Positions 1 through 63,904 of a stretch of 63,904 nucleotides of DNA are shown here, piece after piece. The stretch covers positions 1-63,904 of the forward strand of contig CAZVGK010000019.1 in the NCBI GenBank assembly GCA_964626665.1. The letters run 5' to 3'. The notes below the pieces were generated by a model. That model did not search any database. It was not told where the DNA came from and worked only from the letters and a program-made list of their open reading frames with translations. Every line of letters starts with the position of its first letter. Within the stretch, counting starts at the first letter, position 1. The position numbers and the translations under genes were made by a program. Origin of the DNA: an uncultured Gemmatimonadota bacterium (GTDB taxonomy: Bacteria; SM23-81; DAOVCL01).

Positions 1-1391
1 CTCAATAGTTTAACTAATACCTATAGCCAAAAATCTGCGGAAGCTGGGTTATAAGTAAGAACTTTAAGAAAAATATTACTTCGTCCGAAGTTATGAATCG
101 CTTTGTTTCTACTATTCTTGTTATTTCTTGATTGAAATATTCATCTTGACCGATAAATTTTTGACACTCTTTCTCAAACTCTTCTAAATCTTTCTGCCTT
201 CTCTCTATATTTTCAGCCCGCTTTTCAATCTGTTGAATCTTTTGCTCATAAGTAAGCTTTGTGTTGAATATCTCTTTTGTTAATTCCCTTATCTCGTCTC
301 CTAGAATGGCATCTAAATCGCCGATATATTTTTCAAAAACATTTATTCGACTGTATAAACGTCTTAAAATTTCATCGTCAATCGTTCCGATCATTGAAAA
401 GTTGTAAATAAGGATTTTCTCATGGCGTTGTCCATAACGATCAAGCCTGCCGATTCGTTGCTCTACTCTCATCGGATTCCATGGTAAATCGTAGTTAAAA
501 ATTACATTACAAAACTCAAAGTCTAATCCCTCGCCACCTACTTCAGAAGAAAGTAGAATTTTTATTTTATCTGATTGGCGAAATTTCTTAATAATTTTCT
601 GTCTATCTTTTGTGGGAATATCCCCATGAATTAAACCTATCCTTTTACTGTATTCTGTAGTTTCTAATTTTCTTCTTAAATATTCCAAGGTCTTTTTAAA
701 AAAAGCAAAGACCATTATCTTTGCACTGGGATCTTCTTTTTCGAGTTCACGTAAACCTTCCAAGAACCTATCAAACTTTGTGTCAACATTGCCTACTCTG
801 TTGGCAGCTCCTTTAAGATTCTTAACAGAAGTGAATTCAGCATCATCTAACTTCCAGGACGAATCAATATCTAGGGAAGGATCTATTACATCCCCGTTGT
901 CCGCAGATAGAGCTTTAATAACTCCCTTTTTAATTATATTATCAAGCTTTTCCTTCATAACCTGAATACAACTTGCCACTTGCCTTTGAGGCATTATGAC
1001 TGCAAACGATATTCCTTGCGAAGAACCATATCTTGCTGTAAAACGTTCTGAGACAAAACCGGTTACAGCGTTATAGAATCCCATTTCCTCTGGTGTAAAT
1101 TGAACCCGAAGCACCCTTGCTTCTCTGATGGGAAATTGAATCGCAACATCCCTTTTTTTTGTTCTGGTAAAAACATAGGATAAGCAGTTTAACTCTATGA
1201 GAATTTTCTGCAAGCGAATTGCTTGCTCTTTAGTAAGCTTATTATTATTGCTAAGTAAATCTATTGCTTCACGATAAAAAGAATTTTTAATAAATTTCTC
1301 TTTTTGAGATGTTTCTTCAACTTTTTTAAGCACTTCAAGCGCAGCACTTGGCTCATGTAATCTCCGCAGAGCATTATTGATATATTCATTA

Positions 1392-3378
1392 CCCAAGTTT
1401 GACACCTGTAGTTATAACTTCTGAAATAGCAATATGTTAGAAAATGGGTTACACTACACCTTGTAGGATTAGAAAGAGCTAACTTCCTGTTTCTTAATAA
1501 GTTACTCTACAATACGGCTGAATTCATCAAGTCCAGCAACCTCTAATAGTTTTAATTGGGTCGGGGTTGGCTGGGTGGTCTTTTGCAGCTTTTTGCCAGC
1601 AAGATCAATCTGCACAACCTTCAAGCTGGCAAGTTGCTCCAGGGCCTTTCTGGCGGTAAGTTTCATGCCCGCCCAGTCGAAGGCCTTCTCCAACAGGCTC
1701 TCTATGAGATAGGCAAGGACACATATGGCCACATGGGCCTTTACCCTTGGGTCTGTGTGATGCCTGATAGGTCTCAATTCAATAAAGTTCTTGATTTCAT
1801 CGAAAGCATCTTCTACTTGAGTAAGGGTGCGATAACCTCTGGCTATATCTTCGGGGGAGAGCTTCCCAGCATCACTATGCAGGATCATCATTCCATCTAA
1901 GCTGGTCTGACGGGCCAAGACCTCCTTGTTCAGCTGATACTCTAAGTTGTAAGGCCCCTTCCGCTTGAAGCTAAAATATTTCCTGGCCCCCTTTAACCTG
2001 AGCCACCTATCAATCTGCCTCTCCGTCTTCTCCCTGTTCCTCCGGGCACCCCTCTTGCTATGCTCATTGAAAGAAGCTAAATACTTTAGGGACTCTTGGA
2101 TCTTCTCCTCCCTTCTCACCCTCTGGGCTTTCCTCCTCTGGGGATTATAGGCTACCACACCCCGCTGCCCTCTTATCCCTTCAGGCAACTCATAGATCCA
2201 AAGGTTCTTCTTTATCTCCTGCCAGTCTTCGCCCTCGGGCTCAGGCAAAGAGGAGATAACCTCCTGGGCATACTTCTCCTTGCGCATCCCAGTTGACCAG
2301 ATGCCCCTTAACCCAGAACCCTTGAGCAAGGGCGCAGTCTTCCCGTTCAATATCCCATCATCGGCAACAAATATACATTCTCCGATGGGAAAACGCTCCC
2401 TTAAACTCTTCACTATCTCCGGTAATGTTCTCTGCTCACTTTGGGCCCCATCAAAGACAAAGTGGGAGATGGGAATGCCATCTCGGTTGACCAGAAGCCC
2501 AATCTGAATCTGCCGGCAGTCAGGCCGATGATCCTTGGAATAGCCCCAAGAGGCCAGAGGAGGACCTGAACCCTCAAAATAACTGGAGGTCAAATCATAG
2601 AATACCAGGGAGAGATCAAGATTGAACAGATCGGTTATCCGAGGGAATACCCATTGCTCCAGTCCCTCCTTCTCCTGCTCCAAGATGTCCATCGCCCGAT
2701 AGTAGTGATGAACCTTGAGCTTCTGGGAAGAGACCCCAGGGATATATTGCCCCTTTAGCCACTCCTGGAGAGCTAACTTGCTGGACGGCCTGGTCAGCCT
2801 ATTAAACACCATTACCTTGAGGGCCATCTCTACCTCAAACTCAAAGAGACGATCCTGTATAGCCCTCTGGAAGAAAGCGGATAGTTCAAGCCTCTTCCAT
2901 ATGCACTCAGCAAGAAGAAAGGGGCCATAGTCGTAACAGGACTGAGGATCAACATCATCCTCGGTTAAACCACCTTTCTCAGACAACCCAGATAACAGAG
3001 CCAGGTCATCGCTCAGCTTCTTCAGCTTCTCTGCAGGCCAGTAGTTGACATTGCCAAAGTTGACCAGGATCTTCTGGATAACCTTATCCTTTTTGCGCAC
3101 ACTCTCTACCAGTTTAAGGTAGTTATAAGTGCGGTTGCCTTTTTTGACTTTGACTGTTCTGAGGAACAAGCATTCTCCTTATTTTGACAACACAGCAAAG
3201 ATAAAGGAATGGTCAAGTGATGTCAAGGGGAAAGTGATATACAAGTCAAAATAGTTACACTACAGATTTGGGTAAGATTTAAGGATGGTTAAATTGCTAA
3301 CTCCTTGTAAAACAAGAAGATCATTTTTCAAAGAACAAATTCAGAGCCAATTATCCCCCTTTGACTGTCAAACTTGGG
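1392..3378 (-). mobile_element. IS1634-family insertion sequence
   Basis: TIRs CCCAAGTTTGACA (1392-1404) and TGTCAAACTTGGG (3366-3378). 6-bp TSD TCATTA at 1386-1391 and 3379-3384. Confidence 0.92.
1502..3169 (-). CDS. IS1634-family DDE transposase
   Basis: 555 aa. YLKLVESVR N-terminus, FYDLTSSYFEG, GYSKDHRPD, VADDG, VEDAF...ELRPIRH...AHVAICVLAY. Confidence 0.9.
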   Translation of the reverse strand: MFLRTVKVKKGNRTYNYLKLVESVRKKDKVIQKILVNFGNVNYWPAEKLKKLSDDLALLSGLSEKGGLTEDDVDPQSCYDYGPFLLAECIWKRLELSAFFQRAIQDRLFEFEVEMALKVMVFNRLTRPSSKLALQEWLKGQYIPGVSSQKLKVHHYYRAMDILEQEKEGLEQWVFPRITDLFNLDLSLVFYDLTSSYFEGSGPPLASWGYSKDHRPDCRQIQIGLLVNRDGIPISHFVFDGAQSEQRTLPEIVKSLRERFPIGECIFVADDGILNGKTAPLLKGSGLRGIWSTGMRKEKYAQEVISSLPEPEGEDWQEIKKNLWIYELPEGIRGQRGVVAYNPQRRKAQRVRREEKIQESLKYLASFNEHSKRGARRNREKTERQIDRWLRLKGARKYFSFKRKGPYNLEYQLNKEVLARQTSLDGMMILHSDAGKLSPEDIARGYRTLTQVEDAFDEIKNFIELRPIRHHTDPRVKAHVAICVLAYLIESLLEKAFDWAGMKLTARKALEQLASLKVVQIDLAGKKLQKTTQPTPTQLKLLEVAGLDEFSRIVE

Positions 3379-4555
3379 TCATTAGGTTCGATTAGGTTAT
3401 GAAACAAAGTAAAATCTGAAAACTCTTCTGGAATTAGCAAACCAAGAAGATTAAAAAGGTCGGGGGTTCCTAACTGTAAAGGTGTAGCAGAGAGAAACAG
3501 CATTGCATCTGACAATTCTGATAAAACCTCTCCAAGTTCACTACTTAAGGTTTCAGGATTTCTCATATAATGAGCTTCATCAACAATGACAATGTCAAAG
3601 TGTGGGGCTACCTCTCTCAAACGTTCTATCATTTTATTCGACCTAAGAGTTTGGAGAGTCATAATACACTTGATTTTTTCTGCCTCTCCATATTCGATAT
3701 ATCGCTGCAAAAACTTCATAAATTCGTCTCTTTTCAGAATATTAAAATCTAAGCTAAATCGTTTTCGCATCTCTTCTTCCCATTTAGGGGTTAACATAGA
3801 AGGACATACAATCAAAACCCTAGACAATTCTCCTAGTCGTGCAGACATTTCTGTGATAATAATCCCTGCCTCAATGGTCTTCCCTAATCCAACCTCATCC
3901 GCTAACAAAAGTCTTTGTTTAAATGTATTCAGAAATTTAAGTACAGGTTTAAATTGGTGAACTTGAAACTCTGTTCGTGAGGCATAAAATGTATAGAGAT
4001 TATCGGATAAAGGCTTCTCCAGTTTTTTATAGATTAGCGCCTGAATGAAATCTTCAATATGAGAAAATTCTTTTGCTTTTAACAGTTGCTCGACTGATTT
4101 TGGCGGTATAAATTTTTCGAGAGAGTCTTCTGGATAATAAGAACTCGGTTGACTCGGATCAATAGAAACAGGGTAAAATAATCTGCCTTTTGTTTCCTTA
4201 TGGTTACCATCAATGATGCCTATTTTATTCCCTAAGGCTTTTATTATTACCTTATCTCCTTTAGAAAATTTGAAATCCATAACAAATTCCTCTTTACTTT
4301 AGTCTGTTCATTCTTCGCTGAAGTATGAATACAATGAACTACCAAGCAAAATGTCGCCCCTATATAGACTGGTACCCTAATATAAGCTCCTAAGTTTGGT
4401 TACACCTCGGCTTCGTGGCGTAGCCAGCGACATTTAGCCTATCTCATTTATATCCGCATTGCGGATACAACTCCATTTTGGTGGTATATACGCAGTACTG
4501 CAGATATACCTCTCTATGGATGCTTAGAGTGTTCCTGACAGCCCTAACTAACCCC

Positions 4556-5983
4556 TTAAGCCACTGCCGCTTTCGCCTCTTCCTTTCCCTCGGCTTCCCC
4601 TCCCTCCGCCTTAAACTTGGAGAAGTATTTCTCCATAAATTCAGGCCTGATCCTCTTTAGCTCCGCAGTGGGGAAACTGGAGAGGAGCTTCCATCCCAGG
4701 TCAAGGGTTTCCTCTATGGAGCGGTCCTCATCCTCGTCCTGGCTCACATACTCGGCCTCAAACCTGTCGGCGAAATCATAATACATCCGATCCATATCGG
4801 AGAGGGCTGCCTCTCCTAAGATGACGGCCAATTCCTGGGCCTGTTTTCCACTGGCATAGGCGGCAAAGAGCTGGTTGAAGACATCTGAATGATCTTCCCT
4901 TGTCTTGCCCTTGCCGATTCCCTTATCCTTCAGCCGGGAGAGGGAGGGAAGGACATCAATGGGCGGGGAGACCCCCTTTTTGTGTAGTTGCCGGGAGAGG
5001 ATGATCTGCCCTTCGGTTATATAGCCGGTGAGGTCAGGAATGGGATGGGTCTTGTCGTCCTCCGGCATAGTGAGAATGGGAATCTGGGTAATGGAACCCT
5101 TCTTCCCCTTGATCCTGCCTGCCCTTTCATAGATGGTGGAAAGGTCCGTATAGAGATAGCCTGGATAGCCCCTGCGGCCGGGGACCTCCTTGCGCGCGGC
5201 AGAGACCTCCCTTAAAGCCTCGCAGTAGTTGGTCATATCGGTGAGGATAACTAAGACATGCATATCCTTTTCATAGGCCAGATACTCCGCCGCGGTAAGG
5301 GCCATCCGCGGGGTGGCAATCCTTTCAATGGCCGGATCATCGGCCAGGTTGATGAACATGACCGATCTGTCCAAGGCACCGGTTTTGTCTAGCTCCTTAA
5401 TGAAATAGTCGGACTCCTCAAAGGTAATCCCCATAGCCGCAAAAACCACGGCAAACTCTTTCTTCTTCCCCAAAACCTTTGCCTGCCTGGCTATCTGAGC
5501 AGCCAATTGATTGTGGGGCAGGCCAGAGCCGGAGAAGATGGGCAGTTTCTGCCCCCGCACCAAGGTATTTAAACCGTCAATGGCCGATATACCCGTTTGG
5601 ATGAACTCCGAAGGGTAAGCACGCGCGTAGGGATTGATGGGGTTCCCCTCTATATTCACCCTCTTCTCAGGCAGGATCGCCGGACCACCATCAATTGGCC
5701 TTCCCAAACCGTCAAAGACCCGACCCAAGATATCCAGAGAAAGGCCTAACTCTATCCCTTTGCCCAAAAACTTCACCCTGCTTTTAAATACATCTACCCC
5801 GGTTGATCCTTCGAAAAGCTGCACCAGGGCCTTGTCCCCATCTACCTCCAACACCCTCCCCTTTCTCTTCTCCCCTGTGGGAAGCTCCAACTCCACCAGC
5901 TCCTCATACTTCACCCCCTCCACTTCCTCCACTAAGACCAGTGGGCCAGAGATCTCCCTTATAGTCAGATACTCCTTTAGCAT
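4556..5983 (-). CDS. ntpB: V/A-type ATP synthase subunit B
   Basis: [45 protein letters not shown]. Confidence 0.97.
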
Positions 5984-7768
5984 TCAGTCACCCCTTCCTA
6001 GGGAAGCTCCCCCTCCTTTAATCAACTCTCCCATCTGTTGATCTATCCTCTCACCTATCCCATCGAATTTTCCTGTCTCCTTCTCTGATATAAACTTGCT
6101 CCTGGCTACCTCCTCCTTTATCAGCAAAGTGGAGAGCTTGGCTATGGGGACATCCTTCTCCAAAGCCTTTTGGGCCAATTGGTGCATCTTTAGAATTAGC
6201 TTTAACATAGCATATTGTTTCTTCATTGAGGTATAGGTATCCACCTCATGGAAAGCATTCTGATGGAGGAAATCCTCCCTGATGGAGCGGGCCGTCTCCA
6301 AGATCAGCCTATCGGAAGGGGAAAGGGATTCCACCCCCACCAACCTAACTATCTCCTCTAACTCCGCCTCCTGCTGGAGGATCTTCATCGCCTCATCCCT
6401 AAGCCCGGTAAAATCCTCTCCCACCTCCTTCTTAAAATAGTCCTCCAAGTTATCATAATAAAGGGAGTAGCTGTTCAGCCAGGAGATGGCTGGAAAATGT
6501 CTCCGATAGGCCAATATGTCCTCTAAACTCCAGAAGACCTTGACCACCCTGAGGGTGGCCTGCACCACCGGATCAGAGAGGTCACCACCAGGAGGGGAGA
6601 CGGCCCCTACCACGGTAAGCGCCCCCTGCCGCTCATCAGAGGAGCTACACTCCACCCTCCCCGCCCTTTCATAGAACTCGGCCACCCTTCTTCCCAAATA
6701 GGCGGGATAACCCTCCTCACCGGGCATCTCCTCTAACCTGCCGGATATCTCCCTCATTGCCTCAGCCCATCTGGAGGTGGAATCAGCCATCACGGCGACG
6801 CTATATCCCATATCCCGGAAGTATTCAGCAATGGTAATCCCGGTGTAGACCGAGGCCTCCCTGGCGGCCACCGGCATATTGGAGGTGTTGGCAATAAGCA
6901 CCGTGCGACGCATCAGGGGCTCATTGGTGCGTGGATCCTTGAGCTCAGGGAATTCCAGAAGGACATCGGCCATCTCATTCCCCCTCTCCCCACAACCTAT
7001 GTAGATGATGATCTCCGCATCCGACCATTTGGCCAATTGATGTTGGATCACGGTTTTCCCCGAGCCAAAGGGGCCGGGAACGCAAGCCGTGCCCCCCTTC
7101 CCCACGGGGAAGAAGGTATCGATCACCCTCTGCCCGGTGATCAGGGGAACTTGGGGGATAAGCTTCCTCTTGTAGGGTCTGGGCTGCCGCACTGGCCAAT
7201 AGTGGGACATAGCCAACTCCTTCATCCCTCCTGTGGTCTCCACCTTGGCGATCTTCTCATCCACTGGGTAGTCACCCTCCGGGGCTACCTCCTTTAGCGT
7301 CCCCTCCACCCCCGGAGGAACCATAATCCTGTGCACTACAACCGGGGTCTCCTCCACTTCCCCCAATATGTCCCCTTCTACAACCTTAGTCCCAGGCTGG
7401 CACCGCGGGGAAAATTGCCATTTCTTCTTTAGGTCTAGGGGGGGGATATCCACTCCTCTGGTCACATAATCACCTACTTTATCCCTAATCACATCGAGGG
7501 GCCTCTGGATGCCATCGTAGATGGATTGGATGAGGCCAGGGCCCAGCTTTACGCTCAAGGGCATCCCAGTTGTGGTCACCGGCTCCCCAGGGCCCAACCC
7601 CCCGGTCTCCTCATAGACCTGAATAGAGGCGCGGTTGCCCTTCAACTCTATTATCTCCCCCACCAGGCCTTTCTCGCTCACCTTTACCACATCGAACATC
7701 CTGGCTCCCTCAATCCCCTCGGCCACCACCAGAGGTCCGGAGACCTTGACAATCTTTCCCTGATTCAT
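5984..7768 (-). CDS. ntpA: V/A-type ATP synthase subunit A
   Basis: Walker [29 protein letters not shown]. Confidence 0.97.
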
Positions 7769-8092
7769 CTACTCCTCCCTGAAGATATCGGCTCCTACTG
7801 CCTTCCTGATCATGTCCCTCATCCTGCCCGATGCTATCCCCAGGCTACCTCGGTTGTTGGGAATGAGCACTATGCTGGGCAAGGGGCGACTGGATGCCTC
7901 CTCTATCATATCCCCCAAATCACCAGCAAGGCTTTCGGTAACGAAAATAACCGCATAATCGCCTTTAAGGGCCCGGGCCATTAGTTCCCTCGCCTCCGCA
8001 GGCTCCATCACGGGGAAGGTCTTTAGGCCAACAGCCTGAAAACAGAGGATGGAATCTCTCTCCCCAATAACGGCAATATTAGAGGTAATCAC
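7769..8092 (-). CDS. V/A-type ATP synthase subunit F
   Basis: 107 aa. IAVIG...P.IVLIP...IRKAVGAD; sits between C and A. Confidence 0.9.
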   Translation of the reverse strand: MITSNIAVIGERDSILCFQAVGLKTFPVMEPAEARELMARALKGDYAVIFVTESLAGDLGDMIEEASSRPLPSIVLIPNNRGSLGIASGRMRDMIRKAVGADIFREE

Positions 8093-9101
8093 TGGGTAGC
8101 CTCTCTTTAATCAACTGGGGGTCCAACCCATTCTCCTTTCCCAAGAGCACTGCCCTCACGCTACGCAGCTCCTCCTCTTTCACTAAGAAAAAAGCGTAGA
8201 TGGGCTCAAGGCCAAAGGGGGTAAGCCTGGCCCTCTTTAGATAGGAGAGGCCATAATCTCGGCAGGACCTCTCCAAAAGGGCAAGGTCCTCACCCTTGGC
8301 CAATCCCTCCTCCACAACCTGACGGTAGAGGGTGTTCGCAAACCTGTTAGGGAGGGTTTCCCAGGGTTCAGCAAATATCTCCGCGTAAAACTCAGGCTCT
8401 AAACTACCTCCCGCTATCAAAGCCCCCATCAGTTCAGGGACCTCCGCCTCACTTAGTTTAAGCCTGGCAAATATCCTCAAGTTAAGAAGGTCGATCTCCC
8501 TTTGGGCCCAACCAAAGAGGAAGTCAAGCTTGGCCAATTTAAAAACCGTCAAGAGGTGAGAGAAGAGATGCCTATCCATAGTTAGATCAATCACTTCAGG
8601 CTCCTTACTCTCCTCCCATGAGGAGATTGCCTCCTGAACGGCCTCTCCCAAAATAGGGGGGAGTTTCCCATATTCCCCCTCAGCAACTGCATCCTTTAAG
8701 ACATTCAAATCTTCCCTCCCCCAGGGGAGAAGCAAGTCGGCCAAATCCCTTCCCCCCAACCTCGCCTTGAGAAGAACCTTCAGATTGTGGAAGTCATACT
8801 TAGCTCTGAGGGTATCAGTCACCTCAGGGTCAAGGGAAAGCTCCTCGATAAGGGAGAGAAGCTCATCCAACTTTACCTTCAGCGCTAACTCATAGGAACT
8901 CTCCCCCCCCACCCCCAAAACTGCCTGGCTATAGTCCGTTTCCCCTAAGTGTCTGAGGGTCTCCTGGCCATCCTTAGCCTCTAACAGTTTGGCAAAGTCC
9001 CCTCTGGTGAGCAGCTTCCCCTCCAAGGCCCTTACCCTCCCCACCCCATAGGCATACTTCAGCTTCCCGCTGAATGAAGTCCGATAATCCGTAAGCTCCA
9101 T
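8079..9101 (-). CDS. ntpC: V/A-type ATP synthase subunit C
   Basis: 340 aa. GRVRALE..LL, YDFHNLKVLLK, PFGLEP; operon position. Confidence 0.9.
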   Translation of the reverse strand: MELTDYRTSFSGKLKYAYGVGRVRALEGKLLTRGDFAKLLEAKDGQETLRHLGETDYSQAVLGVGGESSYELALKVKLDELLSLIEELSLDPEVTDTLRAKYDFHNLKVLLKARLGGRDLADLLLPWGREDLNVLKDAVAEGEYGKLPPILGEAVQEAISSWEESKEPEVIDLTMDRHLFSHLLTVFKLAKLDFLFGWAQREIDLLNLRIFARLKLSEAEVPELMGALIAGGSLEPEFYAEIFAEPWETLPNRFANTLYRQVVEEGLAKGEDLALLERSCRDYGLSYLKRARLTPFGLEPIYAFFLVKEEELRSVRAVLLGKENGLDPQLIKERLPSDYL

Positions 9102-9102
9102 G

Positions 9103-9699
9103 TTAAGAGAAGAGTACCTTTGCTACTTCTCCCTCCAGATTTTCCTTCTGAGACTCTAAGAGGGATTCAAAGCTACAGTTAATCTCCTTCTTCCCTTTAC
9201 GCAGAATGAACCCACTGCTGAGCTGCCCCTTCTCCACAGTCAGGGAGAGCTTACCCTTCTTTCGCGCAGCCCGCAGCCTCTGATTGACCCTCTGCAGAAA
9301 TTCATTCCCCAATTTTCCCCTCGCTTCCTCTGAGATGAGCACCTCCCCATCCCCATCCTCAACGGCCTTGACCAGAAGGTTCTCCATTAGCTTGAAGTAA
9401 CCCTTCCCTTCCATCTTCTCTACCCTCTGCAGGGCTAGCTCAAAGACCTTACCTAGCAAGGCCTGTTTCTCCTGGAGAAGCCCCCTCCTCACCTCCATCT
9501 CCGCCCGGGAGAGCACCCTTTTCTTCTCCTCGGCAGCTAAGGCCTGCGCTTCCTTTTGGGCCTCTGCGGTTATCCTCGCCGCCTCCCTTTGGACCCGGGC
9601 CATAATCTCCTCTACTCTCTTTTTGGCCTCCTCCTTGATCTTTCGGGCCTCGGCCTGGGCATCAGCCAGGATCTTGGCGGTGATCTTCTCAGCCGGCAT
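9103..9699 (-). CDS. ntpE: V/A-type ATP synthase subunit E
   Basis: Coiled-coil N-terminus, GFIL....INCSFE, ends in LFS; operon position. Confidence 0.9.
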   Translation of the reverse strand: MPAEKITAKILADAQAEARKIKEEAKKRVEEIMARVQREAARITAEAQKEAQALAAEEKKRVLSRAEMEVRRGLLQEKQALLGKVFELALQRVEKMEGKGYFKLMENLLVKAVEDGDGEVLISEEARGKLGNEFLQRVNQRLRAARKKGKLSLTVEKGQLSSGFILRKGKKEINCSFESLLESQKENLEGEVAKVLFS

Positions 9700-9704
9700 A
9701 GTAA

Positions 9705-10208
<504 letters not shown>

Positions 10209-10251
10209 TCACCTTGAAATCTCTCAAACACGAATGACACAAATAGATAAA

Positions 10252-10400
10252 TTTACCACGGAAATTCACGGAATCACACGGAAAAAAGGCAATTAAAAAT
10301 TGAGAATTAAGAATGAGATTTATGCTGGCTATCCCTGACCCCCGGAAACTGACTCCTGATCCCTGTTTTTCTGTGCTATCCCGTGGTTCTCCGTAGTAAA
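10252..10400. mobile_element. MITE-like element, copy 1
   Basis: Imperfect TIRs TTTACCACGG/CCGTAGTAAA and internal AATTAAG/AATTGAG heptamers. Homologous to 13379-13499 (reverse) and 39775-39838. Confidence 0.6.
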
Positions 10401-10455
10401 CATGCTGGCTTCATAAGGCAACTTCTTAAAATTTATGTTAAGTTTTACAGCCAGC

Positions 10456-10560
10456 AATTGTAAATTGTAAATAGCAAAATGAAAGCTGAGATGTGGACTT
10501 AACAGGATGGAAGCAACAATAATTTTTACTTTTACACTTTGCAATTTTCAATTTGAAATT
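10456..10560. repeat. Opposed degenerate 7-mer tandem arrays
   Basis: AATTGTA-AATTGTA-AATAGCA-AAATGAA faces TTTTTAC-TTTTACA-CTTTGCA-ATTTTCA-ATTTGAA. Confidence 0.5.
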
Positions 10561-10648
10561 CGGAGCTTCACCCAGTTTGGATTGCCATACCTCGTCAGTT
10601 TGCCCGTCCCGGGCCGGGAAGGCGAAGCTTCGCTATTGCCTTCTCCCT

Positions 10649-12667
10649 TTAATCCTCAGATCTCACCGTAATATACTTGGTTCGCTTCCTGAAGGGGTCA
10701 AAGGTTTTCCCCCCTCCCCGGAAAAACTTCTGGAAGAACTCCACATACTGTAACCTCAGGGTGTGCACAAAGCCACCCAGGGCATTTATGCCGATATTGA
10801 AGAGGTGGCCAAAGATCAGGATGATCACCGTAATTACTATCCCCAGGTAGGGGATACCGGAGAACATAAATGCTATGTTGTTTACGGCAATGGCAATCCC
10901 GGCGGTAACCAACCCCAGGGCCATCAGCCTGATGTAGGAGAGGATATCCCCCAGATAGGAGAAGATCCCCCCCAAGATAAAGAGGTGTAAAACACCCAAG
11001 AAAAGGCGGAAGACTATGTTCCTTTCCCCCCTCTCCGAGAAAAACACAATCAAACCAGCAACCAAAAGGATGGAAGCCTTCATGGGGAGACCCATAATCT
11101 GAGGCGAGACTAAGACCCGGGGGGCAAGGGCCAACTGGACCACCAACTGAGAGGAGAAGAGGGCCAAGAAAAGTTGGCTCAAAAAGACTATCCAGAGGGC
11201 CTGATCAAAAAAGGCATCAGCAATCCTTTTCTCCCGCAGGTTCTCATAGAGCCTGATAAAGAGGCCAAAGTAGACCTGCACTACACCTAAGAGAAGCGCT
11301 AAGCGGAAAAAGATCATCGGCTTGACCATAGGGTCAAAGGCCATCAGTGAGGCCCTAAAGTTCTCCAAAAAGGGAAGATGCAGCTTCTGGAAGAGGTCAC
11401 CAAACCATCCGCCCATCAGCGCTCCCTCAACGACGGTGAAGATGCCCCCGGCGAACATCAGCCAGAGGAACTTTCTCCCCCCGGGCATAAACCTCATCAT
11501 CACCAGGGCCAGGATGGAGAGAACTATCCCATACCCGGCATCGGTAAGGCAGAGGCCAAAGAAAACGGCAAAGAAAAAGGCCAGAAGAGGACTGGGGTCA
11601 AGCTCAAAATAGGCCGGACGACCATAAAGCTCTGTCACTATCTCAAACGGCTTAAAAATGCGACGGTTCTTCAGCTCCACCGGAGGGGACTCGCCAGGGA
11701 GAGGATCGATGGGGGCAAAGGAAAAAGCAGCGAACTCGGTTTCCAACTTCCCCTGCAGCTTTTTCAGATCCACCTTCTTTACCCATCCCTCCAACATATA
11801 TGCCTGAGATGTCTGGGCTAAGGCCCCTTCCACCTGTCTCTTGGCTAAGAGGTTAGATCGCTCATCCAAAAGGGCCATAAGCTGTGGCCTAAACTTAGCC
11901 AACCCTCCAGCTTTCACCCCTATTTGCGCTAAGCCCCTGGAGAGATCGGCCATCTGACTATGCAAATTGGTGAGGATCTCCTGAGGCTTACCTTTAAGGC
12001 CCGGGAAGGTTACCCCACTCCATTCGTTTCCCTTGAGCATCTCTGCCACCTGGGATTCCTCCTCCTGGAGATAAACCAAAAGGAAGTAATCTAAGTTTCC
12101 ATCGGTGCCCACAAGCTCTAAATAAAACCTTTCCGTAATTTCAGCAAGGGATGATTCCAGCTTGGGCAGCCCATCCTTGGGAAGGGTTCCCAACGAGACA
12201 ATAGTCTGAGAGGTGGGCTGCACCTCCTCCAGGGGGATATCCAAGCCAACCCAGGGCAGAAGTTGCTCCCCCAGCCCCCTGGCCTTAGCGAGCTGGGAAC
12301 CCAATTGTGACCGCTCCCTCTCCAGTTCTCTGCACCTTTTGACTATCCCCTTCCAGTCAAATTTTTGAACAGTCTTGGCAAACTCCTCAGGGGTAAAGGA
12401 GAACTTCCCCCCAAACCCAGAGAGGAACCCCTCCTTCTTCTCAAACCCCTTGAGAAAATCCGCGGCAAACCTCAGATCGGAAAACTCAGATTCCACTTCC
12501 GGGGAGGCAATCTCCTGGGGGAGAAACTGGGCATATTCTTCCCCTTCATAGCTCTCCTTAAAGGATACCACCTCCAAAAGCCCTAAATCCTGCAGGCTCT
12601 CTAAGAGGTCCTCTTTTAAGGAGCTGTGAAAGAGAACCCTTACCTTCTGCATCCTGGCAATGCCCAT
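10649..12667 (-). CDS. ntpI: V/A-type ATP synthase subunit I
   Basis: 672 aa. DAGYG, DILSYIRLMALGL, HTLRLQYVEFF. Confidence 0.96.
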   Translation of the reverse strand: MGIARMQKVRVLFHSSLKEDLLESLQDLGLLEVVSFKESYEGEEYAQFLPQEIASPEVESEFSDLRFAADFLKGFEKKEGFLSGFGGKFSFTPEEFAKTVQKFDWKGIVKRCRELERERSQLGSQLAKARGLGEQLLPWVGLDIPLEEVQPTSQTIVSLGTLPKDGLPKLESSLAEITERFYLELVGTDGNLDYFLLVYLQEEESQVAEMLKGNEWSGVTFPGLKGKPQEILTNLHSQMADLSRGLAQIGVKAGGLAKFRPQLMALLDERSNLLAKRQVEGALAQTSQAYMLEGWVKKVDLKKLQGKLETEFAAFSFAPIDPLPGESPPVELKNRRIFKPFEIVTELYGRPAYFELDPSPLLAFFFAVFFGLCLTDAGYGIVLSILALVMMRFMPGGRKFLWLMFAGGIFTVVEGALMGGWFGDLFQKLHLPFLENFRASLMAFDPMVKPMIFFRLALLLGVVQVYFGLFIRLYENLREKRIADAFFDQALWIVFLSQLFLALFSSQLVVQLALAPRVLVSPQIMGLPMKASILLVAGLIVFFSERGERNIVFRLFLGVLHLFILGGIFSYLGDILSYIRLMALGLVTAGIAIAVNNIAFMFSGIPYLGIVITVIILIFGHLFNIGINALGGFVHTLRLQYVEFFQKFFRGGGKTFDPFRKRTKYITVRSED

Positions 12668-12978
12668 CAGCCAAAAACCCTTTCTAGGACCAGCTTCACT
12701 GCTTCATCCAGCCTTTTATTGGCCCGCGACCTCAACTCCTCCCTGGCTTTATCCCCTTTCTCCCGCAACCCCTTGGCCTCCCTCTCCCCATCCCCCCTCC
12801 CCTCTTGGGCCCCCTTCTCCTTTATCTCCTCTCCCTCCCTTTGGGCCCCCTCAACCAGGGCAATGGCCTTCTCCTCCGCCTCCTCACCCATCTGCAGGCC
12901 CCTGGCCTTAGCCCTCTTTACCTGCTCCTTTGCCTTCTCTTCTGCCTTCCTTATCTCTTGCAATACCTTCTGGGCCAA
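12667..12978 (-). CDS. V/A-type ATP synthase peripheral stalk subunit G/H
   Basis: 103 aa E/K/A-rich coiled coil (LQEIRKAEEKA...EAVKLVLERV); first gene of the operon. Confidence 0.8.
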   Translation of the reverse strand: MAQKVLQEIRKAEEKAKEQVKRAKARGLQMGEEAEEKAIALVEGAQREGEEIKEKGAQEGRGDGEREAKGLREKGDKAREELRSRANKRLDEAVKLVLERVFG

Positions 12979-13357
12979 CTTTCTCCTCCCTGGGGCGAAG
13001 GGAAACCCTTCCCCCCTTCATTAGGGACTGACCATCAAAGACAGCACCCTCCTCTATTATCAGGCTCTTGGTGATAACATCCCCCTCCACCACGGCCTTG
13101 GCACCCAGCTCCACCCTCTCAGAGGCCTTCAAGTTCCCCTTTACCCTCCCCCCAATTATGGCCCTTTTCACCTCCACATCGGCCTCCAACACCCCATTGG
13201 GCCCCAGGGTAAGGGTATCGGTTACATAGACCTTCCCCTTAATCTTCCCATCTACCCTGGCGCTGCTTTCCACCCGAAGGGTCCCCTCCACCACTGAGCC
13301 TTTCCCAATTAATGTGTTGATCTTCCCCCCCCCTGAGTCTGGCTTGTGATTAAACAT
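12908..13357 (-). CDS. Bactofilin (polymer-forming cytoskeletal protein)
   Basis: NTLIGKG..VEG.L...VDG.I.G...IEEGAVFDG beta-helix signature. Confidence 0.9.
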   Translation of the reverse strand: MFNHKPDSGGGKINTLIGKGSVVEGTLRVESSARVDGKIKGKVYVTDTLTLGPNGVLEADVEVKRAIIGGRVKGNLKASERVELGAKAVVEGDVITKSLIIEEGAVFDGQSLMKGGRVSLRPREEKVGPEGIARDKEGRREGKGAGKEG

Positions 13358-13378
13358 CCTCCCTCCTCATCTAACAAT

Positions 13379-13499
13379 AGCTCACCACAGATAACCAGGG
13401 ACTGACATAGAAAAACAGAGGTCAGCAATAGCCCATATAAGCCTCATTCTTAATTCTCAATTCTTAATTGCTTCTTTCCGTGAGACTCCGTAGTGAGCT
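13379..13499. mobile_element. MITE-like element, copy 2
   Basis: TIRs AGCTCACCACAG/CCGTAGTGAGCT; reverse-complement homology to 10252-10400. Confidence 0.6.
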
Positions 13500-13505
13500 G
13501 TGACT

Positions 13506-14198
13506 TCATCTGATCAGCAACTCCCGCGGGTCAACCTCTACCCCATTCCTCCTCACCCCATAGTAAAGGTAAGGGGAAGGACCTCCTCCAGAGAGGGCAA
13601 TTACGGCTCCCCTCTTTACCCTCTCCCCCACAGGGGCAAGAATGGCTGAGTTGTGACCATAAACCGTTAAATAACCATTATGATGATCAATGATCAGGGC
13701 CTTCCCCAAATCCTTCTTCCAGCCAGCAAAGCTTATTACCCCATCCCCTGTGGATCTCACTGGGCTTCCTTGCTGGGCAAATATCTTCAACCCCACCTGG
13801 CCAGGTTTAGTGGTGATCCATCCCTCCACTGGCCAGACCAGAGGAAGATTGGCCAAAGGGCGACTATCCCCAAGGGGAAGGAGATCTGGCACGGGCGGGA
13901 CGGGATAGCCCAAGAGAAGGGAGAGCCTGTTGCGGTAGAGGGTAACATCCCTCAGGTTCTTCTCTATGAGGTTAACCCTCTCCAAGGTGGCTCTTAATCT
14001 CCTATTCTCTGCCAGCACCTCCTTGAGCCTCTCTGATCTGGCCCGCAGGCGGTCCCAACTAAGGCTAACCCCCACAAGGAGAACCAGGACGATCGCCCCC
14101 AAAACCAGCAGGGTCCAAATAATCCATCGCCCCATCTTAAACATAATGACCCGGGAGCCATCGGAGGGCAGAATCATAATGGAGTAACTTCCCCTCAT
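13506..14198 (-). CDS. M23/LytM-domain membrane protein, probably catalytically inactive
   Basis: N-terminal TM, coiled coil, M23 fold (WPVEGWIT, HHNGYLTVYGH). HxxxD and HxH zinc ligands are replaced. Confidence 0.85.
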   Translation of the reverse strand: MRGSYSIMILPSDGSRVIMFKMGRWIIWTLLVLGAIVLVLLVGVSLSWDRLRARSERLKEVLAENRRLRATLERVNLIEKNLRDVTLYRNRLSLLLGYPVPPVPDLLPLGDSRPLANLPLVWPVEGWITTKPGQVGLKIFAQQGSPVRSTGDGVISFAGWKKDLGKALIIDHHNGYLTVYGHNSAILAPVGERVKRGAVIALSGGGPSPYLYYGVRRNGVEVDPRELLIR

Positions 14199-15040
14199 AG
14201 CTCTCCGGGGCTAAGCCCCAAAACCTCTAATATCCTCTCCAAATCCTCCCGGGAGTAAAACTCGATCTCAATCCTCCCCTTGCCTTTGCCCTGGATGATC
14301 CTCACCCCCGTGCCAAAATACTCCCGCAACCTGCCCTCTATGGCCCGGATCTCCTCCGCTCCCCTTCCCCCCCTCACCCTCCTTTTGGGCTTAACCATTC
14401 TCTCCACCCGGCGGACCGTGACCTTTTCCTGCACAATCCTTCTGGCCAATTCCACCTGCTTCTCCTCACTAGCCAATCCCAAGAGAGGACGAGCCTGCCC
14501 AGAGGTCAATTTCCCTTGAACAAGCCAGTCGCGCACCGCAGGGGGAAGCTTCAACAGCCTAAGTGAGTTGGCCACAGAGGAACGATCCTTGCTTACCCTC
14601 TCCGATATCTGAGCCTGCGTCAGTCCCCTCTCATCCATAAGCCTCTGGTAGGCCTGGGCCTCTTCAATCGGGTTTAGGTCCTTCCTCTGCAGGTTTTCCA
14701 CCAAGGCAAGCTCCAGCAGCTCCCCGGGCGAATCCAACTCCACCAAAAGGGCGGGGATATGGCTTAAACCGGCCAACTTGGCGGCCCGCAACCTCCTCTC
14801 CCCGACCACCAACTGATAGCCGCCACCCTCCCGGCACACCACTATGGGCTGCAGGATACCCTTCTCCCGGACGGAGGCCACCAACCCATCCATATCATCT
14901 CCGAAATCAACCCTGGGTTGATAGGGATTGGGAGTGATCTGGGAGGTATCCACCTCTATCAGCTCAGCCTCACCCTCCCTGAGTGGAGGATAACTGGAGA
15001 TGAGGGCCTCCAACCCTCTTCCCAAAGCTTTCCTGGCCAC
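14195..15040 (-). CDS. parB: Chromosome partitioning protein ParB/Spo0J
   Basis: [37 protein letters not shown]. Confidence 0.96.
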
Positions 15041-15794
15041 CGTTGATTACCTCCTTGGCCAAAAGCATATAGTTTTTTGCCCCTGATGAGGATATATCGT
15101 AAAGGATAATAGGCTTGCCAAAGCTTGGGGCCTCGCTTAACCTCACATTTCGGCTAATAACGGTGCGATAAACCCTTGAACCAAAGTAGCTTCTTGCCTC
15201 TTGGGCCACCTGTTTGGAGAGGTTGAGCCTCACATCGAACATAGTTAAAAGGACCCCCTCCAACCGCAGACCTGGGTTGAGGTATCTCTGCACCAACCTA
15301 ATGGTATTGAGGAGTTGCCCCAACCCCTCCAAGGCATAATATTCACACTGAATGGGGATGAGGAGAGAATCGGCCGCGGTGAGGGCATTCAGGGTAAGCA
15401 GACCCAAAGACGGCGGAGAGTCGATGATAATGAAATCATAGTCCCTCCTGATCCCCGCAATCGATCCCATCAGCTTCTTCTCCCGGGCAATGGCATTCAC
15501 CAACTCCACCTCAGCCCCCACCAACCTTATATGGGAGGGAAGCAGCTCCAAGAACTCCAGATCTGTCCCCCGTACCGCCTCGTCCACGGACCTGGACTCC
15601 GTGAGCACCTCATAGACAGAGGAATCCTCCTTACCTATCTTCAAACCCAAACCGCTGGTGGCGTTGGACTGGGGATCCATATCAATCAGCAGGGTCCTCC
15701 TCTCTGCGGCCGCCAGGCAAGCGGAGAGGTTAACTGCCGTGGTGGTCTTCCCCACCCCTCCCTTCTGATTAGCTATGGCTATAACCCTTCCCAC
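14970..15794 (-). CDS. parA: Chromosome partitioning ATPase ParA/Soj
   Basis: [33 protein letters not shown]. Confidence 0.97.
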
Positions 15795-15874
15795 TCAGCC
15801 TCCCCATACTACTACCCTCTGTTAATGCTGTTAATAAATTTTTAAAACCCAGCAAACCAACCCCAAAAACTGCC

Positions 15875-16495
15875 CTATTCCTTAACAAACAAGGAGAACT
15901 GCAACCTCCTCTGGAAAACCCCAATATCCAACTCCTCCCCCCCCCACCCTTTACCCACCCTCCCAAAGCTAAGCAGCCTTCCCCCCTTACGGAGCAGGGA
16001 GAAGGAAAGGGGGAGAAGCTCATCGATCCTTAAAGCAGCCCGGGAGAGGATCAGGCCCCAATGACTCCCCCCAAGCTCCTCTCCCCTTTTCCAAAGCACC
16101 TCTATCTGCGATAAACGGAGAAGGTCAACGACCTTTTGGAGAAAGAGGGCCTTCTTCCTGGTGGACTCGGCCAAGGAGAGGAGAAGGTCAGGTCTCACGA
16201 TCTTCAAGGGAAGGCCAGGAAAACCGGCCCCAGAACCCAGATCAAGCACTTTCTCCCCTTCCCTTATCGGAATCAATTTTAGGGGGGCCAGCGACTCCAA
16301 AAGATGCCTTTGGGCCAGTCTTCCCATATCCTTGGGGGAAACGAGATTTATCCTCTGATTCCAGAGGAGGAGATTATCTATATAGACGGAGAATTCCTCC
16401 CTCTGGACTGAGGAAAGTTCTATCCCCCAATCCCGACAGCCCCTGAGGAGGATCTCTAGCTGCTTTTGAAGGAATGTTTCACGTGAAACATTCAC
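15875..16495 (-). CDS. rsmG: 16S rRNA m7G527 methyltransferase
   Basis: WNQRINL, RHLLES, DLGSGAGFPG, SRA. Confidence 0.93.
   Translation of the reverse strand: MNVSRETFLQKQLEILLRGCRDWGIELSSVQREEFSVYIDNLLLWNQRINLVSPKDMGRLAQRHLLESLAPLKLIPIREGEKVLDLGSGAGFPGLPLKIVRPDLLLSLAESTRKKALFLQKVVDLLRLSQIEVLWKRGEELGGSHWGLILSRAALRIDELLPLSFSLLRKGGRLLSFGRVGKGWGGEELDIGVFQRRLQFSLFVKE
16475..16490. promoter_or_regulatory. parS: parS centromere site
   Basis: Exact consensus TGTTTCACGTGAAACA, extended to a 22-bp perfect palindrome (16472-16493), next to parAB. Confidence 0.93.
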
Positions 16496-17851
16496 CTATT
16501 TCCCTATACAGAAACGGGAAAATATCCCTTCCAAAATGTCCGGGGAGACCTCCGCGCCAGTCAACTCCCCAATCCCTTGCAACGTACCTCTCAGGTTTAC
16601 CACAGCCGCTTCCCCCAACCCACGCCCCAGGGCGTCTTGGGCCCTGACCAGATCCCTCCTTATCCCCTGCAGGGACCTCCAGTGCCTGAGATCGGAAAGG
16701 AGAAACTGCGAGCCATCCAGAGGCCTGGAGTCAAACAGCCTTCCCTTGATCTCCCGCCAAAGCTCCTCTATGCCCCTTCCCTCTTGGGCCGATACCTCCA
16801 CCCCCTCCCCAACCAGGCCCTGGTGAGCAACCTTCGGGGGAAGATCGATCTTGTTCTTCACCAAGATCCTCTCCTTACCCTGGGTTAGTTCCCAGATGCG
16901 GTAATCATCCTCGGAGAGAGCCTGGGATGAATCCACCAAGAAGAGGAGAAGATCGGCCTCCTTAAGCTCACTTAGGCTCCTCTGGGTGGCTGCCCTCTCC
17001 ACTGGGTTTGCTGCCTTCCCCCATCCGGCGGTATCCACCAAACAGAATGGCATCCCCTCCCTCTCTATCCGGGCCTCCAGGCTATCCCTAGTGGTCCCGG
17101 CATAAGGGGTTACTATAGCCCTATCCACACCCAAAATTCGATTAAAAAGGGTTGATTTGCCCACATTCCTCCGCCCCACAAACACCACCTTTATCCCCTT
17201 GCGCAGGGCTTTCCCCCCCCGGTAAGAGGAGATAAAGGCATCTACCTTGGCCAAAAGAGGGGGAAGGCGAGGGGTGAAATCACCTCCCCCTATACCCTCG
17301 TCAGGAAAATCCAGGTTGGCCTCAACCTCCACCAGGAGGGAGGAGATCCCCTCCCTTAGCTCCCGCAGGGAGGAGGAAAGTTCCCCCTTCAGCTGACGAG
17401 CGGCTATCCTTTGCCCCCCCAAAGTCTGCGCCTCAATAAGGTCCAGGATGGCCTCTGCTTGAGAGAGATCAATCCTCCCTCGTACAAAAGCCCGATAGGT
17501 AAACTCTCCCCTTTCAGCAGGCCTGGCTCCCAAATCCGTGACCAGGCCCAATATCCTCTTAATGAGAAATGGCCCCCCATGCGCGCTAACTTCCACCACA
17601 TCCTCCTTTGTGTAAGTGGAGGGGCCCCTCATCAAAAAGAGGAGAACTTCATCGATCTCCTCACCGCTCTTCGGGTCAACTATCCAACCATAATGAATGG
17701 TATGGCTCTGGACTTGGGAGGGGAGAACCCTCCCCCGAAAGATCTTGTCGGCAATGGGGAAGGAAAGCTCCCCGCTGAGCCTAACTATACCTATCCCCCC
17801 CACCCCCCAGGGGGTGGCCACAGCGGCAATTGTATCCTCTAAAGGTCCCAT
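16496..17851 (-). CDS. mnmE: tRNA modification GTPase MnmE
   Basis: DTIAAVAT, GEFTYRAF, GRRNVGKS, GTTRD, DTAG, C-terminal FCIGK. Confidence 0.96.
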   Translation of the reverse strand: MGPLEDTIAAVATPWGVGGIGIVRLSGELSFPIADKIFRGRVLPSQVQSHTIHYGWIVDPKSGEEIDEVLLFLMRGPSTYTKEDVVEVSAHGGPFLIKRILGLVTDLGARPAERGEFTYRAFVRGRIDLSQAEAILDLIEAQTLGGQRIAARQLKGELSSSLRELREGISSLLVEVEANLDFPDEGIGGGDFTPRLPPLLAKVDAFISSYRGGKALRKGIKVVFVGRRNVGKSTLFNRILGVDRAIVTPYAGTTRDSLEARIEREGMPFCLVDTAGWGKAANPVERAATQRSLSELKEADLLLFLVDSSQALSEDDYRIWELTQGKERILVKNKIDLPPKVAHQGLVGEGVEVSAQEGRGIEELWREIKGRLFDSRPLDGSQFLLSDLRHWRSLQGIRRDLVRAQDALGRGLGEAAVVNLRGTLQGIGELTGAEVSPDILEGIFSRFCIGK

Positions 17852-18092
17852 TAAGCCACCTTCATAAAAAGTGAGCTCTTAATAACTAACCCCAATTATT
17901 CTTGCCACAAAGCCCCCGGGACTCAAAGTGTAGATAGTATAAGGCTTAAAACAGAAGGTTAGAGGCTAATGCAGAGCGACTTAGTTTAAAAGCTGAAGTG
18001 CGCTAATTCCTTAATTTCTTAGTAGCTTTGTGCCTTCGTGGCTGAAGTCGGGCTAAGCTATCCAATTTTTCGCTTTGCAATCCGCAGCTTCG

Positions 18093-18707
18093 CTATGAGC
18101 GGGGGGAAACAACTACCCTCTTAGAATCCTCTTTCCCTATGGTGAATGTCCTTACATCTTGGTCTTTCTCTAAAGTCTTATGGATAATCCGGCGGTCGGC
18201 CGGGGGAAGGGGTTCGGTAATTACCTCGGAGAAGGTAAGCTTTGCCTGACGCGCCAACGATATCGCCTTCTGGGATAGAGTCCGTTCCCTTCTCCTTTGA
18301 TAGCCGTCAATATCCAAAAAGGCCTTCTTCTCCCGTCCTGCACGGCGCTCATAGATCCTATTTATCAAATATTGTAAGGCCTTAATTGTTCTTCCCCCTT
18401 TCCCGATAAGGAGTCCATCCTTCCCAGCGCTCTCCACATCTATATGGTAACCCTCCTCATCTTCAGATATCTCGGTCTGCACGGAGAACCCCATAAGCTT
18501 AAATATCCGATTGGTGATAGCTGAAAAACCCTCTATCCCATTGAAAAAAGAGACCTTAACCTCTGTCTTCTTCAATCCTAACTGCCCCCAAAATCCCCCT
18601 CCCCCCTCCGTTACATCAATTTTCACCTCATCCTTCGCCGCCCCCAAATCCGCCAGGGCCATATCTGTGGCCTCCTCCAAGGTTTTTGCCTTCTTTACTA
18701 CAAACAT
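18093..18707 (-). CDS. jag: Jag/KhpB (EloR) RNA-binding protein
   Basis: Jag_N (KTLEEA), KH (LIGKGGRT..ALQ) and R3H (RRIIH). The start is likely the ATG at 18707, after the yidC stop. Confidence 0.9.
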   Translation of the reverse strand: MFVVKKAKTLEEATDMALADLGAAKDEVKIDVTEGGGGFWGQLGLKKTEVKVSFFNGIEGFSAITNRIFKLMGFSVQTEISEDEEGYHIDVESAGKDGLLIGKGGRTIKALQYLINRIYERRAGREKKAFLDIDGYQRRRERTLSQKAISLARQAKLTFSEVITEPLPPADRRIIHKTLEKDQDVRTFTIGKEDSKRVVVSPRS

Positions 18708-18723
18708 AAACCTCCTTTTGAAT

Positions 18724-20319
18724 TTAGCCCTCCACCTTCTCCAGGATGTATTGTTGGCCAATGGTGAGCAAGTTAAATACAGTCCAATAGAGAACCAACC
18801 CGGCAGGGAAGGACCTAAAGAGAAAGACAAAGAGAATGGGCATTAGGTAAACCATAGCCTTCTGCTTAGGATCCTTCATTGTTTGCTTTTGCTGAATGAA
18901 CATAGTTATCCCCATAATTATGGCCAACACGGGAATCCCCTGCACCAGGTCGGGGCGGGAGAGGTCCTTTACCCAAAGGAACCTCTCCCCCCTCAATTCT
19001 ATTGTGGACCTAAAGACCTGAAATAGAGCCCAAAAGACTGGGATCTGCAACAAGAGGGGAAGACAGCCACCCAATGGATTCACCCCTTGTTCCTTGTAAA
19101 GCTTCATTAGCTCCTGGTTTAACTTCTGGGGGTTCTTCTTATACTTCTCCTTGAGGGCGGCTAACTTGGGCTGAATTTTCTGCATCTTCCTCATAGAGGA
19201 GAGGCTTTTGTAGGTTAAGGGATAAAAGAGCAACTTCATCAAAAGGGAGAAGATGATAAGAACCAACCCATACTGGGGAATAACCCCATGTAGCTTAACG
19301 AAAAACCAGAGAACCACAACGCTGATCGGCCCAATTACCTTCCCTAAAAACCCCTCACCCATCCCCACCGCCCTCTCCAATCCCACCCCATATCCTTTCA
19401 AGGCAAAATAGTCTAAGGGGCCCAAGTAGATACGGAAGGATTGCTGAAAACCCCTTCCCTCAAACTCCCTCTGCAGGGAAACCCCCATCCTCCCTCCCCC
19501 TGAGAGGCCATAACCGGAACCATTGCCCCCCAAGGGAACTCCTGCAAAGAGAAAATACTTGCTCTTTGTAGCCACCCATTGGGTCTCCCCCTCCCTAAAC
19601 GATGGCCGATTTTCCCTCTTCAGCTTCTCCTTCATCAACTCTCCTCCCCAGAGGGTATAGGAGGCAAAATCCCTTAGATCAGCCGAGCTATCCCTTTCCG
19701 TAACATTCATCCCATCCGGAAATTCCAAGAGGTAATGGTTAGCCAGGGAGTTAAGGCCAGCCGCGGTGACCTCCAAGTCGCAAGAATAGAAGTCACTGAA
19801 GAACCTAAAGGTCTTGGTCAGGCTTACCCCTTGAGAAACAAATGAAAAACTAACCTCACCTGAGGAATTGGCCTCACCAAGGATCAAGGAGTCCTGGGGA
19901 GAGGAGAATATCCAAGAGGCGGTGGGCAATTTGCCCCCGAAGGTGGAAAAGGTGATACTCAATCCCCCTTTGCTTTGCGGAGGGAGAAGCTCAACGGGGT
20001 GGCCCTGACTATCTAAATAGTCCCACAGCCGCCAGCTCTTCACCACCCCGCCCTTGGTGGAGAGAATAGCCCTATAGAGGGGGGTAACAACCTTTACCTC
20101 CTTCTCCACCCCATTGCCGGTGGGGATAACCGGGGTCGAGGGATTGTGAGGGATCCTGGGGGGGGTGGGCTGGTGCTGTGGAGTCTCTTTAACGGTTGGG
20201 GCAACCTCCCTCTGGGGAGGAGGGGTAATCTCCTTATGGGGTAAGAGGCGGATATAATAAGGATATAGGGCTAAGATAATAGCTATGATGATGAAACCAA
20301 CTAGACTTTTTTTATCCAT
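18724..20319 (-). CDS. yidC: Membrane protein insertase YidC
   Basis: Periplasmic domain, YLGP, NPLGGCLPLLLQIP, GLVLYW. Confidence 0.96.
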   Translation of the reverse strand: MDKKSLVGFIIIAIILALYPYYIRLLPHKEITPPPQREVAPTVKETPQHQPTPPRIPHNPSTPVIPTGNGVEKEVKVVTPLYRAILSTKGGVVKSWRLWDYLDSQGHPVELLPPQSKGGLSITFSTFGGKLPTASWIFSSPQDSLILGEANSSGEVSFSFVSQGVSLTKTFRFFSDFYSCDLEVTAAGLNSLANHYLLEFPDGMNVTERDSSADLRDFASYTLWGGELMKEKLKRENRPSFREGETQWVATKSKYFLFAGVPLGGNGSGYGLSGGGRMGVSLQREFEGRGFQQSFRIYLGPLDYFALKGYGVGLERAVGMGEGFLGKVIGPISVVVLWFFVKLHGVIPQYGLVLIIFSLLMKLLFYPLTYKSLSSMRKMQKIQPKLAALKEKYKKNPQKLNQELMKLYKEQGVNPLGGCLPLLLQIPVFWALFQVFRSTIELRGERFLWVKDLSRPDLVQGIPVLAIIMGITMFIQQKQTMKDPKQKAMVYLMPILFVFLFRSFPAGLVLYWTVFNLLTIGQQYILEKVEG

Positions 20320-20546
20320 TATTTAGGGGGGACGGGATCATATCCACCTGGATTAAAGGGGTTACACCTGAGGACCCTGTGGAGGCCCATCAGACCCCCC
20401 CTCCAGAGACCATATCTCCCTAAAGTCTCAATAGAATACTGGGAACAGGTGGGATAAAAACGGCAGGAAGCAGGGAAGAGAGGGGAGATAAACCTCTGGT
20501 AGAAAGTGAGAACGGCTATAACAGTTTTAACTACGATCCTCCTCAT
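20319..20546 (-). CDS. yidD: Membrane protein insertion efficiency factor YidD
   Basis: [30 protein letters not shown]. Confidence 0.95.
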
Positions 20547-20877
20547 ATTCCCTCAACTCCTCAAAGATTTCCCCAATTTCTTCCTCTAACTCTCGGAATC
20601 TGCAAGAACCAGTAGATGGTGTTGCCCTAATACAGAGAGCAACCCCTGAGGGAAGGATATGCTCCCTCTGCCAAACAACCTCCCGCAACCTTCTCTTCAC
20701 CTTGTTTCTCACGACCGCCTTACCAACCCTCTTCCCCACCAGAAAGGCAACCCCCACACCTTTCTCACCGCCTCTCAGATAGTTTATGGCAATGTGGCCG
20801 CGGCTAATCCTTCTACCCATCCTCAGGATGGATTGGATCTCCCTCTTACCCTTTATTCTCCTGTTTAAGCCGCTAAT
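20527..20877 (-). CDS. rnpA: Ribonuclease P protein component (start uncertain; first ATG at 20820)
   Basis: [18 protein letters not shown] (RNR motif). The frame is open upstream of the ATG and encodes an RnpA-like [19 protein letters not shown] at 20877. Confidence 0.85.
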
Positions 20878-20999
20878 CTCCTCCGCCCCTTGGCCCTTCT
20901 TCTCTTCAGGATTAGCCTCCCTGATCTAGTGCTCATTCTCTTGCGGAAACCGTGCTTCTTGGCTCTCTTGCGCCTGCTTGGTTGATAAGTTCTCTTCAT
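20865..20999 (-). CDS. rpmH: 50S ribosomal protein L34 (not in the ORF track)
   Basis: Manual translation: [44 protein letters not shown]. Confidence 0.97.
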
Positions 21000-21024
21000 A
21001 TTACCTCAACTTTCAGTTTCTTTT

Positions 21025-21052
21025 AAGATAAAGCCCCCCCCCTGGTTGTCAA
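21025..21052 (-). promoter_or_regulatory. Putative sigma70 promoter of the rpmH operon
   Basis: TTGACA-16bp-TATCTT; the spacer contains G9. Confidence 0.55.
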
Positions 21053-21088
21053 GCCTTTTTTCATTGGGGTTATCTAAAAATTTTTTAA

Positions 21089-21323
21089 GGTGGATAAGTT
21101 GTGAATAAAATCTAAGCCAAAGGAAACCCCAAATTATAAACCATTTTACTCCACACTTCGTGACTCCTCCGCCTGTGGATAAATAAAAATCCTCCTCGGT
21201 TATGCCTTTTTTATTAACAATTTATAGTTATCCACATCTGTGAATAACGGTTTACTCATTTTTCCCCTTGACTTCTCAATTAGCCATTGATATTATGGGA
21301 AGGTCAAACCGGAGTGTGGATAA
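21089..21323. other. oriC part 1: DnaA-box cluster upstream of dnaA
   Basis: TGTGAATAA 21100, TGTGGATAA 21174, TTATCCACA 21228, TGTGAATAA 21239, TGTGGATAA 21315, near-match GGTGGATAA 21089. Confidence 0.85.
21268..21296 (+). promoter_or_regulatory. dnaA sigma70 promoter
   Basis: TTGACT-17bp-TATTAT, followed by a DnaA box at 21315 (autoregulation layout). Confidence 0.65.
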
Positions 21324-21341
21324 CTATCCAGGGGGGAAATT

Positions 21342-22676
21342 ATGGAAGGCTCTCAGATCTGGCCTCAATGCCTCGGGTTTATCAGCCAAAAAGTTACCGA
21401 AAGAAGCTTTCAGACCTGGTTTAAGCCCACTCAATGCTTGGCTTTTGGAGATGACGGTATAACCATTGGAGTTCCTAGCCATTTTTTCGCTGAGTGGTTG
21501 GAACAACATTACCTTCCCCTCATCCAAGAATCGATAGCCGCTGTGGCCAAGATAACCCCCTCCGTCTCCTTCTCCATTAACTCCCAAGGGCATACCCCGA
21601 CCCTGAAATCATCAAAAAAAGCGGTAATCTTCCACCACCAACCAAGGGGGGAATCCGACCTTAACCCTCGTTATACATTCAATACCTTCGTTGTAGGGGA
21701 ATCCAATCAATTTGCCCATGCGGCCTCTTTGGCCGTGGCTGAGGCGCCTGGAAAGACAAAATTCAATCCCCTTTATATATATGGGGGGGTGGGGTTAGGC
21801 AAAACCCACCTCATCCAGGCCATTGGTCATTTCATTGGAGTCAACAGGCCTAAGGCTAAGGTGGAATATGTAACCTCGGAAAGGTTCACTATGGACTTTA
21901 TCTCCTCTATTGCCAATAAAGCCACTTCTCAGTTCAGCAAAAAATATAGGAATCTGGCTGTGCTTCTTGTCGATGATATCCAGTTTTTCGGAGGAAAAGA
22001 GAGAACCCAAAGCGAGTTTTTCCATACATTTAACACCCTCTATCAAAGGGAGAAACAGATCGTCCTCACCTCAGACCGCCCCCCCCATGAGATAAGCGGA
22101 CTTGAGGATAGGTTACTCTCCCGTTTCTCGGGGGGGTTAGTTACGGACATTCAGCCCCCGGATCTGGAGACCAGAATTGCCATTTTAAAGAAAAGGGCAG
22201 AAGCGGATGGGATAGAGATCTCCGATGAGATAATCTACTTTATCGCCAATCACATAACCACTAATATTAGGGAATTACAGGGTTCCCTGATCAGGCTTTT
22301 GGCCTATTCCTCTATAACTGGAAAGGATATCTCCTTGGGATTAGTGCAAAATATCCTCCGGGATACCATTAATCACAGCCATAAAAGGGTCGTTAGTATT
22401 GACCATATTCAAGCTCAAGTGGCAGAGGAGTTTCATATCCCCGAGGAATCGCTTGTGGCCAAGAAGAGAACAAAGGAGATAGCCTTCCCTCGTCAGGTAG
22501 CTATGTATCTCTGTCGCCAACTCACCCCTCACTCCCTAAAGACAATTGGCCTTAAATTTGGGGGAAGGGATCACAGCACAGTAATTCATGCCTGCAAGCT
22601 CGTTGAGGAATTGATGAAAAAAGACGAGGAGTTTCGCGATAGGCTCAATGGGCTAATTAGCAGGATCGGTGTATAA
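21342..22676 (+). CDS. dnaA: Chromosomal replication initiator DnaA
   Basis: YTFNTFVVG, NPLYIYGGVGLGKTHL, DDIQF, RQVAMYL, GGRDHSTVIHA. Confidence 0.98.
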   Translation: MEGSQIWPQCLGFISQKVTERSFQTWFKPTQCLAFGDDGITIGVPSHFFAEWLEQHYLPLIQESIAAVAKITPSVSFSINSQGHTPTLKSSKKAVIFHHQPRGESDLNPRYTFNTFVVGESNQFAHAASLAVAEAPGKTKFNPLYIYGGVGLGKTHLIQAIGHFIGVNRPKAKVEYVTSERFTMDFISSIANKATSQFSKKYRNLAVLLVDDIQFFGGKERTQSEFFHTFNTLYQREKQIVLTSDRPPHEISGLEDRLLSRFSGGLVTDIQPPDLETRIAILKKRAEADGIEISDEIIYFIANHITTNIRELQGSLIRLLAYSSITGKDISLGLVQNILRDTINHSHKRVVSIDHIQAQVAEEFHIPEESLVAKKRTKEIAFPRQVAMYLCRQLTPHSLKTIGLKFGGRDHSTVIHACKLVEELMKKDEEFRDRLNGLISRIGV

Positions 22677-22990
22677 CCAGTGGAAAACCCTGTGACCTTG
22701 TTGTGGACAATTTAAAATCCATATCTATCCACCAACTCTTAAGAGTTTATTACCAAATTTATCCACTAGTTATGCTCTTAATTTTTAAGGGGGTTAAGAA
22801 TAAAGCATCCATTTATCCACATTCCTACTTACTATTTTTATTAATAAGAATTTTAGTTATAGTTTATTTTCAATAGCCAAATAAAAGTTCAAAAATGGTA
22901 TGATCACAATTTTTAGACTGGGCGAACAATTATTTTATGAAAACCTTAGATTAGGACCTATAATTACTAATTAAATTCCAATAAACCGAA
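22677..22990. other. oriC: oriC part 2: DnaA boxes, DnaA-trio-like tract and AT-rich unwinding region
   Basis: TGTGGACAA 22702, TTATCCACT 22759, TTATCCACA 22813, then CCTACTTACTATTTTTATTAATAAG. Gene orientation and G/C bias switch here. Confidence 0.8.
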
Positions 22991-23056
22991 AATTCCGACA
23001 GATAAATCCCGTTATCCTATCAGAAAATGTTGCTCTAGGCAGCTAAGTTTATTTGA

Positions 23057-24337
<1,281 letters not shown>

Positions 24338-24340
24338 GCG

Positions 24341-25141
24341 ATGAAAGTCGGTTTTGTTCAGCTAGAACCGAAGTTTGGGGATGTAGAAGGGAATATAGCC
24401 AGGGCATTAACCCTTATGGAGGGCAAGGAGGCCGCGTTATTTGTCCTGCCGGAGCTTTTTAACACCGGTTATCTCTTTACCTCGAGGAAGGAGCTGGAGG
24501 AACTGGCCGAAGAGGTCCCTGAGGGGAGGACATCCCAGGCTTTGATTAGGTTCTGTCAAACAAAGGGAACTTGGGTGGTTGCCGGTTTGGCGGAGAGATC
24601 TGAAGGGAAACTATTCAATTCCGCTATTTTAATTGGCCCCTCTGGCCTGGTGGGGACCTACAGGAAAGTTCACCTCTTTGACCAAGAGAAGAGCTGGTTT
24701 TCCCCTGGGGAAGCTGGTTTTTCCGTCTATGAGGTTAAGGGGATAAAGCTTGGGCTGATGATCTGCTTTGACTGGATATTCCCGGAAGCAGCCAGGGTTT
24801 TGGCCCTTAAGGGGGCGGAGATAATCTGCCATCCAGCCAACCTTGTTCTCCCCTGGTGTCAGAAGGCTATGGTTACCAGATCGATAGAAAACAGGGTTTT
24901 TATCGTTACCGCAAATCGCACTGGATGGGAGAGGAGGAAAGGGAAGGAGCTGAAATTCACCGGGGGAAGTCAAATAACTGGCCCTGGGGGTGAACTTCTC
25001 CTCCAAGCCCCTTTGGCAGGGGAAAAGGTGGGAATAGCCGATATTGATCCCTCAATGGCCAGGGATAAGGCCATAACCAAGGAAAACGATCTCTTCTCCG
25101 ATAGGAGGCCAAAGCTATATCAGCAACTGGTAAGCGGATGA
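24341..25141 (+). CDS. Carbon-nitrogen hydrolase (nitrilase family)
   Basis: Catalytic E-K-C: LPELF, YRKVHLF, ICFDWIFPE. Confidence 0.92.
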   Translation: MKVGFVQLEPKFGDVEGNIARALTLMEGKEAALFVLPELFNTGYLFTSRKELEELAEEVPEGRTSQALIRFCQTKGTWVVAGLAERSEGKLFNSAILIGPSGLVGTYRKVHLFDQEKSWFSPGEAGFSVYEVKGIKLGLMICFDWIFPEAARVLALKGAEIICHPANLVLPWCQKAMVTRSIENRVFIVTANRTGWERRKGKELKFTGGSQITGPGGELLLQAPLAGEKVGIADIDPSMARDKAITKENDLFSDRRPKLYQQLVSG

Positions 25142-25896
25142 GAGGGATAAGGGTGAGCATATTCGTCTTTCTCCCTTTTCTTTTCCTATTCTTGCCATCC
25201 TTTGGGGAAAAGATCCCGCAATCCAAAGGCTATGTGAACGATTCTGCTGGGGTGATAAGTGGTGAGTATAGCTCCCGGATCGAATATTTGGCCCAGCAGT
25301 TAAAGGAGAAGACGGGAGCGGAGATAGCGGTGGTTACGGTAGGTTCATTGGGAGATTTGAGCCCTGAGGAGTTCACCAATGAGCTTTTTCAAAAGTGGGG
25401 AATTGGCCAGAAGGGAAAGGACAACGGAGTTCTCATCTTCCTTGCTGTTGGTAACAAGAAAGTAAGGATAGAACCAGGCTATGGGTTAGAGGGACCCCTT
25501 CCTGACGGATTCTGTGGGGAGATCATCAGGAAGGTTGTGCTTCCCCATTTTAGGAAAGGGGGTTATGGAAAGGGGCTTTACTTAGGGGCCGCCGCCGTGG
25601 CCCAAAGGGTGGCCTCGGAATATGGGGTGGAGTTAGCCGATCAAGGGGGGAACAAGTTACCCCCTTACTCTCCGACATCTGGGCCTCGCTGTGGGAGCCT
25701 CCTCTCAGCTCTTCTTTTCTTTTTCTTCTTTGTTTTCCTCTTGAGAGGGAGATTTCTCTTTCCTTTGCTTTTGGGGATGGGGATGGGAAGGGGGTTCTGG
25801 AGTGGGGGGAGCTTTGGAGGGGGGGGATTTGGAGGCGGATTTAGTGGATTTGGTGGTGGGTCTAGTGGCGGCGGAGGGGCCACCGGAGGTTGGTAG
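25138..25896 (+). CDS. TPM domain (YgcG-like) membrane protein
   Basis: YVND.A, WGIGQKGKDNGVL, RIEPGYGLEG; Gly-rich tail ending GGGGATGGW. Confidence 0.92.
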   Translation: MRGIRVSIFVFLPFLFLFLPSFGEKIPQSKGYVNDSAGVISGEYSSRIEYLAQQLKEKTGAEIAVVTVGSLGDLSPEEFTNELFQKWGIGQKGKDNGVLIFLAVGNKKVRIEPGYGLEGPLPDGFCGEIIRKVVLPHFRKGGYGKGLYLGAAAVAQRVASEYGVELADQGGNKLPPYSPTSGPRCGSLLSALLFFFFFVFLLRGRFLFPLLLGMGMGRGFWSGGSFGGGGFGGGFSGFGGGSSGGGGATGGW

Positions 25897-27198
25897 GCCC
25901 AGAAGCCTTCTCATCTTCAGCTTAAGCTCTAGCCAGGAGAGGAATTTGGTCTCCTTTACCCTTCTGGTCAAAAGGTAGAAACCGGTTCCCCCAATGATCA
26001 GGTTAGGGGCCCACATAGCCCAGAATGGAGGGATGAGGTTGCGGTCGGCCAGTTCCTCTCCACCAATAAGAAAGGCCCAATAGAGGAGGAAGAAACCTAG
26101 GCTGAGGCCGATGCCCACCCCAATTCCTCCCTTGTGGGCCATAACCCCCAAGGGGGCACCAATTAAGATGAAGACTAAACAGGCAAAAGGGATGGAGAAT
26201 TTCTTGTAAGCCTCAACCATATAGCTATCCTTCCTCTTGCGGGCATAATTTATCAGCCTCTCCTTTCCCTGAATAAGGGAGAGGGTCTGGGGATCTTGCT
26301 TCAGGAGCTCCTCTTTTAATCCCTTGTGGGGGGAAAGTCCCTTCTTTTCTAATATGTTATGGATAGCTTCCCTTTCCCTGGCCATCTTTCCCTCCTCCAC
26401 CTTGGCCCTGCGCAGGAGTTCTCCAATGCCGATCTCCCTGTCCCCTCTGTATTCTTGGTTAACCCTTCCCACTTCTCCTCCCGCCCCTTTTAGGGTTAGG
26501 GTATACTTCTTGAAGGTCAACCTTCTATATTTGCTGGGATCATCTTGATTAACCTCATGAATTTCCCCATTGTATAGGTCTATGGTCAGGGAATTTCCCT
26601 GGGGGAAGAAAGAGAGGTTTCCCTTCTGGGCCAAGATTGTGCGGGGTGAGCTCCTACCCTTCTCCTCATAGATGGTGATCCCCTCGATTTGAGAGCTTTT
26701 CCGATGCACCTTCCTCACCAAGATGCTATAGCCAGGGTAATCGTTAATGAAGATCCCCTCCTTTATCCCTAAGGTTGGTCTCCTCCTCCCCAACTCTGTC
26801 CCCAAGACCCTGGCCCGGTGGTTTGTCCAGGGGAGGGCATAATTGTTGAAGAGGGTAAGGAGAAATGCCAATCCCAGGGCGACTATAAGTGGGGCAAGAA
26901 CAGCCCGATAAAGGCTTACCCCTGATGATTTGATGGCCGTAATCTCGTTGTCTCCGGAGAGTCGGCCAAAGGCCATTAGGGTCGCTACCAGCACGGACAT
27001 GGGGATGGAAAGGGCGAAGATCCATCCTAAGTTGAAGAAGAAGATCTCTAATACAGTAAAGGCACTTACCCCTCTTCCTATGATCAGGTTGGCTATCTCT
27101 AAGGTGAAGTCTACCACTAGGATGAAGGTGATTACCGCTAAACCAAAGAGGAATGGGCCGATATGCTCTCGCAGGATATATTTGGAAAGAATTCTCAT
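25705..27198 (-). CDS. lptF: LptF/LptG-family LPS export permease
   Basis: MRILSKYILRE, GRLSGDNEITAIKSSGVS, KKFSIPFACL, AMWAPN. The tail overlaps the TPM gene antisense. Confidence 0.85.
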   Translation of the reverse strand: MRILSKYILREHIGPFLFGLAVITFILVVDFTLEIANLIIGRGVSAFTVLEIFFFNLGWIFALSIPMSVLVATLMAFGRLSGDNEITAIKSSGVSLYRAVLAPLIVALGLAFLLTLFNNYALPWTNHRARVLGTELGRRRPTLGIKEGIFINDYPGYSILVRKVHRKSSQIEGITIYEEKGRSSPRTILAQKGNLSFFPQGNSLTIDLYNGEIHEVNQDDPSKYRRLTFKKYTLTLKGAGGEVGRVNQEYRGDREIGIGELLRRAKVEEGKMAREREAIHNILEKKGLSPHKGLKEELLKQDPQTLSLIQGKERLINYARKRKDSYMVEAYKKFSIPFACLVFILIGAPLGVMAHKGGIGVGIGLSLGFFLLYWAFLIGGEELADRNLIPPFWAMWAPNLIIGGTGFYLLTRRVKETKFLSWLELKLKMRRLLGLPTSGGPSAATRPTTKSTKSASKSPPSKAPPTPEPPSHPHPQKQRKEKSPSQEENKEEKEKKS

Positions 27199-27357
27199 AA
27201 CCCCCTATATTTCCATCTTTAGATGGGGTGAACAGGATAAACAACCTCCCTCATTAAACCCCGAAACGGTGAAACAATGAGAATTTTAGGGAAGAATGTG
27301 CATTCGGCAGTTCTGGTGTCGTGCGGGGTTTTCTCGAGGAAATGAGGATAGAGATCC

Positions 27358-27400
27358 TGTTCTACAATTTTGCAAGATCTTGTTTTTTGGACAAACCTTT
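27358..27400. repeat. Dispersed repeat family A, copy 1 (others at 36901, 39585)
   Basis: 31-bp TGTTCTACAATTTTGCAAGATCTTGTTTTTT identical at 27358 and 36901; variant at 39585. Confidence 0.8.
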
Positions 27401-27422
27401 TCAGATTGCATTGAAAGAATAG

Positions 27423-27529
27423 TTCTACCGCACTTTAGTGCGGGTTACGAGCCTTTAGGCCCTTATATGGAGTGCGTCAACCCTGTTGACGCACGCTGTG
27501 ACACGGTCACAGCACTCCAAATGGGCTAA
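27423..27529. repeat. Palindromic repeats C and D
   Basis: TTCTACCGCACTTTAGTRCGGGTT recurs at 41498. GCTGTGAC-n-GTCACAGCACTCCAAA..GGGCTAA recurs at 29927-29963. Confidence 0.7.
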
Positions 27530-27563
27530 AGCCACATCAACCCAGGCTATCCGTCCCGAGCCG

Positions 27564-27677
27564 GAGATTGCTTCGTCGTCCCGAAAGCATTCGAGACTCC
27601 TCGCAACGACGCATCCATTTGCCCGTCATTGCGAGGCTTGCCTCAAGCGGCAGCGAAGTGGCTAGCCGAAGCAATCT
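27564..27677. repeat. Palindromic element GAGATTGCTTCG...CCTCGCAACGAC / GTCATTGCGAGG...CGAAGCAATCT
   Basis: Nested inverted repeats; resembles the REP-like family commonly found beside small GIY-YIG nuclease genes. Confidence 0.7.
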
Positions 27678-27967
27678 TTAACCCCTGCCGCGCTTCTGTG
27701 TCGGCCTTAAGTCAATGCCAAATGACGAAAAGGCCTAAACCCTGACGACCCCTCGAGTAACGATACACGATGGTTTCTTGGTTGCGGCTCTACCGCGCGG
27801 TGAATCCTGTTATCTCCTCGAAACAGTTCCGCCCCTGACGGCTAAGTTCAAAATAGGGTTGAGAAGAAAGGTTGTCAAGGCCCAATGTTAAGATGAAAAA
27901 GGGTGGTGCGAGGGGTAACGGCCGTTCCCTTGGTCGGTTCCAGTTTGCCGGTTTATAATAGTAACCC

Positions 27968-28097
27968 GAATTGTTCACAAACTGATAACGAATTAGCATA
28001 TCTTTTTCAAATTTAAGGCCTTATGTATCTACTTTGTAGGGACAGACATTTATGTCTGTCCGCTCTCCTCGGACTCCGCTAGATCGGAGTCCTTACA
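27968..28097. repeat. Composite REP-containing element, copy 1 (homologue at 42742-42870)
   Basis: AAACTG..AACGAATTAGC..TTTTTCAA..TTATGTAT..TGTAGGGRCAGACATTTATGTCTGTCCGC..TCGGACTCCG..TCGGAGT is shared between both loci. Confidence 0.75.
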
Positions 28098-28363
28098 ATG
28101 AAAAACTATGGCCCTGCAAAGAGGTTCATATGATTTTGTGAATAATCCGGGAGTAAAGGGATCCTCATTTTTAGACAGGATTGACGGGATGATCAGGGAA
28201 AATAAAGGCGGGAAATCTGAAGTAAGAAGAAATCCAAGGAGGGGCCTTTCACCTGAGGGATATCCCGATAGGCCGACCTTAGGTTTTTTTCGGTGTCATT
28301 CAGCGTTTTCCTGGAGGAATTGGGACAAAAATCCTGTATCCTGTCAGAAAGTCTCTGCTTGAC

Positions 28364-29293
28364 TTAATCGGCGATATTTTCCGGGAAAAAGTAGTTTCGG
28401 GGGTTTACCGGTGAGCCGTTTACCCTCACCTCATAGTGAAGGTGGGGACCGGTGGACCTTCCTGTGTTGCCTATCCGGCCGATGAGCTGCCCTCTCTTCA
28501 CCTCTTCCCCCAAGCTGGCCTCTACCTTAGAGAGATGGGCATAGTAGGTCTGAAATCCCTTGCGGTGGTCAACTTCGATGTAGGTGCCAAATCCATTCTT
28601 GTCCCAACCTATGTTTGCCACCCGGCCATCGGCTGTTGCCCAGACAGGGGTCCCCACCCTAGCAGCAAAGTCTATCCCATAGTGAGGTCTTAATTGGCCG
28701 GTGAAGGGGTCGATGTGCATACCGAATCCCCTAGTAACATAGCCAACGGTAGGTTTAGTTGATGGGGTATGGGAGAGCAGGTATCTTTTATTTTCTAAGC
28801 TTTTCCAGATATCCGCTAAACTCTCCTTCTCCAACTTGGCCTGGCGGAGGAGCTTTTCCAAGCTAAGGTTGATGTTCCCTGTTTGCTGGGCAGCTTCCTC
28901 ATCATAGAAGAAGAGCGGATCTGGCGGTCCTCCTTCTTCTCCCCCTACTCCCACCTCCCTTACTTGGGGGCTAATATCTGGTAAATCGGCCACTATCCTT
29001 AGTGACTTCTCCCTCTGGATGAACTGGGCCATCTGGAGGTCCAGCTCCTGAAAACGCCCCTGGAATTGGGTGAGTCTTGTCCGCAGGATCTCATTCTCCT
29101 CAGAAAGCCTCTTTAGCTTCATATCCTGATAGGTGCGGGAGAGATAGGATTGGGCCAGGAATATCCACCCCCCGAGGAAAAGGAAGAGAAATGTTAAAAG
29201 GAGAAAGAGGGAGATTGGGGAAAAGGACTTCTCCCACACAGATCTTTCTTCCTTATGGGGGATAACCACTAATGTGATGGGGTTCAATTTCAT
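28364..29293 (-). CDS. M23 family peptidoglycan endopeptidase
   Basis: TM plus coiled coil; intact HYGID and STGPHLHYEV zinc motifs. Confidence 0.92.
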   Translation of the reverse strand: MKLNPITLVVIPHKEERSVWEKSFSPISLFLLLTFLFLFLGGWIFLAQSYLSRTYQDMKLKRLSEENEILRTRLTQFQGRFQELDLQMAQFIQREKSLRIVADLPDISPQVREVGVGGEEGGPPDPLFFYDEEAAQQTGNINLSLEKLLRQAKLEKESLADIWKSLENKRYLLSHTPSTKPTVGYVTRGFGMHIDPFTGQLRPHYGIDFAARVGTPVWATADGRVANIGWDKNGFGTYIEVDHRKGFQTYYAHLSKVEASLGEEVKRGQLIGRIGNTGRSTGPHLHYEVRVNGSPVNPRNYFFPENIAD

Positions 29294-29415
29294 CTATAGT
29301 CCTTTTATCTGAAAGTGGGGGCAAGACCCCCACCTATTTTGTATTATCGGTGGCTGGCCGCAAAACTTGAGCAAAATTTAAGGTCTGGGCTTATGAAGCC
29401 AGCCAATTGGGGGCT

Positions 29416-29444
29416 ATTATAGCCTCTTGAATTAAGGCTGTCAA
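29416..29444 (-). promoter_or_regulatory. Consensus sigma70 promoter for the M23 gene
   Basis: TTGACA-17bp-TATAAT on the minus strand. Confidence 0.8.
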
Positions 29445-29514
29445 GAAAAATTTTCACAGGATTTGGCTGCCTTCCCAAAGTTGGTTTTTCAGCCCTCATC
29501 TTCAGAGAATTATA

Positions 29515-29543
29515 TTGACAGAGGGTATTTTGTTTGTTAAATT
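29515..29543 (+). promoter_or_regulatory. Divergent sigma70 promoter
   Basis: TTGACA-17bp-TAAATT, with no ORF immediately downstream. Confidence 0.6.
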
Positions 29544-29557
29544 TTTGGTTCAATTTA

Positions 29558-29737
29558 GGAAGCTAACCCGGATTAAGCATCAAGGAACCACGAGATCTCC
29601 CAATATCCTGGCCAGATGTGCAAGATAAAGAGGCCACAAGAATTGAGTTTAAGCCCCTCGTTCACCTGAAAGGCGAAAGCCCATTTTCTTAAAGGTTTTT
29701 GCATAAACTGCACTACAAACTTGCCGGGTCTTGTTCC
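29558..29737 (+). ncRNA. Candidate structured ncRNA, possibly 6S RNA
   Basis: 180-nt ORF-free unit after a promoter. Ends pair (GGAA..ACCCGG / CCGGGT..TTCC). GTTCACCTGAA resembles the 6S 3' bubble. Confidence 0.4.
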
Positions 29738-29833
29738 TTTGACAAAGTTTATCAGGAAGGCTTGAGTAGAGGGCTTCTACCCGGATTATTTATAAGGGCC
29801 TGCTTGGTTGTATCGAATGACCAATGGTTGAGC

Positions 29834-29923
29834 GGTCAGATCCCCTGATCTGACCGGGGCAGAACAGGGCTTCTGCCACCTCACTAGAACTTTGCGAGCG
29901 TAGCGAGCCAAGTTCTAGTGAGG
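29834..29923. repeat. Double-hairpin repeat family E plus a further hairpin
   Basis: 29834-29880 matches the reverse complement of 45885-45931 at 44/47; partial copy near 41403. CCTCACTAGAACTT..AAGTTCTAGTGAGG hairpin follows. Confidence 0.75.
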
Positions 29924-30139
29924 CATGCTGTGACAGGAGTCACAGCACTCCAAAAGGGGCTAATGTCCGGGAAAGATTACCCTAGCTAAAGCTGGGTAGA
30001 AGTGTATAATGCGGGGATAACGAGCCACAAGTTCCAATACCCAATGCTTTTTTGGGTGCAGCTGCGCCACGCGGCGGTGCAAATCTGGGTTTATAGGCGG
30101 TTTAAAAATATTTTGGGCTTAAACCATAAAGGAGGAGAG

Positions 30140-31639
30140 ATGGCTAAGAGATTCCAAAACTTTATAGATGGAAAATGGTGTGAGGCCAAGGGCGGCCAGA
30201 CCTTTGAGAACAGGAATCCGGCTAACTGGAGTGAGGTGGTCGGGACCTTTCCCAAGTCTGGTAAGAAGGATGTGGATGAGGCGGTGAAAGCGGCCCGTAA
30301 GGGGTTTAAGGAATGGAGGAAGGTTCCTGTTCCTCAGAGAGGTCAGATTATGAATAAGGTGGGAGACCTTATGGTCAAATACAAGGAGGATATTGCCCGC
30401 GGGATGACCAGGGAGATGGGGAAGGTCCTTATGGAGACCAGGGGAGATGTACAGGAGGGGATAGATACGGCCTATTATGCAGCCGGTGAGGGAAGGCGGC
30501 TCTTCGGGCAGACAGCTCCCTCTGAGCTCCCCGACAAGTTCTGTGTTTCCATCCGTCAGCCCATTGGGGTGGCCGGGGTGATCACCCCCTGGAATTTCCC
30601 TATGGCCATTCCCACCTGGAAGATATTCCCCGCCCTTTTATCTGGCAATGCGGTGGTCTTTAAACCCGCTTCCGATGTTCCCCTCACAGGCACCAGGTTG
30701 GTGGAGATACTCCTCGAGGCGGGGGTCCCCCCCCTAGCCATAAATTTGGTCCATGGGACCGGATCTACGGTGGGAGTTCCCTTGGTTGAACATCCTGGGG
30801 TTGATGTTGTCTCCTTTACTGGTTCTTCGGTGGTGGGGAGGCAGATTGGCTCCATCTGTGGTCAAGGGTTAAAGAGGATTTCCTTAGAGCTGGGGGGGAA
30901 GAATGCCCAGATCGTGATGGATGATGCCCACCTTGATCTGGCTTTGGGGGGGGCGCTCTGGGGTGCCTTTGGCACCACCGGTCAGAGGTGTACAGCTACC
31001 AGCAGGCTGATCCTCCAGGAGGGGATATATGATGAGTTTGTGGAGAGGTTGGTGGAAAAGGCCAAAAACCTTAAGTTGGGCGATGGTTTGGATGATTCCA
31101 CGGATGTGGGGCCGGTGGTGAACGAAAAACAGCAGGAGAATATCCACAGCTATGTGGAGATTGGTCAGAAGGAGGGGGCAAAGCTCCTCTGTGGTGGGGA
31201 GCCAGCCAACGAGGGGAAGCTCTCCCGGGGTTTTTTCTATAAGCCGACCATATTTGTGGATGTTAACCCTCAGATGAGGATAGCTAAGGAAGAGATATTT
31301 GGGCCTGTCCTGGCTGTTTTGAAAGTGAAGACCCTGGAGGAGGCCATTGAGGTCCTTAATGCCACGGATTATGGCCTCTCCTCTTCTATCTATACCCAAG
31401 ATGTAAACCGGGCCTTTCGGGCCATAGATGATATAGAAGCGGGGATAACCTATATAAATGGCCCCACAATTGGGGCTGAGGCCCATCTTCCCTTTGGTGG
31501 GGTTAAGGACACCGGCAACGGACATCGCGAGGGAGGGTGGACCGTCTACGATGTCTTCACCGAGTGGAAGACCGTCTATATTGATTATAGCGGTAGGTTG
31601 CAGAAGGCCCAGATAGACACCGAGAAGGAAAGGAGCTGA
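30140..31639 (+). CDS. Aldehyde dehydrogenase (probable aminoadipate-semialdehyde/P6C dehydrogenase)
   Basis: ITPWNFP, FTGS, LELGGKN, GQRCTA, EEIFGP. AGGAGG RBS before the ATG at 30140. Adjacent to lat. Confidence 0.9.
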   Translation: MAKRFQNFIDGKWCEAKGGQTFENRNPANWSEVVGTFPKSGKKDVDEAVKAARKGFKEWRKVPVPQRGQIMNKVGDLMVKYKEDIARGMTREMGKVLMETRGDVQEGIDTAYYAAGEGRRLFGQTAPSELPDKFCVSIRQPIGVAGVITPWNFPMAIPTWKIFPALLSGNAVVFKPASDVPLTGTRLVEILLEAGVPPLAINLVHGTGSTVGVPLVEHPGVDVVSFTGSSVVGRQIGSICGQGLKRISLELGGKNAQIVMDDAHLDLALGGALWGAFGTTGQRCTATSRLILQEGIYDEFVERLVEKAKNLKLGDGLDDSTDVGPVVNEKQQENIHSYVEIGQKEGAKLLCGGEPANEGKLSRGFFYKPTIFVDVNPQMRIAKEEIFGPVLAVLKVKTLEEAIEVLNATDYGLSSSIYTQDVNRAFRAIDDIEAGITYINGPTIGAEAHLPFGGVKDTGNGHREGGWTVYDVFTEWKTVYIDYSGRLQKAQIDTEKERS

Positions 31640-31640
31640 T

Positions 31641-32963
31641 ATGGAAAAGATTACGCCCCAAAATGTCCACTCTACTCTGAGAAAACATATGCTCGTTGAT
31701 GGTTACGATTTGGTCTTTGACCTGAAGAAGAGCCAGGGTTCCTACATCTACGACTCTAAAAGCGGAAGGAGGCTGTTGGACTTTTTCACCTTCTTTGCCT
31801 CCTCCCCCATAGGCTATAACCATCCCCAACTCACCTCACCTGAGTTTCGGGAGAAACTGGCCGATGTAGCTGTGAACAAGGTTACCAACTCCGATTTCTA
31901 CACGGCGGAGCTGGCCGAATTTGCGGATACATTCTCCCGGGTAGCTATACCCCCATATCTCTCTCACCTCTTTCTGATCAGCGGGGGGGCTTTGGCGGTG
32001 GAGAATGCCCTAAAAACCGCCTTTGACTGGAAGGTGAGGAAGAATTTCTCCAAGGGATATAAAGAAGAGAAGGGGCAGCAGGTTATCTACTTCCAGCAGG
32101 CCTTTCATGGCCGCACCGGATATACCCTCTCTTTGACTAATACCTTTGACCCGCGCAAGACGATGTATTTTCCTAAATTTGAATGGCCCAGGGTCCTTAA
32201 TCCCAAGATCAAATTTCCCCTAAATCCGGAGAACCTGAGGGAGGTGGAGAAAGCCGAAAGGGAAAGCCTGGCCCAGATCAAGGAGGCCATAGCCCAGAAC
32301 CCGGATGATATAGCGGCCATCATCATCGAACCCATCCAAGGAGAGGGGGGGGACAATCACTTCCGGGGGGAGTTTCTCCGGGCCCTGCAGGAGATTGCTG
32401 ATGAAGAGAAGTTTTTCCTCATCTTAGATGAGGTGCAGACCGGCGTTGGCTTAACTGGTAAGATGTGGGCCCACCAGCACTTTGACTTTGAGCCAGATAT
32501 AATCTGCTTTGGCAAGAAGAGCCAGGTCTGTGGCATTCTCTGCGGGCCGAAGGTTGATCAAGTAGAGGGAAATGTCTTTCAGGAGTCGAGCCGGATCAAT
32601 TCTACCTTTGGGGGGAACATAGTGGATATGGTGAGGTTTCAGCGCTACTTGGAGGTCATCGAGGAGGAGAATTTGGTGGAGAACGCCCGGGTGATGGGGA
32701 ATTACCTCCTCTCTCAGCTTGAGGAGATCCAGGGGTCATTCCCTCATTTGCTGAGCAACGCCCGGGGAAGGGGGCTGATGACCGCCTTTGACCTGCCCGA
32801 TACGGAGACGAGGGACAGGTTTAAGGAGAGGATATACCAGAACGGTATGGTCGTCCTGAGCTGCGGGGAGAGGACGATCAGGTTCAGGCCCCCTCTGAAC
32901 ATCTCCTCAGAGGAGATTGATGAGGGGATGAGGATTTTGGAGAAGAGCTTAACCCAGGTTTAA
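31641..32963 (+). CDS. lat: L-lysine 6-transaminase
   Basis: Class-III PLP enzyme with Lat-typical HMLVDG, LDFFTFFAS, ISGGALAVENALK.AFDWK, EGGDNH, DEVQTG, FGKK.Q, SRINST.GG. Confidence 0.88.
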   Translation: MEKITPQNVHSTLRKHMLVDGYDLVFDLKKSQGSYIYDSKSGRRLLDFFTFFASSPIGYNHPQLTSPEFREKLADVAVNKVTNSDFYTAELAEFADTFSRVAIPPYLSHLFLISGGALAVENALKTAFDWKVRKNFSKGYKEEKGQQVIYFQQAFHGRTGYTLSLTNTFDPRKTMYFPKFEWPRVLNPKIKFPLNPENLREVEKAERESLAQIKEAIAQNPDDIAAIIIEPIQGEGGDNHFRGEFLRALQEIADEEKFFLILDEVQTGVGLTGKMWAHQHFDFEPDIICFGKKSQVCGILCGPKVDQVEGNVFQESSRINSTFGGNIVDMVRFQRYLEVIEEENLVENARVMGNYLLSQLEEIQGSFPHLLSNARGRGLMTAFDLPDTETRDRFKERIYQNGMVVLSCGERTIRFRPPLNISSEEIDEGMRILEKSLTQV

Positions 32964-32980
32964 ACTCAAAAGCTTTTCTT

Positions 32981-33012
32981 AAAAGAAGCCAGCCTCAAGG
33001 CTGGCTTCTTTT
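32981..33012 (+). terminator. Intrinsic (bidirectional) terminator after lat
   Basis: AAAAGAAGCCAGCC-TCAA-GGCTGGCTTCTTTT. Confidence 0.85.
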
Positions 33013-33753
33013 ATGCCCTCGTCAGACTCCTGTTTTTCCAACCCCAATGGATTCACCGTAATGTCGGGGCTGCTTGAATCCCCACTTAGGTCGGGATTCA
33101 AGGGTGACAGGGGGAAACAATGTGAGCGGAGGACTACGGAGCAACAGTTTTTGTAGGGGTCGGATTTATCTGACCCACTGAACAGAAATTCCAGTGGCGA
33201 GGAATTCTGGATCGAGTTTTTGCTCATCAGGGATCCCACCCTCTAAAGTTAAATTAAACATTGAAAATGCCATAGGGCTAATTATCTTACTATCTTTTAG
33301 ACGTTTGGGGCAGTTTTGATAGGCTACAAAGCATGTTCAATATTTATTTTCATGTGTCAAATGTGGAATCCCTGCTCACACTCAAGACTGAAAGGTTTCT
33401 TCTCAAAGATAACCTCACTGACCAAAAAGTCAACCCCTCATTTGGGGGAGGGGGAGCTTTAAATTCTCCGCCTCCAGGTCTTCTCTTCTAACGGACCAGA
33501 GCCAAGCTGTAGGGGCAGCTCTTTAGACCTGTCCCCCAAAATGGCCTTGACATTCCGGGGGAATAGGGTTAATTTTGAATGGGGCTTTGATTTTTCGTCG
33601 TCCTTCAAACGATGGAATAGAAAAATAGCAACTGTTTCAAACTGCAGGCGGAGTCCGACTTTTTTAATTTCCTGCAGTTCCAGGCCGTAGCATCTCATAT
33701 TTTTTCTTAAGTGACTAAGAAGAAACTATCAAAAAATGGGAGGAAATTTTGTT

Positions 33754-33960
33754 ATGGAAAGGTTTCAACTTTCACCAGACCATGAATTAACTCTTCTGAA
33801 AGAGGAGATGAAAATATTGCAGAAAGCAGGGAAGTTGGGGGGGAAAAGGGATCTTAAATTGACCATTGAAGAATACCATAGATATTTGGAGACAACGAGA
33901 AAGGCAGTTAAAGAAGCGTTAGATCCAACGGAATTGGTTGTCTCTACAAGAAGAAGGTAA
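33754..33960 (+). CDS. Putative antitoxin
   Basis: Small ORF with GGAGG RBS directly upstream of a PIN gene. Confidence 0.55.
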   Translation: MERFQLSPDHELTLLKEEMKILQKAGKLGGKRDLKLTIEEYHRYLETTRKAVKEALDPTELVVSTRRR

Positions 33961-33964
33961 ATAA

Positions 33965-34549
33965 GTGAATATCCTACTTGACTCTGATGTGTTAATATAC
34001 AGTTTACACATCCCCAAAGATAAGAACCTTCTCTCAGAACATATTAAGGCAAGGGAACTTTTCGACTCTGTGATAGAGAGAGTCAACACCCTTTACCTGA
34101 TCTCCACAATCCCTATTGAGGTGGCTGCTGGGTTAACCAAGATTGTTGGTAGGAAAATAGCGGAGAATGGTATAGAAAAGCTGTTGCTTGGGGCAACAGA
34201 AATTTATCCCGCCTCTATGGATTTGGCATCAAATGTAGTTCACACACTCTCATTAAGGGCCTACTTTCAGACCTGTATTGAAAACGCTCTAAATCTCGGT
34301 AAGATTCAAAAGGATGAAAAAGACTCTTTAGTTCCTGGTTTCAAAGGTCAATACACGGAAGTAAAGATTGGGGGAGTTGACATATCTATTCTTCGTTATG
34401 TCCAATTGAAAGATTTGGTTTTTATCACCAACGATTGGTCACTTTGGTATATCAGTTGGAAAGCAGGAGTAAGATCGTATTGGTTGAAAGGATTAGCCAG
34501 GAAACAGGTTCACACTCTTGCTAAGGGGAGAGGGACGGAATTTCCCTGA
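33965..34549 (+). CDS. PIN-domain (VapC-like) protein
   Basis: ILLDSDVLI, E (PIEV), D (GVD), FITND acidic residues. Confidence 0.75.
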   Translation: MNILLDSDVLIYSLHIPKDKNLLSEHIKARELFDSVIERVNTLYLISTIPIEVAAGLTKIVGRKIAENGIEKLLLGATEIYPASMDLASNVVHTLSLRAYFQTCIENALNLGKIQKDEKDSLVPGFKGQYTEVKIGGVDISILRYVQLKDLVFITNDWSLWYISWKAGVRSYWLKGLARKQVHTLAKGRGTEFP

Positions 34550-34638
34550 TATTTTCTGTGGGAGTGGATAAAGACTGAGGGAAGTTGGGGAATTTTTGTG
34601 GGTTCAGCACTCAAGCGTAAGTAGGGTAATCTCAGGAT

Positions 34639-34662
34639 AGCAAAAAGCAAGACCTGACCCCT
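34639..34662. repeat. 24-bp repeat, inverted copy at 63796-63819
   Basis: AGCAAAAAGCAAGACCTGACCCCT is the exact reverse complement of AGGGGTCAGGTCTTGCTTTTTGCT. Confidence 0.8.
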
Positions 34663-34740
34663 TACTTTGCTTTTAGCAGATAGGGACATCAACGAAAATT
34701 GGTCCCTATACAAGCAACGCTTTATCGAGGAGTATGGCAA

Positions 34741-34959
34741 ATGAGTCAAAGGGATTTCTTCTCCAGAAATTTGACTTTATCTACTGAGTTTGACCTCTAT
34801 CTCTTAGATCACTCTGAAGTGGGGGAGCAAAAGGCTGGATACAAAACCGTCAGATGGGATGCGGGTTCTCTCTCCAGTGGGATATACTTTTACAAGTTAA
34901 AGGTGATAGGTGATAGGTTAAAGGTGGAGAAAACAAGGAAGATGGTTCTACTGAGATAG
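34741..34959 (+). pseudogene. Chimeric remnant ending in a T9SS type-A/FlgD-like C-terminal sorting motif
   Basis: GYKTVRWDAGSLSSGIYFYKLKV...KTRKMVLLR fused to an unrelated short N-terminus. Confidence 0.6.
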
Positions 34960-35094
34960 AGGGAAGACCAAGGGGGGAATGACGAAAACCGAATGACGAA
35001 CGACGAAGAGTGGGACTTGGTGATTGGCCGATGGCTGATTTGAGATAGAGATACCCCAACTTGTAACCTGCTTTTAGATAGCGATTGGAATTCT

Positions 35095-35185
35095 CCTCCC
35101 CCTTGATGGGGGAGGACTAAGGAGAGGGTGAAAATTATCTTCGATTCCCCCCTTACTCTCACCCTCTCCCACCAGGGGAGAGGGA
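35095..35185. repeat. Palindromic element CCTCCCCC..GGGGGAGG..GAGAGGGTG / CACCCTCTCCC..GGGAGAGGG
   Basis: Nested inverted repeats; resembles the family often flanking DUF559 endonuclease genes. Confidence 0.65.
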
Positions 35186-35380
35186 ACTATAAGGATGTCA
35201 CTCAGGGGGCTATCAGGGCAGGAGTACTGGCAGCACAAACATTCATAGCCCAAAAGGGAAGCCACCGGAGAATCCTGGTGGCTTCTCTTTTTGGGCTATC
35301 CTCATTGACTTTTGCCAAATTATTCATTATCTTATTTGAGAAATGACCTCAGGGAAAACAGCTAAATGTGGAGGTGAAGG

Positions 35381-35638
35381 ATGGCAACGAATTTAAAGAT
35401 GAAAATAAGAAAGATTAAATCTCGCAAGATATCTATTGAGATAGGCAGAGAAGATTTTGAAACCTTTTGCAACGCCTGTGGCCTCTTTAAAAAGGAGTTT
35501 CTTGATCTATTGGATGCCTCTGAAAAGGACCATCAGGAAGGACGAATCACCGAGAGGGACTCCCTCAAGGATACCGCAGAGCTTCGCTTCATCGGACATC
35601 ACAATAAGATTTATGATTACCCGTTATTTTTTGAGTGA
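35381..35638 (+). pseudogene. Antitoxin-like ORF fused to a RelE-like toxin tail (collapsed TA module)
   Basis: TTGACT-17-TATCTT promoter and GGAGG RBS. SEKDHQEGRI antitoxin-like end is followed by LRFIGHHNKIYD, a RelE/YafQ-like C-terminus. Confidence 0.45.
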
Positions 35639-35720
35639 ACGGAGTTCCTTAATGTGAGTCCTGTTATGCTCGTAGATCGGGGGTCTGTCAGGGCAGGAGT
35701 CCTGATAGCACAGAAAAATC

Positions 35721-35796
35721 AACCTCCCGCAGATTCCGAATCTGCGGGAGGTTTAAGTCTTCGCCAAACTGCCGCAGGCAATTCCTGCGGCAGTTT
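35721..35796. repeat. Two perfect GC-rich hairpins
   Basis: 15-bp stem at 35721-35753 and 13-bp stem at 35766-35796 followed by Ts. Confidence 0.7.
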
Positions 35797-36033
35797 TTTA
35801 TGGGTAGCATCCCCCTGAAAATGGCTTGACTTTTGGCCTCATTTTAATATATATTTCCCTATGCTCTCAAATTTACATTTCGGAATTCCCATTTCGGACG
35901 CAGATTTTAGAGGATAAATTTTATAAATCCTAATGATCTGCGTTAATCTGCGACCATAGGACCAGCCCGAAGAAAGCAAGTTCTGTGGAGATAGGGGATT
36001 TTAAAAAGGACACAAAGAAGGAGGCGAAAGGAG

Positions 36034-36303
36034 ATGGCAAAGGAGGTAGATTTGAAGATCACAGATGACATATTAAAGGGTTTAGATATAGGAAGCAAAG
36101 GAGAACTCCTTGAGGTGTTATCCGAGGGGGTGCGACAGGTAAAGATCAAGAGATCTCTCAAGCTGTATCAAGAGGGGCATATCTCCTTTGGCAGGGCAGC
36201 GGAGTTAGCTGGAGTAAGAAAGGATGAACTCGCCGTTGAGGCCTATGCAAGGGGTATTGAACCTGCTACAAGCGAGGAAACCCTACAGGAAGAGATCTCT
36301 TGA
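36034..36303 (+). CDS. UPF0175-family antitoxin
   Basis: LYQEGHISFGRAAELAG...EETLQEE; overlaps the PIN gene start. Confidence 0.85.
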   Translation: MAKEVDLKITDDILKGLDIGSKGELLEVLSEGVRQVKIKRSLKLYQEGHISFGRAAELAGVRKDELAVEAYARGIEPATSEETLQEEIS

Positions 36304-36803
36304 TTGCGGTAGTTGATAGTGGCCCTCTTATAACGTTGGGCAAACTAAATTCCCTCTATTTGCTAAAGGGGTTATTCAATAAGATTCTCATTTCAAAAGG
36401 GGTTTATGAGGAGGTCGTTGTTAAGGGTTTGAAAAGGGGATCAACAGATGCTTATGCGGTAAAGATATTCATAGAAAGAGAGAAAAGGGTTATTGAGATC
36501 AGAGAGACAGAGGGTAAGTTTGTCCCTAAGAAAGTAGATCTGGACAGGGGTGAGAAGGAATGCATAGAGCTTGCTTTAGAAGAAGAGTGTCTCATCCTGG
36601 TTGATGAAGAGGCTGCTCGCAAGGAGGCCAGAAGAGCCGGTTTAAAGGTAAAGGGGACATTAGGTATATTCATTATGGCTTACAGAAAAGGGATTATTTC
36701 TCGTGAGGAAACTGTATACCTTTTGGAGGAAATAAAGCATCATCCAGATATTTGGATAAGCTCAAGGCTGTGCGATAAGGTTTTGGAGGGATTAGAAAAG
36801 TAG
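36300..36803 (+). CDS. DUF3368 PIN-domain toxin
   Basis: VVDSGPLI.L, VYEE, LDRGEKECI.LA, LVDE..AR, GTLGI. Confidence 0.85.
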   Translation: MIAVVDSGPLITLGKLNSLYLLKGLFNKILISKGVYEEVVVKGLKRGSTDAYAVKIFIEREKRVIEIRETEGKFVPKKVDLDRGEKECIELALEEECLILVDEEAARKEARRAGLKVKGTLGIFIMAYRKGIISREETVYLLEEIKHHPDIWISSRLCDKVLEGLEK

Positions 36804-36900
36804 CCCTTAAATTTTTCGTGATAGCTTACGGAGGTCAGAGATAGCAGTCAGGCATTCGTCAGTTGTCACGGATTTTTCCTGAACCCTGAAAACTGAGCTT

Positions 36901-37068
36901 TGTTCTACAATTTTGCAAGATCTTGTTTTTTTAACAAAATTTTTCGTAGCAACCGCAAAGCCACTAAGATTGCAGAGGAAATAAAAAGCAAAAGAGAGAT
37001 GGAATAAAACGATTAGTTAATAATTTTTAAACTTTGCGTCCTTTGCGGCTTTGCCGCGCTACGGTTAA
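36901..37068. repeat. Repeat family A copy 2 plus opposed CGCAAAG / CTTTGCG arrays
   Basis: 31-bp identity to 27358. AACCGCAAAG faces CTTTGCGTCCTTTGCGGCTTTGC. Confidence 0.7.
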
Positions 37069-37107
37069 TTCTTTGGCGATACCAAATCCTAAACTTAGGG
37101 GTGGAAT

Positions 37108-38610
37108 ATGAAGCTAACAACATTTATTGTCGGCTTTTTGGTTATCTTCACCATTGGCCTGAGCTGTAACCAGGGGAACCCCACCGTGCGCCAGCCGGCC
37201 GTGGCCGGAGGGTTCTATCCTGCCTCCCCAGCCGAACTAAGGAGGATGATCGATGGCTACCTCTCCAATGTCCCAGAGGAGAAGGTAAAGGGGAGGATCT
37301 ACGCTATTCTTTGCCCCCATGCCGGCTATCAGTTCTCTGGCCAGGTTGCCGCTTACTCCTTCAAGGAGTTGGGGGGCCGCCACTACGATACGGCGATCAT
37401 CATCGGCCCCAGTCACCATATCAGGCTGGATGGGGCCTCGGTAGGGGATTGGGATTACTACGAGACCCCTTTAGGAAGGGTGAAGGTAGATAAAAAGATG
37501 GCCAGGAAGATAAGGAATTACAGCCCTAAGCTAAGGTTCCTTCCCTCAGCCCATCAGAGGGAACATTCGGTGGAGGTGGAGGTTCCCTTTCTGCAGAGGG
37601 TGCTGCAGGATTTTCAGCTCGTCCCCATAGTGATGGGCAATCCCACCCTGGAGAACGCCCAGATCCTCTCCCAGGCCATCCTGCAGGCCATTGGCCACCA
37701 GAGGGTTCTCTTGGTGGCTAGTTCGGATATGTCCCATTACCCCTCCTACGAGGATGCCGTCCAGGTTGATCGACAGACTTTGTCAGTGATCGAGGGGTTT
37801 GATCCTGAGAGACTCTCCCGCTCCGATAAGGAGCTGTTAGGTCAGGGTAGGCCCAACCTGGTGACTACCCTCTGTGGCTTAGGGCCGGTGCTAGCGGTGA
37901 TGATGGCCGCCAAAGGGCTGGGAGCGGAGGAGGTTAAGGTGCTTCATTATGCTAACTCCGGGGATGTGACGGTGCAAGGGACGAGGAACAGGGGGAGGGT
38001 AGTGGGGTATGGGGCGGTAGTCTTTTATACCCCGAAAATCAAAACCGAGGGAGAGGAAGCAATGGATTTCACGGATGAGGAAAAAGCAGAGCTTTTAAGG
38101 ATAGTCCGCACCACCTTAGAGCATATCTTGGCAAAGGAGGAGCCGCCGGAGTTCGTGCCGAAAAGCGAGAGGTTGCGGGAGAAAAGGGGGGTCTTCGTTA
38201 CCCTAACCAACCAAGGGAGGTTACGGGGCTGTATCGGCCACTTCCCCGCTGACACCCCTCTTTACAAGATTGTCTCCCAGATGGCGGTTGCTGCGGCCAC
38301 CCAGGACTACCGGTTCTACTACAACCCAGTGACCTTAAAGGAGCTTGCTCAGATAAAGATTGAGATCTCCATCCTCTCCCCGATGAAAAGGGTTACGGAT
38401 GTGAACCAGATAAGGATGGGGGTTGACGGAATCTACATCAAGCAAGGGGCTCAGGCGGGGACTTTCCTGCCTCAGGTGGCCACCGAGACCGGCTGGAGCA
38501 GGGATGAGTTCCTCAGCCACTGCTGCCAGGATAAGGCCGGCCTCCCCCCAGACTGCTGGAAGAAGGGGGCGGAGATCTACACCTATACGGCCACCGTCTT
38601 TCATGAGTAG
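37108..38610 (+). CDS. amrB: AmmeMemoRadiSam protein B (MEMO)-protein A (AMMECR1) fusion
   Basis: RQPAVAGGFYP, PHAGY, GPSH, EHSVEV, SSDMSHY, VVGY, then GVFVTL...LRGCIG, TFLPQVA. N-terminal lipoprotein-like signal (GLS-C). Confidence 0.92.
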   Translation: MKLTTFIVGFLVIFTIGLSCNQGNPTVRQPAVAGGFYPASPAELRRMIDGYLSNVPEEKVKGRIYAILCPHAGYQFSGQVAAYSFKELGGRHYDTAIIIGPSHHIRLDGASVGDWDYYETPLGRVKVDKKMARKIRNYSPKLRFLPSAHQREHSVEVEVPFLQRVLQDFQLVPIVMGNPTLENAQILSQAILQAIGHQRVLLVASSDMSHYPSYEDAVQVDRQTLSVIEGFDPERLSRSDKELLGQGRPNLVTTLCGLGPVLAVMMAAKGLGAEEVKVLHYANSGDVTVQGTRNRGRVVGYGAVVFYTPKIKTEGEEAMDFTDEEKAELLRIVRTTLEHILAKEEPPEFVPKSERLREKRGVFVTLTNQGRLRGCIGHFPADTPLYKIVSQMAVAAATQDYRFYYNPVTLKELAQIKIEISILSPMKRVTDVNQIRMGVDGIYIKQGAQAGTFLPQVATETGWSRDEFLSHCCQDKAGLPPDCWKKGAEIYTYTATVFHE

Positions 38611-39487
38611 CATCGGGGTCCTCTATGAGTCCCCGGAGTGGTCTAACCTCCACTTAGCGCAGCTCTTGGAAGCGAAAGGGGCAGAAGTGGAGCTGATAGA
38701 CCTCAGGGAGGTCTCCCTCTTTTTAGGGGCTCAGCCCTCCTTGGGCCTCTACATCAATCGGGTCTTCCCCAGCGCGGTGATGAGGGGTTCAGCCCCCAGC
38801 ATAAACCTGGCCCGAGAGTATGTCCTTTGGCTGGAGTCGAAGGGGAGGAGAGTGATAAACCCATCTCAGGCCTCCCACTATGACTATGACAAGGCGGCAA
38901 CCTACCTCAAACTCTCCCAGTTAGGGGTTTTGGTCCCCCAGACCGTTGTTTGCACCAGTCTTCAGACCCTAAAGAGGGGGGCTGAGATTATCGGTTTCCC
39001 CCTGATCCTCAAACTCAGCCTGGGGGGAAGGGCCTACAAGACGAAGATCTTTCTTTCCCCCTCAGAGTGGGAGGAGGGCCTTAAGGGAGAGGTGGATTTT
39101 GGGTCCGATCACCTCCTGCTTCTCCAGCGATACATCTCCCCCTTGGGAGATTACACCCTCAGGTCAGAGGTGGTGGGAGGGGAGCTGGTCTGCCTTTTAA
39201 GAAGGTATGTAGGAGAGGGGGGGATAAGCAGTTGGTCGCGGGGATCAAGGTATGAGGTTGTCCCCCATCCAACCAAGGAGGTAGTTTCCCTCTCTTTAAG
39301 GATAGCTCGGGAGATGGCTATGGAGATGGGAGGCCTGGATTTCATACAGGATGAAAAGGGGCAACTCTATCTCATTGATCTTAATGCCACCTCCAACTTC
39401 ACCCCTGAATACATCCCTCTCTTGGAGTTTGACCCGGTGGAGAGGATGGCAGACTATATCCTTGAACAGGTGAAGGGAGAGCAATAA
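38603..39487 (+). CDS. RimK-like ATP-grasp protein
   Basis: ATGA overlap with amrBA. INRVFPS, DK, PQT, FPLILK, LLQRYI, GGLDFI, IDLNATSNF. Confidence 0.8.
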   Translation: MSSIGVLYESPEWSNLHLAQLLEAKGAEVELIDLREVSLFLGAQPSLGLYINRVFPSAVMRGSAPSINLAREYVLWLESKGRRVINPSQASHYDYDKAATYLKLSQLGVLVPQTVVCTSLQTLKRGAEIIGFPLILKLSLGGRAYKTKIFLSPSEWEEGLKGEVDFGSDHLLLLQRYISPLGDYTLRSEVVGGELVCLLRRYVGEGGISSWSRGSRYEVVPHPTKEVVSLSLRIAREMAMEMGGLDFIQDEKGQLYLIDLNATSNFTPEYIPLLEFDPVERMADYILEQVKGEQ

Positions 39488-39529
39488 AACCGCCGAGGGA
39501 AAGATGTGGCAGAATGGGGTTCTATAGTC

Positions 39530-39650
39530 GCAACCGCAGAGTTCGCAGAGTAGGCGCAGAGAACGCAAAGAAGGAAGCGCACTTTGTACTACAATTTTGC
39601 AAGAACTCGTTTTTTTGACAAACTTTTTTAACCGCAAAGCTCGCAAAATA
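39530..39650. repeat. CGCAGAG/CGCAAAG tandem array plus repeat family A copy 3
   Basis: CGCAGAG x3 and CGCAAAG; TGTACTACAATTTTGCAAGA at 39585. Confidence 0.65.
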
Positions 39651-39774
39651 GGCGTAAAGAAGGCAGTGGCTCCGTGGTGACTATTCAGCTATCCGCTTTG
39701 TGTCTTTCCCCATTTTCTTATTTTCCTAATTTCCATTTTCGCCTCTTGACTCTTGGCTTTTCAGTGAAATCTGT

Positions 39775-39838
39775 CTTAATTTTTAATTTTTAATTCTTAA
39801 TTCATAATTGCTTTTTTCCGTGAGATTCCGTGGTGAAA
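39775..39838. mobile_element. MITE-like element, partial copy 3
   Basis: TTAATT(T/C) heptamers plus GCTTTTTTCCGTGAGATTCCGTGGTG, matching 13447-13496. Confidence 0.55.
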
Positions 39839-39854
39839 AGTTTGAGGAGGAAAG

Positions 39855-40169
39855 ATGAGGATAACCCAACATCCGATATTGACCTTTGAACGGGGGGGAA
39901 AGGTAAGCTTCACCTTCGATGGGAGAAGACTGGAGGGATACGAAGGAGAACCGATAGCGGCTGCCCTGCATGATGCTGGGGTGAAGGTGCTCCGCAGGAG
40001 TATGAAGCTGGGGAGGCCACGGGGGTTCTTCTGTGCCGTGGGGAAATGCTCCTCCTGTTTGATGATGGTTGATGGACGACCAAATGTGAGGGTTTGTATG
40101 GAGCCCCTCAGGGAGGGGGTAAGGGTAGAGACCCAGAGAGGGAAGGGGGCATTGGTTGAAAGGGGTTGA
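39855..40169 (+). CDS. (2Fe-2S)-binding subunit (HcnA/proline dehydrogenase alpha N-terminal-like)
   Basis: GEPIAAAL, RPRGFFCAVGKCSSCLM.VDG.PNVRVC. Confidence 0.9.
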   Translation: MRITQHPILTFERGGKVSFTFDGRRLEGYEGEPIAAALHDAGVKVLRRSMKLGRPRGFFCAVGKCSSCLMMVDGRPNVRVCMEPLREGVRVETQRGKGALVERG

Positions 40170-41232
40170 GATAGCTGTTGTCGGAGGTGGGCCGGCCGGC
40201 CTCTCTGCCGCGGGGAGTGCCCTACAGGCCGGGGCAGAAGTTTTGCTCATCGATGATGGCCAACACTTGGGTGGCCAGCTTGTCAAGCAAACCCATAAGT
40301 TCTTCGGCTCCAAGGAACAGTATGCCAGCACTAGGGGGATTGAAATAGGCCGCATTTTAGAGAAGGGATTGGAGGGATACTCTAACCTTGAGGTATGGCT
40401 CAATTCCTCGGTCGTAGGATACTACCCCGATGGGGTGCTGACTGTCCTTAAGGGGGAAAAGCTCCTCAAAGTGAAGTCAACTAAGTTGTTAGTGGCCACA
40501 GGGGCCGCGGAGAAGATGTTGGCCTTTGCCAACAACGACCTCCCTGGGGTCTATGGAGCCGGGGCAGTGCAGACCCTGATGAACCTCTATGGGGTGCTTC
40601 CAGGGAGGAGGGCCCTGATGATAGGAGCAGGGAATATCGGGCTCATCGTCAGCTACCAGCTTCTCCAGGCAGGGGTGGAGGTGGCGGCCGTGGTGGATGC
40701 TCTGCCTCGGGTGGGGGGTTACTGGGTGCATGCGGCCAAGCTGAGAAGGACGGGTGTCCCCATTCTTACCTCCCATACCATCCTGCGGGCAGAGGGTAAG
40801 GAGTGGGTTGAGGGAGCGATGATCTGTCCGGTGGATGGGCAATTTCGGCCCATCGAGGGCAAAGAGCAAAGGATCGAGGTGGACCTTATCTGTCTGGCCG
40901 TAGGCCTTTCCCCGCTGAGCGAACTCCTCTGGCAGGCAGGATGTGAGATGAAATACATTCCCCCGTTGGGTGGCTATGTGGCCCTAAGAGATAGGGATAT
41001 GGAGACCATGGTGCAGGGCGTCTATGTGGCCGGGGACAGTGCCGGGGTGGAGGAGGCCTCCACTGCTATGGTAGAGGGGAGGATAGCCGGTCTGGCCGCT
41101 GCGGTTTCCCTTGGCCACAGGATAAAGGATGCCGTTGGGTTGAAGGAGGAGCTTTGGGAGGAACTGGAGATGCTCAGAAGGGGGCCGGTGGGGGAGAAGG
41201 TAAGGGAGGGGGTAAAGAGGGCGCTAATTTAA
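40156..41232 (+). CDS. FAD/NAD(P)-dependent oxidoreductase (proline dehydrogenase/sarcosine oxidase alpha-like)
   Basis: GGGPAG, GGQLVKQTHKFFGS, ATGA, GAGNIG, VAGD. Confidence 0.9.
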   Translation: MKGVEIAVVGGGPAGLSAAGSALQAGAEVLLIDDGQHLGGQLVKQTHKFFGSKEQYASTRGIEIGRILEKGLEGYSNLEVWLNSSVVGYYPDGVLTVLKGEKLLKVKSTKLLVATGAAEKMLAFANNDLPGVYGAGAVQTLMNLYGVLPGRRALMIGAGNIGLIVSYQLLQAGVEVAAVVDALPRVGGYWVHAAKLRRTGVPILTSHTILRAEGKEWVEGAMICPVDGQFRPIEGKEQRIEVDLICLAVGLSPLSELLWQAGCEMKYIPPLGGYVALRDRDMETMVQGVYVAGDSAGVEEASTAMVEGRIAGLAAAVSLGHRIKDAVGLKEELWEELEMLRRGPVGEKVREGVKRALI

Positions 41233-41559
41233 CTTGAAAGCATAAGAAATTCCTTTTTTGGACGCAGATAAACGCAGATTGTCAAGATTTTAACTTTCTG
41301 CGGCTATCGGCGGGAATCTGCGTCCTAATTATACCTGAGGGAAAGTCTGCCTAATTTAACCCATTCATACGTTGCCCCCAAAGCTGCCATTCCTCAAAGG
41401 CGAGGTGGCAGAACCTTGTTCTGTCAGTCTTCTCCTTCGCTGGTAGATGAGGGCATCTGACTGCTCCGTGAGATTCAGATTACCTCAAATAGGGGTCTTC
41501 TACCGCACTTTAGTACGGGTTTAGGCCCTTCCGCTCAAGGGAAAGGGGGATCTCCCCCG

Positions 41560-42738
41560 ATGGCCGTATATATCAGAAAGCTTGACCCCTCCCAGAAGCT
41601 GCGAGCCTTAGGGATGGGGGCCAAATTCGATGTCTCTGGTTACCCATCCCTGCTCTCGGCCAAGAGGAGGATGAGGTATAGCTTCATCTATCCGGCGGTG
41701 GGAAAGGGGGGGAGGCTCTTCCCCCTTTTTAAGGTCCTCCAATCCAATGCCTGTGTGGGGGACTGCTATTACTGTGCCAATCGCCAGGGCAGGGATTTCA
41801 GGAGGATAAAGTTCTCCCCTGAGGAGTTGGCCAGGCTCTTCATCCGCCACTATGAGGGGGGAGTTGCCCAAGGGCTCTTCCTCTCCTCGGCCATCTACGC
41901 CAAACCTGACCGGGTGGAGGAGGAGATGTTGGAGACGGTAAGGTTGGTGAGGGGTAAATATGGGTTTAAGGGCTATATCCATCTGAAGGTCATCCCGGGG
42001 GCCGATGCTCAGCTCATCGCCGAGGCGGCAAAGCTCGTCGATCGGCTCTCCCTCAACCTGGAGTCTCCAGGTCCAGCCCACCTCTCCCGCTTGAGCTCTT
42101 CCAAGGATTATTCCGGGCAGCTTATGGGTGGGTTGGAGAAGATAGTTAGCCTGCACCGAAAGTCTCCCCTTAAGGCTGGGGTGACTACCCAACTGGTGGT
42201 GGGTCCTTCTGGGGAGTCAGATAGGGAGCTGATGGAGCTTTCCCATCGGCTCTACAGGAGATGGGGGCTTTGGCGGGTCTATTACAGTGGCTTTACCCCG
42301 CTTAGGGATACCCCCTTCGAGGGCTTTCCCCCTTGCTCCAGGTGGAGGGAGGCCAGGCTCTATCAGGCTGATTTCCTTCTCCGCGGGTATGGGTTCTCCC
42401 CTGTGGAGCTTCCCTATGACAAGGAGGGAAACCTCCCGCGGGATGTGGACCCCAAGCTCGCTTGGGCTTTGGCCCACCCGGAGAGGTTCCCTGTGGAGGT
42501 GGGAACCGCCTCCCTTGAGGAACTCCTCAGGGTGCCAGGAATTGGGAGGATCTCCGCCCAAAGAATTGTGGAGTTGCGGAGAAAGGAAGGGATAGGTGGA
42601 TTGGTGGGGTTGAGGAAGATGGGGTTGGTTGTCAAGAGGGCACGCAATTTCATTACCATAAAGGGGAAGTTTTCGCCCTCCCCTTCCCAGGAGGAGAGGG
42701 CAGTTAATGAACAGCTCTTCCTTTGGGAGGAGCTTTAG
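41560..42738 (+). CDS. Putative DNA modification/repair radical SAM protein with HhH (TIGR03916-like)
   Basis: CxxxCxxC (CVGDCYYC), YIHLK, RE.RLYQADFLLRGYGF, DPKLAWAL, LLRVPGIG. Confidence 0.88.
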   Translation: MAVYIRKLDPSQKLRALGMGAKFDVSGYPSLLSAKRRMRYSFIYPAVGKGGRLFPLFKVLQSNACVGDCYYCANRQGRDFRRIKFSPEELARLFIRHYEGGVAQGLFLSSAIYAKPDRVEEEMLETVRLVRGKYGFKGYIHLKVIPGADAQLIAEAAKLVDRLSLNLESPGPAHLSRLSSSKDYSGQLMGGLEKIVSLHRKSPLKAGVTTQLVVGPSGESDRELMELSHRLYRRWGLWRVYYSGFTPLRDTPFEGFPPCSRWREARLYQADFLLRGYGFSPVELPYDKEGNLPRDVDPKLAWALAHPERFPVEVGTASLEELLRVPGIGRISAQRIVELRRKEGIGGLVGLRKMGLVVKRARNFITIKGKFSPSPSQEERAVNEQLFLWEEL

Positions 42739-42741
42739 CGC

Positions 42742-42962
42742 GAATTTTTCATAAACTGGCAAACGAATTAGCTTAACTTTTTCAAGGTTAACGATTTATG
42801 TATTTGTTTGTAGGGGCAGACATTTATGTCTGTCCGCCCCTTCGGACTCCGATAAGTCGGAGTTCCTCCATCAAGAATGTCCTTCTACAAAGGGATAGAT
42901 CGGGTTAGACGGGGTTGACAAAATATGCAAAAATCCTGTTAATCTTGTTATCCTGTCAGATA
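42742..42962. repeat. Composite REP-containing element, copy 2
   Basis: Homologous to 27968-28097. Both loci are followed by GAC(A/G)GG..AAATCCTGT..ATCCTGTCAGA. Confidence 0.7.
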
Positions 42963-43008
42963 AGTTTGTATAGAGATTCTGGTATCCCCTCAAAATTGTG
43001 GAGGAGGT

Positions 43009-43497
43009 ATGTTAGAGAAAAGCGGCATTCCCGCCGCAGAGGATTTGATTAGGGTTATCCCCTCTGAGGAGAGACTGGCCCAGGGAGCGGTGGCCATCAT
43101 CGAATGCTTCCAGGCAATCCCCTGCGATCCTTGTTATGATTGGTGCAAGAGGGGGGCCATAAAGGAGTTTAAGAGCCCTACTGATCTGCCCCAGATAGAC
43201 TACCAGAAGTGTAATGGCTGCGCACTCTGCGTGATCGGCTGTCCCGGTTTGGCCATATTTGTTGTGGACAGGACATATTCAAAGGAGAGAGCCCTGATAA
43301 AACTTCCCTATGAATTCCTTCCCCTGCCTGAAAAGGGGGAGGTGGTGCAGGCCTTGAACAGGGAAGGGGAGGTTGTGGGAGAGGCAGAGGTCTTAAAGGT
43401 CCAGCCAACGAAGCAGAAGACGACCCTCATTTCGCTTTTGGTCCCCCAGAAGCTGGCTATGGAGGTGAGATTCTTCAGGAGGAAGGGAAATGGATGA
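43009..43497 (+). CDS. 4Fe-4S ferredoxin subunit
   Basis: C....PCDPC...C and CNGCALCVIGCPG. Confidence 0.88.
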   Translation: MLEKSGIPAAEDLIRVIPSEERLAQGAVAIIECFQAIPCDPCYDWCKRGAIKEFKSPTDLPQIDYQKCNGCALCVIGCPGLAIFVVDRTYSKERALIKLPYEFLPLPEKGEVVQALNREGEVVGEAEVLKVQPTKQKTTLISLLVPQKLAMEVRFFRRKGNG

Positions 43498-43762
43498 GGA
43501 GACGATCATCTGCCGCTGTGAGGACCTCACCCTCAAGGATATTAGGGAGGCGATAAGCCAGGGCTACACCACCTTGGAGGAGATCAAAAGGGCAACCCGC
43601 TGCGGGATGGGTCCCTGCCAGGGGCGCACCTGCCTCCCCCTGGTGGCCGCAGAGCTGGCCCGGGCCACGGGCAAGAGGATAGAGGAGATCCTGCCCTGCA
43701 CCGTTCGCCCTCCCCTGATGCCCCTAAAGCTGGGGACTATCGCGGGAGCTACCGATGGTTGA
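43490..43762 (+). CDS. BFD-like (2Fe-2S) subunit
   Basis: ICRCED, TRCGMGPCQGRTC, RPP. Confidence 0.9.
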   Translation: MDEETIICRCEDLTLKDIREAISQGYTTLEEIKRATRCGMGPCQGRTCLPLVAAELARATGKRIEEILPCTVRPPLMPLKLGTIAGATDG

Positions 43763-44900
43763 GGGGGCAGAGGTAGTCATCATCGGAGGGGGAGTTATCG
43801 GCTCTTCTATAGCCTATTATTTGGCTAAGGAGGGCTGTGAGGATGTGATCATCTTGGAGAGGGAGTATCCCACCTGGGGGGCTTCAGGCAGGTGTGGGGC
43901 AGGGATCAGGCAGCAATGGGGAACGGAGATGAACTGTAGGCTGGCCAAGGGGAGCGTGGATCTCTTTGAAGGCCTTTCCGCTGAGCTGGACTATGATATA
44001 GAATTTGCCCCAGGGGGGTACCTCGTCTTGGCCACCAGCCAGGCCCAGCTTGAGCAATATAGGAGAAATGTGATTCTGCAGAACAGCCTGGGTATCCCCT
44101 CCAAGATTATCACCCCCCAGGAGGCCAGGGAGATTGTCCCCATCCTGAGGACCGATGGCCTTCCGGGGGCGGCCTACTGTCCCACCGATGGCCATGCCAA
44201 TCCCTTTAAGACAAACCTGGCCTTCCTGCGGGCTGCCCAGAGGTTGGGTGTAAGGCTCTACAAGTTTACCGAGGCAAAGGGGATCGAGGTAAGGGGAGGG
44301 AAGGTGCGTGGGGTGCTTACCTCTCAGGGAAGGATAGAGACCTCTAAGGTCGTAGATGCCGCCGGGGGATATTCGGCCCGGGTGGGGAAGATGGCTGGAT
44401 TGGAGATTCCCACCTTTTCGGAGCGCCATCAGATAATGGTTACCGAGCCTTTGGATTGGCTCTTCGATCCAATGGTCATCTCCTTTACCAGCGGGCTCTA
44501 CTGTCAGCAGGTTCCGCCGGGAAGTATCCTGATGGGGATGGGGGATCCGGATGAGCCGCATAGCCATAATATCACCTCCTCCTGGCAATTTCTGCGGAAA
44601 ATGGCTAAGGAGGTGCTCAAGGTCCTGCCGATGTTGAGGGAGGTGAGGGTGGTAAGACAATGGGCTGGTCTCTACAACAAGACCCCTGATGCCCAACCCA
44701 TCTTAGGGGAAGCAGAGAGGGTTAAGGGGTTCTATATGGCTGTTGGTTTCAGCGGACATGGGTTTATGATCTCCCCGATGGTGGGGGTTACCCTGGCTCG
44801 GCTCTTGATGGGGCAGAGCTCCCCTGTCTCTGTGGAACGGTTGAGCTTGGAGAGGTTTGAAAGGGGAGAGCTAATCATTGAACCGTCGGTAGTTGGCTAA
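43755..44900 (+). CDS. FAD-dependent amino-acid oxidoreductase (proline dehydrogenase/sarcosine oxidase beta-like)
   Basis: GGGVIG, GASGRCGAGIRQQW, RQWAGLY..TPD, GFSGHGFM. Confidence 0.9.
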   Translation: MVEGAEVVIIGGGVIGSSIAYYLAKEGCEDVIILEREYPTWGASGRCGAGIRQQWGTEMNCRLAKGSVDLFEGLSAELDYDIEFAPGGYLVLATSQAQLEQYRRNVILQNSLGIPSKIITPQEAREIVPILRTDGLPGAAYCPTDGHANPFKTNLAFLRAAQRLGVRLYKFTEAKGIEVRGGKVRGVLTSQGRIETSKVVDAAGGYSARVGKMAGLEIPTFSERHQIMVTEPLDWLFDPMVISFTSGLYCQQVPPGSILMGMGDPDEPHSHNITSSWQFLRKMAKEVLKVLPMLREVRVVRQWAGLYNKTPDAQPILGEAERVKGFYMAVGFSGHGFMISPMVGVTLARLLMGQSSPVSVERLSLERFERGELIIEPSVVG

Positions 44901-45814
44901 TGATTGTGGCGGGGATCGACCTTGGGACGAATTCAGCCCTCCTCCTGGTGGCCCAGGCAGAAGGGGGTAGAATTACCCCTCTTCTGGAGGAGGAGAGGGA
45001 GATAAGGATTGGGGAGGGGTTGAGCCGCGGGGGGACACTGCGCAAGGATGCTATGGAGAGGGCCATAAGGGCCCTCTCCGAGTTTAGGGGGAGAGCTCAG
45101 AGGTTGGGGGCAGAGAAGGTGATCCTGGCCGGGACTAGTGCCCTGCGGGAAGCAAAGAACCGAGGGGAGTTTCTGGGTCTTCTGCAGGAGAGGCTCAATG
45201 GGGAGCTTTCCGTTCTCCGCCCTCGGGAGGAGGCCGAGTTGAGCTTTCATGGGGCCCTCTATGGGCTGGAAGGCCTTGACTCCCCGGTCCTAATGGCCGA
45301 CATCGGTGGGGGAAGCACGGAGCTTGTCCAGGGGGATGAGGGAAAGATCGCCAAGTGGAGGAGTCTTTCCTTGGGTGGGGTGAGGCTCACCGAAGGGTAT
45401 ATCTATTCGGATCCCATCAGCCAGGGGAATCTGGAGAATTTGAATGGAGAGATTTTGAAAAGGTTTCAAGGTTCAAGCTCTGATTTTTCCTCTAAGGGGG
45501 TGTTGGTAGGAGTAGGGGGGACGATCACTACCTTGGCGGCAATGGATATGGGGATGGCCCACTACGATGCGCAATTGGTTCACGGCTACAAGCTCAGCCT
45601 CTCTGCGGTGAGCTCGATATTCGCTAAGCTAAAGAGGTCTACTCTGGCTCAGAGGAGACGAATGATTGGCTTATCCCCGAAAAGGGCGGAGATAATCCTG
45701 GCCGGGGCAGCAATCTGCCTCAAGCTGATGGAGTTTCTCTCCCGGGCTGAGATATTGGTGAGCAGCCGGGGACTGAGATGGGGGCTTGTTTTGCAGGAGT
45801 TGGTTAAGGGTTGA
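44900..45814 (+). CDS. ppx: Ppx/GppA phosphatase
   Basis: IDLGTNS, TSALREA.N, EEA, DIGGGSTE, GVGGT, GLRWG. Confidence 0.9.
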   Translation: MIVAGIDLGTNSALLLVAQAEGGRITPLLEEEREIRIGEGLSRGGTLRKDAMERAIRALSEFRGRAQRLGAEKVILAGTSALREAKNRGEFLGLLQERLNGELSVLRPREEAELSFHGALYGLEGLDSPVLMADIGGGSTELVQGDEGKIAKWRSLSLGGVRLTEGYIYSDPISQGNLENLNGEILKRFQGSSSDFSSKGVLVGVGGTITTLAAMDMGMAHYDAQLVHGYKLSLSAVSSIFAKLKRSTLAQRRRMIGLSPKRAEIILAGAAICLKLMEFLSRAEILVSSRGLRWGLVLQELVKG

Positions 45815-45835
45815 CCAAGGTCGAGGGACAATTTC

Positions 45836-45931
45836 GTAGGGACAGACATTTATGTCTGTCCGATTGCTTCCGAATTTCGCAGGGGGGGGCAGAATCCCTG
45901 TTCTGCCCCGGTCGGATCAGGGGATCTGACC
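45836..45931. repeat. GTAG-REP copy plus family E copy
   Basis: GTAGGGACAGACATTTATGTCTGTCC identical to 28036-28061; family E at 45885-45931. Confidence 0.8.
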
Positions 45932-45969
45932 TATGATCCGAGTGAGCCATTTAAGAGAGGAGGAAGGAG

Positions 45970-47538
45970 ATGGGGGTGAGAATTTTTCTGGTTGGGTTGT
46001 TTCTATTGCTTGGGTGGGGAGGTGTAGAGGCTAGAACCACTGAGGGTTATCTAAAAGAGGCAAAGAGCCTTGAGCAAAAGGGGAAGATAGAGCAGGCCAT
46101 CAAATTGATGAGGGAGGCGGTAGCCTCCGACTCAGCTAATGCCACCGCCTGGGCCTACTTGGGCCTCTATTTAGGGGAGAGCGCTGGGAGTTCCCAGGAT
46201 ATGATGTTTCAAGCCGCCCGCACCTCTCAGTCCTTCCAGGCCCTTGATCGCTCCTTAGGCCTTGACTCCCTGAATGTGTATGGTCTTTTCCATCGGGGGC
46301 TTATGGGGGTGAAAGTCCCCATCTTCTTAGGAAAGTTGGATCAGGGGATAAAGGATCTGGAGAGGTTGGTGCACCTGCCAGGAGATATGGTATCTGAGGA
46401 TCTGCTTCCCTCGGCCTATAACTTCTTAGGGGAGGGCTACCAGAAGAAGGGGAATAAGGAAAAGGCTAAAAAGGTCTGGGAGAAGCTGATCGAGCTTGCC
46501 CCGGACTCTAAGGAGGCTGAGGAGGCCAAAGAGAGTTTGAGTTCACTGGGGTCTCCTCCATCGAAGGGGAAACAGAAGAGGACCGAAGGAGAGGCCATAG
46601 AGAGGGCCGAACTTCTTATGGCCCAAGGGGAATATGAGGAGGCAAAGGAGATGCTCTTGGAGGCTGTTGAGGCCGACTCCGCCAATGCGCAGGCCGAGGC
46701 CCTCTTGGGTTTGGCCTATATCCAGATGGCGAGAAGGGGTTATGATGAGAGGATCGCCCAGGATACAAACTATCGTATTGGCCTCTGTGCCCAGGCCTTT
46801 GCCCACCTGGACAAAGCGGTGTGGTTAGCTCCAGAGAACTTGCAAATCAGGCTGCTCCGGGGGATAACAGAGGCCAATTCCCCGGCCTTTTTGGGCAGGG
46901 GTAAACAGGCAATTGAGGATCTGAGGATAGTGGCAGATGGAGCTGTCCCCGATTCTACCAAGGCCCAGGCCCTCTACTACCTGGGTTATGTCTACAAAGT
47001 AAAGGCCCTTTCCCTCTGGGGCGAGGTGACCGACAAATATCCCCAATCGGGGCCAGCCCAGCAAATCTATGACCAGATGTCCCCTCCCCAGGAGCCCGAT
47101 TTCCCCTCCGGCCCAAAGGTGGTAATCAGCTTCTGGCTGGGCTATCAGGATCAGTTGCCCCCTCAGACCGCCGTCTGGGTAGAGGATTCAAAGGGAAGGT
47201 TTGTGCGCAATATCTATGTCTCTGGCTTCGCTGGGTGGGTTGGTAAGAAGCAGATCACCCTTCCCCAATGGGGAAAGGCCTCCAACTTTCGGGCCGATGC
47301 GGCCACTGGAGCAAGCATTGACTGGGGGAAGCATACCTTTGGCTGGGATTTGAAGGATGGCTCTGGGAAGATTATGAAGAAGGGGAGATATACAATCAAG
47401 GTGGAAGTGCAGCACTGGCCCAGCATCCATCACGGCCTGGCCTCAGCCCAGATAGAGGTGGGTAAGAAGAAGAAAAAGATAGTTGTTCATCAACCCCCCT
47501 TCATCCCCATTCTGGAAGTGACCTACTTGCCCAAGTAG
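45970..47538 (+). CDS. Exported TPR protein with C-terminal DUF2271-like domain
   Basis: Signal peptide, two duplicated TPR blocks (DSANA motif twice), AVWVED..G..V..IYV...W...DAATGAS...WD. Confidence 0.7.
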   Translation: MGVRIFLVGLFLLLGWGGVEARTTEGYLKEAKSLEQKGKIEQAIKLMREAVASDSANATAWAYLGLYLGESAGSSQDMMFQAARTSQSFQALDRSLGLDSLNVYGLFHRGLMGVKVPIFLGKLDQGIKDLERLVHLPGDMVSEDLLPSAYNFLGEGYQKKGNKEKAKKVWEKLIELAPDSKEAEEAKESLSSLGSPPSKGKQKRTEGEAIERAELLMAQGEYEEAKEMLLEAVEADSANAQAEALLGLAYIQMARRGYDERIAQDTNYRIGLCAQAFAHLDKAVWLAPENLQIRLLRGITEANSPAFLGRGKQAIEDLRIVADGAVPDSTKAQALYYLGYVYKVKALSLWGEVTDKYPQSGPAQQIYDQMSPPQEPDFPSGPKVVISFWLGYQDQLPPQTAVWVEDSKGRFVRNIYVSGFAGWVGKKQITLPQWGKASNFRADAATGASIDWGKHTFGWDLKDGSGKIMKKGRYTIKVEVQHWPSIHHGLASAQIEVGKKKKKIVVHQPPFIPILEVTYLPK

Positions 47539-47606
47539 GGGAGACCCCACCGGAATCCCTTGACTTTCCAGGCTAAAATCAGTATGTTCTCCTTAGCCCT
47601 GGGGAA

Positions 47607-47849
47607 ATGGAGAAGAAGGTGATTCGAGAATCTAAACTGCTACGAGAATTTGAGAACGCGCAACTCCGCGGGAGGCCTGTGGACTACCGGGAAAATCTCA
47701 GGATTGTAGAGACCCTGTATCAGGAAGCCCGTGCCCTGAAGGCGTTTCCGCCGAGCAATCCTTTAGATGGAATTGAGGTGGATCTCCAGTTGGCGAGGGT
47801 CATAAATGTTTACACGAATTCTCAAACAGATCGCCAGAGCACTCGATAG
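47607..47849 (+). CDS. Small antitoxin-like protein
   Basis: Own TTGACT-17-TATGTT promoter; LYQEA..L..FP..NPLDGIEVD; overlaps a truncated partner. Confidence 0.55.
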   Translation: MEKKVIRESKLLREFENAQLRGRPVDYRENLRIVETLYQEARALKAFPPSNPLDGIEVDLQLARVINVYTNSQTDRQSTR

Positions 47850-47871
47850 GGCGCGAATTCCCTCCCGGTGA
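47806..47871 (+). pseudogene. Truncated nucleotidyltransferase-like toxin N-terminus
   Basis: MFTRILKQIARALDRARIP followed by a stop just before the defence island. Confidence 0.45.
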
Positions 47872-48036
47872 CCTATATGCCGGAGGAGTATGTTCTCTTT
47901 GGCTTTGGATATGATTTTCAGAACCCAGAATACGGCAGAAGGATATTCTCGGTCATAAGGCGAAATTCACGATCTGGTTTGTGAATACAATAGACAGGCT
48001 AAATAGTAGCGTCATAAGGAAACAGAGGATTCCAGG

Positions 48037-51000
48037 ATGAATAACGTTGAAAATCGGGTATATGAGTCGCTAACAAACCTCAAAAGCCCAGACAAGCTGA
48101 CAGAACTGTTCTGCTCTAACTTTCTCCTCAATTATGAATATAGTGGACATGTAGTGTCTCACCGTGGTTGGAAAGAGCGAATAACAGACTCGATCCATAA
48201 TTTTCAGCTTGTTGGCACACACGACGACTTTCATATCATCTTTTGTGAAGTAGATCGTCTTTTGCTTGGCACTGAGAGACCTATTATAAATCAATTGTTG
48301 AAAGAGCACCCCTATTGTCTTGTTGTCTTCTCCGATCCTTCCCACCTGAACTGGCACTTTGTGAATGTCAAGTATGATGAGGAAGTCAAAAACCGTCGCC
48401 TTTTCCGGCGAATAGTCATCGGTCCCGACGAGCGACTTCACACAGCGGCTCAAAGAATTAGCATGCTTGATGTGGCTGATGAGCGCATGACGGCGTTAGA
48501 CTTACAAGAACTCCATGATGAAGCTTTCGATGTAGAGAAGGTCACAAAGGATTTTCACAGCGCTTACAAAAACTTGTTCAACGAAGCCATTAAGAGAATC
48601 CGGGGGAGGGAGAGTTATGATAATGCCCACAAGTTTACCCACCTCCTCTTCAATCGACTGATGTTCCTCTACTTCATCCAGCGTAAAGGTTGGCTGAGAG
48701 CTATAGCAGGCGAAAGTCCTGACCAGGAGTTTATTCACAACCTATGGAAGTATTACAAAACAAAGGGGGAAAAGCGATCTCATAATTTCTATCGGGACTG
48801 GTTGAAGCCTCTGTTTTTCGATGCGATGAAGAATCCCAGGAAACATGGTTTCAAATACAGCCGACATTTAGCTCCAGAGTTGCTGAAAGTGTTTCTCGAT
48901 ATGCCCTACTTGAATGGTGGCCTTTTTCAGGAGGACGATGAGGTAGATTATATAGATTTTCAGGTCGAAGATGGCATCTTCAAGGAATTAATTGGGAAGG
49001 ACGGTTTACTACAGAGGTATAATTTTACTGTTCGTGAAGACCTTCCATTGGACATTGAGGTGGCTTTGGACCATGATATGCTGGGTGCGGTATATGAAAG
49101 CGTAGTGAATGAAGAGGAGCGAGGTGAGGGAGGGATGTTTTATACCCCCAGGACCGAAGTGGATTTTATGTGCCGTTCAAGCCTGATCCAGTATTTGGAT
49201 GGTTTTGGGATACTCCCTCAGGAAGAACTCATTCGATTTGTGATGAATGCTGATTATCCTGACGAAGTACCTGATGTAGATCCCAGCGAATTGCTCAAAA
49301 TACGGGACCGCATCCATGAAGTGAAGGTGGTTGACCCTGCTTGTGGGTCCGGTGCTTTTCTGGTGGGGATGCTGAAAGTCCTGTCTGGCGTACTTCGGAC
49401 TATACACGAGAAATCGGGTGAGCCGTTGGATATGTTTAACGAAAGACGGCGGATGATCGGGGAGAACCTTTACGGAGTGGACATCAAGTCGTGGGCAGTA
49501 AAAATAGCTGAGCTCCGTTTGTGGTTGACTCTTATAATTGAGGCTGATGAAGAAAAACTCGCTCTGAGGAATAAACCATTACTTCCCAATCTGGACTACA
49601 ATATCCTTCAGGGGGATTCCTTAGTTGAGGAGATTGTACCAGGAAAGAAGTTGGTGCTCCGCAGCCAGTATTCAGACCTTCATTTCTCGCCCCGCATCAA
49701 ACGACAGATCACCGAAATTCAGAAGCTGAAAAGTGCGTATTATGAAGGCAAGCCAGAGGTAACAAAGCTGGAGATCGAGTCGAAGAAGCAAAATTTTCTG
49801 CGTGGTTTTTTTATCGAGGAGCAGCAGCGTTTACAGAAGGAGATGATTCGTCTGCGTCGAGGACCTGAGCCGAAAGCTGAACAGAGCGTGATGGATTTTG
49901 CCCGCAGACTTGAACAAGCTCGATTGGAACTACGGGAGAGCGAGGAAGAACAGACACAGCGGGAAAAGAAAATTGCTGAACTGGAGAGACAGTTTCATGA
50001 CTATCAGCGTATGGCTGGGGAATTTTCGACGATGGGAACAAAGGGCTATTTTCTCTGGGACCTGGATTTTGCCGAGGTGTTCTACCAGCGGGGCGGGTTC
50101 GATGTGGTGATCGGCAATCCGCCTTATGTAAGGCAGGAGGGGATTGCGCCGCCTACCAAACACAAAGGAGATTACGATGCGGATACCTGGCGGGAGATGA
50201 AGCGGGAATACAAGGAGAAACTCATAGAGTCGGTGAGTCTGCACTGGAAGGGTTTGAAAAAAAATCGAAAGTGCGATCTCTACATCTATTTTTACCTACA
50301 CGGTCTGGCGCTTCTGAGGCCTGGGGGAACCTTTTGCTTCATTACCTCCAATTCCTGGTTGGATGTGGGCTATGGCGCGGTACTGCAGCAGTTTCTGTTG
50401 GAGAATATCGAGGTGAATGCCATTGTTGACAACCGGGCCAAGCGGTCGTTTGCTTCAGCGGATGTAAACACGGTGATCAGCCTGTTCCGGAGGCCGAAAA
50501 GCCGCAAGGATTGGCTGCAAACGAGGGAGAATCATTTAGCCAGGTTCGTGACCTTCAACAAGCCGTTTGAAGCCTGTCTGACTGCAGATAATTTGGCGAA
50601 GATCTTCGCGGCGCCGGAGGTGGTGAAGGAGGAGGACTTTCGGGTGTATCCCATCTCGCAGGGGGACCTGTTTCAGGAAGGGGCGGCGAAGGAGGAGAAG
50701 CCGCAGGCCAAGATGATCACCGGCAGGATGGAGGGGAAATACGCCGGTGGGAAGTGGGGTGGGAAGTATTTGCGGGCGCCTGATATTCTTTATACTATTC
50801 TGGAAAAGGGGAAGAGCAGGTTCTCACTCCTTGGACAAGTAGCAAATGTTCGACCGGGCTGCTATGCTGGTATAAATGATTTCTTCTACCTAACAGCATC
50901 TCAAGCTAGAGAGCTTGGAATTGAAGAACAATTTCTGTTTCCAATTATTCGGTCACCACGGGAGGTAACGAAACTTGCTCTTTCCTCTACCGATATAGAT

Positions 51001-51682
51001 TACGTGGTTTTCTATTGTCCTTTAACCAAACAAAACCTGCGAAAGCAAGGGTACATTGGTGCTTTAGAGTATATTAAATGGGGTGAAGGACAAGTCACCA
51101 GAAAGCGACAGAAGACTGCTGCTGGAGTACCTTGGCCTGAGACAGAAACAGTCAAGCGGAGATCACCTGGTTGGTGGGCAATTCCTAATCAAAGCGTAGA
51201 AACTACAAGAAACTTTCTGCTCTATGTAATTAGGAGACCGATTTATAGCACCCTGGTCAGACGCACCTGTAGTTTCAGACCGGTGCTTTCACAGAATTTT
51301 TCCAAAGAATAGGGAAACACTAGTTTTTGCAGCAGCTCTTAACTGCTCATTAACCTTCTTATTCATAGCTTTATTTGGTCGATCAAATCTTGGCATGGGA
51401 GCTGAAAAATATGAAACCACAGACGCTAAACGTTTGCTAATAATTGCCCCTGACATTCTGAAACAGGTATCCAACGATTTGTTTGTAGTTCTTGAAAAAC
51501 TTGGTAGAAGGCCTGTTCTCTCAGTGACAGATGAGATACGACAACCCGACCGCCGTGCCCTCGACCACATCATCTTCGACATCCTTGGCCTCACGCAGGG
51601 CGAACGGGATGCAGTGTATGAGGCGGTGGTGGATTTGGTGCAGGCGAGGCTGGAGAAGGCGAGGAGTGTGAAAGGGTCGTAA
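48037..51682 (+). pseudogene. Type IIG/Eco57I-like N6-adenine DNA methyltransferase with TRD, frameshifted at about 51231
   Basis: YLNGGLF, FYTPR, DPACGSGAF, GNPPY, DLY, SNSWLDVGYG. A +1 shift continues as GDRFIAP...GRSNLGMGAEK... into ORF 51395-51682. Confidence 0.88.
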
Positions 51683-51684
51683 CC

Positions 51685-53415
51685 ATGGCAAATCTAAGGA
51701 AGATTACTATTGACAAATTTCGTTCCATTGATCATGTGGAGTTGTTCTTTCCAGAGAAGACACCAGTTGTTATTGTTGGAGAAAACAATGCTGGGAAGTC
51801 CAACATCGTTGCCGCGATCGACATAGTTTTGGGAGAGCACTATCCTAAAACGCGCATACTGGAGGAAAGGGACTTTTATTTTCGTAATCCTGAACAAAGC
51901 ATTTCTATCATGGCTGATTTTTATGAACCGTTAGCTGGTAAATTCCAACAACTCCATTGGAAATATGACCCCACTGATGATAGAGATCCATTAAAGTTTG
52001 TTGGCATTGATGTGTATGGAGAGCAGAAATGGCCTAGAAACGAAGACAGGGATGATTGCATGTGTATTTTTGTTCAAGCAGAGAGAAGCCTAAACTATCA
52101 GCTCAGCTATCAGACGAAGTATACAATGCTTAGTAAGCTGATGCATGCTTTTCACAAGGAGCTACAGCGTAATCAACAAGTTCGGGATGATCTACAGGAG
52201 GAATTTGAGAAAGTAAAAGGACTATTTGACCAGGTTGATGCATTCAAAACATTTAAGGATACGCTACAAACTGATTTTAGTAGCTTAGTATCATGTATGA
52301 CCTACAAACTTGAGGTAGATTTAGAGGCATATAATCCCACCAACTTTTTCCACGCGTTGCGCGTGCAGGCAAAAGAGAAAGGTGAAGTTCGAGATTTTGA
52401 CGAATTAGGGACAGGGGAACAGCAAGTTCTGGCTATATCTTTCGCACATGCTTATGCCAGAGCGTTACACAAAACCGTGTTGTTAGCAATCGAGGAACCA
52501 GAGGCACATCTTCATCCACAGGCCCAACGGTGGTTAGCAAAAAGAATGTTTGACTTCGCACAAGACGGTCTTCAAATTGTAATCACGACGCATAGTCCAG
52601 CATTTATTAATCTGGCTCAATTGGATGGACTTGTTTTGACAACCAAGACAGATAGGGTGGGTACTACTACGCGCCAGTTAACCAGAGAAGAATTGACAGA
52701 GTACTGTGTTAGCCATAATGCTAACAGACAGAAAACTCAGGCGCAGAATATTTTTGAGTTTTATGCAGCCAATACAACCGAAGCAGTATTAGAAGGATTC
52801 TTCTCCAAATTGATTGTATTAGTAGAGGGACCAACAGAAGCTATGGCTCTCCCAGTTTACCTTAGAGGCTTAAGGTGGGATCCTGTTAGACAAGGAATTT
52901 CATTTATCCCTGTAGGCGGGAAAGGTAACATTCCCCGTTTTTGGCGTCTTTTTACCGCCTTTCGCATTCCAGTGTTTGTGATATTCGACAACGACTCTCA
53001 AGACGATCAGCAGAGTCTCAAAAGGCAAGATATTTGCGAAACTCTTGGCCTTCATGATCCGAATGAAATTCAAGGTGTCCTTGATGAACAAAGGATTACA
53101 GTAAAAAACGGGTTTGCTGTTTTTGGAGGCGACTTTGAGAAAGCCTTACGTCGTAATTTTATTAATGTGGAATATGAAAAACACGAACGCGAAACAAGGG
53201 AGTTTTTAGGTATTGATCCAGGCAACTTAAAAGAATGCAAACCGCTGGTAGCTCGTAGGGTGGCGGAGAAACTTATTGAAGAGGTAGATGAACGGAATGA
53301 GATGTGGAGCCCGTTGATTCAATTGCGCAATGCTTTGCAAGCAATGTTAAAACAAGCACAAGCAATTCATGAACTTTCAGTTGAGACAATAGAGGAAGAA
53401 GGTTCGCCATTTTGA
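51685..53415 (+). CDS. OLD-family ATP-dependent nuclease (ABC ATPase plus TOPRIM)
   Basis: GENNAGKS, LGTGEQQ, IEEPEAHLHP, TTHSP, LVEGPTE, DND. Confidence 0.9.
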   Translation: MANLRKITIDKFRSIDHVELFFPEKTPVVIVGENNAGKSNIVAAIDIVLGEHYPKTRILEERDFYFRNPEQSISIMADFYEPLAGKFQQLHWKYDPTDDRDPLKFVGIDVYGEQKWPRNEDRDDCMCIFVQAERSLNYQLSYQTKYTMLSKLMHAFHKELQRNQQVRDDLQEEFEKVKGLFDQVDAFKTFKDTLQTDFSSLVSCMTYKLEVDLEAYNPTNFFHALRVQAKEKGEVRDFDELGTGEQQVLAISFAHAYARALHKTVLLAIEEPEAHLHPQAQRWLAKRMFDFAQDGLQIVITTHSPAFINLAQLDGLVLTTKTDRVGTTTRQLTREELTEYCVSHNANRQKTQAQNIFEFYAANTTEAVLEGFFSKLIVLVEGPTEAMALPVYLRGLRWDPVRQGISFIPVGGKGNIPRFWRLFTAFRIPVFVIFDNDSQDDQQSLKRQDICETLGLHDPNEIQGVLDEQRITVKNGFAVFGGDFEKALRRNFINVEYEKHERETREFLGIDPGNLKECKPLVARRVAEKLIEEVDERNEMWSPLIQLRNALQAMLKQAQAIHELSVETIEEEGSPF

Positions 53416-53599
53416 GGTTAATTAACTTATAGGAAATCATATACGACTGATTATTTATACTGTAGAAGAATCGTTTTCGATACAACTGGTCTTATGCAGG
53501 GCTAACGTGATACTGTTTACGGGCAGTGGAGTTGGTGCGGGCGAGGCTGGAGAAGGCAAGGAGTGTTTGGAATATGGTAAGAAATGGCTCCCCTGAAAT

Positions 53600-53697
53600 A
53601 AAAAAACCCCGCCGAAACGGGGCGTTCCGCTCGGGCGGAACCACCTCCAAGCATGTTGGATTGTAACAAACATAATTCTTTGCATGGCAAAAGTCAA
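53600..53697 (-). ncRNA. Candidate ~60-nt small RNA with its own promoter and terminator
   Basis: TTGACT(53697-92)-17bp-TATGTT(53674-69), three consecutive hairpins, the last a GC stem followed by U7. Confidence 0.5.
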
Positions 53698-53860
53698 GTC
53701 TTTTTTGCGATGTTCGAAAATTAAAACAGGGGTGTTAGTAGAGTGGGTGCGGGCGAGGTTGAAGAAGGCGAGGAATGTGTGAAACTTGACTGCACGATTT
53801 CCTCCACACTTATAAAAAACTGTGAAGGCTTTTGGTCAATTCTCGTATAAAGGATCACAA

Positions 53861-54928
53861 ATGTCAAACAAGACCTCAAATAGATTACCTGCCAAACCAA
53901 AATCAGATTACTCGTATTTGATCGAAGCCATAGGCGGTTTAATCCAGTCGGCTCGGTCTCGGGTGGTTCAGACTATTAACACGGAGATGGTTCGACTTTA
54001 TTGGGAAATCGGCAGACATATTGTTGAGTATGAGCAAGGGGGGAGCGATCGAGCTCAATATGGTAAAAATCTCTTAAAGAAGCTTGGAAGAGATCTATCA
54101 AACCGTTTTGGAAAGGGATTTAGTTGGCGGAATCTTTTCAATATGCGTCAGTTATATCTTGCCTTTCCAAAATTGCAGGCAGTGCCTGCAAAATTTAATC
54201 AGGATGAAAATCTTCAGGTGCTGCCAGAGGAATTGTCCTGGACACATTTTCTGCTCATCATTCGTGTTGAAGAACCTCTTGCCAGACAGTTTTATATCAA
54301 ACAGTGCCAGTTGGAACGCTGGTCAACGAGGGAACTTGAGCGTCAGATAAATTCAATGCTTTTTGAGAGAATTGCTTTGTCAAAGGACAAAAAGGGAGTG
54401 CTTGAGATAGCGCGAAAAGGTCAGCAAGTATCAAAGCCAGAAGATTTACTGAAAGATCCTTATGTCTTTGAGTTCCTCAACTTGCCCGAGGGCTACAGAC
54501 TCTCTGAAACCGAACTGGAGCGGAGATTAATTGATCATCTCCAACACTTTCTCCTTGAATTGGGTAAAGGCTTCTGTTTCGTCGCCAGACAGAAGCGGGT
54601 TACCATAGGTACAGACCACTTTTACATTGACCTTGTGTTTTACCACCGTATTTTGAAATGTTTTGTTCTCATTGACCTTAAGATGGAGGCTTTCAAACCA
54701 GCCGATGCCGGGCAGATGAATTTCTATCTCAATTACATAAAGGAGAACGAAAGCCAACCGGAGGATAATCCACCCATTGGAATTCTCCTTTGCCTGGACC
54801 GTAACGAGTTATTTGTTAAGTATGCCACTGCTGGAATGGACAATCTCATTCTCACTGGCCGTTTTAAACTGACACTTCCATCAGCAGAATTACTCAAAGC
54901 AGAAGTGCAAAAGGTTTTGGAAGGATAA
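53861..54928 (+). CDS. YhcG/DUF1016 PDDEXK nuclease-domain protein
   Basis: YWEIGRHIVE.EQ.G..RA.YG, LSWTH, WSTRELERQI, KDPY.FEFL, LELGKGF, IDLVFYH, IDLK, GQMNFY. Confidence 0.92.
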   Translation: MSNKTSNRLPAKPKSDYSYLIEAIGGLIQSARSRVVQTINTEMVRLYWEIGRHIVEYEQGGSDRAQYGKNLLKKLGRDLSNRFGKGFSWRNLFNMRQLYLAFPKLQAVPAKFNQDENLQVLPEELSWTHFLLIIRVEEPLARQFYIKQCQLERWSTRELERQINSMLFERIALSKDKKGVLEIARKGQQVSKPEDLLKDPYVFEFLNLPEGYRLSETELERRLIDHLQHFLLELGKGFCFVARQKRVTIGTDHFYIDLVFYHRILKCFVLIDLKMEAFKPADAGQMNFYLNYIKENESQPEDNPPIGILLCLDRNELFVKYATAGMDNLILTGRFKLTLPSAELLKAEVQKVLEG

Positions 54929-54929
54929 A

Positions 54930-57900
54930 ATGACCTCTCACGATATTATTGACAACCGCAACGAGAAGCTTGTGGATCATATCAACAGGATCCTACAAGG
55001 GACTGAGAAAGCCAAGTTCGCCGTTGGCTACTTCTTTTTATCAGGATTTGAGGCGATTAAAGATAGACTAAAGGACCTTAAAGAGCTTCGCCTTCTCATT
55101 GGGAATACCACGAATCAAGCAACACTTGAACAACTTTCAGAGGGATTCAAGCGACTTGAACTGGTGGAACAAGCTGAAAAGGAAATGCGGTTTGTCAGAC
55201 GTGGTGAAGCCAGGCGCCTCAAAGAATAGACCGCGGATAACCTTAGACAGGTTATAGAATTGACGGATCAGACGGACGACCAAGAGGAGATAATCATTAC
55301 TCTTGCTCGTCTTATTGAAGAGAAGCGACTAAAGGTTAAGGTCTATACAAAGGGTCGTCTGCACGCCAAGGCTTACATATTCGACTATGGGAAAGTTTTT
55401 GGTAAAGATGGTAAGCCGATTGAAAGAGAAGAAAATGGAATAGCCATTGTAGGCTCAAGTAACCTTACCCTTTCAGGGGTGACGCACAATACAGAACTCA
55501 ATGTTCTTGTCCAGGGCAATGCCAATCATTCAGAACTCACCAAGTGGTTTGAGGAACTGTGGAACGAATCCCAGGATTTCGATGATGCCCTGATGAACGA
55601 ACTGAAGCAATCGTGGGCAATGGCTCCAGTTAGCCCTTACGATATCTATATAAAAACGCTATATCATCTCGTCAAAGATCGTCTGGAAGAGGCTGAAGGT
55701 AAAGAGGTTCTATGGGATGATGAGATTACCACCAAACTCGCCGATTTCCAGAAGGTAGCCGTCCGCCAGTCCATTCAGATGATAAAGGATTATGGTGGAG
55801 CTTTCATTGCCGATGTTGTCGGTGTGGGCAAAAGCTATATTGGAGCAGCAGTGCTCAAACACTTTGAGCGAACCCGTGGTGCAAGAGGATTGATTATCTG
55901 CCCTAAATCCCTGGAGAAGATGTGGGAAGGCTATAATGAGAAATACCAGCTCAATGCACGGGTGCTCTCCATGAGCATGCTCAAAGAGGCCGAGGAGGCT
56001 GGTCAAAATCTACTTCTGGAAGATGTCAGATTTCGTGACAGAGATTTCACTCTTGTGGATGAAAGTCACAACTTCCGTCACCATACTACTCAGAGATACA
56101 AGGTATTGCAGGCTTTCTTAGGCGCAGGTGCAAGGAGATCTTTATTCCTGACAGCAACTCCTCGCAACAAGACCGCCTGGGATATCTACCATCAGATAAA
56201 GCTCTTTCATCCAGATGATAAAACCGATCTCCCCATTGATCCACAAGATCTGAGGAGATATTTTCAGATGATTGACAGGAGAGAGCGTAAGCTTCAAGAT
56301 CTTCTCCCGAGCATTCTCATCAGGCGGACTCGGCATCACATCTTGAGATGGTATGGGTATGATAGCGAAACCCATCAGCCGGTAGATCCTTCACGGTATA
56401 GAGACTACCTTACAGGACAACGCCGGGCTTATATAATAGTCGGAGGTAGACATCAGTTCTTCCCGAAAAGGGAACTCGAGACCATTGAATACAGCATTGA
56501 GGCCACTTACCAGGGGCTCTATCAGCAGATCCTTAAGTTTCTTGGACGTCCTCGCGGGCAATCGAATGAAGCAAGCAATGATTTGGAGCTTACCTATGCT
56601 CGATATGGGCTATGGAACTATGTCCATAAAGATAAGCAAAAGAAGGCCCCATACACTGATTTGCATCGGGCAGGCAGGAATCTTCGGGGGTTAATCCGCA
56701 TAATGCTCTTTAAGCGCTTTGAATCAAGTGTACATGCGTTCCGGGAGACAATCAAGCGGCTGACCAGGATTCATAGGGGTTTTCTTGCATCGCTCGATCG
56801 AGGGATGGTGCCCGCTGGCGAGGATGCCCAGATATTGTTGTATGAATCCGATCAGATGGAAGAATCGGAGCTCTTCGATGCTCTCAATGAAGCCAGTGCC
56901 AAGTATGACATTAACGACTTCTATGTTGACAGACTAAAAGAAGACATTGAAAAAGACTTCGGTCTGTTCAATAAAATTCTCGGCTTGGTATCAGAAGATA
57001 GAATCCCTCCAGAAAAGGATGCCAAGCTCCAGACTCTATTCAGGGAGTTAGAGAAAGCCCCCCTAAATAATGGCAAAAGGCTTATATTTACCCAATATGC
57101 GGATACTGCTCAGTATCTCTTTGACAATCTGAATCCAAATGGGAAGGAAAAATACATAGAAGTTATCTACAGTGGAGATAAGAGTAAAGAACGTGTAATC
57201 GGACGTTTCGCACCAAAGGCCAACCCTGAGTACCGATTACGAAAGGGTGAGGTTGAAATACAGACCCTTGTGGCAACCGATGTTTTGGCTGAGGGGTTGA
57301 ACCTTCAGGATTGTGATAAGGTGATCAACTATGATCTTCACTGGAACCCGGTGCGCTTGATTCAAAGATTCGGTCGAATTGACAGGGTTGGAACAGAATA
57401 CGAGGTGATCTGGGGTTACAACTTCCTTCCAGAGGCAGAATTGGAGAAGACGCTTGGATTGAAGGAGAAACTCCGTAACCGTATTCAGGAAATCCATGAC
57501 ACTATCGGCGAGGATGCTGTAATACTTGATAACACTGAGCAACTTAACGAAGAGGCGATGTATGCCATATATGAGAAGCGTGGGGATCAACTTACCCTGT
57601 TTGAAGAAGAGGAAGATATCCTGGACATAAATGAGGCCGAGGAGATGCTTCGTCAACTGAGAAGTGAGAATCCAGGTGAGTTCGAACGAATTGCTAACCT
57701 GCGTGATGGAGTGCGAACTGGAAAAGCATCAGAACAAAAGGGCATATTTGTCTTCTGCCAGGCAGGAAGATACCAACAGTTAATTCTGTCAGACAAGGAT
57801 GGCAAGATCATCACCAGGGATATTCCCAAGATTCTTGGAATATTGAAGTGTATCGAAACAGAGAAAGGCCTCCCACTGCCTAAGGATCATAACAAGAAAG

Positions 57901-58271
57901 TGATGAAGATCAAGAAACTTTTTGACGAAGAGGTAAAGCATCGCGCAGCGGAGAGAGAACAGACGATCTCTCTCACGCAAGGTCAAAAGTATGTGCTCCG
58001 GGAATTGCGTCTTGTTTTTGGCAAAACGGAAGACGATGATTTGAAAGCACAACTCAACATATTGGAGAAGGCTTTCAGGCTTCCTGTAACTGTAGCAGTC
58101 AATCGGGGACTCAATTTGTTAAGACGCAATGGCATCGTGGGTGAACAGTTGACAAAGAATCTTACTCGAATATACCACCAACACAATCTGCAAGATCAAA
58201 TTGATCGCCGCAAGATTGGAATTAAAGAGCTCGTTATTCCCAAAATTATCTGCAGCGAAGCTTTGCTATGA
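54930..58271 (+). pseudogene. PLD nuclease-SNF2 helicase fusion with in-frame TAG at 55227-55229
   Basis: ORFs 54930-55229 and 55260-58271 are in the same frame, separated by one TAG. AVGYF, LHAKAYIFD/GSSNLT (HKD), ADVVGVGKS, DESH, TATP, EGLNLQD, QRFGRIDR. Confidence 0.85.
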
Positions 58272-58420
58272 GGAACTCGGTTGGCAGTCAAAATTGCTCT
58301 TGACGAGATTTCTGGCAGATCTGAACGAGTTGAGATTTTTAGGTGTTCCCCTTGGTTAACTCGGGAGCACTTTGGTTGCTCTTATCTCTCTCCTTTAAGG
58401 AAGTGTTCCATAGGTAAGAG

Positions 58421-58687
58421 GTGAAGGCCATGGGATGTGAAAATTATGCAAATCTTAAAGAGACTCATTTGACCAATTGGCCTACGGAACTTCAGGAGGA
58501 AGTAAAAGAATTTGCCGAGTTCTTGCTGGAGAAGAAAGTGAAAAAGCCAAAAGGCAAGCCCAAATTTGGCTGGGCTGGTGCGCTCAAGAACCTCCAAATC
58601 ATTCCGGAAGTAAAAGGCTTTGAGACGGAGCAAGATCGGCAGAAAGAGGGGGCGGATCCTGATGACCCGGCGGAGGTTGGCTCATGA
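58421..58687 (+). pseudogene. DUF2281-like antitoxin fragment
   Basis: PTELQEEVKEFAEFLLEK...PKFGWAGALK with degenerate ends. Confidence 0.5.
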
Positions 58688-60372
58688 AGTCAGAGGAGCT
58701 CGCGGCCATGTTGAAGGATCTCCCGGCCTTGCCTTCCGAGACAGAATGGGTAGAATTCAAAGAGGCCAAGAGAAATTTTGATTTCGATGACCTGGGCACG
58801 TATTTTTCAGCGCTGAGCAACGAGGCCAACCTTACAGGCCAGTCGGCTGGCTGGCTGGTCTTTGGAGTAAGCGACAAGCCGCCCCGTCGGATTGTCGGGA
58901 CTAACTACCGCCGTCAAGCTCCTGGTTTGGATAGGCTCAAACAGGAAATTACCAAGCATACAAACCATCATATCACCTTTCAGAATATCTATGAACTGCA
59001 ACTACTTGAGAGGCGGGTCGTCCTGTTTCAGGTACCACCTTCACCTCGAGGCATTCCTACAACCTGGAAAGGAATCGCTTACGGCCGCATTCACGATGCC
59101 CTTGGACCGTTGAGCCTCGAAAAGATCGAACGCATCCGTAGGCAGGCCACATATGAGGACTGGTCGGCACAGATATGCCACGGAGCCAAGCTGAACGATC
59201 TTGATGAAGAGGCCGTTGCTTTTGCCCGCGGGGAATACAGAAAGAAGTTCCCGGATCTTGCCGGCGAGGTTGAGAAGTGGGACGATATCACTTTTCTAAA
59301 CAAGGCCAAGATCTGCATTAGTGGACAGATCACCCGAACGGCGATTATCCTTCTTGGCCGAAGCGAAGCAGAGCATTTCCTTTCGCCTGCTATCGCCCGT
59401 ATCACCTGGGTGCTCAGAAATAGTGATGGAATGGAAAAGGATTATCAACATTTCGGACCACCTTTGATCCTTGCCGTGGATCAGGTCTTCGCCAAAATCA
59501 GGAATCTGACCTACCGTTATCTTCCCGACATGAGTCTGTTTCCCACCGAAATTTCCCAATATGATCCATGGGTGATCCGTGAGACATTGCACAATGCCAT
59601 CGCACATCAGGATTACACCTTGGGTGGGCGCGTCAACGTAGTTGAGGAGCCGGAGTCGTTACTGGTCACAAACGCAGGAGAATTTTTGCCAGGAAGTGTG
59701 GAAGCGGTGATCCAACGGAATGCACCACCAGAAATCTACCAGAACCGTTTTTTGGCTGAAGCAATGTTCAACCTGAATATGATCGATATCATAGGGAGCG
59801 GAATAAAGCGTATGTTTACGAAGCAAAGGGAGCGTAATTTCCCTATGCCTGATTATGACTTGGGTGAATCCGGCCGGGTTAAGGTTCGTATTATCGGAAG
59901 AGTGCTTGACGAGAATTATACACGGATGCTTATAGCCAAGGAGGATTTGACATTAATGGACGTAATCGCCCTTGACAAGGTCCAGAAGGGGAAATCCTTG
60001 TCCGAAGAAGAGTATAGAAGGCTAAAGGCGAAAAAGTTGATTGAAGGACGACGTCCGAGGCTTTATGTTTCGGCGAAGATCGCTGCCGCTACAGAAACAA
60101 AAGCTGATTATATCAAGAAGCGGGCATTTGAGAAGAAGCATTATAAGGATATGATCATAGCCTATCTTCAAGAGTTCGGTGATGCTAAAAGGACAGATAT
60201 CGATAAGTTATTGCTTAACAAACTTTCCGATGCCCTAAGCGATGCGCAGAAGAGGAACTTTATCAGGAACTTGCTTCAGGAGATGCGGCGGGAGAGAACG
60301 ATCGAGCCGCTTGGGTCCCGACGATGGGCGATATGGCATTTGTCTAAACAGTCTCCGGAATCAGAAGTTTAG
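58684..60372 (+). CDS. AlbA_2 (Schlafen-like) domain/HATPase_c_4/HTH protein
   Basis: ETEWVEFKEA, SALSN, LVFGV.D, RETLHNAIAHQDY, NAG, GSGI, C-terminal wHTH. Confidence 0.85.
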   Translation: MKSEELAAMLKDLPALPSETEWVEFKEAKRNFDFDDLGTYFSALSNEANLTGQSAGWLVFGVSDKPPRRIVGTNYRRQAPGLDRLKQEITKHTNHHITFQNIYELQLLERRVVLFQVPPSPRGIPTTWKGIAYGRIHDALGPLSLEKIERIRRQATYEDWSAQICHGAKLNDLDEEAVAFARGEYRKKFPDLAGEVEKWDDITFLNKAKICISGQITRTAIILLGRSEAEHFLSPAIARITWVLRNSDGMEKDYQHFGPPLILAVDQVFAKIRNLTYRYLPDMSLFPTEISQYDPWVIRETLHNAIAHQDYTLGGRVNVVEEPESLLVTNAGEFLPGSVEAVIQRNAPPEIYQNRFLAEAMFNLNMIDIIGSGIKRMFTKQRERNFPMPDYDLGESGRVKVRIIGRVLDENYTRMLIAKEDLTLMDVIALDKVQKGKSLSEEEYRRLKAKKLIEGRRPRLYVSAKIAAATETKADYIKKRAFEKKHYKDMIIAYLQEFGDAKRTDIDKLLLNKLSDALSDAQKRNFIRNLLQEMRRERTIEPLGSRRWAIWHLSKQSPESEV

Positions 60373-60557
60373 ACATAGCCTTATACATAGGCTATCAGTA
60401 CAACCTATTAAAAATGAATGTGTTCCGTTAATCTAAAGTGGGTTTCGTTCGGCGGTATTTAAGCGATTTTTAGACATAGAAACTGCAGGGACTCCGTATC
60501 TTTGAAGAGGTGTTAAGTGTCTTGGAAACTGTGGATAGGCAAGCAAAAGGTGGAGTT

Positions 60558-63458
60558 ATGAGACTTAGCTTGAGCAGTGAGCGGAGAACTGTTCAAAATC
60601 CCCTCCTTCGCTACGCTACGGAGATGGGTTGGGAGTATCTGCCCCCTGAGGAGGCCCTCCGGCTGCGAAGGGGTGAGGTCAGCCCCATCTTGTGGGATGT
60701 CTTCATGGGGAAGGTCCAGCAGCTCAACCCGGACACGGTAGATCATATCAAGGCCGAAGAGGTGGGCAAGAGGCTCATCCGCGTTCGGCCAAATGTTGAG
60801 GGGAACCTTGAGGCATGGGAATATCTTACAGGTCTGAAGACTGTCTTTGTAGAGACTGAGCGGCGGGAGCGCAACCTCCGGCTTCTGGATTTCCATAACC
60901 TCCATCGCAACGTTTTTCAAGTAACCGACGAATACTCCTTTACCAACGGGGTCTACACCATCCGTGCCGATGTGATCTTCCTCATCAATGGAGTCCCCAT
61001 CATACTGATAGAGACCAAAGCGGCTACCAAACTGGAGGGCATAGCCGAAGCTCTGGCCCAGGTGCGCCGTTACCACCGGGAGACACCGGAGTTGCTGGCG
61101 CTGATGCAGGTGTTTGGGCTAACCCACCTTGTGCAGTATTACTACGGGGTCACCTGGAATCTCTCCGCCAAGAACCTCTTTAACTGGAAGGAAGAGGCGA
61201 CAGGCCGTGATTTCGAAACCTTAGTGAAGACATTTGTAGCCCCTGAACGGGTGCTGCGCGCGCTCAGGGATTTCATCCTCTTTACTCACAAGGATGACGA
61301 ACTGCAGAAGGTCATCCTACGGCCACACCAAATGAGGGCAGTGGAACGTTCGCTTAAGCGTTGTGCGCACCCGGTGAAGCGTCGCGGCCTCATCTGGCAT
61401 ACCCAGGGCTCAGGTAAGACCTACACAATGATCACCATTGCCAAGCGGCTGATTGAAGAGCCTGGCTTTGAAAATCCAACGGTGCTTATGTTGGTGGACC
61501 GCAACGAGTTGGAAACCCAACTTTTCGGCAATTTGGCTTCAATGTTGAGTATCGGCCAGGTGGAGGTGGCCCGGAGCAAAGCCCATCTGCGAAGGTTGTT
61601 GAGGAGCGACCGCCGAGGGCTCATCATATCTATGGTCCACAAGTTTGATGATATGCCTGCTGACCTTAACCTACGGGAAAACATCTTTGTCCTGGTTGAC
61701 GAGGCCCACAGAAGCACGGGCGGCGAACTGGGTAATTACCTGATGGGCACCCTCCCCAACGCCACCTACTTGGGCTTTACAGGCACGCCCATTGACAAGA
61801 CCGCCTACGGCAAGGGGACTTTCAAGGTCTTCGGTGTGGATGACCCAGCTCCGGGGTATTTAGACAAATATTCCATTGCCGAGTCGATCGAAGACGGCAC
61901 TACCGTAGCGCTCTATTATTCGCTTGCCCCAAACGAGCTTAGGGTAGATCGGGATACCCTGGAGCGAGAATTTCTTGACTTAGTAGATGCCGAGGGGGTA
62001 AACGATATAGAAGACTTGAATCGAATACTGGATAGGGCCGTAACGCTGAAGAATATGCTCAAAAACCGCCAGCGGGTGCAGCGCATAGCCAAGTATGTGG
62101 CCCAGCACTTCACGCAAGCCGTTGAGCCAATGGGTTACAAGGCTTTTCTGGTTGGAGTAGACCGAGAGGCATGTTGTCTGCTGAAGCAAGCCTTAGATGA
62201 ATATCTGCCACCTGAATATTCGCGAGTGGTGATCAGCGCCAGTCATAACGATCCACCAGAGATAGCTCAGTTCCGCCTCTCGAAGAGAGGAGAGAAGCGC
62301 ATCCGAAAGGCATTCCGCAAGCCAAATGAGCTCCCGAAGATGCTCATCGTCACCGAGAAGTTGCTCACTGGGTATGACGCTCCCATTCTCTACTGTATGT
62401 ATTTGGATAAGCCTATGCGCGACCATGTGCTTTTGCAGGCCATTGCCAGGGTCAACCGGCCTTACGAAGACGAGAACGGCAAACACAAACCCGGTGGCTT
62501 TGTATTGGACTTTGTGGGCATCTTCGAGAAGCTCGAAAAGGCATTGGCCTTCGACTCAAAGGATGTCCAGAGTGTCATAGAGGGGGTGGATAAACTTTGG
62601 GCGCGCTTCATCCAGATGATGAGCCAAGGGAGAGATCAATACCTTATTGTGATACGGGAGAAGAAAGCGGACAAGGCGGCAGAGGCTGCGCTTGATGAAT
62701 TCCGCGACGAGGAGAAGCGACAGGCCTTTTATCGTTTCTTTAAAGAACTTGAGGACCTCTACGAGATCCTCTCCCCTAATCCGGCGTTGCGAGATTTCTT
62801 GGAGGACTATAATAGGTTAGCTGGTCTTTATGCGCTGCTCCGCTCGGCCTATGAGGGTGGGAAACCGACCGACCAAGAACTGGCCAAGAAGACCGCTTAC
62901 CTGGTGCAGAAGTACACAAAGGGGAAGAAAATACTGGATGCTGTTACAATCTATGAGATCACCCCCAAGACCTTGGAGCAGATCTCGCAGAGCAATCAGC
63001 CGAAAACGATCAAAGTGTTCAACCTTCTAAAGAGCATTGCCAAGAAAGTTAAGGAGGACGCAGGTGGTGCACCGTACCTGTTTTCCATTGGTGAACGAGC
63101 AGAAGCTATCGTGGAAGCTTTCAAACAGCGCCAGATCTCTACTCAAGAGGCTTTGAGTAAATTGGAGGAGCTGATTCGCCAAATCAACGAGGCCGAACAA
63201 GAACAAGCAGAGCGAGGGATATCCGGGGGACCCTTCGCCATTTTCTGGTTACTTAAGCAAGGGGGAGTGTCTGTGCGTGAGGCAGAATCCGTGGCGGCAG
63301 ATATGGCAAGGATTTTGGATAACTATCCCCATTGGCGCACCAGCGCTTAGCAGGAGAGAAGGGTTCGCCGTGAGCTTTACAGCCATCTGCAGGGGCTTGG
63401 TCTTCAAAATATCCCGGAGGTAGTCAAAAACATCTTGGCAATAGTGGGGAGAAAGTGA
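60558..63458 (+). CDS. hsdR: Type I restriction enzyme R subunit, in-frame TAG at 63348-63350
   Basis: D...NG.P...ETK, WHTQGSGKT, DEAH, FTGTP, LTGYDAP, QAIARVNR. The frame stays open 35 codons past the TAG to a TGA overlapping the next GTG. Confidence 0.9.
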
Positions 63459-63796
63459 AAGAGATCCAAAGTGCCATTCGCCGGCCTCTGGAGGAAAGCG
63501 TGCCGCTGGGTGTGTTGAAAGCGGAAATTGAGGGGTGGGCCCAGCGGATAGGTGTGAAACCGCGGGAGATTCGGGTCCAACCGATGAGACGCAAGTGGGC
63601 CAGTTGTTCAGGCCGCGGCCGCCTGACTTTTAATACGGGACTGTTAAAGCAGCCGGCCCGTTTTCGGGCGAGAGTGATCGTGCACGAACTGCTCCATCTC
63701 AAAGTGCCCAATCACGGAAAGCTATTCAAGGCCTTATTTGGGGCGTTGCTTCCCCAAGAGGATCAAGGAAAGCCTATTCAAGCCCGGAGGGATTGA
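63455..63796 (+). CDS. M48/YgjP-like zinc metalloprotease domain protein
   Basis: MRRKWASCS, VIVHELLHL..PNHG..F; usual partner downstream of hsdR. Confidence 0.85.
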   Translation: MKEIQSAIRRPLEESVPLGVLKAEIEGWAQRIGVKPREIRVQPMRRKWASCSGRGRLTFNTGLLKQPARFRARVIVHELLHLKVPNHGKLFKALFGALLPQEDQGKPIQARRD

Positions 63797-63904
63797 GGGG
63801 TCAGGTCTTGCTTTTTGCTCTTTAGATGGCAGAGTAGAACAACCTTTCTAGCGGATCTTCCAGAGGCGATTTCACCGTAACTCTCTGATGATTAAGAGGA
63901 AAAC

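Follow-up and report, generated by a model that had tools for sequence, protein, structure and literature searches.

Decaying copies of a DNA methyltransferase 3′ end beside variable defence genes, and their possible origin by sequential displacement

The methyltransferase locus and its three tail copies

The stretch of DNA analysed here (the window) comprises 63,904 nucleotides of a contig from an uncultured Gemmatimonadota bacterium. On its plus strand, at 48037..51231 and in frame 1, lies the body of an Eco57I-family (type IIG-like) N6-adenine DNA methyltransferase (MTase) gene. The encoded protein matched Pfam Eco57I (4.7e-32; 111.9 bits against a cutoff of 25.3), MmeI_Mtase and N6_Mtase as well as the PADLOC model REase_MTase_IIG (4.4e-63), and carries the NPPY motif of Eco57I-type N6-adenine MTases as GNPPYVRQE. 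A single +1 frameshift at about 51231 breaks the gene, so that the MTase tail lies in a different reading frame. L012, a related locus, has an intact MTase of 1259 aa that is collinear with the window's at 43% identity and places the frame switch exactly between NFLLYVI and GDRF. The frameshift may be a sequencing error, since the only identical contigs may come from the window's own source. A search of PDB sequences with the 149-aa C-terminal part of the MTase returned no match, and one with the whole protein returned only distant matches, to CamA-like and BrxX/PglX MTases.

The C-terminal segment of the MTase gene (50737..51532, plus strand) is AT-rich, with a GC3 of 0.30-0.37 against 0.64-0.78 just upstream, and is presumed to be the target-recognition region; blastn found no DNA homology to it in L074 or L073, two metagenomic relatives described below. 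It gives way to the true 3′ end of the gene (51533..51682, plus strand, frame 2), referred to here as tail copy 1, which reads ...PDRRALDHIIFDILGLTQGERDAVYEAVVDLVQARLEKARSVKGS before the stop codon and was matched by our tail profile at 51533-51670 (E 1.7e-27). Copy 1 stands out as a GC3 island, at 37/50 (0.74) compared to 30/100 (0.30) upstream (p 3e-7) and to 39/100 (0.39) in the first 300 nt of the gene that follows (p 6e-5). That gene (51685..53415, plus strand), which starts 3 nt past the MTase stop and constitutes cargo 1, encodes an OLD-family ATPase-TOPRIM nuclease (Pfam AAA_15 9e-35, OLD-like_TOPRIM 1.5e-20; PADLOC Old 7.8e-54). The Gabija system consists of GajA and GajB, a UvrD-like GajB standing beside an OLD-like GajA. 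Assignment of the OLD gene to Gabija was rejected, as it is followed by tail copy 2 and no helicase gene, and its best PADLOC match was Old, ahead of GajA.

A first-pass annotation of this DNA had described the MTase 3′ end as recurring twice downstream, with the whole OLD gene between the first two copies. This arrangement was confirmed. Three co-oriented copies occupy the plus strand at 51628-51675, 53525-53572 and 53737-53784; over the 41-mers originally compared, copy 1 is identical to copy 2 at 38/41 positions and to copy 3 at 34/41, and the copies are mutually 79-93% alike. A 33-nt degenerate pattern of the tail matched the window exactly three times, against a mean of 0.00 in 100 shuffles, and matched the 3.17-Mb genome at these three sites only; an exact-pattern scan of a genome-contig set gave no match. 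Two further tail copies were retrieved by tblastn and nhmmer at a second locus of the genome, on contig C24 (G000:C24). Tail copies in this genome are confined to its two Eco57I-family MTase loci, and the suspicion that the 41-mer might be a genome-wide repeat unrelated to the MTase was not borne out.

Copy 2 (53468..53572, plus strand, ~105 nt) is a non-coding relic of the MTase 3′ end that contains an in-frame TAA and has lost 4 nt by deletion. It was placed by nhmmer at 53468-53568 (E 1.9e-10) and returned by tblastn in two pieces, IVFDTTGLMQG*RDTVY and VELVRARLEKARSV; the more degenerate homology reported for some 55 nt further upstream is present, from about 53468 at roughly 68% identity. 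Copy 2 adjoins no ORF. Within the 41-mer it differs from copy 1 by T>G, A>G and G>A, and a DGR-like template/variable repeat pair was discarded in view of these differences and of the lack of a reverse-transcriptase domain in the scanned ORFs. Between copies 2 and 3 the first-pass annotation had placed a promoter-hairpin-terminator unit; a promoter-like TTGACT-17-TATGTT and a terminator-like hairpin with a T run do exist (53598..53700), both on the minus strand. Rfam returned only minus-strand matches to this small-RNA-like unit, all below the gathering score (isrB, 23.9 bits against 35). A 79%-identical homologue (163 nt) adjoins a DUF2283 gene in the sister species (G002:C97), and the unit probably represents what is left of the leader of a cassette since lost.

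Copy 3 (53730..53784, plus strand) is likewise a non-coding relic, corresponding to ~50 nt of the tail that once preceded the next gene. The latter, found after copy 3 as first described, encodes a YhcG/DUF1016 PD-(D/E)XK nuclease (53862..54928, plus strand; Pfam YhcG_C 9.2e-58 and DUF1016_N; PADLOC PDC-S02), which, judging from L074, likely starts with the ATG at 53862. YhcG is preceded by a tail in the window, in the sister species G002 and in L074, its role being that of cargo or of a core gene. It is followed by the partner of the MTase, a PLD(HKD)-SNF2 helicase-nuclease gene (54930..58271, plus strand; Pfam PLDc_2, SNF2-rel_dom and Helicase_C) that is split by an in-frame TAG at 55227-55229, positions 3-70 of the PADLOC model HKD+Snf2 matching the ORF at 54930-55229 and positions 90-840 that at 55260-58271. 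Pfam further identified an AlbA_2/Schlafen-like gene (58684-60372) and a type I HsdR gene (60510-63350), both on the plus strand. A scan of 14 ORFs in the interval 43.0-63.4 kb detected no integrase or transposase domain, consistent with the earlier remark that no integrase is encoded nearby. At the orthologous site of the sister species (G002:C54), the island (~47600-63790) is replaced by other defence genes. Fragments of other genes are also scattered in these islands, namely the 5′ parts of PLD-SNF2, DUF2851, OLD and AlbA_2 genes.

The metagenome assembly of this genome consists of 63 contigs, and the island sits at the end of one of them, which might raise the suspicion of a chimeric contig joined at repeats. 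Such an assembly artefact is nevertheless barely credible. The three tail copies differ from one another and are thus not collapsed repeats. The identical arrangement recurs in a 21-kb Logan contig (X1) and in a 64-kb JGI contig (L075, L076), possibly from the same source, which for L075 and L076 is probably that of the window. Finally, short contigs from runs X21 and X22 bridge copy 1 to OLD and the small-RNA-like unit through copy 3 to YhcG with 0 differences.

Orphan tails and their variable neighbours across genomes

When the tail profile was run over 401 genomes at a threshold of E<=1e-5, it returned 34 matches in 29 tail-bearing genomes. Fourteen of the 34 lay in open frames of at least 580 aa (intact MTases), 5 belonged to broken MTases with a single lesion each, and 11, individually examined, were orphans; the remaining 4 fell outside these classes (3 at contig ends and 1 other). 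An internal MTase motif served as control in the same 401 genomes at the same threshold and gave 95 matches, 0/95 of which lay in a frame shorter than 389 aa, the motif covering a wider MTase set (94 genomes) than the tail (29 genomes). The orphan relics carry stops, indels and 5′ truncations. They share the orientation of the MTase and always retain the 3′ end (profile positions 42-46), their 5′ start varying from profile position 4 to 32. In-frame stops at an identical alignment position were seen in two unrelated genomes.

Among the 29 tail-bearing genomes, just 5, with 6 loci between them, have more than one tail copy at a locus, to which one Dictyoglomus MAG is added. The multi-copy loci are the window, G002:C109 (4 copies), G001, G000:C24, G102 and G251, and also L016, and every copy is co-oriented in 7/7 of them. 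Extra tails thus do occur at homologous loci, as the first-pass annotation had anticipated, although most intact MTases are without one: no second tail was present within the 1.5 kb fetched at intact MTase loci. A search for related loci with a single MTase protein yielded 11 loci at 31-43% identity with one second-tail case, L016, and a search across the order of G251 covered 7 genomes and added one match.

Tabulation of the cargo showed that the downstream genes are not invariant, with at least 18 different families directly after a tail. Several genes in this position have no Pfam family, among them those encoding 305 aa (G105), 337 aa (G251) and 135 aa (C24). An orphan tail followed by AlbA_2 in G002 corresponds to an intact tail followed by AlbA_2 in G320, and in G280 a tail with a toxin-antitoxin pair lies between two ABC-2 transporter genes.

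Retention of the relics for a function in cis on the downstream gene, as a ribosome-binding site, leader or regulatory RNA, was considered in the light of the tail's final codons, AAG GCN AGG AGT GTN, which place AGGAG 9 nt before the next ATG in G397 and G357. We regard this explanation as very unlikely, given that in the window and in G002 this distance amounts to about 18 nt or more, that AGGAG is missing from several tails (L016, G320 and the C24 type), that a ribosome-binding site needs about 15 nt compared to the 50-130 nt found here, and that copy 2 precedes no ORF. The narrower idea that the tail end is a general Shine-Dalgarno site of the next gene was rejected, being true only in G357 and G397.

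Breakpoints at the tail in related loci

Metagenomic sequences (L073 to L076, and sequencing runs available as Logan contigs) provided close relatives of the window. The tail of L074 is complete and matches copy 1 at 90.5% over 126 nt. It runs straight into a YhcG region that shares 90.2% identity with the window's over 1367 nt; OLD, copy 2 and the small-RNA-like unit are absent, and the DNA before the tail shows no homology to the window. L073 carries an orphan tail (91.3% over 103 nt) ahead of a UvrD-like helicase gene in a foreign context. Homology to the window by blastn begins only at 51545 in L074 and at 51568 in L073, such that tail DNA of 90-91% identity in L073, L074 and the window leads to different cargo and follows different upstream segments. 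Compared with L074, the window holds an insert of about 2.1 kb, on either side of which stand the final 42-55 nt of the tail. The 3′ end of copy 3 and the 80-nt YhcG leader are arranged as in L074, where the complete tail occupies that place, and at two diagnostic sites copy 3 groups with the YhcG-linked tail of L074 (G, T) and copy 1 with the tail of L073. In a contig of run X21 (depth 7; ~180 nt, from one run), position 51656 is followed in register by 53765, so that the copy-3/YhcG leader comes straight after a full tail from another allele. A joint of 51670 to 57289 was set aside because it came from another organism's 20-kb contig.

Direct repeats flanking inserted DNA, with an insert that restores the gene end, would also be produced by small integrative elements aimed at the MTase 3′ end that supply a new end and have lost their recombinase or use one in trans. 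Islands at tRNA genes follow this scheme, the replacement gene end being supplied by the inserted element. Attachment sites of this kind are highly improbable here. No integrase or transposase was found in the scanned ORFs of the window island, and mobile-element genes at the other scanned loci, an IS21 interrupting the MTase of G304, an IS200-like Y1_Tnp gene upstream of the MTase in G279 and a TnpB-like ORF (read from translation) after the AlbA_2 fragment of L016, flank no tail array. Moreover, the lengths and 5′ ends of the repeats vary between loci, and the copies are only 79-93% alike.

Two further cases place a breakpoint at the tail. G002 has two copies of an 811-nt toxin-antitoxin segment with 0 mismatches between them, the identity stopping 12 nt inside the tail; past this endpoint, 24 mismatches accumulate up to the tail end (9377), after which homology ceases. 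This clean endpoint is a single event, the left junction of which is without homology. A block of about 280 nt (~94% identical, counted from the alignment) is common to G357 and G397, members of different families; it consists of an MTase end and an orphan tail, with unrelated sequence on both sides and with Mrr_N in one case and MNT in the other as cargo.

Some of these observations would be accounted for by passive decay, in which several MTase genes, or a single one that had been replaced, are lost by random deletion and their 3′ ends survive beside a selected gene with almost no spacer, the tail having no role in recombination. The relics are truncated from the 5′ side and bear stops and indels, the next gene often begins 0-10 nt after the tail stop (window, L012, L014, L019, L022, L023, L024, L026, L033, L034 and L035), and fragments of other genes survive too. 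Passive decay as the whole explanation seems to us rather unlikely, as it leaves unexplained the tract of 100% identity ending inside the tail in G002, the conserved block with unrelated DNA on both sides in G357 and G397, the homology to L074 and L073 that begins at the tail, the GC3 island, and a copy 2 that has no adjoining ORF. That other gene fragments also occur as relics does indicate that general wear of the islands accounts for some of the pattern.

We consider it reasonably probable that copies 2 and 3 are scars with no working role, left as successive cargo units displaced one another at a variable slot, the tail having served as a patch of homology. In the RM-like family concerned, an Eco57I-type MTase has a PLD-SNF2 helicase-nuclease as its partner. 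The roughly 130-nt MTase 3′ end would be a conserved patch with variable DNA on either side: before it the C-terminal segment, presumed to recognise the target, and after it a slot filled by diverse defence or toxin-antitoxin genes. Incoming DNA made up of part of an MTase gene, its own tail and new cargo would recombine where it matches the tail or the DNA before it, and its other end would be joined within the resident tail either illegitimately or via a second tail. The new unit would end up adjoining the MTase, and the old one, comprising the 3′ remnant of the old tail and the old cargo, would be shifted downstream and erode from its 5′ side. The window may accordingly have begun as an ancestral MTase-tail-YhcG arrangement, intact in L074, then received a cassette that survives only as copy 2 and the small-RNA-like leader, and lastly acquired the present AT-rich segment together with OLD. 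This order of events is one that we infer, as is the mechanism, be it RecA-type homologous or homology-facilitated illegitimate recombination; recombination is deduced here from sequence comparison, and independent endpoint events are few. The split of copies 1 and 3 between tail lineages, an assignment that rests on 2 sites, appears to fit displacement by tail-carrying DNA better than insertion at a resident tail.

The first-pass annotation had gone further and envisaged the tail as a recombination anchor at which units are added or swapped, yielding an integron-like stack of defence cargo. The anchor finds support in the recurrent joint of L073, L074 and the window, in the G002 endpoint and in co-oriented stacking across phyla; a dedicated capture system does not. 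Were the tail a selected docking site of an integrase-free, integron-like platform from which circles of tail plus cargo are repeatedly excised and captured, one could cite the tail-cargo-tail arrays of several phyla, the duplicated module of toxin-antitoxin plus tail in G002, the tail and toxin-antitoxin pair between ABC-2 genes in G280 and the orphan tail with a UvrD-like helicase in the foreign context of L073. Yet relic 5′ ends vary, so that there is no fixed core site, and the relics decay. When copies 1-3 and reverse strands were folded (5 folds), z ranged from -0.14 to +1.01 against 200 shuffles, with no excess of hairpins; no recombinase domain was seen in the island ORFs scanned, and most loci are single-tailed. 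We judge such a platform decidedly unlikely, a dedicated integron-like system being not supported. Hardly less doubtful is a looser version, whereby the tail is a selected docking sequence and units of tail plus cargo travel between RM-like loci, even into unrelated operons, via host recombination that breaks by PLD-SNF2, OLD and YhcG might stimulate, thus forming an integrase-free cassette exchange network across phyla.

If sequential displacement is the correct reading, the stop codon of this MTase family would be a nucleotide-precise, phylum-spanning slot for the turnover of defence and toxin-antitoxin genes, and orphan tails would be datable scars of past swaps and a natural record of acquisition order in defence islands. 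The gene after a tail or tail relic would then offer a cheap handle for finding new defence genes, and gene arrays built by homology-anchored displacement would have a case outside polymorphic toxins. The tail relics reveal no new recombination machinery.

Relation to known systems

Integrons rely on the tyrosine recombinase IntI, an attI site and attC cassettes, attC being an imperfect inverted repeat whose single-stranded DNA folds. The window resembles them in that promoterless or short cargo units are stacked in one direction, a recurring sequence marking the bounds of each; it differs in that no IntI is encoded among the 14 ORFs of 43.0-63.4 kb and in that its repeats are non-folding, have no fixed boundary and are decaying. 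As in the hotspots of RM, BREX and other defence islands, conserved genes surround a variable defence slot and the sister species holds a different island. Unlike in those hotspots, the slot is defined to the nucleotide by the MTase stop codon and bears recognisable tail scars. Among the titles and abstract openings surveyed, none described an MTase-stop slot with tail scars.

Closer to the present case are the RM loci studied by Furuta, Abe and Kobayashi in 2010 (PMC2853133), at which insertion with long target duplication and substitution of target-recognition domains were described. Common to both are insertion without mobile-element genes, direct repeats of more than 30 bp and, in L074, a single tail at the empty site. 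In that study, however, the insert is an RM system and the target duplications are near-identical, whereas here OLD, a tail relic and a small-RNA-like unit lie inside an RM operon, and the 79-93% likeness of the repeats, together with the 2 diagnostic sites, suggests different tail alleles.

The working of the locus is best likened to the T6SS effector-immunity arrays of Vibrio cholerae, in which, according to PMC5361080, incoming modules push the old module downstream and a conserved part of the gene is the anchor. Comparable displacement of Rhs C-termini and of orphan cdiA-CT/cdiI modules of CDI systems is cited there, and homology-facilitated illegitimate recombination is proposed for these strings of orphan modules in one orientation. 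By contrast, the anchor is here the 3′ tail of an RM-like DNA methyltransferase and the displaced units are defence and toxin-antitoxin genes instead of immunity genes, with no toxin tip and cognate immunity; each unit is marked by a short stretch of non-coding DNA derived from the MTase end, which implies no cognate pairing of relic and cargo. The likeness extends to three features: a conserved part of the main gene recurs before each displaced unit (copies 2 and 3, and the other multi-copy loci), a displaced unit matches one linked to an intact gene elsewhere (copy 3 and YhcG compared to L074, 90% at the DNA level), and recombination endpoints, albeit from few independent events, fall in the conserved part. 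As its main gene is an MTase and its cargo is unrelated, the locus is array-like in its working without being a member of the polymorphic toxin systems.

Tail copies and the island around the MTase

The Eco57I-family MTase gene of the window starts at 48037 on the plus strand (Pfam Eco57I, 4.7e-32; PADLOC type IIG), and the DNA for its conserved C-terminus, hereafter the tail, is found three times in one orientation: as copy 1 (51628-51675), which encodes the MTase C-terminus, and as two relics lacking an MTase body, copy 2 (53525-53572, with homology extending upstream to about 53468) and copy 3 (53737-53784). The 41-nt identities reported in the first-pass annotation were correct (38/41 between copies 1 and 2, 34/41 between copies 1 and 3), as was the extra upstream homology of copy 2 (about 55 nt, ~68% identity; nhmmer E 1.9e-10), a copy that carries a 4-nt deletion and an in-frame TAA. 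A 33-nt degenerate pattern built from the copies matched the window at exactly copies 1-3 (mean of 0.00 in 100 window shuffles) and nowhere else in the 3.17-Mb, 63-contig genome. A DNA profile of the tail returned four copies over the genome at E<=1, namely copies 1 and 2 and two on contig C24, the second MTase locus; copy 3 was detected by the pattern and blastn-short only, with no DNA-profile match. Since the two loci at which the genome carries this type of MTase account for all five copies, the tail is not a genome-wide repeat, a possibility that the annotation had raised against its own reading.

Compared to an intact 1259-aa homologue (L012), with which it is collinear at 43% identity, the window MTase changes frame exactly between NFLLYVI and GDRF (about 51231); thus, the tail is read in frame 2 and, in the assembly, one extra base disrupts the MTase gene. 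The OLD nuclease gene (51685-53415) begins 3 nt after the MTase stop and lies, as annotated, between copies 1 and 2. Copy 3 is indeed followed by YhcG, then by the helicase-nuclease gene PLD-SNF2, split as assembled by an in-frame TAG (55227-55229), and further downstream by an AlbA_2/Schlafen-like gene and a type I HsdR. The promoter-hairpin-terminator unit proposed between copies 2 and 3 (53598-53700) does comprise a promoter-like site and a hairpin with T run, both on the minus strand, and all its Rfam matches fell below threshold. This small-RNA-like unit is kept at 79% over 163 nt between two species in differing contexts, the copy of the sister species G002 (L005, about 1500-1660) adjoining a DUF2283 gene.

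In agreement with the annotation, no integrase or transposase domain was present in the island ORFs scanned. The island (about 47.6-63.8 kb) has a GC content of about 42% versus about 55% upstream. At the orthologous site of G002 (L072, G002:C54) it is replaced by DUF433, N6_N4 MTase and MNT/HepT genes, next to a retained 59-nt relic of the PLD-SNF2 5' end. A further 72 nt retained there correspond to part of the final 100 nt of the window (63792-63861); the two pieces (L072 994-1189) appear to be scars left by an island of this kind that has since been lost. Outside the island, the intergenic region between the Ppx and TPR genes (45832-45932) holds short repeats of about 30-45 nt that are dispersed throughout the genus, with dozens of copies (85-100% identity) spread over numerous G001 and G002 contigs.

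The genome's three large RM-type genes of this kind are, as assembled, all broken, each by a single lesion, that of the C24 MTase being TGG>TAG within the conserved SNSWLDV motif (L009, about 7397). One in-frame stop in the last 250 codons also interrupts the MTases of this family in three unrelated genomes, G320 (L055, nt 6589), G279 (L057, nt 7279) and G105 (L054, nt 8199). Those of G320 (TAA) and G279 (TAG) share one alignment position, just before G(I/E)E..FLKP, which could be due to chance, to a hotspot of mutation or to regulated splitting. In all three species of the genus, the frame of the C24-type MTase runs on for 158 residues past the tail motif (L009 8750-9226; L051 7850-8323; L052 10789-11262) before an orphan tail. 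The extension, which matched no Pfam family, may once have been a separate downstream gene that became fused to the MTase. Directly before the C24-type MTase stands a small UPF0758_N (RadC-like N-terminal) gene by Pfam in G000 (the window's genome; L009 5404-5757), G002 (L051 4513-4899) and the unrelated G304 (L056 1110-1439), and a 118-aa ORF in the same position in G001 (L052 7458-7811). DUF2851, absent from the window, accompanies the MTase/PLD-SNF2 pair in G002, G105, G320 and L019 (loci L051, L054, L055 and L019) and may be its third core component.

Orphan tails and the genes that follow them

A 46-position tail profile, searched over 401 genomes (mostly one per family), matched 29 of them, with 43 matches listed. 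Among the 34 matches at E<=1e-5, 14 lay in open frames of at least 580 aa, 5 in MTases bearing one lesion close to the 3' end (the window frameshift, the in-frame stops of G105, G320 and G279, and the IS21 of G304) and 11 were orphans devoid of an MTase body; the last 4 were left unclassed (3 at contig ends and 1 other). A 45-position internal MTase motif, used as a control on the same genomes, gave 95 matches at E<=1e-5, none (0/95) in a frame shorter than 389 aa; its wider reach (94 genomes versus 29 for the tail) limits but does not remove the force of this comparison. Orphan tails retained the 3' end (profile positions 42-46), their 5' starts ranging over positions 4 to 32.

The gene after a tail or relic varied from locus to locus. 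Tabulating this cargo, as the annotation had proposed, yielded diverse rather than invariant genes: nucleases and helicases (OLD, an OLD fragment, YhcG, Mrr_N, UvrD-like helicase), toxin-antitoxin types (PIN, ParE, MazEF, DUF3368/UPF0175, DUF4258, MNT/HepT, SocA/Panacea), others (AlbA_2, DUF3800, SIR2_2, DUF3024, HTH-peptidase M78, a GNAT fusion, an MBL-like protein) and several without a Pfam family. In 11 loci the next gene started within about 10 nt of the tail stop. Given this variety and proximity, the site directly after the MTase is a hypervariable cargo slot. One orphan tail, distant from any MTase, begins at the stop codon of the ABC-2 transporter gene upstream of it and, with a DUF4258 toxin gene and an 81-aa ORF, separates it from a second such gene (L063, G280:C61, 5458-6254).

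The search of homologous loci for additional tails was partly borne out. Two to four copies were present at six loci in 5/29 tail-bearing genomes (the window, G000:C24, G001:C200, G002:C109, G102:C177 and G251:C24) and at a seventh, L016, from a Dictyoglomus MAG, all copies sharing a single strand in 7/7 loci; most tail-bearing genomes had one copy. This last count speaks against the tail and cargo array being an integron-like platform, the strong form of the annotation's proposal, as do the decay of the relics, their lack of a constant 5' boundary, relic folding no better than that of shuffles and the failure to find a recombinase travelling with them. Other island genes, moreover, leave pieces too: the 5' ends of PLD-SNF2 and DUF2851, a 79-aa ORF of the OLD N-terminus (L019) and an AlbA_2 start (L016).

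Evidence for recombination endpoints in the tail

Both the window's genome and the main comparators were assembled from metagenomes. Scanning metagenome contigs for an exact pattern revealed two relatives, L074 and L073, besides the window's own contig (L075, L076 and sequencing run X1 probably represent the source of the window itself). The tail of L074 is complete (90.5% identity with copy 1 across 126 nt) and leads directly into the YhcG leader and gene (90.2% identical to the window over 1367 nt); OLD, copy 2 and the small-RNA-like unit are all absent, and no DNA homology to the window was found upstream of the tail. Thus, by comparison with L074, the window contains an insert of about 2.1 kb, bounded on either side by the last 42-55 nt of the tail. 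In L073, an orphan tail (91.3% identical over 103 nt) precedes a UvrD-like helicase gene, with flanks unrelated to the window on both sides. At two distinguishing tail sites, copy 3 sides with L074 (G, T) and copy 1 with L073 (A, C), which suggests, on a thin basis of two sites, that the incoming DNA carried its own tail. In run X21, a single contig (about 180 nt, depth 7) connects 51656 with 53765 in register and, on its left side, passes into another tail allele; the same run also yields contigs identical to the window.

The G002:C109 island reads MTase, DUF3368/UPF0175, orphan tail, YhcG, DUF2851, PLD-SNF2, the DUF3368/UPF0175 pair again, orphan tail, AlbA_2, a DUF2851 5' relic and a partial tail. 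Its toxin-antitoxin copies are identical over 811 nt, identity ending 12 nt inside the tail; 24 mismatches follow up to the tail end (9377), with no homology beyond and none at the left junction. Such a pattern would be expected if a crossover fell in the tail and the far end joined illegitimately. A block of about 280 nt is common to G357 and G397, which belong to different families. About 94% identical by a count on the printed alignment, it is made of roughly the last 125 nt of the MTase and an orphan tail with an equal 5' end, and it lies between unrelated upstream segments and differing cargo. The in-frame TAGs of the two relics differ. A role of relics as a cis ribosome-binding site fits G357 and G397 only. 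The window tail, finally, has a GC3 of 37/50, compared to 30/100 in the preceding 300 nt (p 3e-7) and 39/100 in the first 300 nt of OLD (p 6e-5), housekeeping genes being at 0.65-0.68.

The proposal that the tail serves as a recombination anchor is therefore supported in that apparent endpoints map to it in L074/L073, G002:C109, G357/G397 and the GC3 profile, although clean endpoints are few. Purely passive decay, which leaves each of these four observations unaccounted for, is unlikely.

Proposed displacement at the slot and related systems

We lean towards the relics being scars left by DNA acquired repeatedly in the slot that follows the MTase, a reading drawn from sequence comparison. Homologous crossovers would fall in the tail because it alone is conserved, flanked by a variable segment upstream and by variable cargo downstream; the far end of the incoming DNA would join inside the resident tail, and the 3' piece of the old tail would then be shifted downstream with the old cargo.

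Titles and abstract openings of the literature searched described neither MTase-tail relics nor a PLD-SNF2/IIG-MTase cargo slot. Kobayashi's group reports RM systems inserted with long target duplications, as well as a type IIG gene whose recognition domains were substituted between alleles (PMC2853133). The window shares with such insertions the repeat and an empty-site counterpart, but what is inserted here is no RM system. Among known processes, sequential displacement as in T6SS effector-immunity arrays comes nearest; its authors explain it by homology-facilitated illegitimate recombination and refer to the orphan strings of Rhs and CDI loci (PMC5361080).
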